Assembly (NCBI GenBank): GCA_965217895.1
Contig: CBDCJV010000002.1
Location: 704,001-768,000 of the forward strand
DNA from: Waterburya sp.
Lineage (GTDB): Bacteria > Cyanobacteriota > Cyanobacteriia > Cyanobacteriales > Xenococcaceae
Direction of reading: 5' to 3'
DNA length: 64,000 nt
The notes under the pieces are model-generated. The model did no database searches and had not been told where the DNA came from. It saw only the letters and a list, made by a program, of their open reading frames with translations. Below are positions 1 to 64,000 of the stretch, one piece after another. The translations under genes were made by a program, and so were the position numbers. Position 1 is the stretch's first letter, and the number at the start of each line of letters is the position of its first letter.

Positions 1-1157
1 TCAGGCATACTCAGAGGTTTTTGTCCTAATGCTAAACGAGCAGCGTTTGTCCCTGCTAACCAGCCTCCTGCTGCTGCTGCGGTATAACCTTCCGTACCAA
101 TTAGTTGACCAGCAGCTAAAACGGTCTTCTTGCTTTTAAATTGGAGAGTCGATTCTAATAACTGAGGAGAATTGATAAAGGTGTTGCGGTGCATTACTCC
201 CATGCGTACAAACTCAGCATTCTCTAAGCCTGGAATTAATTTGAAGACTCGTTTTTGTTCTCCCCAACGCAGATTGGTCTGAAAACCGACCATGTTCCAC
301 AGTTGTCCTGCTTTGTCTTCTTGACGAAGCTGCACGACGGCATAGGGACGTTTCCCTTTGTTTTCTGGGGCGCGAAAATCTCCCAAACGAGAATCAAACA
401 ATCCTACTGGCTTGAGAGGGCCATAGCGCATAGTATCCTCTCCCCGTTGTGCCAATTCTTCAATTGGTAAACAGCCTTCAAAAAATTTGGCAGTTTCTCG
501 TTCAAAATCTTTTAATTCTGCCTGTTCGGCTTTAGATAACTCCTGCTGAAAATTGAGATACTGCTCTTTGTTCATCGGGCAGTTGAGGTAAGCAGCCTCA
601 CCTTTATCATAGCGAGATGCCAAAAAGGCGGCTTCTCGATCTATAGATTCTCCGACAATAATGGGGCTAGCAGCATCAAAAAAGCTCATATATTCCATGC
701 CCGTAAACTTTTGCAGATCTTCTGTCAACTGGGGACTGGTTAAAGGGCCTGTAGCCAGCACAACAATGCTATCCTGGGGAACTTCAGTGATTTCTTCGCG
801 CTTGAATTCAATCAGAGGGTGGCTGGCTAAAGTTTTAGTTAAATCACCACTAAAAACCCCTCTATCTACTGCTAATGCACCACCTGCGGGAACAGAGTGA
901 TAATCTGCCGTGGCGATAATCCTTGAACCAAGACGACGTAATTCTTCGTGAAGTAAACCCGCAGCGCGATCGCTATTCTTCGCGCCAAAAGAGTTACTAC
1001 AGACTAATTCGGCTAATTCTTCTGTATGATGAGCAGGAGAAGTTCTGATGGGGCGCATTTCATAAAGAGTAACAGCCACCCCTGCTTGAGCTATTTGCCA
1101 AGCTGCCTCGGTTCCTGCTAAACCACCACCGATTACAATTACTCTGTCTTGGGTCAT
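1..1157 (-). CDS. trmFO: Methylenetetrahydrofolate-tRNA-(uracil-5-)-methyltransferase TrmFO (3' end runs off the window)
   Basis: Manual minus-strand translation from ATG at 1157: [26 protein letters not shown]...[10 protein letters not shown]...[12 protein letters not shown]...[12 protein letters not shown], typical Gid/TrmFO motifs. Not in the ORF track because it is truncated. Confidence 0.95.
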
Positions 1158-1505
1158 TTCATTTACAATTGATTATTTAATGAACGGTTATGTTACAAAG
1201 CATTAACTGATTTAATCGATTTTGAATACAACCAGGGTCTTTTACAGCGTAACCTACAGATACCATGCTGCTCATTAAATGTATCTAAATATAATTATGT
1301 TCGTACATTTACTGAAGACGAAAATAGACAGTCGATTTAAGTTAGAGACGCGTTAAGTTTTTTGCTAAGAAGTAACGCGCCCTAGAAAGTAATTATAGGA
1401 GCGTAATTTTAGCAATATCAGTCAAGTCGTAAATTGACCCGTGTATTAGCAGCCACTAATGCACGGTTTTTTCAGTAATTGGTAGTAATCCTTCGATATT
1501 AGAGG

Positions 1506-2618
1506 TTACAAGCCCATTACTCGTGCTACTTTTTCTATTTCTAGAGGAACGCCTAGTTTTACCTCATTGAGGCTATGATCGACTGCGCTACTAGGATCTT
1601 TTAAACCATTACCTGTAAGAACGCAAACTACTGTAGCGTCGTCTGGAACTCGATCTTTAACCTTAAGCAAGCCTGCTACTGAAGCTGCACTAGCTGGTTC
1701 ACAAAATACCCCTTCTTCTGAAGCTAAGAGACGATAAGCATCAAGAATTTCTGTATCGGTTACAGAATTAAACTCTCCTTGGCTAGCTTCTTTAACGGCG
1801 ATCGCCTTTTGCCAACTGGCAGGATTACCAATTCTAATTGCTGTTGCTATAGTATCAGGATTATGCACACGCTCACCTGAAACTAAAGGCGCAGCACCTG
1901 CTGCCTGAAAGCCCATCATTTTTGGTAATCGAGAAGATTTTCCAGCGGTATGATATTCACAAAAACCCATCCAATAGGCGGTAATATTACCAGCATTGCC
2001 TACAGGAATACATAGCCAGTCAGGAGCATTGCCCAAGACATCAACTATCTCAAAAGCTGCGGTTTTTTGTCCCTGAAGACGATAAGGGTTAACAGAATTA
2101 ACTAACTGAACTGGATAATTTTCTGAAAGTTGACAAACAATAGTCAAGGCATCATCAAAGTTACCGTCTACGGCAATTATTTCCGCACCGTATAATAAAG
2201 CCTGAGCTAGTTTACCTAAAGCAACATAACCATCGGGAATTACTACAAACGCTTTTAAGCCTGCACGACGAGCATAAGCTGCTGCGGATGCTGATGTATT
2301 GCCCGTACTAGCACAGATAACCGCTGTTGCCCCATCTTCTTTGGCTTTGGAAATAGCCATAGTCATACCTCGGTCTTTAAAGCTGCCTGTAGGATTTAGA
2401 CCATCATATTTGACATAGACTGTGACCCCACGACCAATTTTAGACGAGATCCCATTAGCCAGAATCAAGGGGGTATTACCCTCCAACAAAGTAACTACAG
2501 GAGTGGCTTCGCTCACGGGTAAATAAGAGCGATACGTTTCAATCAAACCCTGCCAGTTATTTGCTGTTTTGGCAACGCTTGGATAAGAGAGGTTGGTCGA
2601 GGGGATACTTAGTGTCAC
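1506..2618 (-). CDS. thrC: Threonine synthase
   Basis: PLP-lysine motif [31 protein letters not shown]. Confidence 0.95.
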
Positions 2619-2818
2619 GAGGGCTATGGAGGGTTATTTCAGTTGACTTTGGCTCAAAGCTTTAAGCTACCAGTTATGGTCTGGGGACAATCAATAGCTA
2701 GTGGCTAATAACTTATTGAACAATAATCTTTATTTAACCATGAGAAGCTCACAGTTTTGAGTTATTAGGTATAGCTAATTATACTTTGGCTCAAAACTGT
2801 TAACTCAATCGTAATTAT

Positions 2819-4288
2819 TTATTGTTCAATAATCACTTGTGATCTGAGTTTTCCTTGAGACTTAATTCTCGGAACTGATTTAGACTTACTACTACTGCTG
2901 TAGCTACCTTTACGAGAAGAGCGACCTTTTTTGCCTTTAACAACTGGTTTGGAAAAACTATCTTCAGGAATCTCCCAATCGCCTTTCATCCAGTTTGGAC
3001 AATCGCGGTCATAGACCATTTGCAAGGCGGCTGCTGCGATCGCTTGAGCATCATATTCGTCGCTCAATTCTCTAACCAAAGGCAAGAATGATGCCATTCT
3101 TTCCCCTGCTAGGGTTTCTTTGATTTTTGCCTGAAGCTTGCCAATGCGTTTGGCTTCTACTTGGTTTCTGTTGGGGATTTGAGCAATATCCAGCTTAGAA
3201 CGGATGCGACGCTCTATTTGTTTGAGACTACGACGATCTCCTGATTGGGCAATGGCGATCGCAGTACCTGTTTTGCCTGCACGACCAGTCCGCCCAATAC
3301 GGTGGATATAAGTTTCGGCGTTATCAGGTAAATCGTAGTTGATTACATGACTCAAATCCTGTACGTCCAATCCTCTAGCTGCAATATCTGTAGCTACTAC
3401 CATTCTGACTTTGCCATCGCGGAAGCGTTTAACTAGTCTTTCGCGCTGCACCTGACTCAAGTTGCCATGATACTCATCAACGCTGTGACCGGCTTCTTGT
3501 AGTTTACTGGTTAACTCGCTAGCAGTCCGCTTTGTACGAACAAATATAAGCGCAGATTCTGGCTCTTCTAGCTCTAAAATAGGCTGTAATGCCTTGATTT
3601 TCTGCCAACCACGAGGCACCATATAAACGTGCTGGTCGATTCTAGTCGGTGCTGCTTCTTGTTGCTTAACCGTGATGTATTCGGGAGAATTTAAAAAGTT
3701 TTTGATCAAATCTTTAATTTCTCTCGGCATAGTGGCAGACAAACAGGCAGTTTGTCTTCCTTCAGGGGTACGACGCAGAATTTTTTTAATATCGTCGATA
3801 AAGCCCATACTTAGCATTTCGTCAGCTTCGTCGAGAATAGCTAACTTTAGTTCATCTAGGTTTAGTTCACGGCGTTCTAGAAGATCGATTACTCTTCCTG
3901 GAGTACCGACAACAATCTGAACTCCTCGGCGCAGTCTACTGATTTGTCTTTCAATAGATTGACCACCATAAACTGTCATAGAAAAGACTTTTTGTTCTTT
4001 AGAGGTGAAATCTTGGATTGCCTGACCCACCTGTTGAGCTAGCTCTCTAGTAGGTGTCAGAATCAAAGCCTGTACGGCTTTATTGTTGGGATCGACAATT
4101 TCTAGTGCAGGAAGGGAAAAAGCTGCGGTTTTACCCGTACCTGTTTGAGATTGACCAACAATATCCTTACCTTCTAATAAAGCTGGTATGGCATCTTGTT
4201 GAATCTGAGTAGGTTCGGTAAATTCGAGCTGTTCTAGCTGTGCTAAACAAGCGTCTGATAGTCCTAAGTCTTGGAAAGTGGTTGTCAT
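2819..4288 (-). CDS. crhR: DEAD-box RNA helicase (CrhR/DeaD-like)
   Basis: GTGKT, PTRELA, DEAD, SAT and HRIGRTGRAG motifs; lies directly downstream of rimO as in the cyanobacterial rimO-crhR operon. Confidence 0.9.
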   Translation of the reverse strand: MTTTFQDLGLSDACLAQLEQLEFTEPTQIQQDAIPALLEGKDIVGQSQTGTGKTAAFSLPALEIVDPNNKAVQALILTPTRELAQQVGQAIQDFTSKEQKVFSMTVYGGQSIERQISRLRRGVQIVVGTPGRVIDLLERRELNLDELKLAILDEADEMLSMGFIDDIKKILRRTPEGRQTACLSATMPREIKDLIKNFLNSPEYITVKQQEAAPTRIDQHVYMVPRGWQKIKALQPILELEEPESALIFVRTKRTASELTSKLQEAGHSVDEYHGNLSQVQRERLVKRFRDGKVRMVVATDIAARGLDVQDLSHVINYDLPDNAETYIHRIGRTGRAGKTGTAIAIAQSGDRRSLKQIERRIRSKLDIAQIPNRNQVEAKRIGKLQAKIKETLAGERMASFLPLVRELSDEYDAQAIAAAALQMVYDRDCPNWMKGDWEIPEDSFSKPVVKGKKGRSSRKGSYSSSSKSKSVPRIKSQGKLRSQVIIEQ

Positions 4289-4416
4289 GAGTTATGTACT
4301 TTTACTGTTTATTTGCTAAAAAACTGTGCAGTTTGATACCGCTATAGATTGTCAGCACCTCAAAATTGCTTTAGCTAAAGGTGCTAGAGACTTTCTACGA
4401 ATTCCCAACAGTCTGT

Positions 4417-5754
4417 TTAGACTGCTGCATAAGCTGCTACGGGAGCAACTTCACCATAAAGGTCGTAAACATCTGCGGCAGTGATATTTACAGGAATTAT
4501 TGAACCTAGAGAAGCTTCACCACGAACGTATACAAGTCCGTCAACTTCTGGAGCAAATTGTGTAGAGCGACCAATTAACTGCCCCGAACTAGGATGTTCT
4601 TGTTCAACAAGAACATTTAATTTTTGACCGACATAAGCTTGGTTTTTAGCAGCAGCAATTGGTTGCTGTGCCTGCATTAAAATATCTCGGCGATTATTGC
4701 TGATTTGGGGATCGACTTGATTTTCCATACTGTGGGCGGGAGCTTCTGCTTCAGGAGAAAAGGTGAACACCCCAACGTGGTCAAACTCATGTCGTTTGAC
4801 AAACTCTACTAAATGCTGGAAATGAGCTTCCGTTTCCCCAGGAAAACCAACTATAAAAGTAGTCCTCAATACTGCCCCTGGTAATTCTCGTTTAATACGC
4901 TCAATAATGGCATCGTTTACCCTTCCCTGCCAAGGGCGATTCATGGCTCTTAAGATTTCGGGATGGGAATGCTGTAAGGGCAAATCTAGATAAGGAAGAA
5001 CATTGGGTGTATCTCTAATGGCTGCTATGACATCTGAAGTTAACCCTGTGGGGTAAGCGTAATGAATCCTGATCCAAGGTACATCAACCTTGCCCAACTC
5101 GATTAAAAGCTCCGCTAGCATTGGTTTCCCATAGAGATCTTTGCCGTAGTTGGTAGTAATTTGGGAAATCAGAATTATTTCCCGTACTCCCTGGGAAGCT
5201 AGAGACTCGGCTTCGGCGACAATTGATTCGATAGAACGCGATCGCTGATTTCCTCGCAGATGAGGAATAATGCAAAAAGCACAGCGATAGTCACAGCCTT
5301 CTGCCACTCTCAGGTAGGCTACCCCTTCAGTGGTAGTACGGTAGCGAGGAACTGTCTCATCGGCAATATAGACTGGTTCTTCGGTGATTTCGGTGACTCT
5401 TTCCCCTGTTTGGGCGCGCTCAATCACGTCAACTATTTTATGATAGTCGCCACTACCCACTACCGCCATTGCTTCGGGCAATTCTTCTAGGAGTTCTCCT
5501 TGAAAGTGTTGCGCCATACAGCCGGTGATGACAATTTTCTTATCGGCTTCGGCTAATTCTACTAGGGTACGAACTGATTCTTCTCTAGCTTCTTGAATAA
5601 AACTACAGGTATTGACAATTACATAATCAGCTAATTCTTCGTTGGAATCTACCTGATAACCTGCTTGAGCTAATAAGCCCAGCATATGTTCGGAATCTAT
5701 ACGGTTTTTTTCACATCCCAAATGGGATATAGCTATAGTTGGCTTATTTGCCAT
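4417..5754 (-). CDS. rimO: Ribosomal protein S12 methylthiotransferase RimO
   Basis: [25 protein letters not shown] radical SAM motif, C-terminal TRAM domain with APEVDG. Confidence 0.95.
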
Positions 5755-5827
5755 TCTTCATCCTAATTTTTAAAGACCAAATACAAAGGTTGCTACTAAT
5801 TTGCACGATCATCTGAAACTTTTACAC

Positions 5828-5916
5828 CCAGGGGCAATAAAAATTTCTCCGATTTATATGGTCAGACTCAATATCTTGTCTGCGTGGAGCGTTAACCCCC
5901 TGGTCTTGAACAACTA
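5828..5916 (-). promoter_or_regulatory. Putative structured 5' leader of rimO-crhR with candidate -10 box
   Basis: Nested complementary segments CCAGGGG/CCCCTGG, CTCC/GGAG and CAGAC/GTCTG; minus-strand TATAGT just upstream. Confidence 0.45.
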
Positions 5917-6281
5917 TAAAATATAATTTATAAAATATAAATATTTAGACCAACTGCTGGATTATGCTTCCTTAGTTTCGCGGCGGAGCAGGAGCTAACC
6001 AGACAGTTTGTATTCCGCAAAACTATTTTTTATTAAAGACACCGCTTCTGACGGAGTTTGACTTTTGGCTATACATATCAATCGAGATACGTAAATAACC
6101 CTTTCGTTAAATTATATTAACAGATAAATTACCTAGTGGGAATCAAAAGCAGCAAAATTATCGGATATAACTGCAAAATCACATTTAGTCGGAACTTGAT
6201 GAGAGTATATACAGTATCTAGCTTTGTCTGAGATAATAGTAACTTTTGCAGAGGAGAAATAATAGGCGTGGTGAATTCATA

Positions 6282-7130
6282 GTGGAATTAAAACAAATTT
6301 GGCAAACAAATCGTCCAGTAATTGGGGTAGTTCATTTATCTCCTTTACCTACCTCTGCTCGTTGGCAAGGTAAACTTCAAGAGGTCATTGCCAGAGCCGA
6401 ACAGGAAGCTACTGCCTTGGCAGCGGGGGGAGTAGACGGTATTATTATTGAAAACTTTTTTGATGCTCCTTTTACGAAAGATTGTGTCGATCCTGCGGTA
6501 GTTAGTTCTATGACCCTAATTGTCGATCGCCTGAAGGGAATGGTGATGTTGCCTATCGGCATTAACGTTCTGCGCAATGATGCTAAAAGTGCTATGGCGA
6601 TCGCCACCTGTACAGATGTGCAGTTTATTCGTGTCAACGTTCTAACGGGAATTATGGCAACGGATCAGGGACTAATTGAGGGAAAAGCTCATGAATTACT
6701 CAAATATCGGCGAGAATTAGGCTCAAAAGTGGCAATTTTGGCAGATGTTTTAGTTAAGCACGCTCGACCTTTGAGTACGCCTAATTTGACCACCGCAGTC
6801 AAAGACACCATCGAAAGAGGTTTAGCCGATGGAGTAATCTTATCAGGCTGGGCAACAGGCAGCCCACCAACTCAAGAAGATCTCGAATTAGCATCCGCAG
6901 CAGCAGGAGATACTCCTGTATTTATTGGCAGTGGAGCAAATTGGGAAAATGTAACCCAACTTATGCAGGCTGCCGATGGTGTAATTGTTTCAAGCTCTCT
7001 CAAACGCCATGGCAAAATCAGCGAAACTATCGATCCCATTCGCGTATCTCAGTTTGTCGAAGCAGCGAAATCTGCTCCTAGAGAGGAAAAGCAAGCAAAT
7101 TCTAATTCTTCAGTTAAGCAATTTAATTAG
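6282..7130 (+). CDS. btpA: Photosystem I biogenesis protein BtpA
   Basis: IGVVHL, IENFFDAPF, GINVLRND, ADVLVKHA, SGWATG (BtpA/SgcQ family). GTG start at 6282 preferred over the track's 6246. Confidence 0.9.
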   Translation: MELKQIWQTNRPVIGVVHLSPLPTSARWQGKLQEVIARAEQEATALAAGGVDGIIIENFFDAPFTKDCVDPAVVSSMTLIVDRLKGMVMLPIGINVLRNDAKSAMAIATCTDVQFIRVNVLTGIMATDQGLIEGKAHELLKYRRELGSKVAILADVLVKHARPLSTPNLTTAVKDTIERGLADGVILSGWATGSPPTQEDLELASAAAGDTPVFIGSGANWENVTQLMQAADGVIVSSSLKRHGKISETIDPIRVSQFVEAAKSAPREEKQANSNSSVKQFN

Positions 7131-7298
7131 TCAAAGATAGAGCCTAATTTTAACTCAAGCTATAATTTGGACAATAAACCATTGATCGTAATGTTATTTA
7201 CCATTTATCAATATTTCAGTGGCTTAATGATAAATGTTTAATGTTTACTGTTCAATGAAAAAACGAACTCATAAAATTGACATATACATATATTTGTT

Positions 7299-8294
7299 AT
7301 GCGCCGTAGACGTTCTTTACCCTGGATATATCGCTGGTCACGTCCCTTAATTGGGGCGGTAGCCATTGCAGGAGCAATCTTAACTGCTTTTTTAACGGTC
7401 AAAAAGCTGACTGGAGCTACCTTAGAATGTGGCATAAACTCTGCTGGTGGTGGTTGCGGAGGTGTCTTAAATAGTCCTTACGCCGAAGTATTTGGCTTGC
7501 CTTTAAGTTTATTTGGTTGTTTGGCATATATCTCCATGGCAGCTTTTGCTCTTGTTCCCTTGACAATTAGTTATGACAAACAGAAAAACTTCAAAAAGCA
7601 GCTAGAAAACCTCACCTGGTGGCTCTTGTTAGCTGGCAGTATTGCTATGGCTGTATTTAGCGGCTATTTGATGTATATTCTTGCCACAGAATTAAAGACA
7701 GTTTGCCCTTACTGTATTGGTTCGGCAGCATTTTCTCTAAGTCTATTGGTTTTGACCGTTACAGGTAGAGACTGGGAAGATATAGGACAAATATTATTTA
7801 CGGCAGCCATAGTGGCATTGCTTACCATAGTTGTCACTTTAGGAATTTATGCTAACGTTAACCCTTCTGTTGCTCAAGCAGATAGTCCATCAGAAATAGT
7901 CGATCCCCAAGATGGCAAGATTGCTATTCCTGAACCTGTGGGAAATCCTACGCCACCTAAAGGCTGGGAAATTACTACTGTTTCTGGAGAGGCGGAAATT
8001 GCTTTGGCTAAACATTTGAAAGCCACTGGTGTCAAGATGTATGGAGCGTTTTGGTGTCCTCATTGCTATCAACAAAAGGAACTATTTGGCGAAGAGGCGT
8101 TTGCTGAAATTGACTATGTTGAATGCGATCCCCAAGGAAAAAATCCGCAGCGAGATACTTGTATAGCCAAAGGCATTCAGTCTTTTCCTACCTGGGAAAT
8201 TGACGGTAAACTTTACCCAGGCGCCAAGGAACTAGGCGAATTTGCCAAACTATCTAAATACGAAGGCGACAAGAACTTCAAATACAAGCTGTAA
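7299..8294 (+). CDS. Vitamin K epoxide reductase (VKOR)-thioredoxin fusion disulfide-forming protein
   Basis: Membrane domain with CPYC, followed by thioredoxin-like WCPHC, YVEC and FPTW. Confidence 0.9.
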   Translation: MRRRRSLPWIYRWSRPLIGAVAIAGAILTAFLTVKKLTGATLECGINSAGGGCGGVLNSPYAEVFGLPLSLFGCLAYISMAAFALVPLTISYDKQKNFKKQLENLTWWLLLAGSIAMAVFSGYLMYILATELKTVCPYCIGSAAFSLSLLVLTVTGRDWEDIGQILFTAAIVALLTIVVTLGIYANVNPSVAQADSPSEIVDPQDGKIAIPEPVGNPTPPKGWEITTVSGEAEIALAKHLKATGVKMYGAFWCPHCYQQKELFGEEAFAEIDYVECDPQGKNPQRDTCIAKGIQSFPTWEIDGKLYPGAKELGEFAKLSKYEGDKNFKYKL

Positions 8295-8449
8295 ACTTGT
8301 AGCCTTTTTGTATATTTCCTTATCCCTTATCCTTTCGTACTTTCTTCTCCCTATTTGTACAGCAAGCTGATAGTATCTAGCTTGGTGTAATCAAGATTGA
8401 AGCTATATATACAGAGTTTTCAACCGAATAGGGAGTAAAAGGCGATCGC

Positions 8450-10297
8450 ATGAACAAATTGTTGGTTGGGCTAGCTGGTGGGATTGTCTTATTACTCTCA
8501 AGACCAATTGTCGTCCAGGCTCAACCTTCTCAAACCCTACTAGACAAAGAATTAGAACAAACACAAATCATCTTTACGCCTTTAGCCGAGCAGTTATTTG
8601 CTCAACCAACGGCTAAACATTTAGGTCAAGGAGATGTTTTAATCAATCTCGATACCCGCAGCTTTTTCTTTCCTGATTTGGTTAGAGATGCCGTTGATAA
8701 TAATGATACTGCGGTCAACTTTAATACTGGCTTTAGCTGGGGTATTAGCGATAATTTACAGTTAAGTCTTCAGTTTCAGCACGTAGACAGTAGTTCGCCG
8801 ATTAAGCAGGGAAATTTTACCTCAGAACGCACTGAAGATAATGAAGCTGCCTTAGAACTCAAGCAAAGGATATGGAGTAATCAAGCCCAAACACAAGCTC
8901 TAAGCGGTGTATTTGCTGCTTCTTGGGGAACTCGCGGCTTTAAGTTTTCTCAAGGACAAGAATCGACGGAATTTAATAATCGGGATATATTTGTCTCTTT
9001 GGCTGTGCCTTTTACTGCTGATGTTGGCGATTGCGAAGCTAGCTGTAAGCATCGCTGGCAGTTTAATCTTGCGCCCACGGTGGCATTCTTTAAAGATGAG
9101 AGTGCAGAGTTTTTTCGTCGTCTGCCTAATGATAACGATAGTTCTTTTGGTACGGTTTTAGGTTTGGGTGGAGCAGTTTCTTATCAGGTAAACCCAAGAT
9201 TATTTATTTTTGGCGATGTATTTTTGCCTCTGACTGGCAATAACAGCATCAACCGAGATTCAGGCAAAGCAGCTAAAGCGATCGCCTACAATGCGGGATT
9301 ACGCTATTTAACTAATCCCCGTTTGGCTTTAGATCTATATGCTACTAATACTGCTGCTAGTTTTGCCCCTCTTTCACTAACTGCTGACAAAGACTTTGTG
9401 GGTTTGGGAGCTAATTTGGTCTTTATGCCTGATGTATTCTCAGCAAATCGTCAATATAGTGATACTTTCTCAGCAACTTTAACTGATACAGAATCTTTAA
9501 CTACAGACGGTTTAGCTTTTTTTGATGGTGGCACTATACCTAGTGGCAAACTAGCTTTGCAACTTCAAGGAGGCAGTCAAGGAATTTTAACTGCTATCCG
9601 CTACGGCTTACTCAAAGACTTTGAAGGGGGCATTTTTCTTGACTACGTTGCAGGATCGATAGACGAATCAGAACAGGGGATCGGCGGTAAGGTACGTTTT
9701 TTAAATCAAGCTGAAAACGCGCCTTTTACCCTAAGTGCTGCTGCTACCGCTAGTTTGACCAATGAACCTTTTCTCAATTTCTTTGAGAATGATACAACTG
9801 CTTTTGAACGTTCTAGGCTAGATAAAACCGTACCAATTTTTACTCCAGGAGGAGACGATGCTTCTAGAGGAAAGCGACTCATTCTGACTTTTGCTTTACC
9901 TATTCACTACAAAATAAATGATGGCGCAGCAGTTTGGATAACGCCCATACTTAGTTATGTCCAACGTCAGAGTATAGAAACTGGCGGATTTAATTTCGGT
10001 GGCGCGATCGCCGTTTATCAAGAAGTTAGTCTGACTGGAGAAGTTGGCGTCAATTTGGTTGGCGAAGGAAATAGCCTAGTTGACGGACAGCGAGAGGACA
10101 AGATTCCTTGGACGCTAGGGGTGCGCTGGACACCATTATCCTTGTTAGGTAAAAAGGCTAGTACTGATAACAGCAATCCTCATTTAGAACTGTATTTGAC
10201 TAATCGAGTTGGTTCTTCTACTTGGCAGCAATTAAGAGTCAGAGAAAACAACAATGTAGGTGTTGGAATTGGTTTGTTTATACCTTTTCCTTTGTAA
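8450..10297 (+). CDS. Secreted protein, probable outer-membrane beta-barrel with an internal duplication
   Basis: Signal peptide (…VVQA/Q), alternating amphipathic strands, two similar halves, aromatic C-terminus. Confidence 0.6.
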   Translation: MNKLLVGLAGGIVLLLSRPIVVQAQPSQTLLDKELEQTQIIFTPLAEQLFAQPTAKHLGQGDVLINLDTRSFFFPDLVRDAVDNNDTAVNFNTGFSWGISDNLQLSLQFQHVDSSSPIKQGNFTSERTEDNEAALELKQRIWSNQAQTQALSGVFAASWGTRGFKFSQGQESTEFNNRDIFVSLAVPFTADVGDCEASCKHRWQFNLAPTVAFFKDESAEFFRRLPNDNDSSFGTVLGLGGAVSYQVNPRLFIFGDVFLPLTGNNSINRDSGKAAKAIAYNAGLRYLTNPRLALDLYATNTAASFAPLSLTADKDFVGLGANLVFMPDVFSANRQYSDTFSATLTDTESLTTDGLAFFDGGTIPSGKLALQLQGGSQGILTAIRYGLLKDFEGGIFLDYVAGSIDESEQGIGGKVRFLNQAENAPFTLSAAATASLTNEPFLNFFENDTTAFERSRLDKTVPIFTPGGDDASRGKRLILTFALPIHYKINDGAAVWITPILSYVQRQSIETGGFNFGGAIAVYQEVSLTGEVGVNLVGEGNSLVDGQREDKIPWTLGVRWTPLSLLGKKASTDNSNPHLELYLTNRVGSSTWQQLRVRENNNVGVGIGLFIPFPL

Positions 10298-10548
10298 TTT
10301 TAACTTAAGAAGAAATTACATTTTGTGGCCATGATGAAGGCTAGATTGTTTCAACCAAAAGATCTTGACCGATAAAACTTTTGTCACCGTAGATATTACA
10401 ATAAGTACTTATATTAAGGCGTTTTGTCCCACATCCCAAGTTCAAACGCAAATCCGCCATAAATTTTATCGTTGCTATACCAACAGTAGCGATCGCATTT
10501 CAACAGATCGAGATATCTATAATTCAAGTCAAAATCAAACCAAATTCT

Positions 10549-10770
10549 TCAACGATCCATTTGCTCTTGTAAATAAGTCTGCAACAAACTGTCCAGCTTA
10601 TCTTCAGGACAACATTCAATCAGGGCTTCAAACGCTTCGTATAGTTTGGCTGCGCTATCTCCTAGCATGGGGGTAAGACCCCAAATATCTTCTACCCATT
10701 GTTTAGCTGGCTGATCGTCAAAGATCATTCGCTCTAGTATTTGCTTTGCTTCGGTTTTAGAAAGAGACAT
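10549..10770 (-). CDS. Small hypothetical protein
   Basis: 73 aa ATG-initiated ORF with acidic helical composition, filling an intergenic gap. Confidence 0.65.
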   Translation of the reverse strand: MSLSKTEAKQILERMIFDDQPAKQWVEDIWGLTPMLGDSAAKLYEAFEALIECCPEDKLDSLLQTYLQEQMDR

Positions 10771-10859
10771 AATTAGTTTTTATTAAAATATCAATCTTTT
10801 ATTATTAAGCATCTTCGGTTGATAAGCTTAAAATACAGTATATTTTACCAACTTTATAA

Positions 10860-11606
10860 ATGCTTGATACTCTTAGCTGGTCTAATTCTTGGGCGATCGC
10901 CATCGCTGTAAATACAGTTTTATTAGGAATTGCCTGGTTTTTGCCGAAAAAGCTGCTGACTCCTTTTGGTTATCTCAACGCTCTTATCTTAGGAATATTA
11001 GTCTGGGGAACTTTGGGCTGGCGTGGCTATGTGATAGTTGTCTTCTATTTTTTAGTCGGTTCGGGCTTTACCTTCGTTGGAATGGAGCAAAAAGAAGCTG
11101 AAGGCATAGCCGAAGAACGTTCGGGAACCAGAGGTGCGGGAAATGTCTGGAGTTCGGCATTAACTGCAACTATCTGTGCGATCGCAACTCTGTTTTTCCC
11201 ATCCCCAATCAAAGAGCTATTTGTTCTCGGTTATGTAGCTAGTTTTTGCACCAAGCTTTCTGATACTACTGCAAGTGAAGTGGGCAAAGCCTACGGCAAA
11301 ACAACTTATTTAATTACTACCTTGAAGTCAGTACCTAGGGGGACAGAGGGAGCGGTAAGTTTAGAAGGAACACTGGCAGGTGCGATCGCTTCGGTAACTT
11401 TAGCCGTCATTGCTTGGGCTACTGGCATGATTAGCTCAATAGGAATTATCTGGTGCGTAATTGCAGCCTTTATTGCCACCACTGTCGAAAGCCTAATTGG
11501 TGCAACCTTAGAATCTCGCTTCACCTGGTTAACTAACGATATCGTTAATTTTATCAATACTGCGATCGGTGCGATTACTGCCATATTATTAGCCTATATT
11601 TTTTAG
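10860..11606 (+). CDS. DUF92/TIGR00297 family membrane protein
   Basis: RGAGNVW, KLSDTTASEVGK, GTEGAVSLEGT, ESLIGA motifs. Confidence 0.9.
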   Translation: MLDTLSWSNSWAIAIAVNTVLLGIAWFLPKKLLTPFGYLNALILGILVWGTLGWRGYVIVVFYFLVGSGFTFVGMEQKEAEGIAEERSGTRGAGNVWSSALTATICAIATLFFPSPIKELFVLGYVASFCTKLSDTTASEVGKAYGKTTYLITTLKSVPRGTEGAVSLEGTLAGAIASVTLAVIAWATGMISSIGIIWCVIAAFIATTVESLIGATLESRFTWLTNDIVNFINTAIGAITAILLAYIF

Positions 11607-11633
11607 GTAGTTTTAATATCGCAGTACGCTAAT

Positions 11634-11770
11634 TAACCTGAGTTCGGGTTAAGACAATTGATCGGTTAAGGTAGCTATCAGCTTTTAGCTATTAGCCTTT
11701 AGCCTTTAGCTTTTTTAATCCCGTAAAAAATTACAATCTCAAGAAATCATACCTTGATTCACCAACGCCA
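11634..11770. repeat. Intergenic repeat mosaic (TTAGC-type short tandem repeats plus a MITE-like end)
   Basis: Palindrome taacctgagttcgggtta, tandem tttagc(c/t) units, and cataccttgattcaccaacgcc, which is related to 45298-45332. Confidence 0.5.
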
Positions 11771-11784
11771 ATAAAGTTTGTGAT

Positions 11785-12696
11785 TTAATAATCTTTGATG
11801 GGTGAGCAAATGTAGTTTTTAAGAACATCTAAAAAGGCAAAAACTGCTGGCGTGTGTAGAGCATCTTTTAACACTGCTGCTTTAATACTTCTCTCTAAAG
11901 GAACTGGCAAAGAATAAACTTTTAGCTCGCTGGGAACAGGTTCAGCAGCAAGCTGGGGCAAAATCGCGGCACCCAAACCTTGGATCGCCATACTGGTCAT
12001 AGCTGAGTCCTGTTTCATTTCATAGGCAATATCTACTGGTTTTAGCGATCGCTGTAAATATTGACGAATTTCTAGAGAACAGCTATTGTTAGCTGAAATG
12101 ATCAAAGGATAGGTTGCTAATTGTTCCCAAGTTAATTGGGTTTGGTTTAATTTTAGGCTGCGGGGCAACAGCACCACATATTCATCTCGATAAATTTCCC
12201 AGGCTTCAAACTCCTTAGAACAAGATCCATCGACTATCCCAATATCTCCTTGACCTGAACGCAAAATATTTTCAATTTCAAAATGCTCATCAACATCAAT
12301 AATGCTTACCTTGATCAAAGGAAACTGACGGCGAAACTGAGCAATTAATGCTGGTAATATATGAGTCGCTGCACTGCGAAAGGCTACCAGTCTCACATTT
12401 CCTCCCTTCAAACCTTTGGCTCGATTGGCTTCAGTTGCCATCTTCTGTAACAACTCTAGGATCTGTTTGGCTGGTGAGATTAACTGTTCTCCTACAGGGG
12501 TAAGATCTGCCCCATTACGACCTCGATGAAATAAAATTACCCCCAATTCTGTTTCCAAAGCAGCGATCGCATGACTGACTGCTGACTGAGAAATCTCTAA
12601 CTGTAAAGCAGCCTCGCTAAAATTGCTGTAGTCTGCTACTGCAACCAGTATTCGTAACTGTGAGATTTTTATTTTGTATGGATCGATCCCACTCAT
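11785..12696 (-). CDS. LysR family transcriptional regulator
   Basis: N-terminal HTH (FSEAALQLEISQSAVSHAIAALETELGVILFHR) plus substrate-binding domain; start taken at MSGID. Confidence 0.92.
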   Translation of the reverse strand: MSGIDPYKIKISQLRILVAVADYSNFSEAALQLEISQSAVSHAIAALETELGVILFHRGRNGADLTPVGEQLISPAKQILELLQKMATEANRAKGLKGGNVRLVAFRSAATHILPALIAQFRRQFPLIKVSIIDVDEHFEIENILRSGQGDIGIVDGSCSKEFEAWEIYRDEYVVLLPRSLKLNQTQLTWEQLATYPLIISANNSCSLEIRQYLQRSLKPVDIAYEMKQDSAMTSMAIQGLGAAILPQLAAEPVPSELKVYSLPVPLERSIKAAVLKDALHTPAVFAFLDVLKNYICSPIKDY

Positions 12697-12878
12697 AAGC
12701 TTAATTATAATCTCTACAGAATACATGATTGCGCTCTTGCTACAAACTATTGTATAAGCTATCTCCAGACCAGCTATTTAACTATTAGTTTTATTCATGT
12801 TTACTATGCACGCTTTGTTTTGTTTCCTTTAAATTCAATAGCTACAGTTGATATATAGAAAAAAAACGGAGGCAAAAA

Positions 12879-13121
12879 ATGAAAGTTCTCTTACAGCCAG
12901 AAGCTAAAATCTTGAACATAATTGCTTCAATTGGCAGTCTCTTCAAAAACATCGGACGCAGCTTAGTAACTCAAAAAAATGAGCCTCAAATTGAGCAAAA
13001 ACGCGATCGCTACGGCAACTTATATTGGCAGGTACAAGATTTTGCCACCAACAAAACTTATGAATTTGATTCAGATCGAGATGTAAGAGTCTGGATTGAA
13101 AATCGTTATCACAGCGTTTAA
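12879..13121 (+). CDS. Small hypothetical protein
   Basis: GGAGG RBS upstream; C-terminal motif WQVQD…FDSDRDVRVWIENRY resembles conserved cyanobacterial small proteins. Confidence 0.7.
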   Translation: MKVLLQPEAKILNIIASIGSLFKNIGRSLVTQKNEPQIEQKRDRYGNLYWQVQDFATNKTYEFDSDRDVRVWIENRYHSV

Positions 13122-13196
13122 AACCTTGTTGCAATTAGCTTGAAACAATTACAGGCAGTCCCCAAAAATTCAAAAATTATCACTTAGGAGAAAAAA

Positions 13197-13358
13197 ATGA
13201 TTTATTCCCAATCAAATACCAAACTATCGAATACCGCTGAGAATAAAGTTGTCTATCATGACAATAAAGTTTCCTGGTTTCAGAAATTTTGGCAGTTTAG
13301 TCTCTTTTATGGAGATTATCTAGCAAGCTTACACTCTAATAAAAAAAGAGTTGGTTAA
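13197..13358 (+). CDS. Small 53-aa hypothetical protein (not in ORF track)
   Basis: AGGAG RBS then ATG: MIYSQSNTKLSNTAENKVVYHDNKVSWFQKFWQFSLFYGDYLASLHSNKKRVG*. Confidence 0.55.
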   Translation: MIYSQSNTKLSNTAENKVVYHDNKVSWFQKFWQFSLFYGDYLASLHSNKKRVG

Positions 13359-13387
13359 TTCTAGAATAATCAAATCAAAACGCCACT

Positions 13388-13423
13388 AATCCCCAAGAAA
13401 ACAGCTATAGTTTTTTTGGGGAT
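13388..13423. terminator. Hairpin, probable bidirectional terminator
   Basis: aatccccaagaaaac…gtttttttggggatt inverted repeat between convergent genes. Confidence 0.55.
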
Positions 13424-13428
13424 TATTT

Positions 13429-14175
13429 CTATTTACCTCCCGCAACATCTATAAACGAACCTGTTGTATACGAAGCCTCACTTGACAATAACCATAAAAT
13501 TGCTCTTGCAACCTCAACTGCTTGTCCACCACGTTTCATGGGAATAGAGTTTTTTATGCGCTCTAGACGATTTGGTTCGCCACCGCCAGCGTGAATATCA
13601 GTATCGATAAAGCCTGGACGTACCCCATTTACCCGAATTCCTTCATTAGCCACCTCTTGTGCCAATCCTATTGTCATTGTATCCACTGCTCCTTTAGAAG
13701 CAGCATAGTCTACATATTCACCAGGTGAACCAAGTCGAGCAGCAGCAGATGAGAGATTTACGATAACTCCACCTGCTCCACCATGTTTGGTAGACATTCT
13801 TTTAATAGCTTCTCTAGCACACAAAAACAGTCCAGTAACGTTAACAGCAAAAATTCGGTTTAAGCGTGCAGCATCCATATTTTCAACTCGCATTTGCTGT
13901 TCTAAAATGCCTGCATTATTAACCAGTGCTGTTACCTTTCCTAACTGCTCATCCACCTGATTAAAGAGATTGATCGCATCAGCTTCTAGAGAAATATCAG
14001 CAGCTATGGCGATCGCTTTTCCGCCTAAGTTTTTGATATCATTGACAATTTTGGTTGCAGCTTCATGATTATGAATGTAGTTAACGCCAACAGCATAACC
14101 TCGTTGAGCAGCAAGATAGGCAGTAGCAGCACCAATACCACGACTACCTCCTGTAACAATTATAATTTTCTCCAT
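13429..14175 (-). CDS. Short-chain dehydrogenase/reductase
   Basis: TGGSRGIG, NNAG, YAASK motifs. Confidence 0.92.
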   Translation of the reverse strand: MEKIIIVTGGSRGIGAATAYLAAQRGYAVGVNYIHNHEAATKIVNDIKNLGGKAIAIAADISLEADAINLFNQVDEQLGKVTALVNNAGILEQQMRVENMDAARLNRIFAVNVTGLFLCAREAIKRMSTKHGGAGGVIVNLSSAAARLGSPGEYVDYAASKGAVDTMTIGLAQEVANEGIRVNGVRPGFIDTDIHAGGGEPNRLERIKNSIPMKRGGQAVEVARAILWLLSSEASYTTGSFIDVAGGK

Positions 14176-14242
14176 TAAATTCTCAAAGCAAAATCAAAAT
14201 TAAGCTAAATAGTAAACTGTCAGGCATTTATTTTATTAAAAA

Positions 14243-14602
14243 AGCTTTTAGCCTTTAGCTTTTAGCTTTTAGCTTTTAGCGCACAAAGCAAAGCTTTGAA
14301 GTCGTCTTACGACGATCTGCTCGTTCGCGCTGCGTTTAACGCGCCATAGCGCATTGCGAGACGCAAGCTGGAGCTTGCCGACTAAAGGCAAGGCGAGTTC
14401 GCAGAGCGAACTGTTGCGCGGGTTTCCAAGGGGCTGTGGGCGAAACCTGCGTCCGCCCTTTATAAGCCCCGTCGCGTTGAGTAAACTGTCGAGGGCGGGT
14501 TCAAGACCCCACCGTCTTCACGGTGTCTACGATCGCCCAATTGTTCAAGACTATGTTTGATCGAGCTAAGAGCTAAGAGCTAATAGCTGGGCGAAGCCCT
14601 TT
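14243..14602. repeat. Nested palindromic short-dispersed-repeat mosaic
   Basis: GC-rich island of many short hairpins bracketed by inverted (TTTAGC)n and (GCTAAGA)n tracts. Confidence 0.7.
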
Positions 14603-14669
14603 ATTAATTGACAATATGTCCAATTGTTTGTTTTAAACTTAATAGTAATTTATCGATCCACTATTTGAC

Positions 14670-15107
14670 GTGAGCCATCGCAATCCTGCACCAACTGTAG
14701 ATATTATTATTGAGCTAATAGATCGCCCTGGACGACCAATTGTTTTAATTGAAAGACAAAACGAACCTTTCGGCTGGGCAATTCCAGGCGGATTTGTTGA
14801 TTATGGTGAATCGATTGAAACCGCAGCCATTCGAGAAGCAGAGGAAGAAGTAAGCTTAAAAGTAAAGCTGATAGAGCAGTTTTATGTATATTCCGATCCT
14901 AACCGAGATTCTCGTCAACATACTCTGGCGATCGCCTTTATTGCAACAGCTAAAGGTGAACCTGTCGCTGCTGATGACGCGAAAAATTTAGGCGTGTTCC
15001 ACCAATGGGACTTGCCTCAAAACCTTTGCTTCGATCATGACCGTATTATGGAAGATTATTGGAATTATCGGCACTATGGCTTGAGACCGAAATTAAATAA
15101 GTCCTAA
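14670..15107 (+). CDS. NUDIX hydrolase
   Basis: Nudix box PGGFVDYGESIETAAIREAEEE. Confidence 0.92.
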   Translation: MSHRNPAPTVDIIIELIDRPGRPIVLIERQNEPFGWAIPGGFVDYGESIETAAIREAEEEVSLKVKLIEQFYVYSDPNRDSRQHTLAIAFIATAKGEPVAADDAKNLGVFHQWDLPQNLCFDHDRIMEDYWNYRHYGLRPKLNKS

Positions 15108-15108
15108 A

Positions 15109-15552
15109 TTATGTAGCAATAACTTTGGTCTTCAAACCAGCGATCGCATTTTCATTCACCGTCCCCAAAATATAAACATCAATTTCTATTTCTCCTAATA
15201 GATAAACCTGAATGTTTTGCAAATTAGTATCTAATACATTTATTAAAGCCTGATAGCGTTTTACTTCGGCTTTTTCTGGCTCATTGTGCCATTCTTGTTC
15301 GGTAATTGCTGAATCAAAAAAAGTCAATAAATCCTGTACTTCGACTTTGGTATCAGCAGGAACATTTTCTTGCTTTAGTAAGGTATCTAGATTCCAACTT
15401 TCAAGATTGTGCCAATAAATAACTTGCCAAGGATACTCAGCTTCGCTAAACCAAAGTAAGCCTTCGCAAGCTGTAGTTAATTCTTGAACCAATTGCCTAT
15501 TTGCAACGGACTCTGATGAACTTTGACTTTGATTGATATTATTATTTTCCAT
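15109..15552 (-). CDS. Nuclease A inhibitor (NuiA) family protein
   Basis: GLLWFSEAEYPW, FF, VYLLGEIEIDVYILG…GLKTKVIAT pattern matches the NuiA family. Confidence 0.8.
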   Translation of the reverse strand: MENNNINQSQSSSESVANRQLVQELTTACEGLLWFSEAEYPWQVIYWHNLESWNLDTLLKQENVPADTKVEVQDLLTFFDSAITEQEWHNEPEKAEVKRYQALINVLDTNLQNIQVYLLGEIEIDVYILGTVNENAIAGLKTKVIAT

Positions 15553-15655
15553 AATCTCAAAATTGAATTAAAACAAGCATTTTTTTGTCGCAATTATCAT
15601 TACTTTTGAATAGAATAAAAGCGATTAATTTGCATCTCTAGCTAAAGTTACCAAT

Positions 15656-16054
15656 ATGGCTAACCAAGAACAGATCAAACAAGCATCTGCTAAACTCTAT
15701 CTCAATTTAGACAATCCTCAGTCCGTAAAAAAACAGCTTCAGCGAATCAATCAAGCACAAAAAGAACTACACCAGCTTAAAGGCGAAGTAAATACTAAAA
15801 TACAAGAAGTCAATCAGCCCGCTAAGTCTTTTGGTATCGATGAAGCTGCATCGATTGGCTTACATATTTTTGGGCAACATCGTATTGCCAATCAGGTCAC
15901 TAAACAGGGTAATCAGGCTGAACGTAGGGAAAGAAATCAACAAAATAAAGCCAAACAGCCCTTAATTAGAATGCGCGAGCTAATTGATAAATATATCTTT
16001 GAAGGCGATCGCCTGAAATTGATGGCGGAGAATTATTTAAAAGAAAATAAATAA
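15656..16054 (+). CDS. Hypothetical coiled-coil protein
   Basis: 132 aa Q/K-rich ORF. Confidence 0.6.
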   Translation: MANQEQIKQASAKLYLNLDNPQSVKKQLQRINQAQKELHQLKGEVNTKIQEVNQPAKSFGIDEAASIGLHIFGQHRIANQVTKQGNQAERRERNQQNKAKQPLIRMRELIDKYIFEGDRLKLMAENYLKENK

Positions 16055-16099
16055 ACAATCATCATTTATCGGGCAGAGACTTAATATGTCATCAAGTTT

Positions 16100-17698
16100 T
16101 TATCTGCCCAACTTTTGTTTGATTTTACCTACCAGCAGATTTAGTTCAGGTAACTTTAACTGTATGGCGATCGCGCCAAAAATAATAATTGCCACCCCAC
16201 TAGCAGCAATCAATTCTATCAATAGCAAAAATAAATTGTCGTTACCCATTGTTCTTTCTAAACCTTGGCTAACTCCATAACTAGCAAATCCTGACACAGC
16301 AGTAGCGACAAATAAACCTAAAATACCTTTGACCCATGACCATAAAGGTAAACCATTTAAGCGACGATGTAAGATCCAAACAAAAATTACCATTGAAGTA
16401 ATATTTACTCCTACAGTTGCCATAATCAAACCTGGCGCACCAAAAGCTTCCACCAAAAAGTAATCTAAAACTGCATTGATAAAAATATTGATAATGCTAA
16501 TTTGAAAAGGCGTTTGTCCATCTCCTAAGGCATAAAATACTCTGATTAAAACATCTCTAGCCATATAAAAAAACATTCCCAAGCCATAAACAACTAGCAA
16601 GGAAGCGACAAATCGAGCATTATCTGAGTCAAATTGTCCTCGCTCAAACGCCAGCTTCACAATAGGCAGAGAGAGAGACATAAAAATCGCCGTGAAGGGC
16701 AACATACTTAGCGCACCGAGGAATACTCCCTGACGAATTCTCTCTTTTAATTCCTGCCAGTTTTCGGGGGCTGCTGCTCGAGAAAAGATAGGATAAAAAG
16801 GTACTAAGATGGCATTGGAAATAATGCCTAAAGGAGTAATAAAAATAAAAGTAGCACTCTGAAGTGCTGCTGCTGCCCCTGGTATACCCGATACAAAAAA
16901 CTGATCTACGTTGAGATTTACATATAGCATCCCCGATGAAAAAGTAGCGGGAATCATGACTTTGAAGACTTCCATTACTCCAGGGGTGTTTAAATGAAAG
17001 CGCAGCTTTAGCGTTCCCATCCCTGCTCGCCACTGAAAAATTAACTGTGCCAACCACTGTAAAATTGCTCCACCTAAAGTTGCCCCTGCCAAGACAGTTG
17101 CGCCAATCTGAAAGTATTGGGGTGTATTTAGCTGCTCACCAAATTTTAATAAAGCTACTGCAACTCCTGTGGCAATTACGGCACTGGAAAATAAGGGACT
17201 AATGCTAGGAAGTAAATAACTATCGACTGCATTGAGCGTACCAAAGCCAATGCCGATCAGCCCAGCAAGTAAAGCCATTGGTGCCATAATTCTTAGCTGG
17301 AGAATAGCTAGCCGTTTGGTTTCTATAGCTAATTCAGGTCCTAAAAGATCGATCAAGCTGCCCGCAAAGATAATAATTATAATTGTGACCGAGAGCAGCA
17401 AAATGCTAACTAGAGTAGAAACTGTCTCGACGATGGGTGCAGCTTCGGATCTATCTTTTTTGGCTAATACACTAAGCAATGCACTATGAAAAGGACCGTT
17501 GATTCCACCGATGAGAACGAAAAGAAAACCTGGGATAGTATAGGCATAAGCATAAGCATTTTTGACTGAGCCAAGACCAAAAGCTGTGTTAACTACTATC
17601 TCGCGGACAAAGCCAAACAGTTTACTAACCAAAGTTGCGATCGCAACAATTTTGGCAATATTACCAACGCTCGGTGATGATTTTTTATTTGCAGTCAC
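16100..17698 (-). CDS. murJ: Lipid II flippase MurJ (MviN)
   Basis: SKLFGFVRE, GGINGPFHSA, FERGQF, RVFYALGDGQTP; many TM helices. Confidence 0.93.
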   Translation of the reverse strand: MTANKKSSPSVGNIAKIVAIATLVSKLFGFVREIVVNTAFGLGSVKNAYAYAYTIPGFLFVLIGGINGPFHSALLSVLAKKDRSEAAPIVETVSTLVSILLLSVTIIIIIFAGSLIDLLGPELAIETKRLAILQLRIMAPMALLAGLIGIGFGTLNAVDSYLLPSISPLFSSAVIATGVAVALLKFGEQLNTPQYFQIGATVLAGATLGGAILQWLAQLIFQWRAGMGTLKLRFHLNTPGVMEVFKVMIPATFSSGMLYVNLNVDQFFVSGIPGAAAALQSATFIFITPLGIISNAILVPFYPIFSRAAAPENWQELKERIRQGVFLGALSMLPFTAIFMSLSLPIVKLAFERGQFDSDNARFVASLLVVYGLGMFFYMARDVLIRVFYALGDGQTPFQISIINIFINAVLDYFLVEAFGAPGLIMATVGVNITSMVIFVWILHRRLNGLPLWSWVKGILGLFVATAVSGFASYGVSQGLERTMGNDNLFLLLIELIAASGVAIIIFGAIAIQLKLPELNLLVGKIKQKLGR

Positions 17699-18017
17699 TG
17701 GATACAGATATTAGAAATAGAGTTCTCTCTAATCTTTTTTGCTGTGAATTTCATTGACTAATTCAGAGAAAAGAGACCGAGTCACTTTGAATAATATCCT
17801 AGTTAAACTATCTTTACCTTTGACGCTGGTTCTCAATTCTTGATAGCGATCGCCTTTTTGTAGTCTTTTCCGACTACGTTTATACTCAATCAAAAGTTTT
17901 TGATTGACAAGAAATTTATCAATTGGATAAATATGGTAAATCAGCAAAGCTCTAAGGTTTACGCCAAACTTAAACCTATTAAACAGGCGATAATTAAGCG
18001 AGCGTAGTTATCAAACA

Positions 18018-18704
18018 ATGACTAGTAAAAATTTTTCTCGACTGCCTCAATGGTTACAAATTTTACAGAAAAATAGAGCGATCGCCATAATTCGTTGCCC
18101 TCAAATAAGCCTCGCCTACAAAATGGCTCAGGCAGTGGCAGCAGGAGGAATGAACCTAATTGAAATTACCTGGAATAGCGAGTCAAAAGGCAAAGCTGAC
18201 CGAAGTTCTGAAGATTTGATTACCCAGCTACGGTCTGAATTGCCCCACTGTACTATCGGTGCAGGAACAATTCTCAACTCAGAGCAATTACAGGCTGCGG
18301 TTAACGCTGGAGCGCAATTTGCTTTCTCTCCTTATTTCAGTCAGGAGTTGCTTGATGTTGCTCAATCTCTTTATCAAATACCCTTTGTGCCTGGAGTCTT
18401 TTCGCCAACGGAAATAGTCAACGCTTGGCAAAGCGGTGCAAAGGCGGTTAAGGTTTTTCCGATCAAATCCCTTGGTGGTGCAGAATATATTAGATGTCTA
18501 CAAGGTCCATTGAGCCAGATTCCTCTAATTCCTACCGGTGGCATAACCCTAGAAAATGCCTCAAAAATGATTGAAGTAGGAGCGATCGCCGTAGGGATTT
18601 CTAGTAGTCTTTTCCCACCCCAGGCGATCGCTAATCAAGACTGGTCAAGTATTTCTCTCAGGACTAAATATCTACTTGACAAATTACAGGGTATTAAAAA
18701 ATAA
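18018..18704 (+). CDS. eda: KDPG/KHG aldolase
   Basis: IEITW, IGAGTIL, PGVFSPTEI, VKVFP, PTGGI motifs. Confidence 0.88.
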   Translation: MTSKNFSRLPQWLQILQKNRAIAIIRCPQISLAYKMAQAVAAGGMNLIEITWNSESKGKADRSSEDLITQLRSELPHCTIGAGTILNSEQLQAAVNAGAQFAFSPYFSQELLDVAQSLYQIPFVPGVFSPTEIVNAWQSGAKAVKVFPIKSLGGAEYIRCLQGPLSQIPLIPTGGITLENASKMIEVGAIAVGISSSLFPPQAIANQDWSSISLRTKYLLDKLQGIKK

Positions 18705-18728
18705 ATCTGCTCATCTAGACAACTAAAA

Positions 18729-18766
18729 GAGCAGTTATGAAAAAATCGAGCAGTTATGAAAAAATC
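18729..18766. repeat. Perfect 19-bp tandem duplication
   Basis: gagcagttatgaaaaaatc x2. Confidence 0.85.
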
Positions 18767-18781
18767 TCATCTAAAATTTTT

Positions 18782-18922
18782 TTAAAGATCGCCACCACGC
18801 AATGCTAATAAAAATATAACTACAGGCCCAGAGATCACAATCAAAGCTAGACAAAGCAGTTGAAAGATTACAGTAAAGTTGATATTACCAAAAACACTAA
18901 AAAGGTTGGTTACAAAGTCCAT
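18782..18922 (-). CDS. psb30: Photosystem II subunit Psb30 (Ycf12)
   Basis: Manual translation MDFVTNLFSVFGNINFTVIFQLLCLALIVISGPVVIFLLALRGGDL*; GPVVIFLLA.RGGDL is diagnostic; AGGAG RBS upstream. Confidence 0.93.
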   Translation of the reverse strand: MDFVTNLFSVFGNINFTVIFQLLCLALIVISGPVVIFLLALRGGDL

Positions 18923-19089
18923 TTTTGCTCCTAAAAGTTTATCAAAACCAAATCTATAAAAGTGGCTAAATCTTGCAAGCCATCATCTATAATACCTGGG
19001 AATTATCGGCTATTTCTAAGTAACGATACAAAAATACATAAACTTTTGTTGCGCTATACAAAGAGCGAAGCGTTACTAGCTTTTTTCAA

Positions 19090-19380
19090 AAGTAGCAGAT
19101 AGCAAGGAGCAAGTAGCAATTTTACCTCTCGTTAAAACAAGAGGATTGAAACAAAGAAATGTGTTTTATTTTTTTTCGTCTTTAAAGAGCGCAACGCGCA
19201 AGCGTTGCCAGTCGTCTTCGACGACGATCTGAGCCTGAAAGGCTCTGCGCTTTATACCAACTTCGGAGTTTTCTTAATTGCTATCTGCAGACGCGCCGAA
19301 GCGCTCTCGCCGTTGCGGAGCAACGTCGGCAGCCTCCAGGCTGCGCTACTTGCTACTTAACTCCGAAGGAGTTAGGTAAG
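19090..19380. repeat. Dispersed structured repeat, copy 1 (with nested palindromic insertions)
   Basis: Shares agcaagtagcaa-ttttacctct…accaacttcggag…ttaattgcta…tgctact…ctccgaaggag…ggtaag with 20226-20392. Confidence 0.75.
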
Positions 19381-19667
19381 CAGCACCTAAATATTGATTG
19401 TGAGGTGAAAATAAATTTTCTAGAGAAAAGTCGAGCAGAGAAGAAAATTACGTTTTAAATATTGGTTATTAAAAGCTTATTTTTTATACATATAGATAAA
19501 TTTTGGTAAAAACATTTAGCGGATAATTTACTTGATAACCAGAACAAATGTGAAGATCGTATAAAGTTCCTATTTTAATTGTTTAAATTTTGGCTGTGCT
19601 AAACTTTATTTTTTATACTACTTGAAGCACAGGGTAAAACTTAAAAGCTTTGCTTTAAGAATAAGAA

Positions 19668-20231
19668 ATGAAAACTAAATATTTATCGGCGTTGATGGTA
19701 ACGGGAGTGGTATCATCAATCAGCATTCGGGCGATCGCCGAATCATCAGATGCCCCTCAATTCAAATTTTCTTGCAAAGTAATCAATGGAATTCCTACTA
19801 CCCTAGCACAAGCTGTTGATAGCAAAGTCACTCAGCCAATCTTTCACTGGAAAAGTGAGGCGATCGCCTCTAAATCTTCCGCCACTCCCCAACAATTATG
19901 TGACAACGTTTCTACTCAGCTAGAGGAGTATTCTACAAGCGGTTACGATTTGTCACAAATCAGCTTTGTTGGCACTGAAGAAGAAGGAATTCCCTTGATT
20001 TGCGCCAATACTTCAGGTGGATTAGATTGCAGCAAAGTTTTGGTAACTTTGAGTGCTGCTAATAATCCTGCTGGTGTAGCTAGCGAGGTTGTAAACTCTA
20101 TTTTAGACAAAAATCTACGGCCAAAAGTATCCAAATCTAATGTCAGAGGTGTACAGTGTACATCCTACCAGGTTGATTTTTGGAGTTTGCTAGGTTTGGG
20201 GTTAAGTCCTAAGTTTCCTATTCACAAGTAG
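19668..20231 (+). CDS. COP23-like domain secreted protein
   Basis: Signal peptide, F-S-C, PTT, IFHW, TPQQLCDNVS, PLICA…C…VLVTL pattern. Confidence 0.7.
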   Translation: MKTKYLSALMVTGVVSSISIRAIAESSDAPQFKFSCKVINGIPTTLAQAVDSKVTQPIFHWKSEAIASKSSATPQQLCDNVSTQLEEYSTSGYDLSQISFVGTEEEGIPLICANTSGGLDCSKVLVTLSAANNPAGVASEVVNSILDKNLRPKVSKSNVRGVQCTSYQVDFWSLLGLGLSPKFPIHK

Positions 20232-20392
20232 CAAGTAGCAAGTTTTACCTCTTTCTTCAGAAAGAAGATTCCAATATTGAGTTGTGATTTGTTTCTTTTC
20301 GCCGTGAACGGCAAGGCTTTAGACCAACTTCGGAGCTTATTACTTAATTGCTACTTGCTACTCGCTACTTTAGCTCCGAAGGAGCTGGTAAG
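20226..20392. repeat. Dispersed structured repeat, copy 2
   Basis: Homologous to 19090-19380 without the insertions; overlaps the stop codon of the upstream ORF. Confidence 0.75.
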
Positions 20393-20631
20393 TAAGGAGA
20401 GCGACACGAATTTGAATTCATAATGTTTACAAAAAAAAATTGTTTCTGAGAGTTAGCCGTTGAAATTCGGCGATCGCTATGATTAAAATAGACTCAGCAG
20501 CAGCTAATCCAGCTTCAATAGTTATAAATAGTTATAAATTGCCTCTTTAGCTAAATGATTCTTTTAAGATAGAGACATAGCTATTGCTTGTACATAATTT
20601 AAAACCGAGCAAGAAATCATAGAGGTTAATA

Positions 20632-21210
20632 ATGACAATTAATTTGAGTAAAGGGGAAAGAATCTCCTTAGAAAAAGTTTCCCCAGGACTAAAAGAAATT
20701 TTTATCGGCTTAGGCTGGGATATTAATCCGACTGATACTGGTGGTGATTTTGATATTGATGCGTCAATTTTTCTTTTAGACAGTAGTGAAAAGCTGATCT
20801 CTGATAAACACTTCATTTTTTACAATAACCTTTCTAGTCCAGACTCAGAAAAGTCGGTACAGCAAAGGGGCGATAATCGAACTGGCGCAGGGGAAGGAGA
20901 TGATGAAATCATTGATATGAAGCTGAAGACTGTTCCTCCAGAAGTTGATAAAGTTGCGATCGCTGTAACCATTCATGAAGCCGATAAACGTCAGCAAAAC
21001 TTTGGTCAGGTAAGTAACGCTTTTGTACGCATTGTAAACTGTGAAAACGAAGAGGAAATCATTCGCTACGATTTGACTGAAGACTTTTCTGTGGAAACAG
21101 CCTTAATTATGGCAGAAATGTACCGTAAAGACGGCGAATGGCGTATGAATGCCGTTGGTGCTGGATATGGAGGCGGATTACAAGCTTTAGTAGAAAGATA
21201 TCAAAAATAA
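20632..21210 (+). CDS. TerD family stress protein
   Basis: GLGWD, FDIDAS, FYNN, GDNRTGAGEGDDE, NFGQV. Confidence 0.93.
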   Translation: MTINLSKGERISLEKVSPGLKEIFIGLGWDINPTDTGGDFDIDASIFLLDSSEKLISDKHFIFYNNLSSPDSEKSVQQRGDNRTGAGEGDDEIIDMKLKTVPPEVDKVAIAVTIHEADKRQQNFGQVSNAFVRIVNCENEEEIIRYDLTEDFSVETALIMAEMYRKDGEWRMNAVGAGYGGGLQALVERYQK

Positions 21211-21320
21211 GGGATAAAAGATGAGGAGTGAAGGATGAGGAAATACAAAAAAATTACTTTGCCTTTCTTCTCTTCTTCTATCTGGTGTAAAAACTAACAA
21301 CTAATAACTAACAACCAAAT

Positions 21321-21896
21321 ATGGCAGTAAATCTTAGTAAAGGACAGCGTATATCTTTAGAAAAAGTCGCCCCAGGCTTAAGCGAAGTTTTTGTGGGTTT
21401 GGGTTGGGATACTAATATTACCGACACGGGAAATGACTTTGATATTGATGCGTCAGTTTTTTTGGTAAACAGTAATGAAAAATTAATTTCTGATAGTCAC
21501 TTTATTTTTTATAACAATCTTGTTAGTCCTGATGCAAATAAGTCTGTAGAGCATTTAGGAGATAACCGAACAGGTGCAGGAGAAGGAGACGATGAAGTAG
21601 TCAAAGTTAAACTTAAGCAAGTTCCTGAAGACGTGAATAAAATCGTGATGACCGTCACGATTCACGAAGCCGAAAAGCGTCAACAGAATTTTGGTCAAGT
21701 ACAAAATGCTTTTGTAAGAGTTGTAAATGCAGAAAATAAAGAAGAAGTGATACGTTATGACCTCTCAGAAGATTTTTCTGTGGAAACTGCCCTGATTATG
21801 GCAGAACTTTATCGCAAGGATGGTGAATGGCGCATTAATGCTGTAGGTGCTGGTTATCAGGGTGGTTTAGAAGCATTGCTAAATCGTTATCAATAA
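21321..21896 (+). CDS. TerD family stress protein
   Basis: Same motifs; close paralogue of 20632-21210. Confidence 0.93.
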   Translation: MAVNLSKGQRISLEKVAPGLSEVFVGLGWDTNITDTGNDFDIDASVFLVNSNEKLISDSHFIFYNNLVSPDANKSVEHLGDNRTGAGEGDDEVVKVKLKQVPEDVNKIVMTVTIHEAEKRQQNFGQVQNAFVRVVNAENKEEVIRYDLSEDFSVETALIMAELYRKDGEWRINAVGAGYQGGLEALLNRYQ

Positions 21897-21928
21897 ATAA
21901 TTAAAAACTCACAATTAATAATTAAATA

Positions 21929-22519
21929 ATGGCAATCAATCTTACAAAAGGACAACGTATTTCTCTTACTAAAGAAGATCCTAGTCTCAAACAAATGATG
22001 TGTGGTCTTGGTTGGGATGTTGCGCCAAAATCTGGCGGTTTCTTTGGAGGGAATAAACAATTCGATCTTGATTCTTCGGTACTTTGCTTAGATGCAGATA
22101 AGAAGTTGAGCGATGTTAAAAATATAGTTTACTTTGGTAATTTAAGACATAGCTCTAGCGCGATCGCCCACCAGGGAGACAACTTAACTGGTGCAGGAGA
22201 AGGAGACGACGAAGTGATTAACATCGATTTACCTTTAATTCCTTCCAGCATTGCTTATTTAGTATTCGCCATCAACATCTATAAATGCGAACAGCGCAAG
22301 CAAGATTTTGGTATGGTAGACAATGCCTTTGTGCGTTTAGTCAACCGCCAAAGTAATCAAGAATTAGCTCGCTATAACCTTTCTGGTGCAGAATATCAAG
22401 GCATGACGGGAATGATTCTCGCCGAAGTCTATCGTAAAGATGAAGAGTGGAAAATGGCAGCAGTGGGCAACGGGTTTAAGGTATCTACTTTAGCCGACAT
22501 TGCTAAAATTTATACTTAA
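21929..22519 (+). CDS. TerD/TerZ family stress protein
   Basis: GLGWD, FDLDSS, VYFGNL, GDNLTGAGEGDDE. Confidence 0.9.
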   Translation: MAINLTKGQRISLTKEDPSLKQMMCGLGWDVAPKSGGFFGGNKQFDLDSSVLCLDADKKLSDVKNIVYFGNLRHSSSAIAHQGDNLTGAGEGDDEVINIDLPLIPSSIAYLVFAINIYKCEQRKQDFGMVDNAFVRLVNRQSNQELARYNLSGAEYQGMTGMILAEVYRKDEEWKMAAVGNGFKVSTLADIAKIYT

Positions 22520-22663
22520 ATTGGTATTAGTGGCGATCGCTTTACAACAAAATACGCTCTGCGATTGTCTCATCAAAACAATCATAGTAGATTTTTGTCG
22601 GGTCAAGGAGATGGAGTAGTGAAGATGGAGAAGAGTATAAACTCCACCACTCCACTACTCCAA

Positions 22664-23578
22664 TTACTGCACAAAAACTATTTTCGGTTTAATTTTTAAT
22701 ACGTCGTTGCGTTCGATTAAAATACTAACTCCCAAAAAAGTATCTGTTGCTGAATAAATAATTATGTAACTATCTCTATCTAATAACGATATTTCTTTGC
22801 TACTTGCTGTAGCTTGACTTAGATCTACTAACTGCCCTTGACAAAAGAATTTTGAATCCTCATTCAGGGTTACAGAATCTAAATGAGCAAGTAGCAAACT
22901 AGGTTCAATCAAACTAAAAGTTTTTTGTTGCAGTTGGCTTTCTATCTCTTCAAAGGTAATACTGTTATCTAGCTGCATCCCACAGCTTTGAGTGCGGATA
23001 AGATTTGCTAAAGTACCACCTACGCCTAAATTTTTGCCCAAATCTCGCGCGATCGCTCTAATATAAGTACCAGGACTACAGTTAATATCTATTTCTAGTT
23101 CGTAAAATTGATCGTGGTAAATATTTAGTAATTCAATTTTGCTAACCGTTACTTTCCTAGATTCAATTTCAATCTCTTCTCCTTTCCTTGCCAATTCATA
23201 AAGCTTTTTGCCGTTTTTTTTAATCGCGCTATAAATTGGTGGCACTTGTTCAATTGTGCCAACAAAACTATTTAAGCAAGAGACAATCTGCGATCGATCT
23301 AGATTTACTTGCTCGACGCTTTGAATTACTTCTCCTTCTAAATCATCGGTAGTTGTCGTTATCCCTAGACGAATCTTAGCGCGATAGGCTTTTGCTGGAG
23401 GTAAAAACTGAAGTAGTCTAGTAGCTTTGCCTACTGCTACGGGCAATACCCCAGTTGCAGCAGGATCTAAAGTTCCACCATGACCGATTTTTTTAGTGTT
23501 TAATAACTTTCTTAGTTTGGCAACGCAATCATGGGAAGTAAAGCCAGCAGGCTTATGCAAATTTATAAAACCAAACAT
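22664..23578 (-). CDS. truB: tRNA pseudouridine(55) synthase
   Basis: KIGHGGTLDPAATGVL, QVPPIYSAIK, GTYIRAIARD. Confidence 0.95.
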   Translation of the reverse strand: MFGFINLHKPAGFTSHDCVAKLRKLLNTKKIGHGGTLDPAATGVLPVAVGKATRLLQFLPPAKAYRAKIRLGITTTTDDLEGEVIQSVEQVNLDRSQIVSCLNSFVGTIEQVPPIYSAIKKNGKKLYELARKGEEIEIESRKVTVSKIELLNIYHDQFYELEIDINCSPGTYIRAIARDLGKNLGVGGTLANLIRTQSCGMQLDNSITFEEIESQLQQKTFSLIEPSLLLAHLDSVTLNEDSKFFCQGQLVDLSQATASSKEISLLDRDSYIIIYSATDTFLGVSILIERNDVLKIKPKIVFVQ

Positions 23579-23607
23579 TTAAACTAAAGCTCTTATTGAT
23601 TAAAAGG

Positions 23608-24414
23608 TTATTTTCTTAGGTCGATGCCCATTCCTTCTCGGCGTACTCTTAAATCGTAATAAATTACGGCTTTAACCGATTGCCATAGAGGAAGTATAAA
23701 AGCACTAGCTCCTAAAATAAAAACAATGTAGAATAAATACCCAATTCCTGCTAAAGCAGAATTATTGTCTAGTGCAGTACCAATGATTAGCTGTAAAATT
23801 ACGCTCAGTATATTAATCCCAATGCCGATTGGCAGACTAATCAGAAAAACCAAAAACACAATAATTTGAATTCGCCCTACAGAGCCTTTGGTTAATTGCC
23901 AAGCTCTCTTGATTGTATTAGTAACATTAGCATTTTTTTCTATTGCCAAAGGTAGCTCAACTAAAAATAGTTTAGAAAAAAGCCAAATGATGCCAAGAAT
24001 AAATAACAAAATAGCAGCTACTATCACTAAACTAATAACAACTGTTCCTAAGACTCCAAAAGAACTTTTGTTAAACAAAGCTCCTGCAATTCCCAAGGCA
24101 ATAACCATAATCAAAGTATAAAAAATGGTTGCCCCAAACAAAATAAGACCGACTAGAATTCCCGCGATCAAGAAGCTCCACATCCTAGGATTAACATAGC
24201 GTTGAGCATCTCTAACTGTTTCTGGTTGTTCGGCAACTTCTTTAAATGCTAGACGAGAAATAATTCCCGTCATGGCTGAAAATTTTGCCCAGCCATAAAT
24301 AGGCACCAAGATCCATAAGTAGCCAAAAAACGCTAACTTGAAATACTTTTTAAAATTATCTCGATAGATACGCAAACCTGCACTAACTACATTACCAACG
24401 CTTAAAGGCTTCAT
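23608..24414 (-). CDS. Conserved multi-pass membrane protein
   Basis: PLSVGNVVSAG…WQLTKG…KAVIYYDLRVRREG, typical of a cyanobacterial membrane family. Confidence 0.75.
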   Translation of the reverse strand: MKPLSVGNVVSAGLRIYRDNFKKYFKLAFFGYLWILVPIYGWAKFSAMTGIISRLAFKEVAEQPETVRDAQRYVNPRMWSFLIAGILVGLILFGATIFYTLIMVIALGIAGALFNKSSFGVLGTVVISLVIVAAILLFILGIIWLFSKLFLVELPLAIEKNANVTNTIKRAWQLTKGSVGRIQIIVFLVFLISLPIGIGINILSVILQLIIGTALDNNSALAGIGYLFYIVFILGASAFILPLWQSVKAVIYYDLRVRREGMGIDLRK

Positions 24415-24552
24415 AATTTATAATTCACTCCTAGAGATTGTTTAATAGTGTCGCTACACTCTCAACTTATTTAGTTAGCAACACTACTAATTTCTATTTT
24501 TCCCTGAAAGGCAGAATTAATCACTGTGGTTGTTATGCTTCAAATTGCTACT

Positions 24553-24720
24553 TATACCAACTCTCTATGATAATGCACTAGATAAAATCTACCCCCTTAG
24601 CGTCTGTCTTGGTGCGCGTTCCCTTGCGCCTTACGTCGACGCGGGGTCGCACCGCTTTGCGTCTTTGCGAGAGTTTTAAGCTCAAATACTTAAGTGCAAC
24701 TTCAAGGAGAAATGGTATTA
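24553..24720. mobile_element. MITE-like element with imperfect ~27-bp terminal inverted repeats
   Basis: tataccaactctctatgataatgcact vs reverse complement of agtgcaacttcaaggagaaatggtatta; GC-rich palindromic interior. Confidence 0.65.
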
Positions 24721-24847
24721 CATCAAATTAAACAGAATAAAAATCTTAAAGCAACGATTCTCAACGATTTTGTTGGCGGAAGATTGCTTATGATATTTTA
24801 AGACAGTCTTGATTACTGCGGTTATCTACAAAGAAAAATAAAGCAAT

Positions 24848-26269
24848 ATGGCACGTAGCTCCTTACAGTTAAATAGTGAATGGATACCAAAAGTAGAGGA
24901 ATCTTTAGCCACCAAGCAATTAACGCAGCGAACAATTGCCGATCGCTTGAATATATCCCGTTCATCAGTCTCCAAATTTATTAATTGTAAACCGATCGCT
25001 CTAAATACTTTTATTCGTCTCTGCCAAGAATTAAATCTTGATTGGAATGGTGCGTCTCAACCAGAAAGAGAATGGAACGACCAAATTGAAAGTTTTAAGT
25101 TTAAAAATGAAGATTTTAAAGTAAATCCAGGAGGACAAATATCTCCAGAAGAGATAGTCGGTAGAGAAGAACTAATCGCCAGTCTTTGGGATAGATTAAG
25201 TCAACAAAGCCTTATTTTCAGTGGTGAGAGGCGGATCGGCAAGAGCAGCATCCTCAAAAAAATGACCGCCGAAGCACCTCCAAATATGCTGCCTATCTAT
25301 CGCGATTTAGAAGGAATTAGAACGCCAATTGAATTTGTCGAGGCGGTTTGGCAAGATACGGAAACTTACCTTAGAGAAGCTGGCAAAGCTAGACGAGTTA
25401 GAGAGTTTATTAGTGAACTAGCTGGTACTTACTTTAGCGGTTATCAGTTTCCTGATGTAGCAGCGGCACATTGGAAAACTTTGTTGACTAAAACAATTGA
25501 AGATTTAGTAACCCTGCAAAACAAACAGGTAATCTTTATTTGGGATGAGATGTCGCATTTATTAGGCAACTTTAGTGACGATGCAGCCATGGAAACCTTA
25601 GATGTTTTGCGATCGCTCCGCCAGACTTATCCCGATATCCGCATGATATTTTCTGGCTCAATTGGTTTACATCACATCATTAAAAACTTACAGAAAGCAG
25701 GCTATAGCAACGATCCAACTAATGATATGTATCCTATCGATGGTCAACCACTATCTTTAGAAGCTGCAACTCAACTAGCTATTAATCTACTTGCAGGAGA
25801 AGATATAGCCGTCGATCACCCTCAAGAAATAGCTGAGGAAATTGCTCTAGCAGTGGACTGCATTCCCTTTTATATCCATCACCTAGTCAATCAGCTTAAA
25901 GATATTGAAGGAGAAATTACCTCAGAAGATATTAGTAATACCGTAGTTGAATGCTTGCGTAATCCTCTCAACCTTTGGAAGTTGGATCATTACCGCGAGC
26001 GAATTGATAATTACTACAGCGACGATCGACAACCCTATGCTTTAGAAATTTTGGATATTTTATCAATTAATCCGCCCACTCCTTTTTCAAGACTATGGCA
26101 GTATCTTAAAACCGAACCAGATACTAAGGATAAAGAAACCGCTAGAAATGTCTTAAGGCTGTTAATGAAAGATTACTATGTGGTGCAAGAAGATAATTTA
26201 TCTGGTAGTACCTATACCTTTCGTTATCAACTGGTGCAAAGATACTGGCAGCTTTCTAGAGGCTTGTAA
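24848..26269 (+). CDS. XRE-type HTH fused to a P-loop (AAA/STAND-like) ATPase
   Basis: HTH (TQRTIADRLNISRSSVSKF), Walker A GERRIGKS, Walker B FIWDE, FSGS sensor, C-terminal winged-helix-like region. Confidence 0.75.
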   Translation: MARSSLQLNSEWIPKVEESLATKQLTQRTIADRLNISRSSVSKFINCKPIALNTFIRLCQELNLDWNGASQPEREWNDQIESFKFKNEDFKVNPGGQISPEEIVGREELIASLWDRLSQQSLIFSGERRIGKSSILKKMTAEAPPNMLPIYRDLEGIRTPIEFVEAVWQDTETYLREAGKARRVREFISELAGTYFSGYQFPDVAAAHWKTLLTKTIEDLVTLQNKQVIFIWDEMSHLLGNFSDDAAMETLDVLRSLRQTYPDIRMIFSGSIGLHHIIKNLQKAGYSNDPTNDMYPIDGQPLSLEAATQLAINLLAGEDIAVDHPQEIAEEIALAVDCIPFYIHHLVNQLKDIEGEITSEDISNTVVECLRNPLNLWKLDHYRERIDNYYSDDRQPYALEILDILSINPPTPFSRLWQYLKTEPDTKDKETARNVLRLLMKDYYVVQEDNLSGSTYTFRYQLVQRYWQLSRGL

Positions 26270-27651
26270 TGAGTAAATTTTTTATAAATAAATCCTTAGC
26301 CACAACTTTAAAACAAAGACGAGTTAAATTAGGGCAACTGATTCAACATCCAGTTATTTTGTGGTCTGGTAGTTCTATCAGCCGCAATTTTTCTGCTAAT
26401 AAGTTTCCTTTTCGCGCCAGTAGCCACTTTTTGTATTTTGCGGGATTACCCTTAGCTGATGCTGCTATCCGTCTAGAAGGTGGCAAACTAGAGTTATTTA
26501 TGGATAATAATTCACCTTCTCAAGCAATCTGGCATGGCGCAACTCCGCAACCAGAAGAAATCGGCGCAATGATTGGTGCAGATTTAGTTTATCCCTTGGC
26601 TGAATTAGCCAAAAAAACAGAAGGTGCTGCAACTATAGCCGTACAGGAGCAAATTACCTACCAGCAGCAGTGTAAACTATTAAATCGTCCCTTAGCATTA
26701 TCCGATCGCGCTTCAGGAATAGATTTAGAATTAGCACAAGCCATAGTCAAATTGCGATCGCATCACGATGATTTGGCATTACAAGAATTACGATACTCTG
26801 CTGCGGTATCAGTCCAAGCACATAAAGCAGGAATGCAGGCCACTAGACATTCTTCTACTGAGGCAGAGATACGAGGGGCAATAGAAGGAGTAATTATTGC
26901 CCACAATATGAGTTGTGCTTACAACAGCATTGTTACCGTGCATGGAGAAGTTTTACATAACGAGTCCTATCACAATAAGCTACAGACTGGAGATCTGATC
27001 TTAGCCGATGTCGGTGCAGAAACTTCTAACGGCTGGGCAGCAGATATTACCCGTACCTGGGCAGTGTCAGGCAAGTTTTCTAGTACGCAAAAAGATATTT
27101 ATGAAATAGTTTTAGAGGCACACGATCGCTGTATTGCTAAAATATGCCCTGGTGTGGAGTATCAGGATATTCATTTACTAGCTGCCCAAATAATTGCCGA
27201 AGGTTTAGTAAGTTTGGGCATTTTTAAAGGCAATCCTCAAGATTTAGTAGATATGGATGCCCATGCTCTATTTTTCCCCCACGGTGTCGGACATTTACTT
27301 GGTCTAGATGTTCATGATATGGAAGACTTAGGAGACTTGGCGGGATATGCAGCAGAAAGAAAGAGGAGCGATCGCTTTGGATTAGGATATCTTAGATTAA
27401 ATCGCCCTTTAGAGTCAGGAATGTTAGTCACGATTGAACCAGGTTTTTATCAAGTTCCTGCTATTTTGAACAACGCCGATTTTCGTGATAAATATCAAGA
27501 TGTAGTTGACTGGGAACGTTTGACACAGTTTAGTGATGTCAGAGGTATCCGCATTGAAGATGATGTTTTAGTAACTGATTTGGGTACAGAAGTTCTAACT
27601 GCGAAGTTGCCAACTAAGGTAGAAGATATAGAAGCTTTAGTATCGAGTTAG
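26269..27651 (+). CDS. pepP: Xaa-Pro aminopeptidase (aminopeptidase P family)
   Basis: ADITRT, HGVGHLLGLDVHD, TIEPG, GIRIEDD. Confidence 0.88.
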   Translation: MSKFFINKSLATTLKQRRVKLGQLIQHPVILWSGSSISRNFSANKFPFRASSHFLYFAGLPLADAAIRLEGGKLELFMDNNSPSQAIWHGATPQPEEIGAMIGADLVYPLAELAKKTEGAATIAVQEQITYQQQCKLLNRPLALSDRASGIDLELAQAIVKLRSHHDDLALQELRYSAAVSVQAHKAGMQATRHSSTEAEIRGAIEGVIIAHNMSCAYNSIVTVHGEVLHNESYHNKLQTGDLILADVGAETSNGWAADITRTWAVSGKFSSTQKDIYEIVLEAHDRCIAKICPGVEYQDIHLLAAQIIAEGLVSLGIFKGNPQDLVDMDAHALFFPHGVGHLLGLDVHDMEDLGDLAGYAAERKRSDRFGLGYLRLNRPLESGMLVTIEPGFYQVPAILNNADFRDKYQDVVDWERLTQFSDVRGIRIEDDVLVTDLGTEVLTAKLPTKVEDIEALVSS

Positions 27652-27729
27652 AAATAGTAATAAATGCCATATATAAGTAGGTGGGTGAAATTAATTAGAA
27701 GATAGTCTTCGTAAAAAGTAAAAAGTAAA

Positions 27730-29444
27730 ATTAACCAGCGACTTAGTGAAATACTGGGCTACTCTCGCGATCGCCTGAGTTCGCTTAGTTTGCAGGAAAT
27801 CACCTATGCCGATGATTTAACCGCCGATCTTCAATATGTCCAGCAGATGCTAAGTGGAGAGATTGCGACATATTCCCTGGAAAAACGCTACTTACAGCAA
27901 AATAGTGCAATTATTTGGGTTAATATTACCGTTTCTCTGGTCAAAAACGGCTCAGGTGAACCACAATACTTTATTTGCGTTATTGAAGATATAAGCGATC
28001 GCAAACAAACAGAAATAAATTACAGCAAGCAAGTCAAGCTAAAGACTCTTTTATCGCTCACATGAGTCATGAATTAAGAACCCCTTTGAATAGCATCTTG
28101 GGCTTTAGCAGTATCTTACAAAAAGAAGCTAATTTAAACGAGGAACAGCTAAACGGAATTGATATTGTTTATCAATCTGGTCAATACTTGCTCACTTTAA
28201 TTAACGATATTCTGGATTTTTCTAAGATAGAAGCAGGTCAAATGCAGCTAGAGGAGCATGAGTTTAATTTAATTGAATTTTTGTCAAATCTAGCCAGAAT
28301 TTTTCGCTTTCGCGCTCAAGAGAAAGGCTTAGAATTGATCTATCAGAGTTCTCATTCTCTACCTACTATAGTCAAAGCCGATGAAACACGTCTGCGACAG
28401 GTATTATTGAATTTGCTGAGTAATGCGGTTAAATTTACCAACACTGGTAGCGTTACTTTATCAGTCAAGCCTTTAGAAGACAGTGCCTATTTTTCGCAAT
28501 CGCAACAAAATTCCCAACCCTACTGCTACAAAATTCGTTTTGAGGTCAAAGATACTGGCAAAGGTATTCCCTCACAAGAATTAGCAAAGATATTTGTTCC
28601 TTTTCAGCAGTTAGAAAGTAAAAACACCCAAGAAGGTACTGGTTTAGGCTTAAGTATTAGTCAGGATCTTGTTCGGCTGATGAATAGCAATATTGAGATC
28701 GAGAGCGTTGTTGGTCAAGGCAGTATCTTTTCTTTCGATTTAGAACTAGCAGTACTAACAACCGACTCGACTAAATTATCTTCATCAACTATTCCTCAAT
28801 CTCAGCAAATTGATTTTAACGGCAAACCCCGTAAAGTCTTAGTGGTAGATGAGAATGATGACAATCGGTTTCTACTAGTTAGTTATCTTCACCCTCTAGG
28901 TTTTAGCCTCGAAACAGCCAAAAATGCGAAAGAAGGACTGCTCATAGCTCAAGAATTGAAACCCGATGTAATTATTTTAGATTCAGCAACCCTAGTCATG
29001 AATGTCAAAGGCGCGATCGCCCAAATTAGACAGCAGCCTAAACTCCAGGATGTCATCATTTTGGTTATCTCTCTTAATGGCGAGGCGGATTTTGAGACTG
29101 AAGCAATAGACTGTAATGTTTTTTTAGCTAAACCATTAGATTTAGAAAAACTCTTAGAACTGTTAAAAACTAATTTGCAACTAGACTGGATTGTCCCTGA
29201 AGCTACCGCTTTTAGCGATCGCCTATCTACCTTTGTCACTCCTCCCGAATCTGAATTAGTCGAGTTATTAAAGTTAGTGCGATCGGGAAATATTGAGGCA
29301 ATCGAATCAAAAATAAAGTTCTTAGAAGAAGAAGATTCTCAATATAATCTTTTTATTCGAGAAGCCCAACAAATAACCGCTAAATTTCAGCTAGATAAGT
29401 TAGTTGGTTTTATTGAAAAGCTTTTAGCCAAGAATTTGAACTGA
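27730..29444 (+). pseudogene. PAS-domain hybrid histidine kinase, 5'-truncated and frameshifted
   Basis: PAS/PAC frame (INQRLSEILGYS…EDISDRKQTE) shifts at ~28011-28020 into the LQQASQAKDSFIAHMSHELRTPL kinase frame; no ATG for the PAS part; receiver domain degenerate. Confidence 0.75.
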
Positions 29445-29452
29445 ATAATACT

Positions 29453-29470
29453 TAGGGCGCATCATCAATT
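29453..29470. mobile_element. Solo MITE end related to the 51066-51230 element
   Basis: tagggcgcatcatcaatt vs tagggcgtgtcatcaatt. Confidence 0.5.
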
Positions 29471-29655
29471 AATTATGCTCTAATTTTCAGCAAATTCACA
29501 TATTAAAAAACATATAATAATTTAACATTAAGTAGTAGCCACAATAAATTAGTTAAAGCTGCATATTTTTATCTTGAAAGATAAGTAGTTAAACTCAGGG
29601 GGTATCATAATTATCCGAGCTAAATTACATATATAGCAAATAAATATTTAAATAT

Positions 29656-31974
29656 ATGGCTCTATCAGTAAATATTAAATCTAAAAAAAAGATTTTAATA
29701 GTTGACGACACACCAAATAATTTACAATTACTATTTAAATATGTTAAAAAATCTGGTTATCAAGTTTTAGTAACTCAAAATGGCAAAAATGCCATAGAAA
29801 TAGCCAAAAACGATATTTCAGACTTAATTTTATTAGACGTTATGATGTCTGGAATTGATGGATTTAAAGTTTGCAGCCAGTTAAAAGCTAATAGTCTCAC
29901 CAAAAATAGTCCGATTATTTTTATGCCAGCCCTGACTCAAACAGCAAACAAAGTCAAAGGTTTAGAGTTAGGAGCAGTAGATTATATAACTAAACCAATT
30001 GAGCAAGAAGAATTACTAGCACGCCTTGATACTCACCTCACTCTTCAAAGTCTTAACCAAAATTTGACCTTAGAAGCTCGACAACAAAAATTATTATTTG
30101 AAATTAGCGATCGCATTCGTCAATCTTTAGATTTAAAATTAATTTTTCAAACTGCAACCGATGAGATACGCTCTTTTTTACAATGCGATCGTGTTTCTTT
30201 AGCGCGGTTAGATCGACTAGATCGACAAAATGTTCATTTTGGATTTGAATCAATTGCACCTAATATAAACGTAAAATTGCCGAAGAAAATAGCTGTCGAT
30301 TATCTTTGTCAAAATCAAGCTGAATATAGGCATTTTCAACAAGGAAAAATTTTGGCAATTGACAATGTTGCTAATTTTAAGTCAAAGGTTCAAAGGAATA
30401 AACTACTGACTCAACTTCAGGTTAAAGCCCAACTAATCGTACCTATCTTATTGAAAATAAATCAAAAAATCGTTAACGATTCAAATTCTCTCTGGGGATG
30501 GATAATTGCCGATAAATGCGAGCCAAACACTACTTTAGAAGCTGAATATTGCCGAAAATGGCATAAACAAGAAATAGATCTCCTCAGATTATTAGCGAAT
30601 CAATTATCTATTGCTATTCAACAAGGATCGCTACACGAACAATTGCATAAAAGCAATCAGAAATTAAAACAGCTTGCTCTTTGCGATCCTTTGACTCAAG
30701 TTTTCAATCGTCGTTATTTTGATCGGCAGCTTAATTTAGAATGGCGCAGATTAAGGCGGATACCTTCGCCCTTGTCATTAATTATGTGTGATGTTGACTG
30801 TTTCAAAATCTATAACGATACTTACGGTCATCAAAAAGGAGATGAATGTCTGCGTCAGATAGCAAATGCTATCTCCTTAGTCACCAAAAGACCTGCCGAT
30901 ATCGTCGCTCGTTATGGTGGTGAAGAATTTGTGATCGTTCTTCCTTACACTCCTTTAGCAGGAGCAATTCAAGTTGCAAAAGCAGTGAGAGTGAAAGTCA
31001 AAGAATTGAATCTCCCTCATCTCAATTCCTCTGTCGATTCTGTAGTCACAGTTAGTGCAGGAGTAGCTAGCACTACTCCTAACAGAGAAGATAATCCCGC
31101 CCTCTTGGTTGAAGCAGCAGATCAAGCACTTTACTTAGCTAAAAATCGGGGTCGAGACTGTATTGCTGTTTATTAGCATGACATCTCCCAGTCTAAATTA
31201 CAGCAAAACGAAGATATCATCTGGAACAAACGTATTCGTAAAGCTTTAAAAAATAACCTTTTTAGTCTCTATGCCCAATCAATTACTCCTGTAGGATTAG
31301 ACGACAAAAGAAAGCACTTTGAGATCTTGTTGCGGTTGATAGATACAGGAAACCAAGTTATTTCCCCAAATATTTTTTTAGATGTTGCAAATCGTAATTG
31401 TTTAATGCCTGATATTGATACTTGGGTAATCGATAGCCTGTTTGCCCAGCTTGTCAAAAGCGATCGCTCGACCTGGCAAAATTATCATTTTTCAATTAAT
31501 TTGTCAGGAGCATCCTTGAATAAAGAAGGTTTTTTAAAGTATTTACGGCAAAAAATTAAAGATTCTTATCTTCCCCCAAACCTTTTCTGCTTTGAAATTA
31601 CTGAAACAATAGCTATTTCTGATTTGACTAAAGTATCCCAATTTATCAAATCTCTAAGAGATCTCGGCTGTAGTTTCGCCCTGGATGATTTTGGCAAAGG
31701 AATGTCTTCCTTGACCTATTTAAAAAATCTTCCTGTAGATTATTTAAAAATTGACGGTTCTTTTATTACTGAATTGAATAAGGATAAAGTCTCTAGAGCT
31801 ATGGTAGAAGGAATTAATTATTTAGCCAGTGCGATTGGTCTAAAAACCATCGCCGAATTTGTCGAGACCCAAGTTATCTTTGACATTGTGCGCGATCTAA
31901 AAGTAGATTACGCTCAAGGATATCATTTAGGTCGTCCAGAGGAGTTAACCAAGATTTTAGCAGGCATTTCATAA
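29656..31974 (+). pseudogene. REC-GAF-GGDEF-EAL protein interrupted by an in-frame TAG at 31174-31176
   Basis: Reading stays open and in frame after the TAG (HDISQSKLQQNEDIIWNKRIRKAL…FEILLRL) into the EAL ORF; GGEEF with RxxD I-site; DDFG. Confidence 0.8.
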
Positions 31975-32027
31975 GTAAGTTGGCAAATTGTATAATATTT
32001 TTGCTGTTAACAAACTAGTAGTTAGCA

Positions 32028-32825
32028 ATGCCATTAAACTTTATCTGGAATCCAGAAGACTACGCCAAAAACTCAGACGCGCAATTGAAATGGGCGCAAG
32101 AGTTAAAAAAGAATCTCGATTTACAACAATACAAATCTATCCTTGACGTGGGTTGTGGTGATGGAAAGATTACGGCTGACTTTGCTGCAACCGTGCCACA
32201 AAGCAAAGTGATGGGAACAGATAGCTCTTTTGAGATGATTGCTTATGCTGCTAAGAAATATCCTACCAGTCAATATCCTAATCTTACCTTTGATTGTGTC
32301 GATGCGCGATCGCTCTTATTTAAGCAAGAATTCGATCTCATCTTTTCTAATGCCGTCCTGCACTGGGTAGACAATCATCAAGCATTTCTCAATGGGGCAA
32401 ATTTAGCTTTACGAGATGGTGGAAGGTTGATTATTTCCTGTGGGGGAGAAGGAAATGCTGCTGAGATTTTGCAGGTTTTTGCAGAATTGGTAGCCTCTAA
32501 TAACTGGAGTGCCTACTTTAAAGATTTTCACAATCCTTATTTTTTTCATGGACTTCAAGATTATCAGATCTGGTTGGAAAAATCTGGCTTCGAGATTAAG
32601 CGTCTAGAATTAGTGCCAAAAGACATGACTCACAAAGGAAAAGAAGGTTTAGCAGGATGGATACGTACTGCCTGGATGCCTTTTACCACATGTGTACCAA
32701 AAGATAAGCGTAATGATTTTATTGCTCAGTTTGTAGATTATTTTCTAGCCCAAAATCCTCTAGATTCTCAAGGACTTGCCCATGTTTCAATGGTTAGATT
32801 AGAGGTTGATGCTTACCAAGTCTGA
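32028..32825 (+). CDS. Class I SAM-dependent methyltransferase (trans-aconitate methyltransferase-like)
   Basis: LDVGCGDG, FDLIFSNAVLHWV. Confidence 0.85.
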   Translation: MPLNFIWNPEDYAKNSDAQLKWAQELKKNLDLQQYKSILDVGCGDGKITADFAATVPQSKVMGTDSSFEMIAYAAKKYPTSQYPNLTFDCVDARSLLFKQEFDLIFSNAVLHWVDNHQAFLNGANLALRDGGRLIISCGGEGNAAEILQVFAELVASNNWSAYFKDFHNPYFFHGLQDYQIWLEKSGFEIKRLELVPKDMTHKGKEGLAGWIRTAWMPFTTCVPKDKRNDFIAQFVDYFLAQNPLDSQGLAHVSMVRLEVDAYQV

Positions 32826-32877
32826 ATTTCAGGATATAATCTTATTTTTTGACATCATTAATAGAAAAATTTAGCTT

Positions 32878-33366
32878 ATGTTTCTTTTAACTGCTTGTTT
32901 TGTAGCAGCTTTTATTTTTGCCAGCTTTGTGGAATATTGGCTACATCGCTGGATGCACATAGATCCTCGCTTGGGTAGAGATATTATTCCTCACTACGAA
33001 CATCATCGAGCCAATACGGCTAATGGGGTTTTATTAGAGTTCAAAGACTATGCGATGGTAGTTCCTTTAAGCTTTTTGGTATTTTTTATCTCAGTACCAG
33101 TAGGAATTAGTGCCGTGACAGGCAGTATTGTCTATGCTGCTTTTTCTGCCTACGCTCATCAGCTACAGCATGAATGTCCAACCAAGTGCGTTTGGCTAAA
33201 GATGCCCGTCCATTATGTACATCATAAATATAATCAGTGGGACTGCAATTTTGGCTTGGCAGTAGACTGGTGGGATAAGGTATTTGGTACTTATAAAGCA
33301 ATGGATTGGCTAACGCCAGAAGAATTGGAAAAACCAGCCAAAGGCTATTTACAAATTAAATGGTAG
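32878..33366 (+). CDS. Sterol desaturase/fatty acid hydroxylase family protein
   Basis: His boxes HRWMH, HYEHH, HQLQH, HYVHH; NFG…WWDKVFGT. Confidence 0.88.
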   Translation: MFLLTACFVAAFIFASFVEYWLHRWMHIDPRLGRDIIPHYEHHRANTANGVLLEFKDYAMVVPLSFLVFFISVPVGISAVTGSIVYAAFSAYAHQLQHECPTKCVWLKMPVHYVHHKYNQWDCNFGLAVDWWDKVFGTYKAMDWLTPEELEKPAKGYLQIKW

Positions 33367-33502
33367 TTATTAAATACCTGTAAATTTTCCTTAAATAAAA
33401 ATCATAAGCACGATCCAAAATTTTCTTTTCACAGCTTTTGTAATACGATCGTTTTTGGCAATATAGCAAAAGACTGAGCTGCTAAAACAGCTAAAATTCA
33501 GA

Positions 33503-33820
33503 TTACGGTTGAATTTCAGCTTTCATTCTTTTGAGGGTCACTTCCATCTGGTCAAACATTTGCTGAGGAGTCATGCCAAATTGATTTAGCTGCGTTTTCA
33601 ATTGCTGCACAGTCATCTGTGCCATAAAATCTTCTGATAGCTCAAACCGCTTCATGAAAATGCGATAGCGTTCCATTAACTGCTCCATTTGATCGATAAA
33701 CTTCTTTTTGCCTTCTCGGTCAAACTTGCCGTATTCGCTACCCAATGTCATCAAAGATTGATAGTCCTCAAAAAGCTTTTTAGCTTCTTCTTGTACTACT
33801 TGAGAGTCAAAAAATCCCAT
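33503..33820 (-). CDS. DUF1825 family protein
   Basis: MGFFDSQVVQEEAKKLFEDYQ…YGKFDREGK…FELSEDF. Confidence 0.85.
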   Translation of the reverse strand: MGFFDSQVVQEEAKKLFEDYQSLMTLGSEYGKFDREGKKKFIDQMEQLMERYRIFMKRFELSEDFMAQMTVQQLKTQLNQFGMTPQQMFDQMEVTLKRMKAEIQP

Positions 33821-34070
33821 AATATTTATCTAACCTGAATTTAACTTACATCTCGCTAAGAGAAAAATAAATAAAATATATTTATTGTTTTAAAACTTAT
33901 ATTTCTATTGTAGAGCAGTAAATAAAGACCAGTAAAATACGGTTTCCCGACTGATTGTCAATTTGACCCAAGGAATTTAAGATACAAAAACTATTTTGAC
34001 CTGAGCTATGTTCTTTTGTTTGGCGGGTAGTATGTAGTATTAAGAGGAGCAAGAATTGCGAGTCAGCACT

Positions 34071-34754
34071 ATGATTAAAAAATCAAATATAAAGACAACA
34101 GTTATTGCTACAACGACGGTTACTATCATTATTAATTTTATAGCGGCTGATGTCCTTGCTTCGACCGATGCAGACTACTCTTTTAGGCTCACTTCAGACT
34201 GGCACGACTGTCAGCAAATAGGAACAGCATACCAAGAAGTTTACGCTTTTGAGACGGATAGTTTCTATGTCAATATCTGCCAAAAAGGCAATGCTTATTT
34301 TTACTCAGGGGAAGCCAAACAGAGTGACCATAGCTCTATCTTTATGCCTGCGTATCCCCTAAAGAATGGTCAAGGTTTTCAGGCTGAAAACGGTAATCTA
34401 TCTTATTTGGTCTTGTTACCTTTTAACAAGCAAAATGACGGTAGCCAAGTTCCAACTCGCAAGCCAACAGAAGCTATTTTAACTATCAAGCGTAACGGGC
34501 ATTTGGTGTCGGTGGAATCTTCTTTAAATAAATACTGTCATCAATCAGCAGATAAGATTGCCTTTGATACTATTAAGATTCAGCCACAGAACTCGAATCA
34601 AGTAGCCACAATTTCCAATCAACAAGATTTTAACTTAGATATATCTTTTGCCAACCAAGGAAAACTTTTACCACCAGAAATTTTTCAGTCTAATTCTCGA
34701 TTTGATTTTTATCGCGTCGGCGGGGAATTGCATCGCTTAACCACCTGTAATTAG
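34071..34754 (+). CDS. Secreted hypothetical protein
   Basis: Signal-peptide-like N-terminus; FETDSFYVNICQ motif. Confidence 0.65.
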   Translation: MIKKSNIKTTVIATTTVTIIINFIAADVLASTDADYSFRLTSDWHDCQQIGTAYQEVYAFETDSFYVNICQKGNAYFYSGEAKQSDHSSIFMPAYPLKNGQGFQAENGNLSYLVLLPFNKQNDGSQVPTRKPTEAILTIKRNGHLVSVESSLNKYCHQSADKIAFDTIKIQPQNSNQVATISNQQDFNLDISFANQGKLLPPEIFQSNSRFDFYRVGGELHRLTTCN

Positions 34755-34794
34755 GATTTGAGAACTTTTTCGATTCTTGTGAGTTACAGACTAA

Positions 34795-35457
34795 TCATAA
34801 TAATCCTCGATAGCGAATAAATAGTAAAATTACTGCCCACGAGCCTAATGCTACTTTTACAGCAACTAAAATATTGAGTAAAGGAATAATTCCTCCACTA
34901 AAAAGCGTGCCTAATTCTCCTAGGGGTAATTCTCCTCCAATTAAAGTTACCACCGCTAACGAAATAAAAATTAGCACTGAAAGCTTTTCCCAGGTAGCAG
35001 CATGATACTTTTCATAGATTGCTTCCATTTGTTGAGACGATAAGGTAATGGCAAGCAAACCGATCGCTGTTCCTCCTGCAACCCCCGCAGCAAAACCGCC
35101 ACCAGGACTAAGATGTCCGCGAATTGCTAGTTCAATACTTATTATGGCGGCAATAGTTGCACCCAGACGGGCGAGAATAATGGATGGGCGATCGCTAAAT
35201 TGATAGACTGTTTCGGTAGGTTGTTCGTTTGCTAGCAGAAATTTTACGCCTAAGATGGCGATCGAAAATACTACTACCTCAAAAATTGTGTCATAAAGAC
35301 GATTGCGAAAAATTATGCCTGAAACTGCATTAGGTACGCCAGTATCTTCTACTATTGAACCGACAATGGAAATTTCTTGCCATTGGGCTGTGGGATTGGG
35401 CATAATCAGCATTTTGACGAAGAATGCCAATCCTGCTGCGAGATAAAGCCATTTCAT
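34795..35457 (-). CDS. mrpB: Mrp/Mnh Na+/H+ antiporter subunit B
   Basis: RLYDTIFEVVV, GHLSPGGGFAAG. Confidence 0.88.
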   Translation of the reverse strand: MKWLYLAAGLAFFVKMLIMPNPTAQWQEISIVGSIVEDTGVPNAVSGIIFRNRLYDTIFEVVVFSIAILGVKFLLANEQPTETVYQFSDRPSIILARLGATIAAIISIELAIRGHLSPGGGFAAGVAGGTAIGLLAITLSSQQMEAIYEKYHAATWEKLSVLIFISLAVVTLIGGELPLGELGTLFSGGIIPLLNILVAVKVALGSWAVILLFIRYRGLL

Positions 35458-36002
35458 TGACGATCCTCCTGGTTTACGGTTACGTAAGTCAAAGTAGTCT
35501 CTGACGCGGTTAATTCGGTTTGTATAATTTCAAACAGACGCTGCACTCTGATTGCAGTTTGATACATTGGGCTATTACTTGATGCCGATTTGCTACAGAT
35601 AGCGTGAACTTCTTTAGCCATTAATGCTTGTTCTAAAGCTTTTGAGTTGGAATATTCGACTATTTCAAGACGTAAATGATATTGAGTAATGACTTTTTGA
35701 AGATTGGTTATTAGTTCTGTAAAATAAGTATCTTTGCCTGCCTTCAGATCTGAAAGTACCCCAAGACGCATTACCAAGGAGGAACGAACTGCAACCACAT
35801 AAAGAGTAATTGCCAACATTGTCCCTACTAAAGCTTCAGTTAAAGCCACGTCTGCTGCGCCCAAAACTGCATAGATCAATGCTGCGATCGCACCTAAAAT
35901 GCCTCGGATAACCAAAGCGTGATAAGGGTTGGCTTGAAATACCAATATCAAAGCCGCTAATGGCATTAACGCCACAATGGCATAGATATAATTATCAATC
36001 AT
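35454..36002 (-). CDS. DUF4040 domain Mrp subunit (MrpA/B-related)
   Basis: GAADVALTEALVG motif within the mrp operon. Confidence 0.85.
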   Translation of the reverse strand: MIDNYIYAIVALMPLAALILVFQANPYHALVIRGILGAIAALIYAVLGAADVALTEALVGTMLAITLYVVAVRSSLVMRLGVLSDLKAGKDTYFTELITNLQKVITQYHLRLEIVEYSNSKALEQALMAKEVHAICSKSASSNSPMYQTAIRVQRLFEIIQTELTASETTLTYVTVNQEDRQ

Positions 36003-36273
36003 TGTTTTCCCCGCTACTAGAACAATACGCTAAAACATAGCCCAGCACTGTATTCCAAATTGCTAAGGAAATAATTGCCAAGAGCAACAACGACCATTCA
36101 CTGGGTATCTTAAGTAGTAACCCGAAAATAATAGTCATAGAACCAAGAGTATCGGCGACAGAAAGACTATGAAGCTTAAATAGTACTGATCTGTTGCTAA
36201 TTAAGGGTAATGTTCCCCAAAACCAAAAGATAATGCCGATAATCATCAGACTGTAACTTAAAATTTCAATCAT
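35995..36273 (-). CDS. mrpG: Mrp antiporter subunit G
   Basis: KLHSLSVADTLG motif; operon context. Confidence 0.85.
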   Translation of the reverse strand: MIEILSYSLMIIGIIFWFWGTLPLISNRSVLFKLHSLSVADTLGSMTIIFGLLLKIPSEWSLLLLAIISLAIWNTVLGYVLAYCSSSGENND

Positions 36274-36312
36274 AAATAACGCCTAATGTATGTTAGCTTT
36301 GTTTAAAATTTA

Positions 36313-36570
36313 CTAGTTCGTAACTTCGTTTAACCGTTTCATTAAATGCGCCAAGAGCATCAAGCCCGCATTGCCTACACTTAAAATGAGGACGGCAACG
36401 ACTCCAATTGACCAATCATCCCGTAAAACAGAGATAAATAGCATCATAATTGCGGTTTTTGTGGCAATACTGGCAAATGCCAGCATTTTTTGCCAAATAT
36501 CGTCATCCTGGCAAGCTTCGTAGATTGGGATTAATAAAGCTAAAATCATCGCTATCAAAATTGAATCCAT
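36313..36570 (-). CDS. mrpF: Mrp antiporter subunit F-like
   Basis: 85-aa hydrophobic protein located between mrpE and mrpG. Confidence 0.7.
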   Translation of the reverse strand: MDSILIAMILALLIPIYEACQDDDIWQKMLAFASIATKTAIMMLFISVLRDDWSIGVVAVLILSVGNAGLMLLAHLMKRLNEVTN

Positions 36571-36594
36571 TGTTTCATTTATCAGTTATTAAAG

Positions 36595-37008
36595 TTAATC
36601 TCTATTTACTTCTGCACTCCTTACCTTCGGTTTAACTCGATGCACCTCATACCAGCCAGCTTTATCATATTTAACAACAATAGTTTTAGGGGTAAAGGTA
36701 ATCAAAAATATATCGAGAAATATTAGTCCTGGTGTCCGTCGAGATTTAACTCTTTTCCTGACTATATCCTCTTCATTGTGGGGTCGAAGCATAATTTGGA
36801 TCGCCTCAATATAAGCTTGAGGAATAGCAACGACAACTTCCCACAACACCCGTAGCCAATCATTTAACGCTTCTGGAGATGTATAGCTACGTGGCAATAG
36901 CAGCGCGATCGCCACGCCGATAATAATATTAGCCAAACTATAATCGGCAGTGAGTAAAAACCAAATTGTTAGTCGTAGTATTATATTAAGAATGGCGATC
37001 GCCTCCAT
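36595..37008 (-). CDS. mrpE: Mrp antiporter subunit E
   Basis: IWFLLT…ITFTPKT motif. Confidence 0.82.
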   Translation of the reverse strand: MEAIAILNIILRLTIWFLLTADYSLANIIIGVAIALLLPRSYTSPEALNDWLRVLWEVVVAIPQAYIEAIQIMLRPHNEEDIVRKRVKSRRTPGLIFLDIFLITFTPKTIVVKYDKAGWYEVHRVKPKVRSAEVNRD

Positions 37009-38465
37009 ACTATCCAGAAAAGTAAAACTAACGTTAGTGCCATGAACCCCATCAAATGGTCGAATTGCTCAAAATCACGGGGTATTTTGATTACTAGTTT
37101 TTTGAAGATTAAAAAATAAGCCAACCAACCTAAAGCAATAGTGGTTAAAGGTTTAATTGTATTTTGTAAGCTATAGGCTTGATAGTAAAAAACATTGGCA
37201 CCAATTAATCCCCCTAGTAAAACTATCATCGCCCACCAAAACCCAGGTTGGATCTTCTTCTGCGCCCGTTCATGTCCCCCAGCCTCTCCGTTTTCTAGTT
37301 GCCTTCCGTGTGGCAGAAAAATAAATTTAGCAAAGGAAATTGCCGTTCCCAGTGCAGCAAGATTCATGCCAATCACCTGCCAGGGTAAGAGATTTTTGCT
37401 AGTTAAGACTTTTGCCCCAAAACCAGACAGTAAAGGAAATCCAGAAATTGAAAAACTAGCGATCGCTAAAGCCAGCCAAATCTTATTGTCGATAGGTTGC
37501 TGTTGCAGTTGTTTAAAGTTGCGACTAGGTAAAACCCCCGCAATTAAAAACAATGCAGACTTGACTAAACCGTGAGTTAAGGCATAAAAACCACCTACAA
37601 CTGGCGCAGCAAGGACAAAACCTAACTGAGAAATAGTGTGAAACGCTAACATCCGCTTGGTATCTTTTTCCAAAACTGCAAAACCTACTCCTAAAAGTGC
37701 TGTAGCCACGCCAAAAAACCTGACAATAGGATCGATTTCTGCCAACAGCAGCGCGCAACGTACTAAGGGGAAGACACCCGCTTTAACTACTACTCCCGAA
37801 AGCATTGCCGAGACAGGACTTTCTGATTCGGAATGAGTTAAGGGCAACCACAAGCCTGAAACAAAAATACCGCCTTTAACTAATAGTCCGAGAAAAATTA
37901 GCGCAACTGCTTCTGGGGGAGAACCACGCAAACCTGCATAATTAAAAGAATGATGTGCCTGATATATCAGCACTGCCCCCACCAAATAAAACAGCATGGC
38001 TACATTGCTGACGAAAAGATAGCGCAATCCTACCCAAATCGATCTGTCAGTGCGAGGATAAGCAATTAGCAGAAAGGATGCAATACTAATTACTTCTAGT
38101 GCCACATATAAACTAATAAAATCGGCACAGATAAAAGTAGCGTTAACGCTGCCATGCAGAATAACTAGCTGCGTATAGAAGAATGCCGTTTTACTGCTTT
38201 GCCAACAGTAAAGAATAACTGCTGCTGTCACCAGTGCATTAGTTAAAATAAAAAAACCGCTTAATCGATCGACGATTAAAGTAACGCCAAAATTATTTAG
38301 TAACTGTATATTTAAAGGCGAGCCGAGCAAAAATATCACCACGGCGTAAGCAGTCGAAACTAGAGCAATTCCTAATGCTAAAAACCGATCCAGTCTAGGA
38401 AATAGATAAATAGCAAAGCCGATAAAAAATGGTAAAGCTAGCCAGGCGATCATTATGTCGCTCAT
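36981..38465 (-). CDS. mrpD: Mrp antiporter subunit D
   Basis: LYVALE, WLPLTHSE, SAMLSGVVVK, KRMLAFHTISQLG. Confidence 0.9.
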   Translation of the reverse strand: MSDIMIAWLALPFFIGFAIYLFPRLDRFLALGIALVSTAYAVVIFLLGSPLNIQLLNNFGVTLIVDRLSGFFILTNALVTAAVILYCWQSSKTAFFYTQLVILHGSVNATFICADFISLYVALEVISIASFLLIAYPRTDRSIWVGLRYLFVSNVAMLFYLVGAVLIYQAHHSFNYAGLRGSPPEAVALIFLGLLVKGGIFVSGLWLPLTHSESESPVSAMLSGVVVKAGVFPLVRCALLLAEIDPIVRFFGVATALLGVGFAVLEKDTKRMLAFHTISQLGFVLAAPVVGGFYALTHGLVKSALFLIAGVLPSRNFKQLQQQPIDNKIWLALAIASFSISGFPLLSGFGAKVLTSKNLLPWQVIGMNLAALGTAISFAKFIFLPHGRQLENGEAGGHERAQKKIQPGFWWAMIVLLGGLIGANVFYYQAYSLQNTIKPLTTIALGWLAYFLIFKKLVIKIPRDFEQFDHLMGFMALTLVLLFWIVWRRSPFLI

Positions 38466-38797
38466 GGCGTATTATTCTCTTCGATCGCACTAGTTTCTAG
38501 AGTCGGATTATCTTTTGCCAACTTCATTACTCCCACCAGCATTAAAGCCTGAATCGAAAAGCCAATCACAATTGCCGTTAAAATAACCGCCTGGGGAACA
38601 GGATCGGCATAAGCAATATTATTTTTATTGCTCACGATGGGCGTAAACAAACCATCCCTTGATGCTACAAGCACATAATAGGCAATGACCCCCGTACTCA
38701 TAATGTCCATCGAGATGATTTTCATAACTAGACTTTGTTTAAAGATAATGCCAAAAAATCCACATAACATAGTGGCTAAAATACAAGCTTCTAACAT
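38462..38797 (-). CDS. mrpC: Mrp antiporter subunit C
   Basis: DPVPQAVILTAIVIG. Confidence 0.92.
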   Translation of the reverse strand: MLEACILATMLCGFFGIIFKQSLVMKIISMDIMSTGVIAYYVLVASRDGLFTPIVSNKNNIAYADPVPQAVILTAIVIGFSIQALMLVGVMKLAKDNPTLETSAIEENNTP

Positions 38798-38827
38798 TTT
38801 CCCATCACCAATAAAAAACGATTAATA

Positions 38828-39040
38828 TCAAACGGCATTTTTAATTAAAAATAACATCGGTAAAGTCAAGGCAATACGAAAGACAAATCTAGAGGCAAAT
38901 TTCAATGCTTTTTGATTAGAGGTATCTATGTTTTTGGAACTAAATTCGCTTATGTTGGGCAACAAAAAAACCGCTGCAAAAACATAGACAGTAAAACAAA
39001 ACCAAACTAAGGTATTTCGATCTGAAACTAAATAATTCAT
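38828..39040 (-). CDS. Small membrane hypothetical protein
   Basis: 70 aa, two hydrophobic segments, co-oriented upstream of mrpC. Confidence 0.4.
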   Translation of the reverse strand: MNYLVSDRNTLVWFCFTVYVFAAVFLLPNISEFSSKNIDTSNQKALKFASRFVFRIALTLPMLFLIKNAV

Positions 39041-39279
39041 AATGCCTGTTAAAATTTATAGATTAAAATCTATTAAAAACAAAATCTCATAGTAAATATA
39101 CTATACATATCGGTAGAAAAATACAACCATAGTTATATTTGAGTTGTTAATTTTTTAGTTGATAATTTCCTTATGCGAAACGGTATCCGTGATAGACATC
39201 TTTAAAAGTTAGTCTAATGTAGATAGAGAGATAGCAAATTAGCTATACTCCTCATTCCTCATCCCTCATCTCTTAAACT

Positions 39280-40263
39280 GTGTCTATTATTGCCGTCGAA
39301 AACCTCAGTAAAATATACCCTGTAGCGATAAAAAAGCCAGGACTCAAGGGAACTTTAACCCACTTTTTTCGCCGTACCTATCGCCAAATCAAAGCCGTAC
39401 AAAATGTATCTTTCCAGATTCAGCCAGGGGAAGTGGTCGGATTTTTGGGTGCTAATGGTGCAGGCAAAACTACCACTTTAAAGATGCTGACGGGTTTAAT
39501 TCACCCTTCTGAGGGGGAGGTAATTGTAGCAGATCATATTCCTTTTCGCCGTCAGCCTGAATTTTTACACAAAACCAGCCTAGTAATGGGACAAAAGCAG
39601 CAACTACTTTGGGACTTACCTGCTTTGGATTCTTTACGCATCAATGCTGCTGTTTACAATATTCCCGACAAGATTTTTAAACAGCGTCTGGGTGAATTGG
39701 CAACTATGTTAGACGTTACTGATAAGCTCAATCAGCCAGTGCGAAAGCTTTCTTTAGGAGAAAGAATGAAGGCTGAGTTGTTAGCTGCTTTGCTACATCA
39801 TCCCCAGGTATTGTTTCTCGATGAGCCGACTTTGGGTTTAGACGTTAATGCTCAAGCAGCAGTCAGAAAATTTCTGCAAGAATATAATCAACGCTATGGA
39901 GCAACAATTTTGCTGACTAGCCACTACATGGCAGATATTACGGCATTGTGCGATCGCGTTTTGTTAATTCATCAAGGACAATTGATCTACGACGGCTTAC
40001 TTGATGGTTTACTTGATCGTTTTGCTCCTTATCGTCAGGTAAAAGTGGTATTGGCACAGCCAGTCTCAAAGACAAAATTAAAGGAATTTGGCGAGATTGA
40101 ATCTATTCAAGGACAAGAAGTCAAATTTTTAATCCCTAGAGAAAAACTAACCTCCACTATTTCGCGGATTTTGGCTCAATTACAAATACAAGATTTAAAT
40201 GTCAACGATCCACCAGTTGAAGAAATTATTGGTCGTTTATTTCAAGCAGGAAAAGTTGCTTGA
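39280..40263 (+). CDS. ABC-2 type transporter ATP-binding protein
   Basis: GANGAGKTT, LSLGE, FLDEPT, TSH. Confidence 0.9.
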   Translation: MSIIAVENLSKIYPVAIKKPGLKGTLTHFFRRTYRQIKAVQNVSFQIQPGEVVGFLGANGAGKTTTLKMLTGLIHPSEGEVIVADHIPFRRQPEFLHKTSLVMGQKQQLLWDLPALDSLRINAAVYNIPDKIFKQRLGELATMLDVTDKLNQPVRKLSLGERMKAELLAALLHHPQVLFLDEPTLGLDVNAQAAVRKFLQEYNQRYGATILLTSHYMADITALCDRVLLIHQGQLIYDGLLDGLLDRFAPYRQVKVVLAQPVSKTKLKEFGEIESIQGQEVKFLIPREKLTSTISRILAQLQIQDLNVNDPPVEEIIGRLFQAGKVA

Positions 40264-40403
40264 CTTTTTACTTATTTACCGCCCGATCAATAGCTTAAAC
40301 CAAAAAAATGTAGTTGATTAAGTTCAGGTTTAATTTTAGAATTAACTCTTCTCATCTCAGCTTAAATCTTACACTTTCTTACTCACCATCAAATTTTGGC
40401 AAT

Positions 40404-41324
40404 ATGAAAAAGCTTAAAGGAAGAGATCTGCTTGGCACTGCCGATTTAAACGCCGAAGAAACTCTGAGTCTATTAGAATTAGCTCGTAAACTAAAAAATC
40501 AAGAACTAGTTATTCAATGCAATAAAGTTTTGGGCTTACTATTTTATAAAGCCTCAACCCGTACCAGAGTATCTTTTAGCGTGGCAATGTATCAGCTAGG
40601 GGGACAGGTAATCGATCTTAATCCTAGCTTGACTCAAGTTGGTCGTGGTGAACCAATTGAAGACACTGCTAGGGTATTAGACCGCTACCTTGATATCTTG
40701 GCTATACGTACCTTTGCTCAAGCAGATCTCCAAACCTTTGCTAATTATGCTCAAATTCCGATTATCAATGCTTTGACTGATTTAGAGCATCCCTGTCAGA
40801 TTTTGGCTGATTTATTAACGGTACAAGAGTGCTTTGGCTCATTGGCAGGCAAAACCCTAACTTATTTAGGAGATGGGAATAATATGGCTAACTCTCTGCT
40901 GCTAGGAGGTGCTTTGACTGGTCTAAATATCAGGGTTGCTGCTCCTCAAGGTTATGAACCAGACCCCGATATTGTGCAGCGCGCTCAAAAAATTGCTGCG
41001 GGTAAGTCTGAGATTGTTGTTACCCAAGACCCTATTGCTGCCGTAGAAGGAGCGCAGGTAGTTTATACAGATGTTTGGGCAAGTATGGGACAAGAAGACT
41101 CAGCAAATCAAAGGATTCCAGTTTTTCAACCCTATCAAGTAAACCAGCAGCTTATTAATCATGCCGATCCCCAGGCTATTATTCTGCACTGCTTACCTGC
41201 TCATCGAGGAGAAGAAATTACCACTGAGGCAATCGAGAGTGAGCGATCGCGTGTATGGGATCAGGCAGAAAATAGAATGCACGCCCAAAAAGCCTTATTG
41301 GCTAGCTTATTAGGTTGGCAATAG
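40404..41324 (+). CDS. argF: Ornithine carbamoyltransferase
   Basis: STRTR, HPCQ, DVWASMG, HCLP; ATG at 40404. Confidence 0.95.
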   Translation: MKKLKGRDLLGTADLNAEETLSLLELARKLKNQELVIQCNKVLGLLFYKASTRTRVSFSVAMYQLGGQVIDLNPSLTQVGRGEPIEDTARVLDRYLDILAIRTFAQADLQTFANYAQIPIINALTDLEHPCQILADLLTVQECFGSLAGKTLTYLGDGNNMANSLLLGGALTGLNIRVAAPQGYEPDPDIVQRAQKIAAGKSEIVVTQDPIAAVEGAQVVYTDVWASMGQEDSANQRIPVFQPYQVNQQLINHADPQAIILHCLPAHRGEEITTEAIESERSRVWDQAENRMHAQKALLASLLGWQ

Positions 41325-41384
41325 TTAGAAAATAAGAAGGATAAAGGAAATACTTTTATTCCTCATCCTTTATCCCTTCAAAAG

Positions 41385-42224
41385 CTACTGTGGATCGCCT
41401 AAATTAAACAAGAAGGGAATACCGCCTTGAGAATCACCACTGGTAACCAATACTCTAGGCATCTGCGCCCCACCTTCTCGCCAGGCTTCGATCGCTTCTT
41501 TTTTTAATACAAGTTCACCACCCTGAGCTTTAAGTGTTTCTGCTAATAGTCTTTGGGCTTCGGCTTTACCTTTGGCACGGTTGATATCTGCCTGAGCCTG
41601 CTGCTCTGCCTCTCTAGCTACGTATACTGCTCTTTGGGATTTTTGTTCGGCAATTTGCTTCTCTTCAACTGCTCTAGCAAATTCAGGAGAGAAATTAAGG
41701 TCAACGACGCTGGTATCTAAGATAATAATGCCGTATTTGTCCAAACGCTCTCCCAGAGCATCGTCAAAGTCTTGTTTTAATTCATTCCTCTTCGTAATTG
41801 CTTCTTCAACCGTTCTTCTGGCTGCTGCGATTTTAAATGATTCTTGGGTTTGAGGAGCAATAATTTTTGAGACAATATTTTGCAATGTTCCCTGTTTTCT
41901 TCTAATTTCGACTACTTGAATTGGATCGAGACGGAAGTTAATTGCAAAGCTAGCTTTAAGATCCTGTAAATCTTTAGTAGAGCTTTCGGCAGGTACTTCA
42001 AATTTTTGTACTGTTAAATCATAAATATCTACATTAGATACTAACGGCGGACGAAAATGGAGTCCTTCAAGCAATACGCCGTCCTGGGCTTTACCTAAAA
42101 TACTTAAAACCCCAGCCTGACCAGGATTAAGAATGACAAATGAATTGAAAGCAAGCAAAGCTACTAAAGCAGCAACGATACCACCCAGCAAAGGCTGCCA
42201 ACTATTAGATGACTGAGTATTCAA
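41385..42224 (-). CDS. Prohibitin/SPFH (band 7) family protein
   Basis: EGLHF, STKDLQ, FSPEFARAVEEKQIAEQ. Confidence 0.9.
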   Translation of the reverse strand: MNTQSSNSWQPLLGGIVAALVALLAFNSFVILNPGQAGVLSILGKAQDGVLLEGLHFRPPLVSNVDIYDLTVQKFEVPAESSTKDLQDLKASFAINFRLDPIQVVEIRRKQGTLQNIVSKIIAPQTQESFKIAAARRTVEEAITKRNELKQDFDDALGERLDKYGIIILDTSVVDLNFSPEFARAVEEKQIAEQKSQRAVYVAREAEQQAQADINRAKGKAEAQRLLAETLKAQGGELVLKKEAIEAWREGGAQMPRVLVTSGDSQGGIPFLFNLGDPQ

Positions 42225-42360
42225 ACTACTATCTCCTCTGTTATATATAAAATAAATTTGCGATCGGTATTTGAAAGTCTACCGTATTTAAGGGTTTAGC
42301 AGTAGTTAAGTGTATTCAGAGATTGCTATCAAATCGATTAACGCCTTATAAATTAACGAG

Positions 42361-42633
42361 TTATTCAACTACTACGCACCATTCATGAAGCTCAAAGTCT
42401 ACACAGTTGTTAGCAATCAAGGGATCTTGAGCAACTATAGTTTGTGCTTCTTGGAGAGAACTTGCTTCAAAAATCAGCATTCCTCCTCCTAATCCCTTCC
42501 AATAGCCAGTTCTAGCTTTGTGTCCTTGAGCAATAAGTTGGCGTACATATTTTTTGTGCGCAGGAACGTATTGATCGAAAGCAATTTTGTTGACTATTCC
42601 TTTTTCTATTTTGACGAAAGTAAGCATAAGCAA
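42361..42633 (-). CDS. YciI family protein
   Basis: VPAH, GGGMLIFEA, DPLI…W. Confidence 0.8.
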   Translation of the reverse strand: MLMLTFVKIEKGIVNKIAFDQYVPAHKKYVRQLIAQGHKARTGYWKGLGGGMLIFEASSLQEAQTIVAQDPLIANNCVDFELHEWCVVVE

Positions 42634-42690
42634 AAATTAGATTTATTGTAAACAAGATAACAGTACTAAATATTACAATAACGTTATATT

Positions 42691-42876
42691 TATAGCGGTT
42701 TTTAAATTAGTCAGATATAAATTGAATTATTTTAAGGCAAAAGTTAAATTTATCTTAACAAATCAAGAAACGCTTTATAGCGTTTCTCAGTTTACTGAAG
42801 TACATCTAACTTCTGCTTTCTGCCTTCTGCCTTAAAGCGATTTACTTTGTACCTGACTAATTTGAGAACCGCTATA
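42691..42876. mobile_element. MITE with ~31-bp terminal inverted repeats and TA-rich ends
   Basis: tatagcggtttttaaattagtcagatataaa vs reverse complement of tttgtacctgactaatttgagaaccgctata; an internal third end at ~42776. Confidence 0.75.
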
Positions 42877-42911
42877 TTTCAGCTAATTAAGCATTTTCAT
42901 TATTAAAATAA

Positions 42912-44075
42912 ATGATGATCGAAAAAATACTAGGAAGAAAAAATCTTAAGGTAAATATTTCTATTGTTGGCGGTTCTAATTCAGTAATGAGGCAAGGCTA
43001 TGCTAAATATTTAGATGCCTATATTAGAAAGGAAACCTCTTTAGAAACATCGCTAAAATATTATTCTTTGGGTGGTGTACCTAACATTTTTGGTACTATT
43101 CAAGAACACAGATACAACATAGGTGTCAACAGTGATATTGTATTTTTTGAATATTGTGTAAACGATCGCCATGCTATTGAGATAGACCAGTATTCTCTGG
43201 AATTGGTTGGAAAAGCATTAGAAGGATTTATTAGAAAAGTAAACAAATCAAATCCTAACTGCTTAATAGTCATTCTGATATTCGGAATTAATCTAGACAA
43301 TTTTTATAATAATCATTGTCATTTATCAGAGCTTTATCAAAAAATAGGCAATCATTACGGTTTGCCAACAATCGATATTACTAAAGTATTAAGCAATACT
43401 TATAGTTTAGAGTACGTTAAAGCTTTATATAATGATAGAGATCATGCCCATTATTCTAGACCCAGAGGAGTACAAATTGTTTCTCAGACTATTGTAAAAG
43501 AGCTAAAAAGGCTCGGAATAATCAATAATCTACAAGCAATTAAAAACAGCATAAACAAACAAAATAAGCAGTTAGAAATATCTCCTATTTATTATGATAA
43601 TTTTGAGGAGTTGGCTTTTCTTGAACGTTTTGAAAATGACAATTGCTTTTCAAAGCCTCCCAAAATATCAGTTTACCAAAACACAGTTTTCAGGGAAAAA
43701 AATTTTACTATTTATCAAGGCAATTCTTTGAAGTTTCTTTTAAAAGGGAAGCTAATGGCAATTTTTATTAAATCCGATCTTAATGATGGTTTTATTACCA
43801 TTGAATTTAATAAACAACGTATTGTTACTAGCTCCTATTCTTCTTGGGTTAATAATATTAAACCTCAAAACGTTATCAATTTAATTGCTTTACCTTTACG
43901 CCGATTTTCAGCATCTGAGGACTTTGCGATCGCATCAATCAGTTTATGTCCAGAATATCCCCATGATTTTGAGTTGGATTTTAATAAAGCTGTTCCAACT
44001 AAAAAAGACCCTAAAAAATGGAAACTAAGCATTATAGGCATTGCCTATATTGGTGAAATAAAACCGTTAAACTAA
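42912..44075 (+). CDS. SGNH/GDSL hydrolase-like protein
   Basis: GGSNS block I, EYCVND block III, DHAH block V. Confidence 0.7.
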   Translation: MMIEKILGRKNLKVNISIVGGSNSVMRQGYAKYLDAYIRKETSLETSLKYYSLGGVPNIFGTIQEHRYNIGVNSDIVFFEYCVNDRHAIEIDQYSLELVGKALEGFIRKVNKSNPNCLIVILIFGINLDNFYNNHCHLSELYQKIGNHYGLPTIDITKVLSNTYSLEYVKALYNDRDHAHYSRPRGVQIVSQTIVKELKRLGIINNLQAIKNSINKQNKQLEISPIYYDNFEELAFLERFENDNCFSKPPKISVYQNTVFREKNFTIYQGNSLKFLLKGKLMAIFIKSDLNDGFITIEFNKQRIVTSSYSSWVNNIKPQNVINLIALPLRRFSASEDFAIASISLCPEYPHDFELDFNKAVPTKKDPKKWKLSIIGIAYIGEIKPLN

Positions 44076-44186
44076 TTAACCTTAGTTCTGGTTAATTTAT
44101 TTAACGGTTAGCGACTAGTAACCATCAACAATCAATTAGAGTATTAAAACTAAACCTCTTGAAAATATGAAAACGCTATAAACAAG

Positions 44187-44396
44187 CTATTTGGATTTAT
44201 AGTTACTATCTAACCAGCATTGAGGAAGATTTTCTCCAGAAGGAAAAACTAGATTTTGCTTGTCAAAAGGTTCTGGAGGCTGTTCATTTTGACCAGCTTG
44301 CATTTGACCTGTTACTTTGTCCTTGAAAGGATCGATTAATTCATCTATTTCAGAAATTTCGACCAATTCATCGTCCTGCTTGTTTTTTAATAACAT
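44187..44396 (-). CDS. Small conserved cyanobacterial protein
   Basis: LIDPF…QAGQNEQ…LVFPSGENLPQCW motif. Confidence 0.75.
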   Translation of the reverse strand: MLLKNKQDDELVEISEIDELIDPFKDKVTGQMQAGQNEQPPEPFDKQNLVFPSGENLPQCWLDSNYKSK

Positions 44397-44589
44397 TAAA
44401 TAGCCCCTTGCTTATGAATGTAAATAAAATATTGTAGGTAGTTGACTTGAAATTTATTACAAGAACAACTGGCAATATTTACACACTCAAAATACTATAA
44501 ACTCGATGCTATTTCCATCTGGCAAAAGGCTTAGATTTTAAGACACACATTATAATCGTATCTCACGGCTATAAAGCTTAAATCAGCAT

Positions 44590-45165
44590 TTAATCAGTTA
44601 AACCGCCAAACACACCCTTGAGGGCAGCGATCGCATCTTCTGCTGCTGCCCAAATACCGTCTTCTGGTTCGTTCCCTGTTAATTGGCGTACGCCATAATA
44701 GTAAATTGCCCCTTTTAATTGTTCTTGATGAGCGCGATTTTTAAAGTTGGCTTTATTGATCGGGTCTACTAGTTTTTGCAAAATACCGTCAGTTGCTTGA
44801 GCTGCTTTATGCACCAATAAACCAGTCATTACTAACTGATGCTTTAGCCCTTCGTGCTGCATAAATTTTTCGTATATGTCCAAATGATTTTCAGACATAA
44901 TACTTTCGATAGTTTGCACCATATTGGTAACGGTATCACTGGGTTGTGAAGTCATTTCCAATTCAGCAATAGCTTCATCAATTGCAGTTAAACTTTTGCG
45001 ATCGTCCTCTAACATATCTGTTAAAGTTTCTGTAACTTTTTTGTTATCAGTGCTTGCCTTTAATAACTTTTCTTCGTTGGAAATCATTAAATTTTGCAGA
45101 GTTTTCATATCTGCTAATTTACGAGCGATCGCATTTTTCTTTGTAGTTTCTAATGTAGCTGCCAT
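44590..45165 (-). CDS. Ferritin/hemerythrin-like helical protein
   Basis: KLADMK…QHEGLKHQ…HKAAQ…NFKNRAHQEQLK; His/Glu-rich four-helix pattern. Confidence 0.65.
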   Translation of the reverse strand: MAATLETTKKNAIARKLADMKTLQNLMISNEEKLLKASTDNKKVTETLTDMLEDDRKSLTAIDEAIAELEMTSQPSDTVTNMVQTIESIMSENHLDIYEKFMQHEGLKHQLVMTGLLVHKAAQATDGILQKLVDPINKANFKNRAHQEQLKGAIYYYGVRQLTGNEPEDGIWAAAEDAIAALKGVFGGLTD

Positions 45166-45518
45166 AAGCTGCTTTTACTCCAATTTCTAATTAATTTCGT
45201 CTAACTGTTATAGTCTGACGTTAATTTTCACGAGAAACATCCTACTTATGATTGATCGATGTTTCCATTTAGCAATTAGAATTAAGTAGACAATGAGGGC
45301 ATTGCTAAATCGGGGTATGATTCACCAACGCCGAAAATATTGTAGGGTCAGAGGTCAGCAAGGTTTATCTTGTTTGCCAACTTAGGATTAAACTTTTCAG
45401 ACTAACTTACAACGATAAATAATTTTATTTTGCTACCTGTTAAAAATGACAGGTGTTTATAGTTTCTGTACTTTAACTATCTTTTATTCCTGTACCTATC
45501 GCTAGTGTCAACTATTCC

Positions 45519-45561
45519 GTAGCAAAATACACAGGCCGATCGAGGACTAAACTTCTAATCT
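45519..45561 (+). promoter_or_regulatory. Candidate NtcA-activated promoter
   Basis: GTA-GCAAAATA-CAC (45519-45532), 23 nt spacer, then TAATCT (TAN3T) at 45556-45561. Confidence 0.55.
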
Positions 45562-45614
45562 GGTCGGTAACTCAGTCGAAAATTAACCGACTGTTGCAGT
45601 CTTGAAGTGAAATA

Positions 45615-46895
45615 ATGAAAAAGCACTACTCCGTAATAGTTGTGGGTGGTGGTCAAGCTGGTCTTTCAATCAGTTATTGTTTGAAGCAAAAAGGCATCGA
45701 CCACATTGTATTTGAAAAGAATCAGATTGGTTATTCTTGGCAACAAAAACGCTGGGATACATTCTGCCTGGTGACACCTAACTGGCAATGTACTCTCCCT
45801 GGTTATCATTATCCAGGTGACGATCCTGACGGTTTTATGGAAAGAGATGCGATCGTTGAATATGTAAAGGATTATGCCAAATTTTTCAACCCACCAATCA
45901 AAGAAGGAGTAGAAGTATTTTCAGTTAAGAAAAATAATTCTCAAGGGTTATTTGAACTAGCGACTTCTATTGACAACTATACGGCGGATCAGGTTGTTGT
46001 CGCCACAGGCAGCTATCATCAGGCGAAAGTGCCGAGAATGGCGGAAAGGTTTACGGGCGATGTAATGCAACTGCATTCTTCTGACTACAAAAACCCTGAG
46101 TTATTGCCAGAAGGAGAAGTATTAGTAATCGGTAGTGGGCAATCTGGTTGTCAGATAGCAGAAGACTTACACTTGGCAGGTAGAAAAACTCATCTTTGCG
46201 TTGGTGGCGCACCGCGATCGCCTCGTAAGTATCGGGGCAAAGATGTTGTAGATTGGTTAGACCGACTGGGATATTACGATCTGAGTATAGATAAACACGC
46301 CGATCCTGAAAGTGTAAGAAACAAAACTAACCATTATCTTACAGGTCGCGATGGTGGTCATGAAATAGACTTAAGACAGTTTGCTAAAGAGGGAATGCAG
46401 CTATATGGTTCACTCAAAGATATTCAGGGCGATCGCTTAGAATTTAAATCCAATCTAAAGCACAACCTGGATCGCGCTGATAATGTAGCCGAAAGTATTA
46501 AAAAGACTATCGATGAATACATCGTCAGAAAAGAAATAGATGCGCCTACCGAAGAGGCTTATAAGCCAGTTTGGCAACCAGAAGAAGTTGCGCAACTTGA
46601 CTATAAAAAAAGCAACATCACTTCTGTAATTTGGTGTATTGGCTATCAAACTAACTTTAACTGGATTAAAGTTCCTGTATTTGACGGGCTAGGCTATCCT
46701 AGCCACGATCGCGGTGTTACAAGTGCCAGGGGCTTATATTTCGTAGGTCTTCCTTGGCTGTATACCTGGGGTTCGGGAAGATTTTCAGGTATAGCCAGAG
46801 ATGCCGAATATCTGTCTGACTACATTGCCAACAGGATGAAATATGCCTATCCAGGTACATTGCTGGCTGTTAATGAAGCTGCGCTCGGCTCTTAA
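45615..46895 (+). CDS. Flavin-dependent oxidoreductase, MSMEG_0569/NitH family (Nit1C cluster)
   Basis: GGGQAG, RWDTFCLVTPNW, HSSDY, GSGQSGCQIAEDL, WGSGRFSG. Confidence 0.88.
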   Translation: MKKHYSVIVVGGGQAGLSISYCLKQKGIDHIVFEKNQIGYSWQQKRWDTFCLVTPNWQCTLPGYHYPGDDPDGFMERDAIVEYVKDYAKFFNPPIKEGVEVFSVKKNNSQGLFELATSIDNYTADQVVVATGSYHQAKVPRMAERFTGDVMQLHSSDYKNPELLPEGEVLVIGSGQSGCQIAEDLHLAGRKTHLCVGGAPRSPRKYRGKDVVDWLDRLGYYDLSIDKHADPESVRNKTNHYLTGRDGGHEIDLRQFAKEGMQLYGSLKDIQGDRLEFKSNLKHNLDRADNVAESIKKTIDEYIVRKEIDAPTEEAYKPVWQPEEVAQLDYKKSNITSVIWCIGYQTNFNWIKVPVFDGLGYPSHDRGVTSARGLYFVGLPWLYTWGSGRFSGIARDAEYLSDYIANRMKYAYPGTLLAVNEAALGS

Positions 46896-47000
46896 CAATG
46901 AACAATGAACAATGAACAATGAACAATTGTAGAACAATTGTAGGGTGGGCATGAAGATAAGTCTTGTATTCAAAAAGCAATTTTAAATTGCCCACCGCTA
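46894..47000. repeat. Heptamer tandem repeat (AACAATG)x4 plus a REP-like inverted repeat
   Basis: aacaatg tandem at 46894-46921; gtagggtgggca…tgcccaccgcta at 46940-47000. Confidence 0.75.
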
Positions 47001-47044
47001 ACGATAAATAATGATTGATAAACTATTTAAAAGGAAAATAAATT

Positions 47045-47527
47045 ATGCCTGAAGTTACTACCCCCGCACACAAAGCTGGTGATTTCTTTGTCGATTACGA
47101 AGAAAAAGTATTTCCCGATATTAAAGCTGAACCAGGAGAAAAAGCATTAGTTACATTTCATACCGTGGCTTTTGAAGGTTCGATTGGTTTAGTAAATTTA
47201 TTACAGGCTACCCGCTTGATTCGCAAAGGTTTTGATACCTCGGTGTTGCTTTATGGTCCTGGGGTAACGTTAGGAATACAGCGAGGCTTTCCGAAGATTG
47301 GCGATGAATCTTTTCCTGGACATCAGGCGATGAACAACCAGCTAATCAAAATTATGGAAGAGGGTGCAAAAGTCTATGCCTGTCGTTTTGCACTGCAAGC
47401 ATTATATGGACATGGTGAACCCTCTCTAATTCCTGGAATTACCCCCATTAACCCTTTAGATGTACTGGATATAGTCTTGATGCACCGCAAAGAAGGCGCA
47501 TTTATCCTTGATACTTGGACAATGTAA
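47045..47527 (+). CDS. MSMEG_0572/Sll0783 family protein (NitB, DsrE-like)
   Basis: [33 protein letters not shown]. Confidence 0.9.
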
Positions 47528-47626
47528 GTCGTAGCTAGTTTAGAACCTATCACTTAGAAGATAACTGTTTGTAAGTAGGAAGTAATAAGTTTAAACCTGC
47601 TGTCAATGTTCGATGGTAAATGATAA

Positions 47627-48655
47627 ATGATGAATGTAAAAGCAGCAGCAGTACAAATATCTCCTGTGCTTTATAGCCAAGAAGGAACTACAGAGAAAGT
47701 TTTAAAAGCGATCACCGATGCTGGCAAAGAAGGGGTGCAGTTAATTGTTTTCCCTGAAACCTTTATTCCCTACTACCCTTATTTCTCTTTTATACAGCCA
47801 CCCGTGTTGATGGGTAAGGAACACATGAGGCTATATGAGGAAGCGGTATCGATTCCTAGTCCTGTTACCGAAGCGGTTAGTAAAGCAGCTAAAGCTAACT
47901 CAATGGTAGTAGTTTTGGGAGTTAACGAACGGGACGGAGGTTCTCTATATAATACTCAGTTAATCTTTGATGCTGATGGTAGTTTATTACTCAAACGCCG
48001 TAAGATAACTCCTACCTACCACGAACGAATGATTTGGGGACAGGGAGACGGATCGGGATTACAGGTATTAGACACGGCTGTCGGTAAAGTGGGTGCTTTA
48101 GCCTGTTGGGAACACTATAATCCTCTAGCTAGATATAGTCTGATGGCACAGCAGGAACAAATACATTGCGCTCAATTTCCTGGTTCGATGGTGGGGCAAA
48201 TCTTTGCCGATCAAACCGAGGTGACGATTAAACATCATGCTTTAGAGGCTGGTTGTTTTGTGGTTAATTCGACTGGCTGGCTAAGTCCCGAACAAGTTGT
48301 TGAAATATGTCCCGATGAGAATCTGCGACGGGTTTTAACTGGTGGCTGCTACACCACTATCATTTCTCCCGAAGGTGTTTGCCTGTGTGAACCCATAACA
48401 GAAGGAGAAGGCATGGCGATCGCCGATTTGGATTTCTCTTTAATTACTAAACGCAAGCGGATGATGGACTCAGTGGGACACTATTCCCGTCCCGATCTAT
48501 TGCAGCTTCAGGTGAATCAAGATGCTCGTAATGTTTGGCAACAAACACCCACAGATTATGCGATCGCCTCAGAAAATGAACTAGCTATTAATGGCAAATT
48601 ACCAACTCCAGAATTACCAAAAATTAACGAACCAAAACCTATAACTAATAATTAA
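47627..48655 (+). CDS. Nit6803-type nitrilase (NitC)
   Basis: Catalytic E (FPETF), K ([11 protein letters not shown]) and C (ACWEHYNPL). Confidence 0.93.
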
Positions 48656-48689
48656 CAATTCTACGCGCCTTAATCGTGCCGCGATCGCC

Positions 48690-49802
48690 ATGACAAATGA
48701 GCAAAAACGCAAATTAATTACAGATCTACAGTCCCAAGGATTAAAACTAGCTGAAAACATTACAGGTGCAGCAGGAAGAAAAGGTGGTGCAGGTCCATCA
48801 GATCACAAAGCTGTAACAATAGACGGCACAACGGTCATGATACCCGTTTACACTAGTGTTGCTGCTAAATCTAACTATACACTTGCAGATTTTCACAAAC
48901 AGTCGCTCAACTATAAGAAATCTTATGTTTTAGAAAAGAATGAAGAGGGTATTGCATCGATCCAATTTCCCAACCAGCCCAAATTTTATAGCCTCAAAAC
49001 TGCCGAAGGGATACCCTACAGTCACATTGCTTTATTGCATAGCCATAACGTCCTTGCCACAACAGTTTTACAAAGCTGCATCCGCTATAGTAACCGCAAT
49101 ACAGCCTGTCAATTTTGCGCCATCGAACAATCTCTAGCAGCAGAAAAAACGATCGCCCAAAAAACTCCCGAACAATTAGCAGAAGTGGCAGCAGCAGCAG
49201 TTGAGCTTGACGGTATAGAACAGTTAGTAATGACTACAGGCACACCCAATACGACAGATCGAGGGGCAGCCTATTTAATTGAATGCGCCAAAGCAGTCAA
49301 AGCGAGAGTCAATTTACCTATTCAGGCACAGTGCGAACCTCCCGATGATTTTATTTGGTTTAAACGAATGAAAGCCTGGGGAATAGATAGTTTGGGAATG
49401 CACCTCGAAGTAATTGAACCAGAAGTGCGCGATCGCATTATGCCAGGCAAAGCCAAAGTATCTCTAGATTATTACTTTCAAGCATTTGAGGCAGCAGCAA
49501 AAGTCTTTGGTTGGGGACAGGTAAGCACTTACATTTTGGCAGGTTTAGGAGACAGCTTAGAAAGCATCACCGATACTTGCGATCGCTTAATAAAGCTAGG
49601 AGTTTATCCCTTTGTTGTTCCCTTTATTCCCGTTACTGGAACACCATTAGCCAACCATCAACCCCCCAGCAGCGAATTTATGTATGCAATCTATGAACAG
49701 GTAGGGGCAATGTTAAATCATGCAGGTATGTCCTCCCAAGATATTAAAGCTGGCTGTGCCAAGTGTGGTGCTTGTTCTGCACTTTCTACCTTTGAACATT
49801 AA
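48690..49802 (+). CDS. MSMEG_0568 family radical SAM protein (NitD)
   Basis: RKGGAGPSDH, C-x8-CQFC, C-terminal CAKCGACS. Confidence 0.9.
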   Translation: MTNEQKRKLITDLQSQGLKLAENITGAAGRKGGAGPSDHKAVTIDGTTVMIPVYTSVAAKSNYTLADFHKQSLNYKKSYVLEKNEEGIASIQFPNQPKFYSLKTAEGIPYSHIALLHSHNVLATTVLQSCIRYSNRNTACQFCAIEQSLAAEKTIAQKTPEQLAEVAAAAVELDGIEQLVMTTGTPNTTDRGAAYLIECAKAVKARVNLPIQAQCEPPDDFIWFKRMKAWGIDSLGMHLEVIEPEVRDRIMPGKAKVSLDYYFQAFEAAAKVFGWGQVSTYILAGLGDSLESITDTCDRLIKLGVYPFVVPFIPVTGTPLANHQPPSSEFMYAIYEQVGAMLNHAGMSSQDIKAGCAKCGACSALSTFEH

Positions 49803-49847
49803 GCGCATTGAACATTGCATCAAATAATTAACAACAACTAACGACGA

Positions 49848-50354
49848 ATGACTAAATACCAATTTAAACTAGCTTTATCACCAGCCCATATAGAAGCTTA
49901 CTTTCTACTAAGACAACAAATTTTCTGTCAAGAACAAGGTATCTTTCAAATGAGCGATCGCGATAACTATGACTCAATCGCTTATCCTATTGTTGCCATC
50001 AATAATGATAACAAGGTTGTCGGAGTTGTCAGGATCTATGAAACCGAACCTGGACTTTGGTACGGTGGCAGACTTGGGGTACATCCAGATTATCGACGAG
50101 GGTGGAAGATTGGCAAAGAATTAATCAATAAAGCGGTAACTACGGCTAATGCTTGGGGCTGCGATCGCTTTTTAGCCACAGTTCAATTAACTAACGTGCG
50201 CTTTTTTCAAAGATTACACTGGAACTCAGTTGAAGAAATTTCTATTTGCGATCAACCCCATCATCTAATGGAAGCTGAACTAGCTTTTTATCCCCCCACG
50301 AATCAAACTCGTCCTAGTTTACCAATGCAGCTACAGCAATTATCCGTTAGCTGA
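49848..50354 (+). CDS. MSMEG_0567 N-terminal/Sll0786-like GNAT acetyltransferase (NitE)
   Basis: LRQQIFCQEQ, WYGGRLGV, FLATVQ, FFQRLHW. Confidence 0.88.
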   Translation: MTKYQFKLALSPAHIEAYFLLRQQIFCQEQGIFQMSDRDNYDSIAYPIVAINNDNKVVGVVRIYETEPGLWYGGRLGVHPDYRRGWKIGKELINKAVTTANAWGCDRFLATVQLTNVRFFQRLHWNSVEEISICDQPHHLMEAELAFYPPTNQTRPSLPMQLQQLSVS

Positions 50355-50377
50355 CATTAACTCCTTATCAAATTCAG

Positions 50378-50689
50378 CTAACTAATAAAAATTTCAATTG
50401 AACTCAAAAGGTTTGGAAGCTTATTTTGAACTACATCCCAAACGACATCAAGATCAATTTGATCGTATTTATGTACAATTATTTCTCGCCACCTAATTTC
50501 TGGATGACTTTGACGAAACGACTCAGATAATCTTTTAGTTGCCTCGCCAATAATTGTAATTTGATAAAGGATTGCCGAAATTTTTTCATCGTTAGCTTCT
50601 AGCTCTAAAAAGCTGATGCCATCTGAGTAATGTAAAATACGTTTAATAGCATTAACTATATTAATCAGAGATTCTTTGTCACGCAGCAT
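50378..50689 (-). pseudogene. HepT/DUF86 HEPN toxin with a deletion in the RNase motif
   Basis: IIGEATKRLS…HPEIRWREI-IVHKYD…DVVW; the usual AGMR(D/N) segment before the His is missing. Confidence 0.7.
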
Positions 50690-50993
50690 AAATAACTCGT
50701 GCAGAGTCTATAATATTGTCTTTTCTAAGCCAATTATCGCTGCGCTCGATCGCTGCTTTAACAATCAAGTCCACCTTTCTATCAAAAATAGCCTCAAGCT
50801 CATCTTGCATTTGTATAGTTTCAGTTAGCCCTCTTTTTGTGTTGGCATCGAAGCTTACCAATACGTCAATATCGCTGGAGACATTGAAATCGTCACGCAA
50901 AACAGAGCCAAATAGAGCAAATTCAATAATCTGCCATTAATGGCAAAATTTTTTGATTTTATCTAAAGGTATGTCGATATTTTGAAACTCCAT
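50679..50993 (-). pseudogene. MNT nucleotidyltransferase antitoxin with an in-frame TAA
   Basis: MEFQNIDIPLDKIKKFCH*WQIIEFALFGSVLRDDFNVSSDIDVLV; stop at 50937-50939. Confidence 0.8.
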
Positions 50994-51065
50994 AGACAAC
51001 CAAATTCTTAAACCTCAGCTTAGTATTATAGGCGATCAAAAGACCGCTTAAGAGCCGATTGTATC

Positions 51066-51230
51066 TAGGGCGTGTCATCAATTAAAAAAAAGAGCTTTTT
51101 TTGGTATTTTAACGACCTACTGCGTCGAAAAATAACCTCCGTAGCCCTGCTATGCAGAACATTTTTCTTCTTGTATCTCGCTAAAATACGCTGCAAAAGC
51201 ATTCTTCCCCTCAATTGATGACACGCCCTA
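51066..51230. mobile_element. MITE with perfect 18-bp terminal inverted repeats
   Basis: tagggcgtgtcatcaatt … aattgatgacacgcccta; no coding capacity. Confidence 0.85.
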
Positions 51231-51577
51231 AGCAAATAATATAAATTATGTCGCGAACAAAACCAAAAATTGAGGAATTTATAAGTAGATACTTTAAATG
51301 AGGAAGAAATTTTAGTAACATTACTATCTTTGCAGAGCCAAACAGCAAAAAACTATAATCTAACTAACCCTAACGCCACCAAAGTGATTTTTTCAGCTTT
51401 AACTTAAAAATAGCGATCGCGAAGAGAAATTCATAACTTATGATGTAAGTTGGCAGGCTTATAAGTCATCAGTCAATACTTGCATTGTTTAGTATTTTTA
51501 TAATTTGGCAATCAGCAATTAGGCGTAGATAGTTTAAAAAATCGCTTAATCGCTCTTTTTTGCTGTAATTACCAAAT

Positions 51578-51605
51578 GTAATGTAGATTACGTAAAAATA
51601 ACTAC
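51578..51605 (+). promoter_or_regulatory. Two back-to-back NtcA consensus boxes upstream of cynS
   Basis: GTA-ATGTAGAT-TAC (51578-51591) and GTA-AAAATAAC-TAC (51592-51605). Confidence 0.65.
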
Positions 51606-51655
51606 AAACTTAAAATTTAAAAAACGCTTTAATGACTTAACAGCAAAATGTCAGC

Positions 51656-51750
51656 ATGGCGATTGCAAGACAGCGCGGTCTTGAGGTTTCCTCAAGTGGA
51701 GCGACTGTCGAGGGTGGGTAAGCTGGCTAAACGCCAGCACCCTTCGCCAT
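51656..51750. repeat. Nested palindromic short dispersed repeat in the cynS leader
   Basis: atggcga…tcgccat enclosing cttgagg/cctcaag, agggtg/caccct and gctggc/gccagc; shares actgtcgaggg with the 14.4-kb mosaic. Confidence 0.65.
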
Positions 51751-51919
51751 CAATTACAGATATGGTAATTTCCTCAAGCACAAAAGCTATAGATAAGTGA
51801 GGTAATGTGTTAGCTCCCAACGAGGAAATCTGAGTGAATTAGATTTGATTTATATGATGTGTGGTGTGTTCACATGACTACGGATCGCTGGAAATTTATG
51901 GCGGAGGAGGAATTAAATT

Positions 51920-52366
51920 ATGAAAGTATTTCCCGAAATCACTGAAAAATTATTAGCAGCTAAAAAAGAAAAAGGAATTACCTTTGAGGATCTAGAAAAG
52001 GCAGTCGGACGAGATGAAACTTGGATCGCTTCGGTTATCTATCGTCAAGCCAGTGCAGATATGGACGAAGCTACAAAAATAGTTACCACTTTAGGTTTAC
52101 CAGAATCAATGGCTGAACCTCTTACAGTTGCACCCCTAAAGGGTTCTCTTGAGCCTCAAATACCTACCGACCCATTAATTTATCGTTTTTACGAAATTAT
52201 GCAGGTATACGGAATGCCAATCAAAGCCGTAGTCCATGAAAAATTTGGGGATGGCATCATGAGTGCAATTGATTTTTCAGTTGAAGTAGAGAAAGTAGAA
52301 GATCCAAAAGGCGATCGCGTACAGATAGTAATGTGTGGTAAATTTTTACCTTATAAGAAATGGTAG
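51920..52366 (+). CDS. cynS: Cyanase (cyanate lyase)
   Basis: [39 protein letters not shown]. Confidence 0.95.
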
Positions 52367-52370
52367 ATTT

Positions 52371-52673
52371 ATGTATCTAACACCAAAAGAAATGGAGCGG
52401 TTAACGATATTTACCGCTGCCGAAATTGCCCGTCGTCGCAAAGCCAAAGGGATTAAATTAAATGTCCCCGAAGCGATCGCCTATATTACCGATGCGCTGG
52501 TAGAAGGGGCGAGGGAAGATAAAACTGTAGCTCAATTAATGAGCGAGGGTGCAGAATTACTGACAATGGATGATGTCTTACCAGGAGTAACAGAATTGAT
52601 TCCCTTAATTCAAGTAGAGGCACATTTTCTTGATGGCACGAAGTTAATTAGTGTTCATAATCCGATTAGATAG
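52371..52673 (+). CDS. ureA: Urease gamma subunit (divergent)
   Basis: MYLTPKE…LNVPEA…EGARE…[22 protein letters not shown] 4 nt after the cynS stop. Confidence 0.9.
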
Positions 52674-52731
52674 CCCTAGTTCTAGTAGTAAGTAAGATAA
52701 GGGCGAACGGTCGTTCGCCTGTACAAAAATT

Positions 52732-53097
52732 ATGATTCCAGGTGAAATATTTTTTGCAGAGGATGAGATTGAAATTAATGCAGGTAGAGAGAAGAAAACG
52801 ATCGCGGTAGATAATACAGGCGATCGTCCGATTCAAGTCGGTTCTCATTTTCACTTTTTTGAAGTCAATCGAGCATTAGCATTTGATCGCCCTGCTGCGT
52901 TTGGTTTTCGTTTGGATATTCCTTCTGGAACGGCAGTACGTTTTGAACCTGGAGATACTAAAGAAATTATTTTAGTTGCCCTTGGAGGAAACAGGCGAGT
53001 TATCGGACTTAATAATTTAACCAACGGTGCATTAGATAATTCAGAAATTGAAGCTGTTGCGATCGCTAATGCCCAACAATTAGGTTTTTATCAATAA
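52732..53097 (+). CDS. ureB: Urease beta subunit
   Basis: [40 protein letters not shown]. Confidence 0.93.
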
Positions 53098-53099
53098 CT

Positions 53100-53127
53100 G
53101 TAGGGGCGATTTGCGAATCGCCCCTAC
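53100..53127. repeat. GTAG-type REP-like palindrome
   Basis: gtaggggcgatt-tgcg-aatcgcccctac; related palindrome at 52700-52720. Confidence 0.75.
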
Positions 53128-53150
53128 GACTACTAACAATTAACCACAAC

Positions 53151-54857
53151 ATGAGAATCAACCGCGAACGATATGGAGAATTATTTGGTGCGACCAAAGG
53201 CGATCGCCTGCGTCTGGGAGATACTTCAATAATTATTGAAATTGAAGCGGATACAGGAGTTTACGGGGATGAATGTGTTTTTGGTGGCGGAAAAACGCTA
53301 CGGGATGGTTTGGGTTTAGCACCAGGAGTTACGGCATCTCAAGGCGCATTAGATTTGGTTTTAACCAATGTTATCGTCATGGATGCGGTGTTGGGCATTA
53401 TTAAAACCGATCTGGGCATCAAAGATGGCAAAATAGTGGGTATTGGTAAGGCTGGTAATCCAGATATTATGGACGGGGTAACACCCAATCTAATTGTTAG
53501 TGCCAATACAGATGTACGCTCGGCTGAAGGCTTGATTGCTACGGCTGGTGGAATTGATGGTCACGTTCATTTTGATAGTGCTGGGTTGTGCGCTGAAGCT
53601 CTTTCTAGCGGTATTACTACCATGATTGGTGGTGGTTTAGGCCCTGTTACCGTGGGGATTTGTTCGGGTGGGGCGCGGAATTTAGGAATTATGCTGCAAG
53701 CCACAGAAAGCTTTCCGATTAATTTTGGTTTCCTGGGTAAAGGTAGCTCTAGTTTACCTGCCAGTTTAATAGAACAGATCGAAGGTGGGGCAATCGGCTT
53801 AAAGATTCACGAAGATTGGGGGGCGATGCCTGCTGCCATTGATACTTGTCTGAGGGTGGCAGATGAATACGATTTTCAAGTACAGCTACACAGCGATACT
53901 CTTAACGAATCGGGATATGTGGAAGATACCTTAGATGCGATCGCAGGTCGTACCATTCATATGTACCATACGGAAGGGGCTGGGGGCGGTCATGCACCAG
54001 ATATTATTAAAGTGGCTTCTTATCCTCACTGTTTGCCCTCTTCTACCAACCCGACTAATCCCTATACGATAAATACTTTTGACGAGCATTTAGATATGGT
54101 GATGGTCTGTCATCATCTCAATCCTAGAGTACCCGAAGATATTGCTTTTGCCGACTCGCGTATTCGAGCCGAAACCATTGCTGCTGAAGATATTTTGCAC
54201 GATATGGGAGCAATTTCCATGATGGGTTCGGATAGTCAGGGAATGGGGCGCATTGCCGAAACAATCTGTCGTACATGGCAACTGGCTTCTAAAATGAAAG
54301 ACCAGCGAGGAGTATTACCAGGAGATAGCGATCGCCATGATAATCAAAGAGCTTTACGCTATTTAGCTAAATATACAATTAACCCCGCCCGCACCTACGG
54401 CATAGATCGCTATGTAGGTTCATTAGAACCAGGAAAAATTGCCGATATAGTGCTGTGGCAACCTGGATTCTTTGGTATTAAGCCCGAATTGATTATAAAA
54501 GGTGGTTTTATTACTTGGTCGCCCATGGGAGAGTCGAATGCTTCTTTAATGACCTGCGAACCAATTATTTATCGACCACAGTGGAGTAGTTTTGGTATTG
54601 CACCTCAAGCTACTTCCTTTAGTTTTATGACCCAAGCAGCCATAGATAAAGGCATCCCTAATAAATTAGGTTTGCAAAAACCAGCTTTAGCTGTAACAGG
54701 TACTCGTTCTTTATCTAAGTCTGACCTAATACACAATAATATTTGTCCTCAGATTAAAGTCGATCCTGATACATTTCAGGTCAAAGTTGACGGCGAACTA
54801 GCAATCTGCGAACCAGTCGATCGCGTTCCTTTGGGAAGATTATATATGTTTCGTTAA
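53151..54857 (+). CDS. ureC: Urease alpha subunit-like amidohydrolase (divergent)
   Basis: [38 protein letters not shown] and SDSQ metal/catalytic motifs are present; several normally invariant loops differ. Confidence 0.9.
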
Positions 54858-54966
54858 TCGTGTCTGGTGTTGAAATTCGTAAGAATCGCTACTCCTATAG
54901 TTAAAACTTCATGATAATGTTAAGTCCAATTATTGTTAAAGAATGCAGTAGGGCAAAATATTTCTT

Positions 54967-55797
54967 ATGGAACGTACATTTGTTGGTACTCTCAAAACCT
55001 TATGGCGTTATCCAGTTAAATCGATGCAGGGGGAAGAATTAGACAAGTCAGATATCGACATAAAAGGATTATTGGGCGATCGCACTCATGCCCTTTGGGA
55101 CGTAGAAACTAAGCGCGTTGCCAGTGCCAAAAATCCGCGAAAATGGTCGTCTTTACTTAACTGTCATGCCACCTTTGAGCAAACACCCCAGGTAGATAAA
55201 CTTATACCTACCGTACATATTTCTCTCCCTGATGGTTCTACTATTACCAGCAAGCAAGCTGATATTAATACCCAGCTATCTAACTGGATTAAGCGAGAAG
55301 TAAAGTTTCTGACTACTGCCCCTGAAACACCCAGTCTCGACCAATACTGGCCAGATGTCGAAGGCACAGCCTATCAAGATACGGTGACTCAGTTGTTTAT
55401 GCCGACTGAAACTTTTTTCGATTCCTGCCCGATTCACGCGATTACTACTGCTACTCTTAATCGTCTACAACAACTTTATCCAGATGGAGAATTTGCTATC
55501 TGTCGCTTTCGCCCTAACTTACTGATTGATACCTTATCAACTCAAGCTGATTTTGTCGAAAATGATTGGGTTGGTCATATTCTAGCGATCGGCGATTCTG
55601 TTAGGCTTAAGATTGATACAGCCTGTCCTCGATGTGTCGTAACCACTTTGGCACAAGAGGGATTGCCTCAAGATTTAAATATTTTGAAAACTACTGCTAA
55701 GTATAACGATGTTATTGCAGGAATAAGATTGTCAGTCATTCAAGGAGGCACTATTCATCAAGGAGATTCTATCTGGTTGTTAGAAATTAAAGTTTAG
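54967..55797 (+). CDS. MOSC-domain (mARC/YcbX-like) molybdoprotein
   Basis: WRYPVKSMQGE, GDR, RFRPN, CPRCVVT (Moco Cys); no C-terminal 2Fe-2S domain. Confidence 0.9.
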   Translation: MERTFVGTLKTLWRYPVKSMQGEELDKSDIDIKGLLGDRTHALWDVETKRVASAKNPRKWSSLLNCHATFEQTPQVDKLIPTVHISLPDGSTITSKQADINTQLSNWIKREVKFLTTAPETPSLDQYWPDVEGTAYQDTVTQLFMPTETFFDSCPIHAITTATLNRLQQLYPDGEFAICRFRPNLLIDTLSTQADFVENDWVGHILAIGDSVRLKIDTACPRCVVTTLAQEGLPQDLNILKTTAKYNDVIAGIRLSVIQGGTIHQGDSIWLLEIKV

Positions 55798-55860
55798 GAT
55801 AGTTGTTCAACTGATTGACTATCATGGCTTTTAGAGTTGGCTAACTTATGGCAGTAATTT

Positions 55861-56931
55861 TTAAACTCTTTTAACCTGCTCTCTTTCTACCGCTTCAAAC
55901 AAGGCTTTAAAATTGCCTTGACCAAAACCTTTTGCTTCTTGTCTACGTTCAATAAATTCAAGAAAAAAAGTTGGCTGCTCAAAAATGGGCTGAGTAAAAA
56001 TCTGCATCAGTAAAGATTCTACAACAGGCTGATATTCTAACTCCCCTCGATCGCCATCGACTAAAATTTGCAGATCGGCGATCGCTTGCCACTCTTGAAT
56101 GCTTAACCGTGATTTATGCTTTAGCAGACGGTAATAGGACTGGGGTACGGTTAAAAAATTAAGATGAGGCTGCATCAAAGCCACGTCGGCAATCAAGTTT
56201 TGCGATCGCAATGCTAGATGTTGAATACCCGATCCACCATTAAGATTGATAAATTCTTGAATTTGAGAATTGGCTGTCGTTGGTTGATTAATATTAAACT
56301 GCACTTCACCGCTATCATTGATTAAAGCCTGACTGGTTAATCCTGATTTTTCGGTGTGAATATTAAAACTCTGCTGTATTTTAAATCCAAATAAAGACTG
56401 ATATAACTTGACAGCAGAGTCTAATTTACCCACAGCAACATTGAGAACAACGTGATCGATATGAGTAATATTTGTCTGGAAATCAGCCTTGAGCGAATAT
56501 GGCTCAATATCTATATCTGGTAAGCAATAATCAAATTTATCTGAAGTCCCTTCAATTAAAGTATGTTGGAGAGAATTCCAGCCAGTAATTTTGGCAGCTT
56601 TAAATTTCCCTGGTAACGATCGGTAAGTTTGAGGATGCTGTAATATTTTTACTCCTAAATACTTACCCTGACTAATAACTGATTTAATATCATCTATTCT
56701 AAAGGCAATATCCACTATCCCCGAAGGATGAAGCTCAAGATACTTGGCAACTGGACTAGTATTGCTTAAGGGCGAAGAAATTACCAAAAAAGCCGAATTT
56801 AAGGCAATTACCTCAGTCTGGGTGTGTTTATTAATACTTCTGCCGATCGCTTGAAAGCCGACATTGTGGATAAACCAGTCTCTTGTTCTTGCTGCATTCC
56901 TGGTATAGAAATGAACATGATCGATCTTCAT
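55861..56931 (-). CDS. hppD: 4-hydroxyphenylpyruvate dioxygenase
   Basis: IDHVV, SQIQEF, GIQHLAL, QIFT, FLEFIER, GFGQGNFKALFEAVEREQ; start corrected to MKIDH at 56931. Confidence 0.92.
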   Translation of the reverse strand: MKIDHVHFYTRNAARTRDWFIHNVGFQAIGRSINKHTQTEVIALNSAFLVISSPLSNTSPVAKYLELHPSGIVDIAFRIDDIKSVISQGKYLGVKILQHPQTYRSLPGKFKAAKITGWNSLQHTLIEGTSDKFDYCLPDIDIEPYSLKADFQTNITHIDHVVLNVAVGKLDSAVKLYQSLFGFKIQQSFNIHTEKSGLTSQALINDSGEVQFNINQPTTANSQIQEFINLNGGSGIQHLALRSQNLIADVALMQPHLNFLTVPQSYYRLLKHKSRLSIQEWQAIADLQILVDGDRGELEYQPVVESLLMQIFTQPIFEQPTFFLEFIERRQEAKGFGQGNFKALFEAVEREQVKRV

Positions 56932-56963
56932 AAAGTTATTACTGTCGTAACTGTTGAGCCTAT

Positions 56964-57821
56964 CTATTTCGTAGCACAAATCAACCCAAAACGAATCAAT
57001 CCCCTGGCATAGCCGCGACTCATCAGATTTAAAGATAATGCTCCTTGGATTGTTTGCCAACCTGCTTGGAATAAACCCATGATTGCCTGGGGTGTAATAG
57101 CTGAGTCGATTACTACATCCCAGAAAGGCGACACCGCCATCGACCAATCATCTGATTTAAGCTCATTAAAACCACATTCAGTTGCGATCGCCCGATACTC
57201 GGACAAAGAGATCACATAAGGTAGGCAATATACGCGATAAATTTCTTTGAGATGAGCAATTTCATTAACAGTTAAATTCCCAGCTAAAGAATCAGTTTCT
57301 CGATGACACCAGGTAGCTAAAATTATTTTTCCGCCTGGCTTTAAGACGCGATAACATTCTGCCAAGAATTTGGTTTTATCGGGCATATGTTCCCCGCTTT
57401 CTAATGACCACACCAAATCAAAAGTATTGTCCTCAAAAGGCATCTCTAAAGCGTTCGCTACTTCAAACCTAACGCGATCGTCTAAATCTGCTTCTACTGC
57501 CCTTTCCCTGGCTCTAAATGCTTGCACAGGAGATAAAGTAATGCCTGTAGCCTTACTGCCAAACTTTTGGGCTAAATATAAGGTACTGCCACCAATACCG
57601 CAGCCGACATCAATTATTTTCTTGGGCGCATTATTTTCAGCATAACCAGCCCAAATTAACAATTCTTCAATTAATTCTATTTGCGCCTGACGGCGATCTA
57701 ATCTGTAGTTACCATTCTTGCCATAGTAACCGTGGTGCATATGTTCACCCCAAACTTCCTCCCATATTCCGCTAGAGGCATCATAAAACTCTCTGATATT
57801 TTGATATAAGTTGTTACTCAT
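56964..57821 (-). CDS. vte4: Gamma-tocopherol methyltransferase-like SAM methyltransferase
   Basis: FYDASSGIWEEVWGEHMHHGYY, DVGCGIGGS, WSLESGEHMPDK, ATWCHR. Confidence 0.85.
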   Translation of the reverse strand: MSNNLYQNIREFYDASSGIWEEVWGEHMHHGYYGKNGNYRLDRRQAQIELIEELLIWAGYAENNAPKKIIDVGCGIGGSTLYLAQKFGSKATGITLSPVQAFRARERAVEADLDDRVRFEVANALEMPFEDNTFDLVWSLESGEHMPDKTKFLAECYRVLKPGGKIILATWCHRETDSLAGNLTVNEIAHLKEIYRVYCLPYVISLSEYRAIATECGFNELKSDDWSMAVSPFWDVVIDSAITPQAIMGLFQAGWQTIQGALSLNLMSRGYARGLIRFGLICATK

Positions 57822-57925
57822 TAAATTATGGCAATTGCGATCAGGCTTGTTACACTCTATCTAAATCTCTTTTTTTTCGCTGGAAATAATGGCATTTGGT
57901 AAAAAATCAGGAATGAATCTAAAAA

Positions 57926-58273
57926 TTAATTAGAAAAGCGAACATTGTTTTCCGTAACGACAACAAACCCATCAAATATTCTTTGAGGGTAAAGTACAAA
58001 TAAACGCTGTAAAACGTTAATTTTATTTGTAGAACGTTCGTCTTGAAGACGCATCAGAATTATGCCTTTATGAGGTAGTTTTTCTCGATAAACTTTTTCG
58101 CCAAAATCTTTATCATTGGTAATCAAAATCCAACCTTCATCAAAAGCTTTCTTGATAATTGCATCATCTGTAATGCCTCTAGCTTCTTCATAAACTGAAA
58201 GTACTTCGTTTCCTTCTTCTTTTAACCAGCCAGCTACTTTAATACCCGTACATTCATCTACTAAAAAACGCAT
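57926..58273 (-). CDS. DUF5615 PIN-like putative toxin
   Basis: MRFLVDEC…D…ILITNDKDFG. Confidence 0.85.
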   Translation of the reverse strand: MRFLVDECTGIKVAGWLKEEGNEVLSVYEEARGITDDAIIKKAFDEGWILITNDKDFGEKVYREKLPHKGIILMRLQDERSTNKINVLQRLFVLYPQRIFDGFVVVTENNVRFSN

Positions 58274-58283
58274 CTTGTAAACT

Positions 58284-58523
58284 TTATGCCATTAATGGCA
58301 TAAAAGTTGTACTTTCAAGAGACTGAGAAGCAAAGAGTAAACAAGCTCTGATATCTGCTTCGACTATATCCTCATACTCTTCTATAATCTCTGCTGTTGT
58401 TGCGCCATGAGCTAGAAGATTAAGAATATATTCTACCGTTAGGCGCGTACCTTTAATGACTGGTTTTCCAACCATTACTTTGGGATTGCTAGTGATCCTA
58501 CTCAAAAGTTGGCGATCGCTCAT
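58284..58523 (-). CDS. DUF433 putative antitoxin
   Basis: RITSNPKVMVGKPVIKGTRLTV…DIRACL. Confidence 0.9.
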   Translation of the reverse strand: MSDRQLLSRITSNPKVMVGKPVIKGTRLTVEYILNLLAHGATTAEIIEEYEDIVEADIRACLLFASQSLESTTFMPLMA

Positions 58524-58761
58524 AATTTTATTATAAAAAGCTTTACAAAAATGTTTGATGATTGTCTTGCTACTTATCTTTGTCTTTTATTCTTTAGTTT
58601 ACTCTTTTCTTTTTCATACTCTTCTTTTATTTTCTTTAATCTTTTGGACATAGCATTTCCAAAACCTCAGCCATCAGTATGCTACACAGCGAAAAATCGC
58701 CTACTTGACTCTAGAAGACTAGTTTTCAAAAGTTAAGTAGGCAATCTAATTTAATTATGTG

Positions 58762-58796
58762 TATAATGTGACTAGCGGTCATGTGACTTTCAGTCA
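58762..58796 (+). promoter_or_regulatory. -10 box followed by two TGAC-N5-GTCA palindromes (probable TetR operator)
   Basis: TATAAT at 58762-58767; tgactagcggtca at 58769-58781; tgactttcagtca at 58784-58796. Confidence 0.65.
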
Positions 58797-58814
58797 TATT
58801 AAAATAAGCACAAT

Positions 58815-59006
58815 ATGCCAAGCCAAACTTTTTTTAATTTACCTAAAGAAAAGCGAGACACCTTGATCAAAATTGCGCTAAACGAGTTTTCTGCTAATGA
58901 ATACAACTCTGCATCTGTTTCTCGAATTGTCAAAGAGACTGGTATTGCTAAAGGTAGTTTCTATCAATATTTTCAAGATAAAAAAGATCTTTATCTATTT
59001 GAATAA
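58815..59006 (+). pseudogene. TetR/AcrR regulator, truncated after the HTH
   Basis: MPSQTFFNL…SVSRIVKETGIAKGSFYQYFQDKKDLY, then a stop. Confidence 0.8.
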
Positions 59007-59047
59007 GGCATTTTTCCCTGATTATACCTCTTTTACCAAGATCCCAA

Positions 59048-59389
59048 ATGGCTTCTATAAGTAGTGGTGCAAATAAACGCATCGAGCAAGGAAAAAGTCT
59101 TTTATGGCAGGGAAAAGTTAATGAAACTTTAGCTTTATTTTCGCCTTTAAAAAAGAAACAAGCACAAAACTTTTGTACTTATTTAGAAAATCATCGCGAT
59201 CGCATTGTCAACTATGATTATTATCAAGCAGAAAATATTTGTGCCATTGCTTCAGGTGGGGTGGAGTCTACCGTTAAGCAGATAGACCGAAGACTAAAAA
59301 TTTCAGGCGCGCAATGGAAAATTGAAAATGTACCACAAGTCTTAAAACATCGATGCGCCTATCTCAACAATACTCTTTTTACTCAGTAG
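59048..59389 (+). mobile_element. C-terminal fragment of an ISKra4/ISLre2-like transposase
   Basis: LLWQGKV…YLENHRDRIVNYDYYQAE…SGGVESTVKQIDRRLKISGAQW; no N-terminal part. Confidence 0.75.
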
Positions 59390-59620
59390 TACTTATGTTC
59401 TTGTATAATTGACTTGCTCCCTAGTGATCAGTAATTTGATGAGTAGTATGTAGTAGATGAAGGCTTAAGTAAAGACACCATTTTGTTAACCTCAAACCCT
59501 TACCATATCTAACTTGCTACTTAAGCGAAGCGTTAGTAGCCTTTTGTTAGCTACTAACTACCTACTACGAACTACAAACTTAATATTTGAGATACTTTTC
59601 TCTATCGGATTTGGGTCGAT

Positions 59621-61273
59621 TTAGTTCGTATTAGCTAACAAAGGTGCAGCAGATAGAAGCTTTTTGGTGTAGGGATGTTTTGCTTGGGTAAATATCTTTT
59701 CGGTGCTGTCTATTTCGACGATTTGACCTGCATTCATGACGGCAATGCGATCGCAAAAGAATCTGGCAACCCAAAGATCGTGGGTGATAAATAAGTAAGT
59801 TAAGTCAAATTCTGCTTTTAAAGCCAGCATTAGCTCTAATACTTGAGTTTGCACCGTAGCATCAAGCATACTAACTGGTTCATCACAGATTACTAATTTA
59901 GGCTTAGTAATTAGAGCGCGAGCGATCGCAACTCTTTGCTGTTGTCCTCCAGAAAGTTCATGGGGATAACGTTGAGCATATTCTTTGGTTGGCGTTAAAC
60001 CAACTTTTTCGAGCATGGTTACTACTTGCTGCTTGGCTTCGGTGGCAGTAGCTAATTTATGAATCAATAAAGGATCGGCAATACTATCCCCTACATTCAT
60101 CAATGGATTTAAGCAGGCATGGGGATCTTGAAACACCATCTGTAGCTGTCGTCGTTGACTGCGCATGGCAGAAGGAGAAAGAGTAGTTAGATCCTGTCCT
60201 AGAAATTTCACCTGTCCCGCCGTCGGTTTGAGCAACTGTAAAATTGTACGGGAAAGTGTGCTTTTACCACAGCCTGACTCTCCCACAAGTCCTAGTATTT
60301 CTCCTTCATAAAGCTCGAAGCTTATTTCGTCAACCGCCTTAATTGTCGCTGCTTTCTCTTGAGAAAATAACTGCTGGAAAAAATTCGCCTCTAGGGTAAA
60401 GTACTGTTTTAAATTTTTAACTTCTAAAATTGGTGTTTGCTTAGTAAGTTTTAGTGGGCTATCATCTACTACCTGTAAGTGAAGGGCTGCATTTAACAAA
60501 GACTTAGTATACTCGTGCTGGGGCTGATAGAGAATAGACTTGACATCTCCTGTTTCTACCATTTTACCCTTGTACATTACTGCAAGGCGATCGCAATATT
60601 CACCTACCATGGCTAAATCGTGAGAAATTAACAGCAAAGCCATTTCTCTTTCGCTACATAGTCTGGTTAATTCAGTTAGAATTTCGGCTGAAACCGTAAC
60701 GTCTAAGCTTGTTGTCGGTTCATCGGCGACAATTACTTTAGGATTAAGCAGTAGTGCCAGAGCGATCGCTACTCGCTGTCTCATGCCGCCACTAAACTCA
60801 TGGGGATATTGTCCCCAACGGTTAGCAGGGATTTTTACAGTTGCTAAAGTTGCGATCGCTAACTGTTTAGCTGCGGATTTAGATAGTCGAGGTTGATGAG
60901 CTTTAATGGTTTCTAAACAATGATCGCCGATGGTCATCAAGGGATCTAGCCTCGTCATTGGATCTTGAAAGATCAAAGCCACTACTTCTCCCCTAAATTG
61001 GCGTAACTGCGCTTTATTTAACTCAAAGACCGACTTTTCTTGGAATACAGCTTTGCCTTCTACCTGACTTCCCTCTGGCAACAAGCGCATTATTGCCCGC
61101 CCTAAAGTAGACTTGCCACAACCAGACTCACCCACTAGCCCCATTTTTTCTCCAGGCTTAAGACTAAAAGAAACATCATCTACCGCCCAAACAGTAGCTT
61201 GATTTGCTTTATGGGGATAGGCAACTCGAAGATTGGCGACTGACAATAGAGCTTGAGTCATAATCTGAGTCAT
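59621..61273 (-). CDS. Peptide/nickel ABC transporter ATP-binding protein with two ATPase domains
   Basis: Two GESGCGKS motifs; YPHEFSGG and YPHELSGG. Confidence 0.92.
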   Translation of the reverse strand: MTQIMTQALLSVANLRVAYPHKANQATVWAVDDVSFSLKPGEKMGLVGESGCGKSTLGRAIMRLLPEGSQVEGKAVFQEKSVFELNKAQLRQFRGEVVALIFQDPMTRLDPLMTIGDHCLETIKAHQPRLSKSAAKQLAIATLATVKIPANRWGQYPHEFSGGMRQRVAIALALLLNPKVIVADEPTTSLDVTVSAEILTELTRLCSEREMALLLISHDLAMVGEYCDRLAVMYKGKMVETGDVKSILYQPQHEYTKSLLNAALHLQVVDDSPLKLTKQTPILEVKNLKQYFTLEANFFQQLFSQEKAATIKAVDEISFELYEGEILGLVGESGCGKSTLSRTILQLLKPTAGQVKFLGQDLTTLSPSAMRSQRRQLQMVFQDPHACLNPLMNVGDSIADPLLIHKLATATEAKQQVVTMLEKVGLTPTKEYAQRYPHELSGGQQQRVAIARALITKPKLVICDEPVSMLDATVQTQVLELMLALKAEFDLTYLFITHDLWVARFFCDRIAVMNAGQIVEIDSTEKIFTQAKHPYTKKLLSAAPLLANTN

Positions 61274-61538
61274 GATTAGCAGTAAAAGAGAGTATAGTTT
61301 ATCGCATTGTAATCATTAGAGAGAGTAGCGTCTAGACTAAATATTTATAGTGATTTGCCTGCAACAGTTAAAACAGTTAGGGCAGTAAGAGCAGTTAGGA
61401 CAGTCTTCTTTGACTACAAACTACTAACTATAAACAACAAACTTCTTTTTAAAGCCGAAATAATCAACATGAGTGACTCAGATTTTGTTAATCTTGAATA
61501 CGCTGTGTTTCCAACCTTAATTACTTTAGCTACCAGGC

Positions 61539-63329
61539 ATGAGAACAAACTACTGTGGCGAATTGCGAGCCAAACATATAGACCAAACCGTTACCATCTA
61601 TGGCTGGGTCGATCGCCGTCGCGATCATGGAGGCGTAATCTTTATTGATTTGCGCGATCGCACTGGCACGGTTCAAATTGTTAGCGATCCTCAACGCACG
61701 CCTCAATCTTATGCCGACGCGGAATCTTTACGCAGCGAATATGTAGTAAAGGCAGTAGGCAAAGTCAGCCAGCGTCCTCCTGAATCCTTAAATGATAAGC
61801 TACCGACGGGACAAGTAGAAATCTATGCCGAATCTATTGAGTTACTCAACGCCGTAAATAAACAACTGCCGTTTCAAGTTTCTACAGCCGACACTGAAAA
61901 TGTTGGCGAAAAACTACGTCTCAAATATCGTTATCTAGATCTGCGACGCGATCGCATGGCAAAAAACCTCCAGCTACGTCATCAGGTAGTCAAGGCAATG
62001 CGTCGTTTCCTCGAAGACGAAGAAAACTTTATGGAGGTAGAGACTCCAATTCTTACTCGCTCAACTCCTGAAGGTGCGCGGGATTATCTTGTACCTTCTC
62101 GCGTCAACCCTGGAAACTGGTATGCTTTGCCTCAGTCCCCGCAGTTATTCAAGCAGTTATTGATGGTGTCGGGATGTGATCGCTATTATCAAATTGCTCG
62201 TTGCTTCCGTGACGAAGATTTGCGCGCCGATAGACAGCCAGAATTTACTCAGCTAGACATGGAAATGAGCTTTATGTCTCAAGATGAGATTATTAAACTC
62301 AACGAGGCTTTAATCTGTCATATCTTTAAGACGGTTAAGAATATTGAGCTTGAGCGTCCTTTCCCTCGTATTACTTACGCCGATTCGATGGCTCGTTACG
62401 GTACAGATCGACCAGATACCCGCTTTGCTATGGAGTTAGTGGATGTCTCAGATATTGTTCAAGACTCAGGGTTTAAAGTCTTTTCGGGTGCGGTAAAAGG
62501 TGGTGGACAAGTTAAAGTCCTGCCTGTTCCTGGCGGTAACGATGCTATTTCTAATGTTCGTATCAAACCCAAAGGAGATATTTTTAATGAAGCCGTAACC
62601 GCAGGTGCTAAAGGTATTGCCTATATTCGCGTCCGAGAAAACAACGAAATAGATACTATTGGTGCAATTAAAGACAATTTGAATGAAGAGCAAAAAACAG
62701 AATTATTAAGCCGTACAGGAGCAAAACCAGGGCATTTACTGCTATTTGGTGCAGGAGATACAGCTACGGTTAATAAATCTTTAGATCGCTTGCGTTTATT
62801 TATTGCTCAAGAGATGGGATTAATTGATAACGAGCAGGTTAATCTAATCTGGGTAACAGAATTTCCGATGTTTGAGTGGAATGCCGATGAAAAACGCTAT
62901 GAAGCACTGCATCACCCTTTTACAGCACCTTACCCTGAAGATATCAAAGATTTAACTACCGCCAGAGCGCAAGCTTACGATCTAGTTTATAACGGTATCG
63001 AAATTGGTGGGGGTAGCTTGAGAATCTATCAAAAAAATATACAAGAAGAAGTCTTTAAAGTGATCGGCTTTTCTACTGAAGAGGCTTATAACAAATTCGG
63101 TTTCTTACTTGAAGCATTTGAATATGGCACACCTCCCCACGGTGGTATAGCTTTTGGCTTAGATCGTTTAGTGATGTTGCTGGCACAAGAAGAGTCTATC
63201 CGTGACGTAATTGCTTTTCCTAAAACTCAACAGGCAAGCTGTCTATTAACAGATGCGCCAGCTTTAGTCGATAACAAACAGCTAAAAGAGCTAGAAATTG
63301 CCTCAACTTACAAACCAAAGAAGGACTAA
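61539..63329 (+). CDS. aspS: Aspartate-tRNA ligase
   Basis: [43 protein letters not shown]. Confidence 0.97.
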
Positions 63330-63603
63330 GTTTGTAGGTTGAGGCTAATGTTAATTAAAAATGTTGATAGTCCCAAAGATGTATGTTCTCCGTCTAGCTT
63401 TTCCGTATTATAGTAAGAAAGTAGTTTAGCGATCGCTTTGTAACCGCCAGTCAACTTAGGTAAAAACTAACATAAGGCGATCGCCGTTATTTACCAATAT
63501 TTTTAGCTATACGAAATCACGCCAACCCTTCAGCTTTACTTAGGTAATCGAAAGATTTAGAGTCTATCTAAGTTTGATAATAATGCCTAGTAGAAGAATA
63601 AAA

Positions 63604-64000
63604 ATGAGAAATCAAATTTGGTATATCGCCTTGCTTATCGGATTAATGTGTCTTATTCGTTTTAGTCTGAGTGTTTTGGGCTATGCTTCACCCCATTGGT
63701 TTATGGAAGAAGTAGGAATATCTTTGTCTGCTAATCCTTAAATGCCATATGCTATTCGCGCTTGGGCGATTAGAGATATAGTAATTTCTATACTTGTAGC
63801 CTTGGCAGATAAGACCACAGTTAAGATGCTTTTGATCGCCTGCGTTGCTATCGATTTTACAGATATTGTTTCTGCTTATTTAAGTGGAGTAGCAGGATTA
63901 TTTGATACAGCAGATGGTTGGTTATTAAAACTAACTTCTACTGCGATCGCTGCCCTATTTTTGGAATTAGTAGCAATTGCACTACTTTCTAAAGATAAAG
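63604..64000 (+). pseudogene. Small membrane protein (DUF4267-like) with an in-frame TAA; runs off the window
   Basis: MRNQIWYIALL…SANP*MPYAIRAWAIRDIV…; stop at 63739-63741, frame open on both sides. Confidence 0.6.

Follow-up and report, generated by a model that had tools for sequence, protein, structure and literature searches.

Gene content of the locus

The window, meaning the whole stretch of DNA analysed here, spans 64,000 nt of Waterburya sp. (contig CBDCJV010000002.1 of assembly GCA_965217895.1, positions 704,001-768,000 of the forward strand). It contains five tightly spaced genes in one orientation, as the first-pass annotation described, and all five plus-strand open reading frames are present and intact. 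The first is cynS, which encodes a full-length cyanase (51920..52366, +; NF002773/TIGR00673 above cut-off, with a TIGR00673 score of 210.9 against 113.3) and is the sole copy in the genome, giving a single tblastn match. The urease gamma and beta subunits are encoded by ureA2 (52371..52673, +; TIGR00193 above cut-off) and ureB2 (52732..53097, +; TIGR00192 above cut-off). These are followed by ureC2 (53151..54857, +), whose product is a catalytic subunit of the lineage termed ure2 here and passes the NCBIfam cut-off (TIGR01792, 843 against 680). The last gene encodes a stand-alone, mARC-like MOSC_N+MOSC protein of 276 aa (54967..55797, +). The ATG of ureA2 lies 4 nt past the cynS stop, the gap originally reported, and the remaining intergenic gaps are 58 nt (ureA-ureB), 53 nt (ureB-ureC) and 109 nt (ureC-MOSC).

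The dN/dS values are 0.015-0.037 for cynS, 0.035-0.050 for ureC2 (5 pairs) and 0.11-0.15 for the MOSC gene. Purifying selection acts on all five operon genes, which are genuine and intact. It is hardly credible that ureABC2 is a decaying, non-functional remnant. Such a reading could draw on the decayed transporter upstream, on the broken or partial copies in two related genomes (G010 and G025) and on the fact that an ure2 sequence was found in 12 of 39 genus genomes and not in the other 27. Against it, the frames are intact and the dN/dS of ureC2 is no higher than that of the canonical ureC (0.063, one pair).

A Nit1C-type cluster precedes the operon (45615..50354, +), with genes for a flavin oxidoreductase, a Sll0783-like protein, a Nit6803 nitrilase, a radical SAM protein and a GNAT protein (TIGR04046, 04044, 04048, 04043 and 04045, all above cut-off). 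It was rejected as a part of the module, as no nitrilase match was found in 13 loci. The sole Nit1C-type link among these is in G025, where an MSMEG_0570-family gene adjoins the ureC2 fragment.

The upstream region

Two neighbouring GTA-N8-TAC sites, putative nitrogen-control boxes which we take to be of the NtcA type, were found by motif match at 51578..51605 (+). The window contains 15 matches to this motif against 10.2 expected, which by itself is weak evidence. Five relatives (G017, G020, G023, G035 and G019) retain the second site ahead of the same operon, and the operon may be under NtcA control. An insertion of approximately 99 nt (51651..51749, no strand assigned) separates the promoter from the first gene remnant. 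It is a short dispersed repeat, of which the genome has other, weak copies (73-86% identical). This insertion is missing from G017, G020 and G023.

The gene remnant itself is the decayed 5′ end of an ABC binding-protein gene of the NrtA/CmpA/CynA family (51762..~51905, +), which contains stops and frameshifts. It matches the start of the gene in the related locus L088 at 74.5% over 153 nt (E 2e-26). The order binding protein-permease-ATPase-cynS is intact in G035, G019, G016, G152 and G104. As relatives keep the binding-protein gene before cynS and a remnant is found here, the transporter was deleted rather than originally absent. The earlier statement that the window holds no urea transporter or cynABD can be refined: family searches over 42900-57800, with whole-genome BLAST of related binding proteins, found no intact one within that interval, but a decayed transporter gene start precedes cynS. 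The conserved stretch upstream of cynS was also considered as an RNA leader, and this was ruled out as it is the decayed coding start. A riboswitch or structured leader at this position was rejected, the Rfam match being antisense inside ureC only and the folding z being -0.16. Scanning for sigma-70 promoters and terminators gave no excess over shuffles.

A second urease of the ure2 lineage

The description of the urease as a paralogue was borne out, as the host has another, canonical ureC elsewhere in its genome. UreC2 is 56% identical to this copy, and UreA2 and UreB2 are each 59% identical to the canonical UreA and UreB of the host. UreC2 falls outside the canonical cyanobacterial clade: in a quick, unrooted tree, the 14 canonical-type rows (canonical UreC of the host and its order) split off with an SH-aLRT of 100.

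The metal ligands of UreC2 (H138, H140, K218, H247, H273 and D361) correspond to the four His, the carbamylated Lys and the Asp of nickel ureases and are invariant in 28 of 28 aligned sequences. The flap residues C320/H321 are retained, together with H220 and R337 (C319/H320, H219 and R336 in Klebsiella aerogenes numbering). V168 and G364 replace A167 and A363 of the K. aerogenes enzyme, which are positions 170 and 366 in Sporosarcina pasteurii. These two residues, a 3-residue loop deletion and an Asp-Ser pair after the second His are found in 81 of 81 ure2 sequences and are missing from the canonical UreC of the host. The available text of PMC7433671 describes the carbonyls of Ala170 and Ala366, the equivalents of the changed residues, as binding the urea nitrogen on Ni(2), and the C-beta of Ala366 as contacting water at the same site. 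The aligned positions indicate that the ure2 pocket changes include both residues contacting the nickel-bound urea nitrogen. However, Val and Gly keep the backbone carbonyls through which these positions act, which counts against an altered specificity. The AlphaFold model of UreC2 has a urease fold (TM 0.87), with pocket loops that are unreliable (pLDDT <50).

The same pocket block spans cyanobacteria, Actinomycetota, Pseudomonadota and one archaeon, and ure2 is, judged by its sequences, a widespread urease lineage. UreABC2 may simply be a urea isozyme that differs in affinity, pH optimum, tolerance of inhibitors or regulation, with cynS and MOSC as independent nitrogen-scavenging genes behind one nitrogen-controlled promoter. 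This is a serious possibility, although we hold it with some doubt. It is favoured by the retention of every catalytic residue and the flap. It is also favoured by the 16 of 50 non-cyanobacterial ure2 carriers in which ure2 is the sole urease match, many of these genomes being incomplete. No urea carboxylase was found above cut-off in the five of these 16 that were checked, two of which gave split partial matches, which makes this a weak result. On the other side, the pocket block is invariant across the phyla named, and ure2 is retained alongside another urease in the remaining 34 of the 50, as it is alongside the canonical enzyme in the host.

Accessory proteins

None of the whole-genome matches to UreD, UreE, UreF or UreG falls in the window, in agreement with the first-pass annotation. 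A ureDEFG set is present elsewhere in the host genome, at C2:4.64 Mb, with one match each for UreD, UreE and UreF and one UreG above cut-off. Similarly, no ureDEFG genes adjoin ure2 in the 11 other carriers of the genus. The suggestion that freedom from accessory proteins is a property of the enzyme does not hold, as at least one accessory gene adjoins ure2 in 77 of 80 related loci and all four do so in 53.

The origin of the host set can be traced through UreG. Exactly one UreG match is present in 35 of 39 genus genomes, 81-100% identical to that of the host. Among order genomes outside the genus, 36 of 39 match the host UreG at 54-60%, and one ure2-linked copy does so at 73%. In a quick tree, the UreG of 11 sampled genus members group with 10 cyanobacterial ure2-linked UreG (SH-aLRT 98). 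These comparisons place the only UreDEFG set of the host as ure2-derived, and in the genus the canonical UreG seems to have given way to an ure2-type one.

An accessory-independent, possibly iron-containing urease similar to UreA2B2 of Helicobacter mustelae would fit the separation of ure2 from ureDEFG in the window and the genus, and has a precedent in the available text of PMC6737895. This is highly improbable, given the accessory genes beside ure2 in its relatives and the ure2-type set of the host. In addition, UreC2 lies no nearer to chain 3qga of H. mustelae than to the nickel ureases.

The MOSC protein and the neighbours of ure2

The last gene product was correctly recognised as mARC-like, as both MOSC_N and MOSC domains are detected. 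It has conserved D152 and C223 residues, the latter aligning to the cysteine of the mARC1 CSRC motif. No third Pfam domain was detected in the 276 aa, nor a fused ferredoxin domain of the kind typical of YcbX (PMC10637980, available text). The host genome has moaA above cut-off. The MOSC proteins assayed to date are N-reductases, according to the accessible part of PMC10637980, and mARC1 reduces hydroxyurea to urea in that of PMC11513889. By analogy, the protein is likely to be an N-hydroxy-reducing molybdenum enzyme.

Co-occurrence of MOSC with ure2 is seen in cyanobacteria and is rare in other phyla. Counting related genomes that are not independent, within the genus MOSC is present in 11 of the 12 genomes that have an ure2 sequence vs 0 of 27 without, and outside the genus in 8 of 12 cyanobacterial carriers vs 5 of 398 non-carriers. 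This tight co-occurrence counts against a plain urea isozyme. By contrast, only 6 of 50 non-cyanobacterial carriers have a MOSC homologue, and MOSC adjoins ure2 in only 2 of 80 related loci. The gene is missing from the carriers G017, G037, G104 and two of L007-L016. Two of the five copies in genomes without ure2 sit behind an amide-type transporter. MOSC may therefore track an amide module and not the urease. The cynS linkage is not general, being found in 5 of 11 other same-genus carriers and 0 of 80 related loci. With these counts for cynS and MOSC, a fixed three-enzyme pathway is not upheld.

Even among members of the genus the neighbours differ (cynS, formamidase, nitrile hydratase), which fits a plain isozyme. 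Among the 80 related loci, a Urt-like binding protein is found near ure2 in 35 and amiE in 20. One linked binding protein was aligned and has AmiC-type motifs at the compared positions. The setting of ure2 is, on these neighbours, one of amide scavenging.

A further alternative is that the true substrate is not N-hydroxylated but is N-methylurea, a carbamate or a short amide, freed methylamine passing to gamma-glutamylmethylamide synthetase. A TIGR03105 ligase, presumably that methylamine ligase, is directly upstream of ureA2 in G037, and under the filter used 4 of 80 loci have related genes in the vicinity of ure2. Many ure2 carriers bear methylotroph genus names, and amiE and amiR-like genes are among the neighbours. 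However, no TIGR03105-type ligase is present in the window. Three of the four ligase loci also hold a dimethylguanidine/metformin-hydrolase-like pair, which accounts for the methylamine genes with no need for a new substrate of the urease, and we consider the alternative quite unlikely. This pair is directly 5′ of ure2 in 5 of 80 loci. Urea is a product of the dimethylguanidine hydrolase reaction, and the hydrolase genes are found in clusters with urease (PMC11399263, available text). The position of ure2 directly after a pair resembling this urea-releasing family argues against a non-urea substrate and favours the plain isozyme.

Proposed function

Tentatively, we prefer a reading in which the nickel mechanism is ordinary, the pocket has been widened so that small substituted ureas can enter, with hydroxyurea as the first candidate, and MOSC deals with the N-O bond. 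The plain urea isozyme stays close behind. In the preferred reading, the locus would be a nitrogen-starvation operon which began as ABC transporter-cynS, then gained ureABC2 and MOSC and afterwards lost the transporter. UreABC2 would be an active di-nickel urease that receives its metal in trans from the sole UreDEFG set, itself of ure2 origin. Its chemistry would be that of a normal urease, the reshaped pocket most likely taking small N-substituted ureas besides urea. The refuting case set out in the first-pass annotation does not hold, since ureC2 is neither the only ureC of the genome nor a member of the canonical cyanobacterial clade, its pocket is altered throughout the lineage and MOSC accompanies it in cyanobacteria. 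A substituted-urea substrate, as first proposed, stays plausible, and N-hydroxyurea would be the best candidate in cyanobacteria. Either MOSC would turn N-hydroxyurea into urea, on which the urease then acts, or the urease would free hydroxylamine for reduction by MOSC. The cyanase would remove cyanate, a parallel one-carbon nitrogen source.

A stronger version is somewhat unlikely. Here, ure2 would be a separate and widespread nickel amidohydrolase that prefers a monosubstituted urea to urea itself, the cyanobacterial ure2 and MOSC a dedicated N-hydroxyurea route combining N-O reduction and amidohydrolysis, and the cyanase would clear cyanate from which such adducts could form again. If true, such a route would provide a second natural reaction for the urease family and a nutritional substrate for a bacterial mARC-type enzyme.

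In several phyla, members of the ure2 lineage are annotated simply as urease. The host enzyme may help to obtain nitrogen from urea-like compounds, hydroxyurea among them, or may just split urea. Should the substrate range of ure2 turn out to differ, counts of ureC would overestimate the use of urea and conceal a route for substituted ureas. The co-occurrence with MOSC offers a concrete way to probe the substrate of a poorly studied group of molybdoenzymes. Whatever the substrate, an ure2-derived UreG (in the host, also UreD, UreE and UreF) serving a canonical urease would make the genus a natural test of how tightly maturation proteins are matched to their ureases.

Comparison with known systems

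UreABC2 matches the three-subunit layout and fold (TM 0.87) of the canonical nickel ureases (EC 3.5.1.5) of K. aerogenes (1ejw/2kau), S. pasteurii and jack bean. The six metal ligands, H219, the C319/H320 flap and R336 are shared. UreC2 differs in A167 to V, A363 to G, T159 to L and I138/C139 to D/S, in the 3-residue loop deletion and in an altered C-terminal ASLMTCEP segment, at approximately 55% identity.

The known cyanate operons are of the cynABD-cynS type. Relatives match these in having genes for an NrtA/CmpA-family binding protein, a permease and an ATPase ahead of cynS, whereas the transporter is deleted here and, in the genus, cynS is followed by ure2 and MOSC. The MOSC protein shares MOSC_N+MOSC, the aligned Mo-binding Cys and a nearby Asp with the mARC1/YcbX-type N-reductases (6fw2; PMC10637980 and PMC11513889, available text). 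It is distant from mARC1 (6fw2; E 5e-7), with no fused ferredoxin detected.

Neither an activity assay of any ure2 enzyme nor a description of a cynS-urease-MOSC operon was found in the accessible literature, supplements and most subscription papers aside. Some cyanobacteria carry two ureABC sets, and some two urtABCDE or ureDEFG sets, in the accessible text of Veaudor et al. 2019 (PMC6737895), the main text of which does not contain ‘cynS’, ‘cyanase’ or ‘paralog’. The ure2 cluster type was already listed in a 2008 paper (PMC2492869), the available text of which gives ureEF(AB)CGD clusters in Bradyrhizobium BTAi1 and Pseudomonas syringae B728a, and a Streptomyces ure(AB)C without accessory genes. 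That text deals with tree position and gene order only. The likeness seen here is one of gene order: ureE-F-(AB)-C-G-D recurs in non-cyanobacterial ure2 loci, including two of P. syringae. Those clusters and ureABC2 share the status of a second urease. They differ in the fused (AB) subunit, as ureA and ureB are separate here and the accessory genes lie in trans.

Operon layout and host gene complement

Five co-oriented genes lie on the + strand of the window, as the first-pass annotation described. By ORF and family matches these are cynS (51920-52366), ureA (52371-52673), ureB (52732-53097) and ureC (53151-54857), followed by a MOSC_N+MOSC gene (MOSC, 54967-55797; ORF and domain matches). Short GC-rich palindromes, probably dispersed repeats, fill the ureA-ureB and ureB-ureC gaps (52702-52719 and 53100-53127, respectively). 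A five-gene Nit1C-type nitrilase cluster (45615-50354), all members over NCBIfam cut-offs, is situated 1.5 kb upstream of the operon. Between it and cynS is a HepT-like RNase gene (50378 to about 50900), with an apparent nucleotidyltransferase partner, known from translation alone, upstream on the minus strand as a toxin-antitoxin pair.

The host genome (99.9% complete) contains a single cynS and has ureABC twice. The copy at C2:4.64 Mb shares 56-59% identity with that of the window (ureABC2) and has the order ureA-B-G-D-E-F-C. A second ureC, of canonical type, and a ureDEFG set, both named as points to check in the first-pass annotation, are thus present. The sole UreD, UreE and UreF of the host and its over-cut-off UreG matches all fall in this cluster in a whole-genome search. 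The cluster spans G000:C2:4639581-4644950 (L001:7576-12953), and its accessory genes are of the type linked to the window urease lineage, ure2. The host also carries amiE, fmdA and an Urt-like transporter at other loci. A further member of the amide-scavenging module is a PRK07581 MetX-like hydrolase, whose gene comes after amiE in the host genome and close to ure2 in both G037 and 3/80 loci (L119:7680-9859; L095:13495-14505).

The ure2 catalytic subunit

Aligned to K. aerogenes urease (1ejw), window UreC retains the six metal ligands, H219, C319, H320 and R336. The pocket differs in A167 to V168, a 3-residue deletion immediately before V168, A363 to G364, T159 to L and I138-C139 to D-S, and ASLMTCEP replaces ASIPTPQP. 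A genome scan returned at least 577 related stretches; the best 80, at 66-83% identity, represent cyanobacteria, Actinomycetota, Pseudomonadota and one archaeon. All 81 sequences (these 80 and the query) share V168, G364, D-S and the 3-residue deletion, none of which occurs in the 14 canonical-type rows. In a quick unrooted tree of 45 UreC rows, in which ure2 need not be a single clade, the 14 canonical-type UreC form one side of a branch excluding the query (SH-aLRT 100); the window ureC is neither the only host copy nor within the canonical-type branch. With dN/dS of 0.035-0.050 across five genus orthologues, against 0.063 for one canonical pair, ureC2 is maintained.

It has been reported that the carbonyls of Ala170 and Ala366, equivalents of 167 and 363, contact the urea nitrogen bound to Ni(2), and that the Ala366 C-beta adjoins a water at this site (Mazzei et al., PMC7433671). 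Loss of the equivalent methyl in ure2 could make room for a substituent. The AlphaFold model is unreliable in the pocket loops (pLDDT <50 at 162-171 and 361-365).

Maturation genes

The absence of accessory genes, noted for the window in the first-pass annotation, does not hold for relatives of the enzyme: at least one of ureD/E/F/G is near ure2 in 77 of the best 80 loci, and all four in 53/80 (36/47 among the full-length loci). None is beside ure2 in the 11 other carriers of the host's genus. The host accessory set is closer to the ure2-linked type than to the canonical one, since its UreG, UreD and UreF are 75-83%, 38-52% and 48-56% identical to ure2-linked cyanobacterial proteins and 55-60%, 24-32% (two rows) and 23-28% identical to canonical proteins.

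The genus-wide displacement test covered UreG. Exactly one match, 81-100% identical to that of the host, occurs in 35/39 genus genomes, some of them lacking ure2; all 35 (L136-L165 among the loci) have ure2-type UreG alone. Outside the genus, 36/39 genomes of the order have UreG at 54-60% identity, and the ure2-linked copy of G037 is at 73%. A quick tree places the 11 UreG sampled from the genus among 10 cyanobacterial ure2-linked UreG (SH-aLRT 98), separate from 28 canonical rows. The maturation genes thus appear to have been replaced lineage-wide. In the simplest history, the genus ancestor would have acquired a complete ure2 cassette, whose G-D-E-F block would have ousted the canonical accessory block. 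About one third of genus genomes would then have retained ureABC2 as an accessory-less island, which we infer to be activated in trans by the host ureDEFG set.

Operon history and cynS

The order binding protein-permease-ATPase-cynS-ureABC2-MOSC is found in G035 and G019, the binding protein belonging to the NrtA/CmpA family. All that the window keeps of this gene is its broken 5′ end (51762 to about 51905); the G023 upstream region has a different deletion. A transporter of this type also precedes cynS in G016 and G152, with no ure2 in the fetched stretch. An unusual N-terminal stretch bearing a Cys-x-x-Cys...His motif extends the G035 CynA-like protein (L088:812-2464) and is conserved in G016, G152, G104 and G019. 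In G035, a 711-aa molybdopterin oxidoreductase gene and narM intervene between ureA2 and ureB2 (L088:5447-8110); the same pair directly precedes MOSC in G010 (L115:5403-9847), and the host keeps just an oxidoreductase fragment.

Two GTA-N8-TAC boxes, the second conserved, lie at 51578-51605. As cynS lies upstream of ureA2 in 5/11 other genus carriers and is absent from all 80 wider loci, its predicted contribution is a promoter together with a related activity rather than an obligatory step. Alternative genus neighbours of ure2 are a formamidase with an amide-type transporter (G028, G029, G021) and nitrile hydratase genes (G003, G010).

Association of MOSC with ure2

The MOSC protein retains the Cys and Asp aligned with human mARC1, with no additional domain detected; its dN/dS is 0.11-0.15, and moaA is present in the host. 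Its closest named homologues are Pleurocapsa, Xenococcus, Phormidesmis and Chamaesiphon records. Of the 11 genus genomes that have the ure2 pocket region, 10 carry the gene, as does G025, where a 3′ ureC2 fragment alone was found; it occurs in 0/27 others. It is inside the fetched ure2 locus in 7/11 other genus carriers. Outside the genus, 8/10 cyanobacterial-type carriers (L007-L016) encode a homologue (E ≤1e-70), six at ≥59% identity and one only adjoining ure2. A draw of 400 phylum genomes gave five with MOSC and no ure2 and two with the reverse.

Co-occurrence of MOSC with ure2, which the first-pass annotation proposed to check, stands in cyanobacteria (8/12 carriers outside the genus versus 5/398 non-carriers, kin not being independent and thresholds author-chosen) but is rare in other phyla, where just 6 of 50 carriers searched (of 70) have a homologue at 1e-30. 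This scarcity and that of cynS speak against a fixed three-step pathway. MOSC may track the whole amide-scavenging module, because in genomes lacking ure2 it comes after an Urt-like transporter (G437, with formamidase, and G071) or lies within a probable methylamine cluster in G053.

Substrate of ure2

Neighbours in the best 80 loci include an Urt-like binding protein (35/80), aliphatic amidase (20/80), an AmiR-like regulator (14/80, labelled by sequence reading without a family match), AAA ATPase (13/80) and ureohydrolases (8/80). One aligned Urt-like binding protein is overall nearer UrtA but has AmiC-type GCY and SDYIYP motifs in place of the GGW and SDYVFP of urea binders. Cyanate and hydroxylamine or amines give substituted ureas. 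Human mARC1 is reported to reduce hydroxyurea to urea (PMC11513889), and mARC substrates include hydroxylamines and hydroxamic acids (PMC10637980). Hydroxyurea is described as inhibiting canonical urease and also serving as its substrate (PMC10051795), and its natural occurrence in animals is reported (PMC4658187). On these combined grounds, a widened-pocket urease acting with MOSC on hydroxyurea is ranked first, as a tentative reading, and the substituted-urea substrate proposed earlier survives as a candidate.

The main counter-evidence is a metformin/dimethylguanidine-hydrolase-like two-gene pair immediately before ure2 in 5/80 best loci (E 1e-180 for the one searched). Urea is a product of dimethylguanidine hydrolysis, whose genes cluster with urease (Sinn et al., PMC11399263). 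No other urease was found in 16 of 50 non-cyanobacterial carriers searched. Given the pair and these carriers, ure2 probably still splits urea; that it is purely a urea isozyme ranks second, not far behind the hydroxyurea reading. HypB/HypA-like genes and the tandem pair stand immediately upstream of ure2 clusters in L034, L038, L040, L049 and L085.

Other urease-like branches (L201, L206, L207, L208, L210, L211, L213) retain the metal ligands, with the flap Cys or His replaced and the pocket altered; judged by these residues, they are stronger candidates for non-urea substrates than ure2. Some genomes contain three urease-like genes, and a Gaiellales genome has a second, shorter set just upstream of its ure2 cluster (L018:3294-5514).

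Comparison with known systems

The literature listings searched include no assay of the ure2 lineage. The ureEF(AB)CGD cluster type was catalogued in 2008, as were Streptomyces ureases that lack accessory genes (PMC2492869), and a 2019 listing of duplicated cyanobacterial ureABC leaves their properties open (PMC6737895). To this the window locus adds the co-occurrence of MOSC with ure2 in cyanobacteria, the loss of the transporter by deletion and the presence of ure2-type UreG across the genus.

Follow-up and report, generated by a model that had tools for sequence, protein, structure and literature searches.

A short-loop urease alpha subunit of Waterburya with intact metal ligands and a rebuilt substrate pocket, from a subfamily whose amide-operon setting may point to substituted ureas

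The gene ureC' of Waterburya sp. encodes a protein whose profile score, fold and metal ligands place it in the urease alpha family, but whose substrate pocket and clade set it apart from canonical urease. It is found in the 64,000-nucleotide stretch analysed here (the window; contig CBDCJV010000002.1, positions 704,001 to 768,000), in a genome of 5.3 Mb that is 99.9% complete. The best explanation, to which we give a probability of roughly 0.45, is that this short-loop variant is a nickel amidohydrolase widened to mono-N-substituted ureas that would probably still split urea. That reading draws on the pocket changes, retention beside a canonical urease, the amide context, the loss of a urea-binding triad in neighbouring transport proteins, a co-occurring MOSC protein, methylamine genes, further paralogues and the inhibition of formamidases.

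The variant lies in a predicted operon with the gene order cynS, ureA', ureB', ureC' and a MOSC_N+MOSC gene, for which the features are as follows.

51578..51605, no strand assigned: two tandem GTA-N8-TAC boxes, ~330 bases upstream of cynS
51920..52366, + strand: cynS, cyanase, TIGR00673 above cut-off; first gene of the predicted operon
52371..52673, + strand: ureA' (gamma subunit), 59% identity to the host's canonical UreA
52732..53097, + strand: ureB' (beta subunit), 59% identity to the host's canonical UreB
53151..54857, + strand: ureC', a 568-aa open frame; urease alpha subunit with a short loop and intact metal ligands
54967..55797, + strand: MOSC_N + MOSC protein, mARC/YcbX-like (Pfam PF03476 + PF03473); predicted Mo-dependent N-hydroxy reductase

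A scan of species genomes gave at least 577 related stretches, the best 80 of which were examined as variant loci. Context was counted at loci flanked by 6 kb or more on each side, taking genes within 9 kb: 49 of these 80, 26 of 31 Rhizobiales and 7 of 13 host-family variant loci, with 24 canonical and 9 other loci from 44 paired loci serving as the non-variant set. The cyanase gene adjoins the variant at 5 of 13 relatives' loci and is present in 47 of 60 host-family genomes, variant or not, and is probably a lineage-specific neighbour. We rejected cynS as an obligatory partner (the idea of a cyanate-forming lyase), given that it is common without the variant and stands at 0/49 loci from the best 80 of at least 577 and at 0/26 of the other non-family loci; it is a weaker clue than MOSC to the variant's role.

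The sequence GTA-N8-TAC, which we take to be the NtcA-type consensus, matches 15 times in the window against 10.2 expected, so that the boxes are not significant alone. The same pair also lies upstream of cynS in 2 of the 5 relatives sharing the gene order, and two or more occur in 1.1% of random 700-base stretches; the cynS-ureA'B'C' operon may thus be under nitrogen control. No riboswitch was found in window positions 44000-57000 or at 14 loci, where the matches were one tRNA and an RF02514 hit antisense inside ureC itself. In one relative (L116:5747-8410) a nitrate-reductase-like molybdoenzyme gene and its associated protein stand between ureA' and ureB', with amiE, an NMT1-type ABC importer and cynS upstream.

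Further upstream in the window is a Nit1C-type cluster (45615-50354, + strand) with the MSMEG_0569 flavoprotein, Sll0783, Nit6803 nitrilase, radical SAM and GNAT genes, each scoring above its NCBIfam cut-off. Its GNAT gene is not followed by an AIR-synthase-like Sll0787 ORF; a HepT-like toxin-antitoxin pair stands there instead (50378-50992, - strand; a HepT-like ribonuclease ORF at 50378-50689, PF01934, and a probable nucleotidyltransferase partner just upstream) and separates Nit1C from cynS. With that pair in between, and Nit1C at 0/13 relatives' loci in the stretches examined, we regard the cluster as incidental to the variant module. Divergent from it runs a 191-aa ORF (44590-45165, - strand) with no NCBIfam or Pfam match.

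Membership of the urease alpha subunit family is defined by TIGR01792 / PF00449, and ureC' scored 843 bits against TIGR01792 (NCBIfam urease alpha; cut-off 680). UreC' is 56% identical to the host genome's canonical UreC and matches the two-metal set at HVH 138-140, Lys218, His220, His247, His273 and Asp361, with flap Cys320-His321 present and Asp222 and Arg337 also as in the K. aerogenes UreC alignment. Four His, the carbamylatable Lys, the Asp and the flap Cys-His are therefore all in the sequence, gamma and beta genes are encoded alongside, and every metal-ligand and pocket motif listed by an earlier, sequence-only reading was found where expected. An AlphaFold model from a 90-row alignment reached pLDDT 93. 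It has the fold of solved ureases, at TM 0.98 and rmsd 1.1-1.3 Å, and its three least confident blocks were the three rewritten pocket segments (pLDDT 75, 78 and 73). The close homologues P0015, P0018 and P0030 have insertions of 5-25 residues after residue 393-394, a variable surface segment.

The changes in the substrate pocket fall in four segments.

53562..53588, + strand: HVHFDSAGL (residues 138-146); metal His138/His140, then subfamily-invariant Asp142 (canonical Ile), Ala144 and Leu146
53628..53672, + strand: short loop [15 protein letters not shown] (residues 160-174); 3 residues shorter, VGI for ATT
54228..54251, + strand: SDSQGMGR (residues 360-367); metal Asp361 kept, Gly364 at the S. 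pasteurii Ala366 equivalent
54528..54563, + strand: [12 protein letters not shown] (residues 460-471); canonical GDxNASIPTPQP replaced, Leu466, Met467 and Cys469 diagnostic

UreC' thus departs from the canonical pocket, which combines a long loop containing ATT, Ala three residues after the metal Asp and SIPTP; in place of the SIPTP segment it carries SLMTCEP. Loop 160-174 is 3 residues shorter than in K. aerogenes UreC by pairwise alignment, as had been estimated from the sequence, yet the ATT segment is not lost as was then supposed, since VGI substitutes for it with Val168 at the Ala position. The three deleted residues sit just before the ATT equivalent (the gap moves one residue in the H. 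pylori alignment), and with the deletion so placed the main-chain carbonyl may survive. At Gly364 the carbonyl is likewise retained and the methyl alone is lost. In S. pasteurii the Ni2-bound and distal N of urea are contacted by the main-chain O of Ala170 and Ala366, and the Ala366 C-beta/methyl contacts the Ni2 water site (PMC7433671), in agreement with the earlier statement that Ala main-chain carbonyls line the urea site. Because both of these urea contacts are main-chain carbonyls, the pocket changes need not abolish urea binding; the changed segments would sit where an N-substituent needs room. Across the loop, UreC' is three residues short of every solved urease compared, a set from nine organisms that includes the H. 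mustelae iron urease 3qga, and Ala occupies the Gly364 position in five solved-urease alignments. The substitutions are thus not common among verified ureases, the short loop occurring in those of 0/9 organisms.

The rebuilt pocket is a property of a subfamily. The short loop and Gly364 were present at 80/80 loci (the best 80 of at least 577), whose hosts are cyanobacteria, three proteobacterial classes, actinobacteria and one thaumarchaeote. The variant occurs in 14/60 genomes of the host's family, in 26/391 sampled Cyanophyceae genomes, host included, and in 32/401 sampled Rhizobiales genomes (three candidates scored per genome). Motifs sorted 201 UreC rows into 94 variant, 62 canonical and 45 other rows. 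The variant and canonical rows are told apart by 23 columns (at 90% non-redundancy, 57 and 34 rows remain). The grouping drew on part of the pocket motifs; overall identity reproduced the split for 93/93 variant and 58/58 canonical locus rows, and Ala225, Met226, Leu466, Met467, Cys469, Gln477 and Trp478 are separating columns that the grouping had not used. Against 8 close relatives, ureC' showed 108-225 synonymous and 14-50 non-synonymous changes. Changes common to all 80 of the best 80 of at least 577 loci, combined with mostly synonymous differences, are not the product of chance or decay.

In trees, the canonical rows formed one branch without UreC' (SH-aLRT 99 on all columns and 95 once the pocket columns were removed), and the short-loop group formed one side of a branch at 91 and 77, respectively, which makes its monophyly weak. 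These were quick trees with SH-aLRT and no bootstrap, an assumed root, and 21 degenerate rows omitted from the first and 6 more from the second. The alignment and phylogeny that the sequence-only reading had recommended therefore place UreC' outside the canonical branch, with pocket changes conserved in its subfamily. The short loop and Gly were also found in 7/7 more distant homologues used as outgroup, with metal ligands kept, so that under that assumed root the canonical pocket may be the derived one. In sum, the variant resembles canonical nickel urease UreABC (K. aerogenes 1EJW/2KAU, S. pasteurii, jack bean; EC 3.5.1.5) in its three-subunit gene set, fold, ligands, carbamylatable Lys, flap Cys-His and, at most loci, ureDEFG; it differs in the loop shortened by 3, VGI for ATT, Asp142, Gly364, SLMTCEP and AM after HEDWG, in its separate lineage and in a context that is amide-operon and not UrtA-type. 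A full-text literature search, with most subscription journals outside its scope, found no characterisation of the short-loop subfamily, apparently a widespread branch without one, and the amide-operon setting, the absence of the binding-protein triad and the MOSC co-occurrence are apparently new here. Methylenediurea hydrolase, a lead for the variant's identity, gained no support from that search.

The variant is usually kept beside a canonical urease. The host's only other ureC has canonical motifs throughout and lies beside the genome's only ureG and ureD, and a canonical urease accompanies the variant in 13/14 carriers of the host's family, in 27/31 evenly drawn Rhizobiales carriers and in 34/50 variant genomes searched from the best 80 of at least 577 loci. 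Among those 50, 21/21 genomes with RefSeq NZ_ accessions have it, and the 16 without it are metagenome-assembled. In genomes G063 and G064 the two urease loci lie 14-15 kb apart. Five metagenome assemblies have 2-3 short-loop paralogues each, with differing pockets and even flaps and no canonical copy, which looks like a diversification of substrate.

Other short-loop paralogues show further changes. At L178-L184, L035:19900-21609, L185 and L192 the flap Cys and second His are replaced or GGGH is altered; such genes number 2-3 to a genome in assemblies from alpha- and gammaproteobacteria, and some adjoin ureohydrolases. A sister short-loop branch with HVHFIDPGQ and a PIASTG loop is carried on plasmids of Aminobacter, Ancylobacter and Paracoccus (L214, L262, L263), beside AmiC/ANTAR genes and a branched-chain-type ABC importer; two of the three loci also have a nitrilase-family gene and insertion sequences, and the third has C1 folate genes. 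It looks like a mobile catabolic module, and several enterobacterial plasmids score near it.

Variant loci are set among amide genes. amiE, amiC, amiR or fmdA lay within 9 kb at 25/49 loci (from the best 80 of at least 577) and 20/26 Rhizobiales loci, compared to 0/24 canonical loci for amiE/amiC/amiR and 5/24 for fmdA, two of these being shared clusters. The linkage spans cyanobacteria and alpha-, beta- and gamma-proteobacteria, and many variant operons combine amiC-amiR, the importer and the variant with amiE absent. An AmiC-AmiR sensor, an amide-type ABC importer, AmiE, FmdA and a CbbQ/VWA pair around the variant recall P. aeruginosa amiE/amiC/amiR and Methylophilus fmdCABDEF; those systems, as described in the available parts of PMC13209695 and PMC10781810, include no short-loop urease. 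The host genome carries amiE with a MekB-like acetyl-esterase homologue, and fmdA with an amide-type importer, away from the window (G000:C2:4993685-4995855 and 1207031-1210442). Methylamine-assimilation genes occur near 3/49 (from the best 80 of at least 577) and 3/26 variant loci vs 0/24 canonical ones, and stand directly upstream of the variant on an Acinetobacter plasmid; mgsA/mgsC were not found in the host genome. At two actinobacterial loci (L015:8932-9306, L053:8239-8637), stand-alone genes for an allophanate hydrolase C-terminal domain (PF21986) lie directly upstream of the variant ureAB.

The neighbouring transport proteins also differ. Prochlorococcus UrtA binds urea with Gln144 and Asn246 and also needs Trp120 (PMC10392092). 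This Trp/Gln/Asn triad was present in 0/46 ABC binding proteins beside the variant vs 8/11 beside canonical ureases; two shared clusters (four rows) and other paralogues (three rows) were left out of this count. A single Urt-family binding protein, of the amide type, was found in the host genome. The Methylophilus amide transporter imports amides and urea (PMC10781810), so the transporter signal does not exclude urea; the same review describes formamidases as inhibited by urea and thiourea.

In the host's family, MOSC orthologues were present in 12/14 variant-bearing vs 0/46 other genomes, on a different contig from the variant in four. Across the class (Cyanophyceae) they were found in 21/26 variant carriers vs 36/365 others, and nine other families holding the variant gave 20 co-occurrences vs 6.0 expected (maximum 15 in 200,000 draws), a count in which kin are dependent. 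The window protein has MOSC_N fused to a MOSC domain, as in mARC/YcbX-like proteins, and matches human mARC1 weakly (E 5e-7). Enzymes of the mARC type such as human mARC1 act as reductases on N-hydroxy compounds, hydroxamic acids and N-hydroxyurea among them (PMC10637980). In 6/20 MOSC loci the gene follows fmdA-urt with the variant absent, suggesting that it is part of a wider amide/urea module and not tied to the variant alone. Beside proteobacterial variants it is rare (1/49 from the best 80 of at least 577, 1/26).

We therefore arrived at the following proposal. UreC' would be the catalytic subunit of a second urease-fold enzyme with a standard two-nickel centre, in which the short loop and Gly364 could make space at the urea-nitrogen site for a small substituent. 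Candidate substrates are N-hydroxyurea in the cyanobacterial setting and N-methylurea where methylamine genes are attached; jack bean urease with N-methylurea is reportedly the subject of a classic study. N-methylurea would approximate propionamide and N-hydroxyurea glycolamide in shape, so an amide importer and sensor would be expected to admit both. The variant may serve a nitrogen-scavenging module for small amides, whose transporter would also bring in amidase-inhibiting urea analogues. Hydrolysis would give ammonia, CO2 and methylamine or hydroxylamine. Methylamine would match the methylamine genes that some hosts carry, and hydroxylamine the cyanobacterial N-OH reductase; in cyanobacteria the MOSC protein might reduce the N-hydroxy substrate or product and cyanase remove cyanate.

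Doubtful, but the most serious alternative, is that the variant is an ordinary urea hydrolase differing from other ureases in kinetics, regulation or resistance to inhibitors such as acetohydroxamate, an amidase side product; its co-induction with amide genes would then reflect a transporter and sensor shared by amides and urea. Beside the variant, a ureohydrolase pair resembling DmgH/MefH (dimethylguanidine/metformin hydrolase) was found at E 4e-167, directly upstream at 3 of the best 80 of at least 577 loci and in 4/9 Rhizobiales matches (one frameshifted). Dimethylguanidine hydrolase yields urea and dimethylamine, as does a homologue at ~70% identity (PMC11399263); the described DmgH/MefH clusters, with a urease mentioned downstream of Aminobacter dmgH, resemble the variant's setting at several alphaproteobacterial loci, where homologous pairs lie directly upstream, although the DmgH fold is unlike that of urease. 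A search of three of these genomes (G085, G152 and G204, assemblies as they stand) turned up no canonical urease and no urea carboxylase; G506 does encode the carboxylase. The DmgH linkage, a urea-carrying amide importer and a sole binding protein of amide type make a loss of urea activity unlikely, and keep this alternative alive. Against it, such an enzyme would be redundant beside the canonical urease of most carriers, pocket positions that do not vary among canonical ureases hold other, fixed residues in the variant across phyla, the binding-protein triad differs, and derived paralogues vary exactly the same pocket segments. Elsewhere in the host genome a ureohydrolase, which we take to be probably a cyanobacterial guanidine hydrolase, adjoins a hypB-like gene (G000:C2:3548860-3551891) and would in that case be an internal urea source.

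It is improbable that the enzyme hydrolyses carboxamides beyond AmiE and FmdA, such as N-methylformamide, N-methylacetamide, hydroxamic acids or acyl-ureas (formyl- or acetyl-urea to formamide or acetamide). The variant does stand among amiC-amiR, amiE, fmdA and the MekB-like acetyl-esterase homologue, the last inside 8/26 Rhizobiales variant operons; AmiC homologues beside it match P. aeruginosa AmiC at E 2e-96, and MOSC enzymes turn hydroxamic acids into amides. However, the flap and catalytic residues are urease-like with no visible change for a carbon leaving group, and the DmgH linkage favours a urea-type substrate.

The earlier reading had offered H. mustelae UreA2B2, which we take to be an iron-containing, accessory-independent urease, as a precedent. 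Both are second urease loci without adjoining accessory genes: ureDEFG are missing from the window locus, and accessory genes from 7/7 host-family loci with flanks of at least 6 kb. Outside that family, however, ureD/F/G were present at 49/49 loci (from the best 80 of at least 577) and 26/26 Rhizobiales loci, 75/75 in all, so that the short-loop subfamily normally has its own accessory genes. The host's set is also closer to variant-linked sets of other cyanobacteria (UreD 45-52%, UreF 48-56%, UreG 79-83%) than to canonical- or other-linked ones (at most 26%, 31% and 57%; UreD 23-26% for most canonical-linked), the exception to this split being two Phormidesmis-like clusters holding both ureases. 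3QGA is long-looped and no closer to UreC' than other ureases (655 bits, vs 697 for Klebsiella UreC). An iron enzyme of this kind is accordingly very improbable. Of the altered specificity or metal usage once suggested, the first has gained indirect support from the kept paralogue, amide operons, transporter pocket and further paralogues, whereas the accessory evidence speaks against iron.

On the nickel amidohydrolase reading, UreA'B'C' would be loaded in trans by the host's only UreD/E/F/G set, the simplest reading of these data. The host's canonical operon (L084, G000:C2:4639581-4644950) carries ureG/D/E/F of the variant-linked type, which suggests, from sequence relationships, that chaperone sets have been exchanged between the two urease lineages. 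Five variant-bearing relatives have one ureD each; UreD of the host's type also occurs in 3/5 relatives without the variant, so capture of the accessory set is not tied to the variant. Two host-family genomes carry the other UreD type. That the variant is a drifting, dispensable duplicate is hardly credible: its distribution in the host family is patchy (14/60) and copies in G040, G051 and G033 are split or contain stops, but the synonymous excess is strong and at least 60% identity and fixed motifs are held across phyla.

The variant changes residues held to position the urea nitrogens while keeping the metal centre, and so offers a natural test of structure-based urease mechanism. A broader view, to which we give limited credence, is of urease as a multi-substrate family of two-nickel amidohydrolases with the canonical long-loop enzymes as one specialised branch and short-loop members that prefer other substrates; the short-loop enzyme would then be the first N-substituted-urea hydrolase of the fold, coupled in cyanobacteria to a molybdenum N-OH reductase. 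Cyanobacteria would in that case scavenge N-hydroxylated nitrogen by a route so far unrecognised. Work on soil, water and engineered systems uses ureC as a marker of urea use, and the variant carries the plain annotation 'urease'; should it prefer substituted ureas, 'urease' counts would mix two activities, and a nitrogen-scavenging route would be absent from models.
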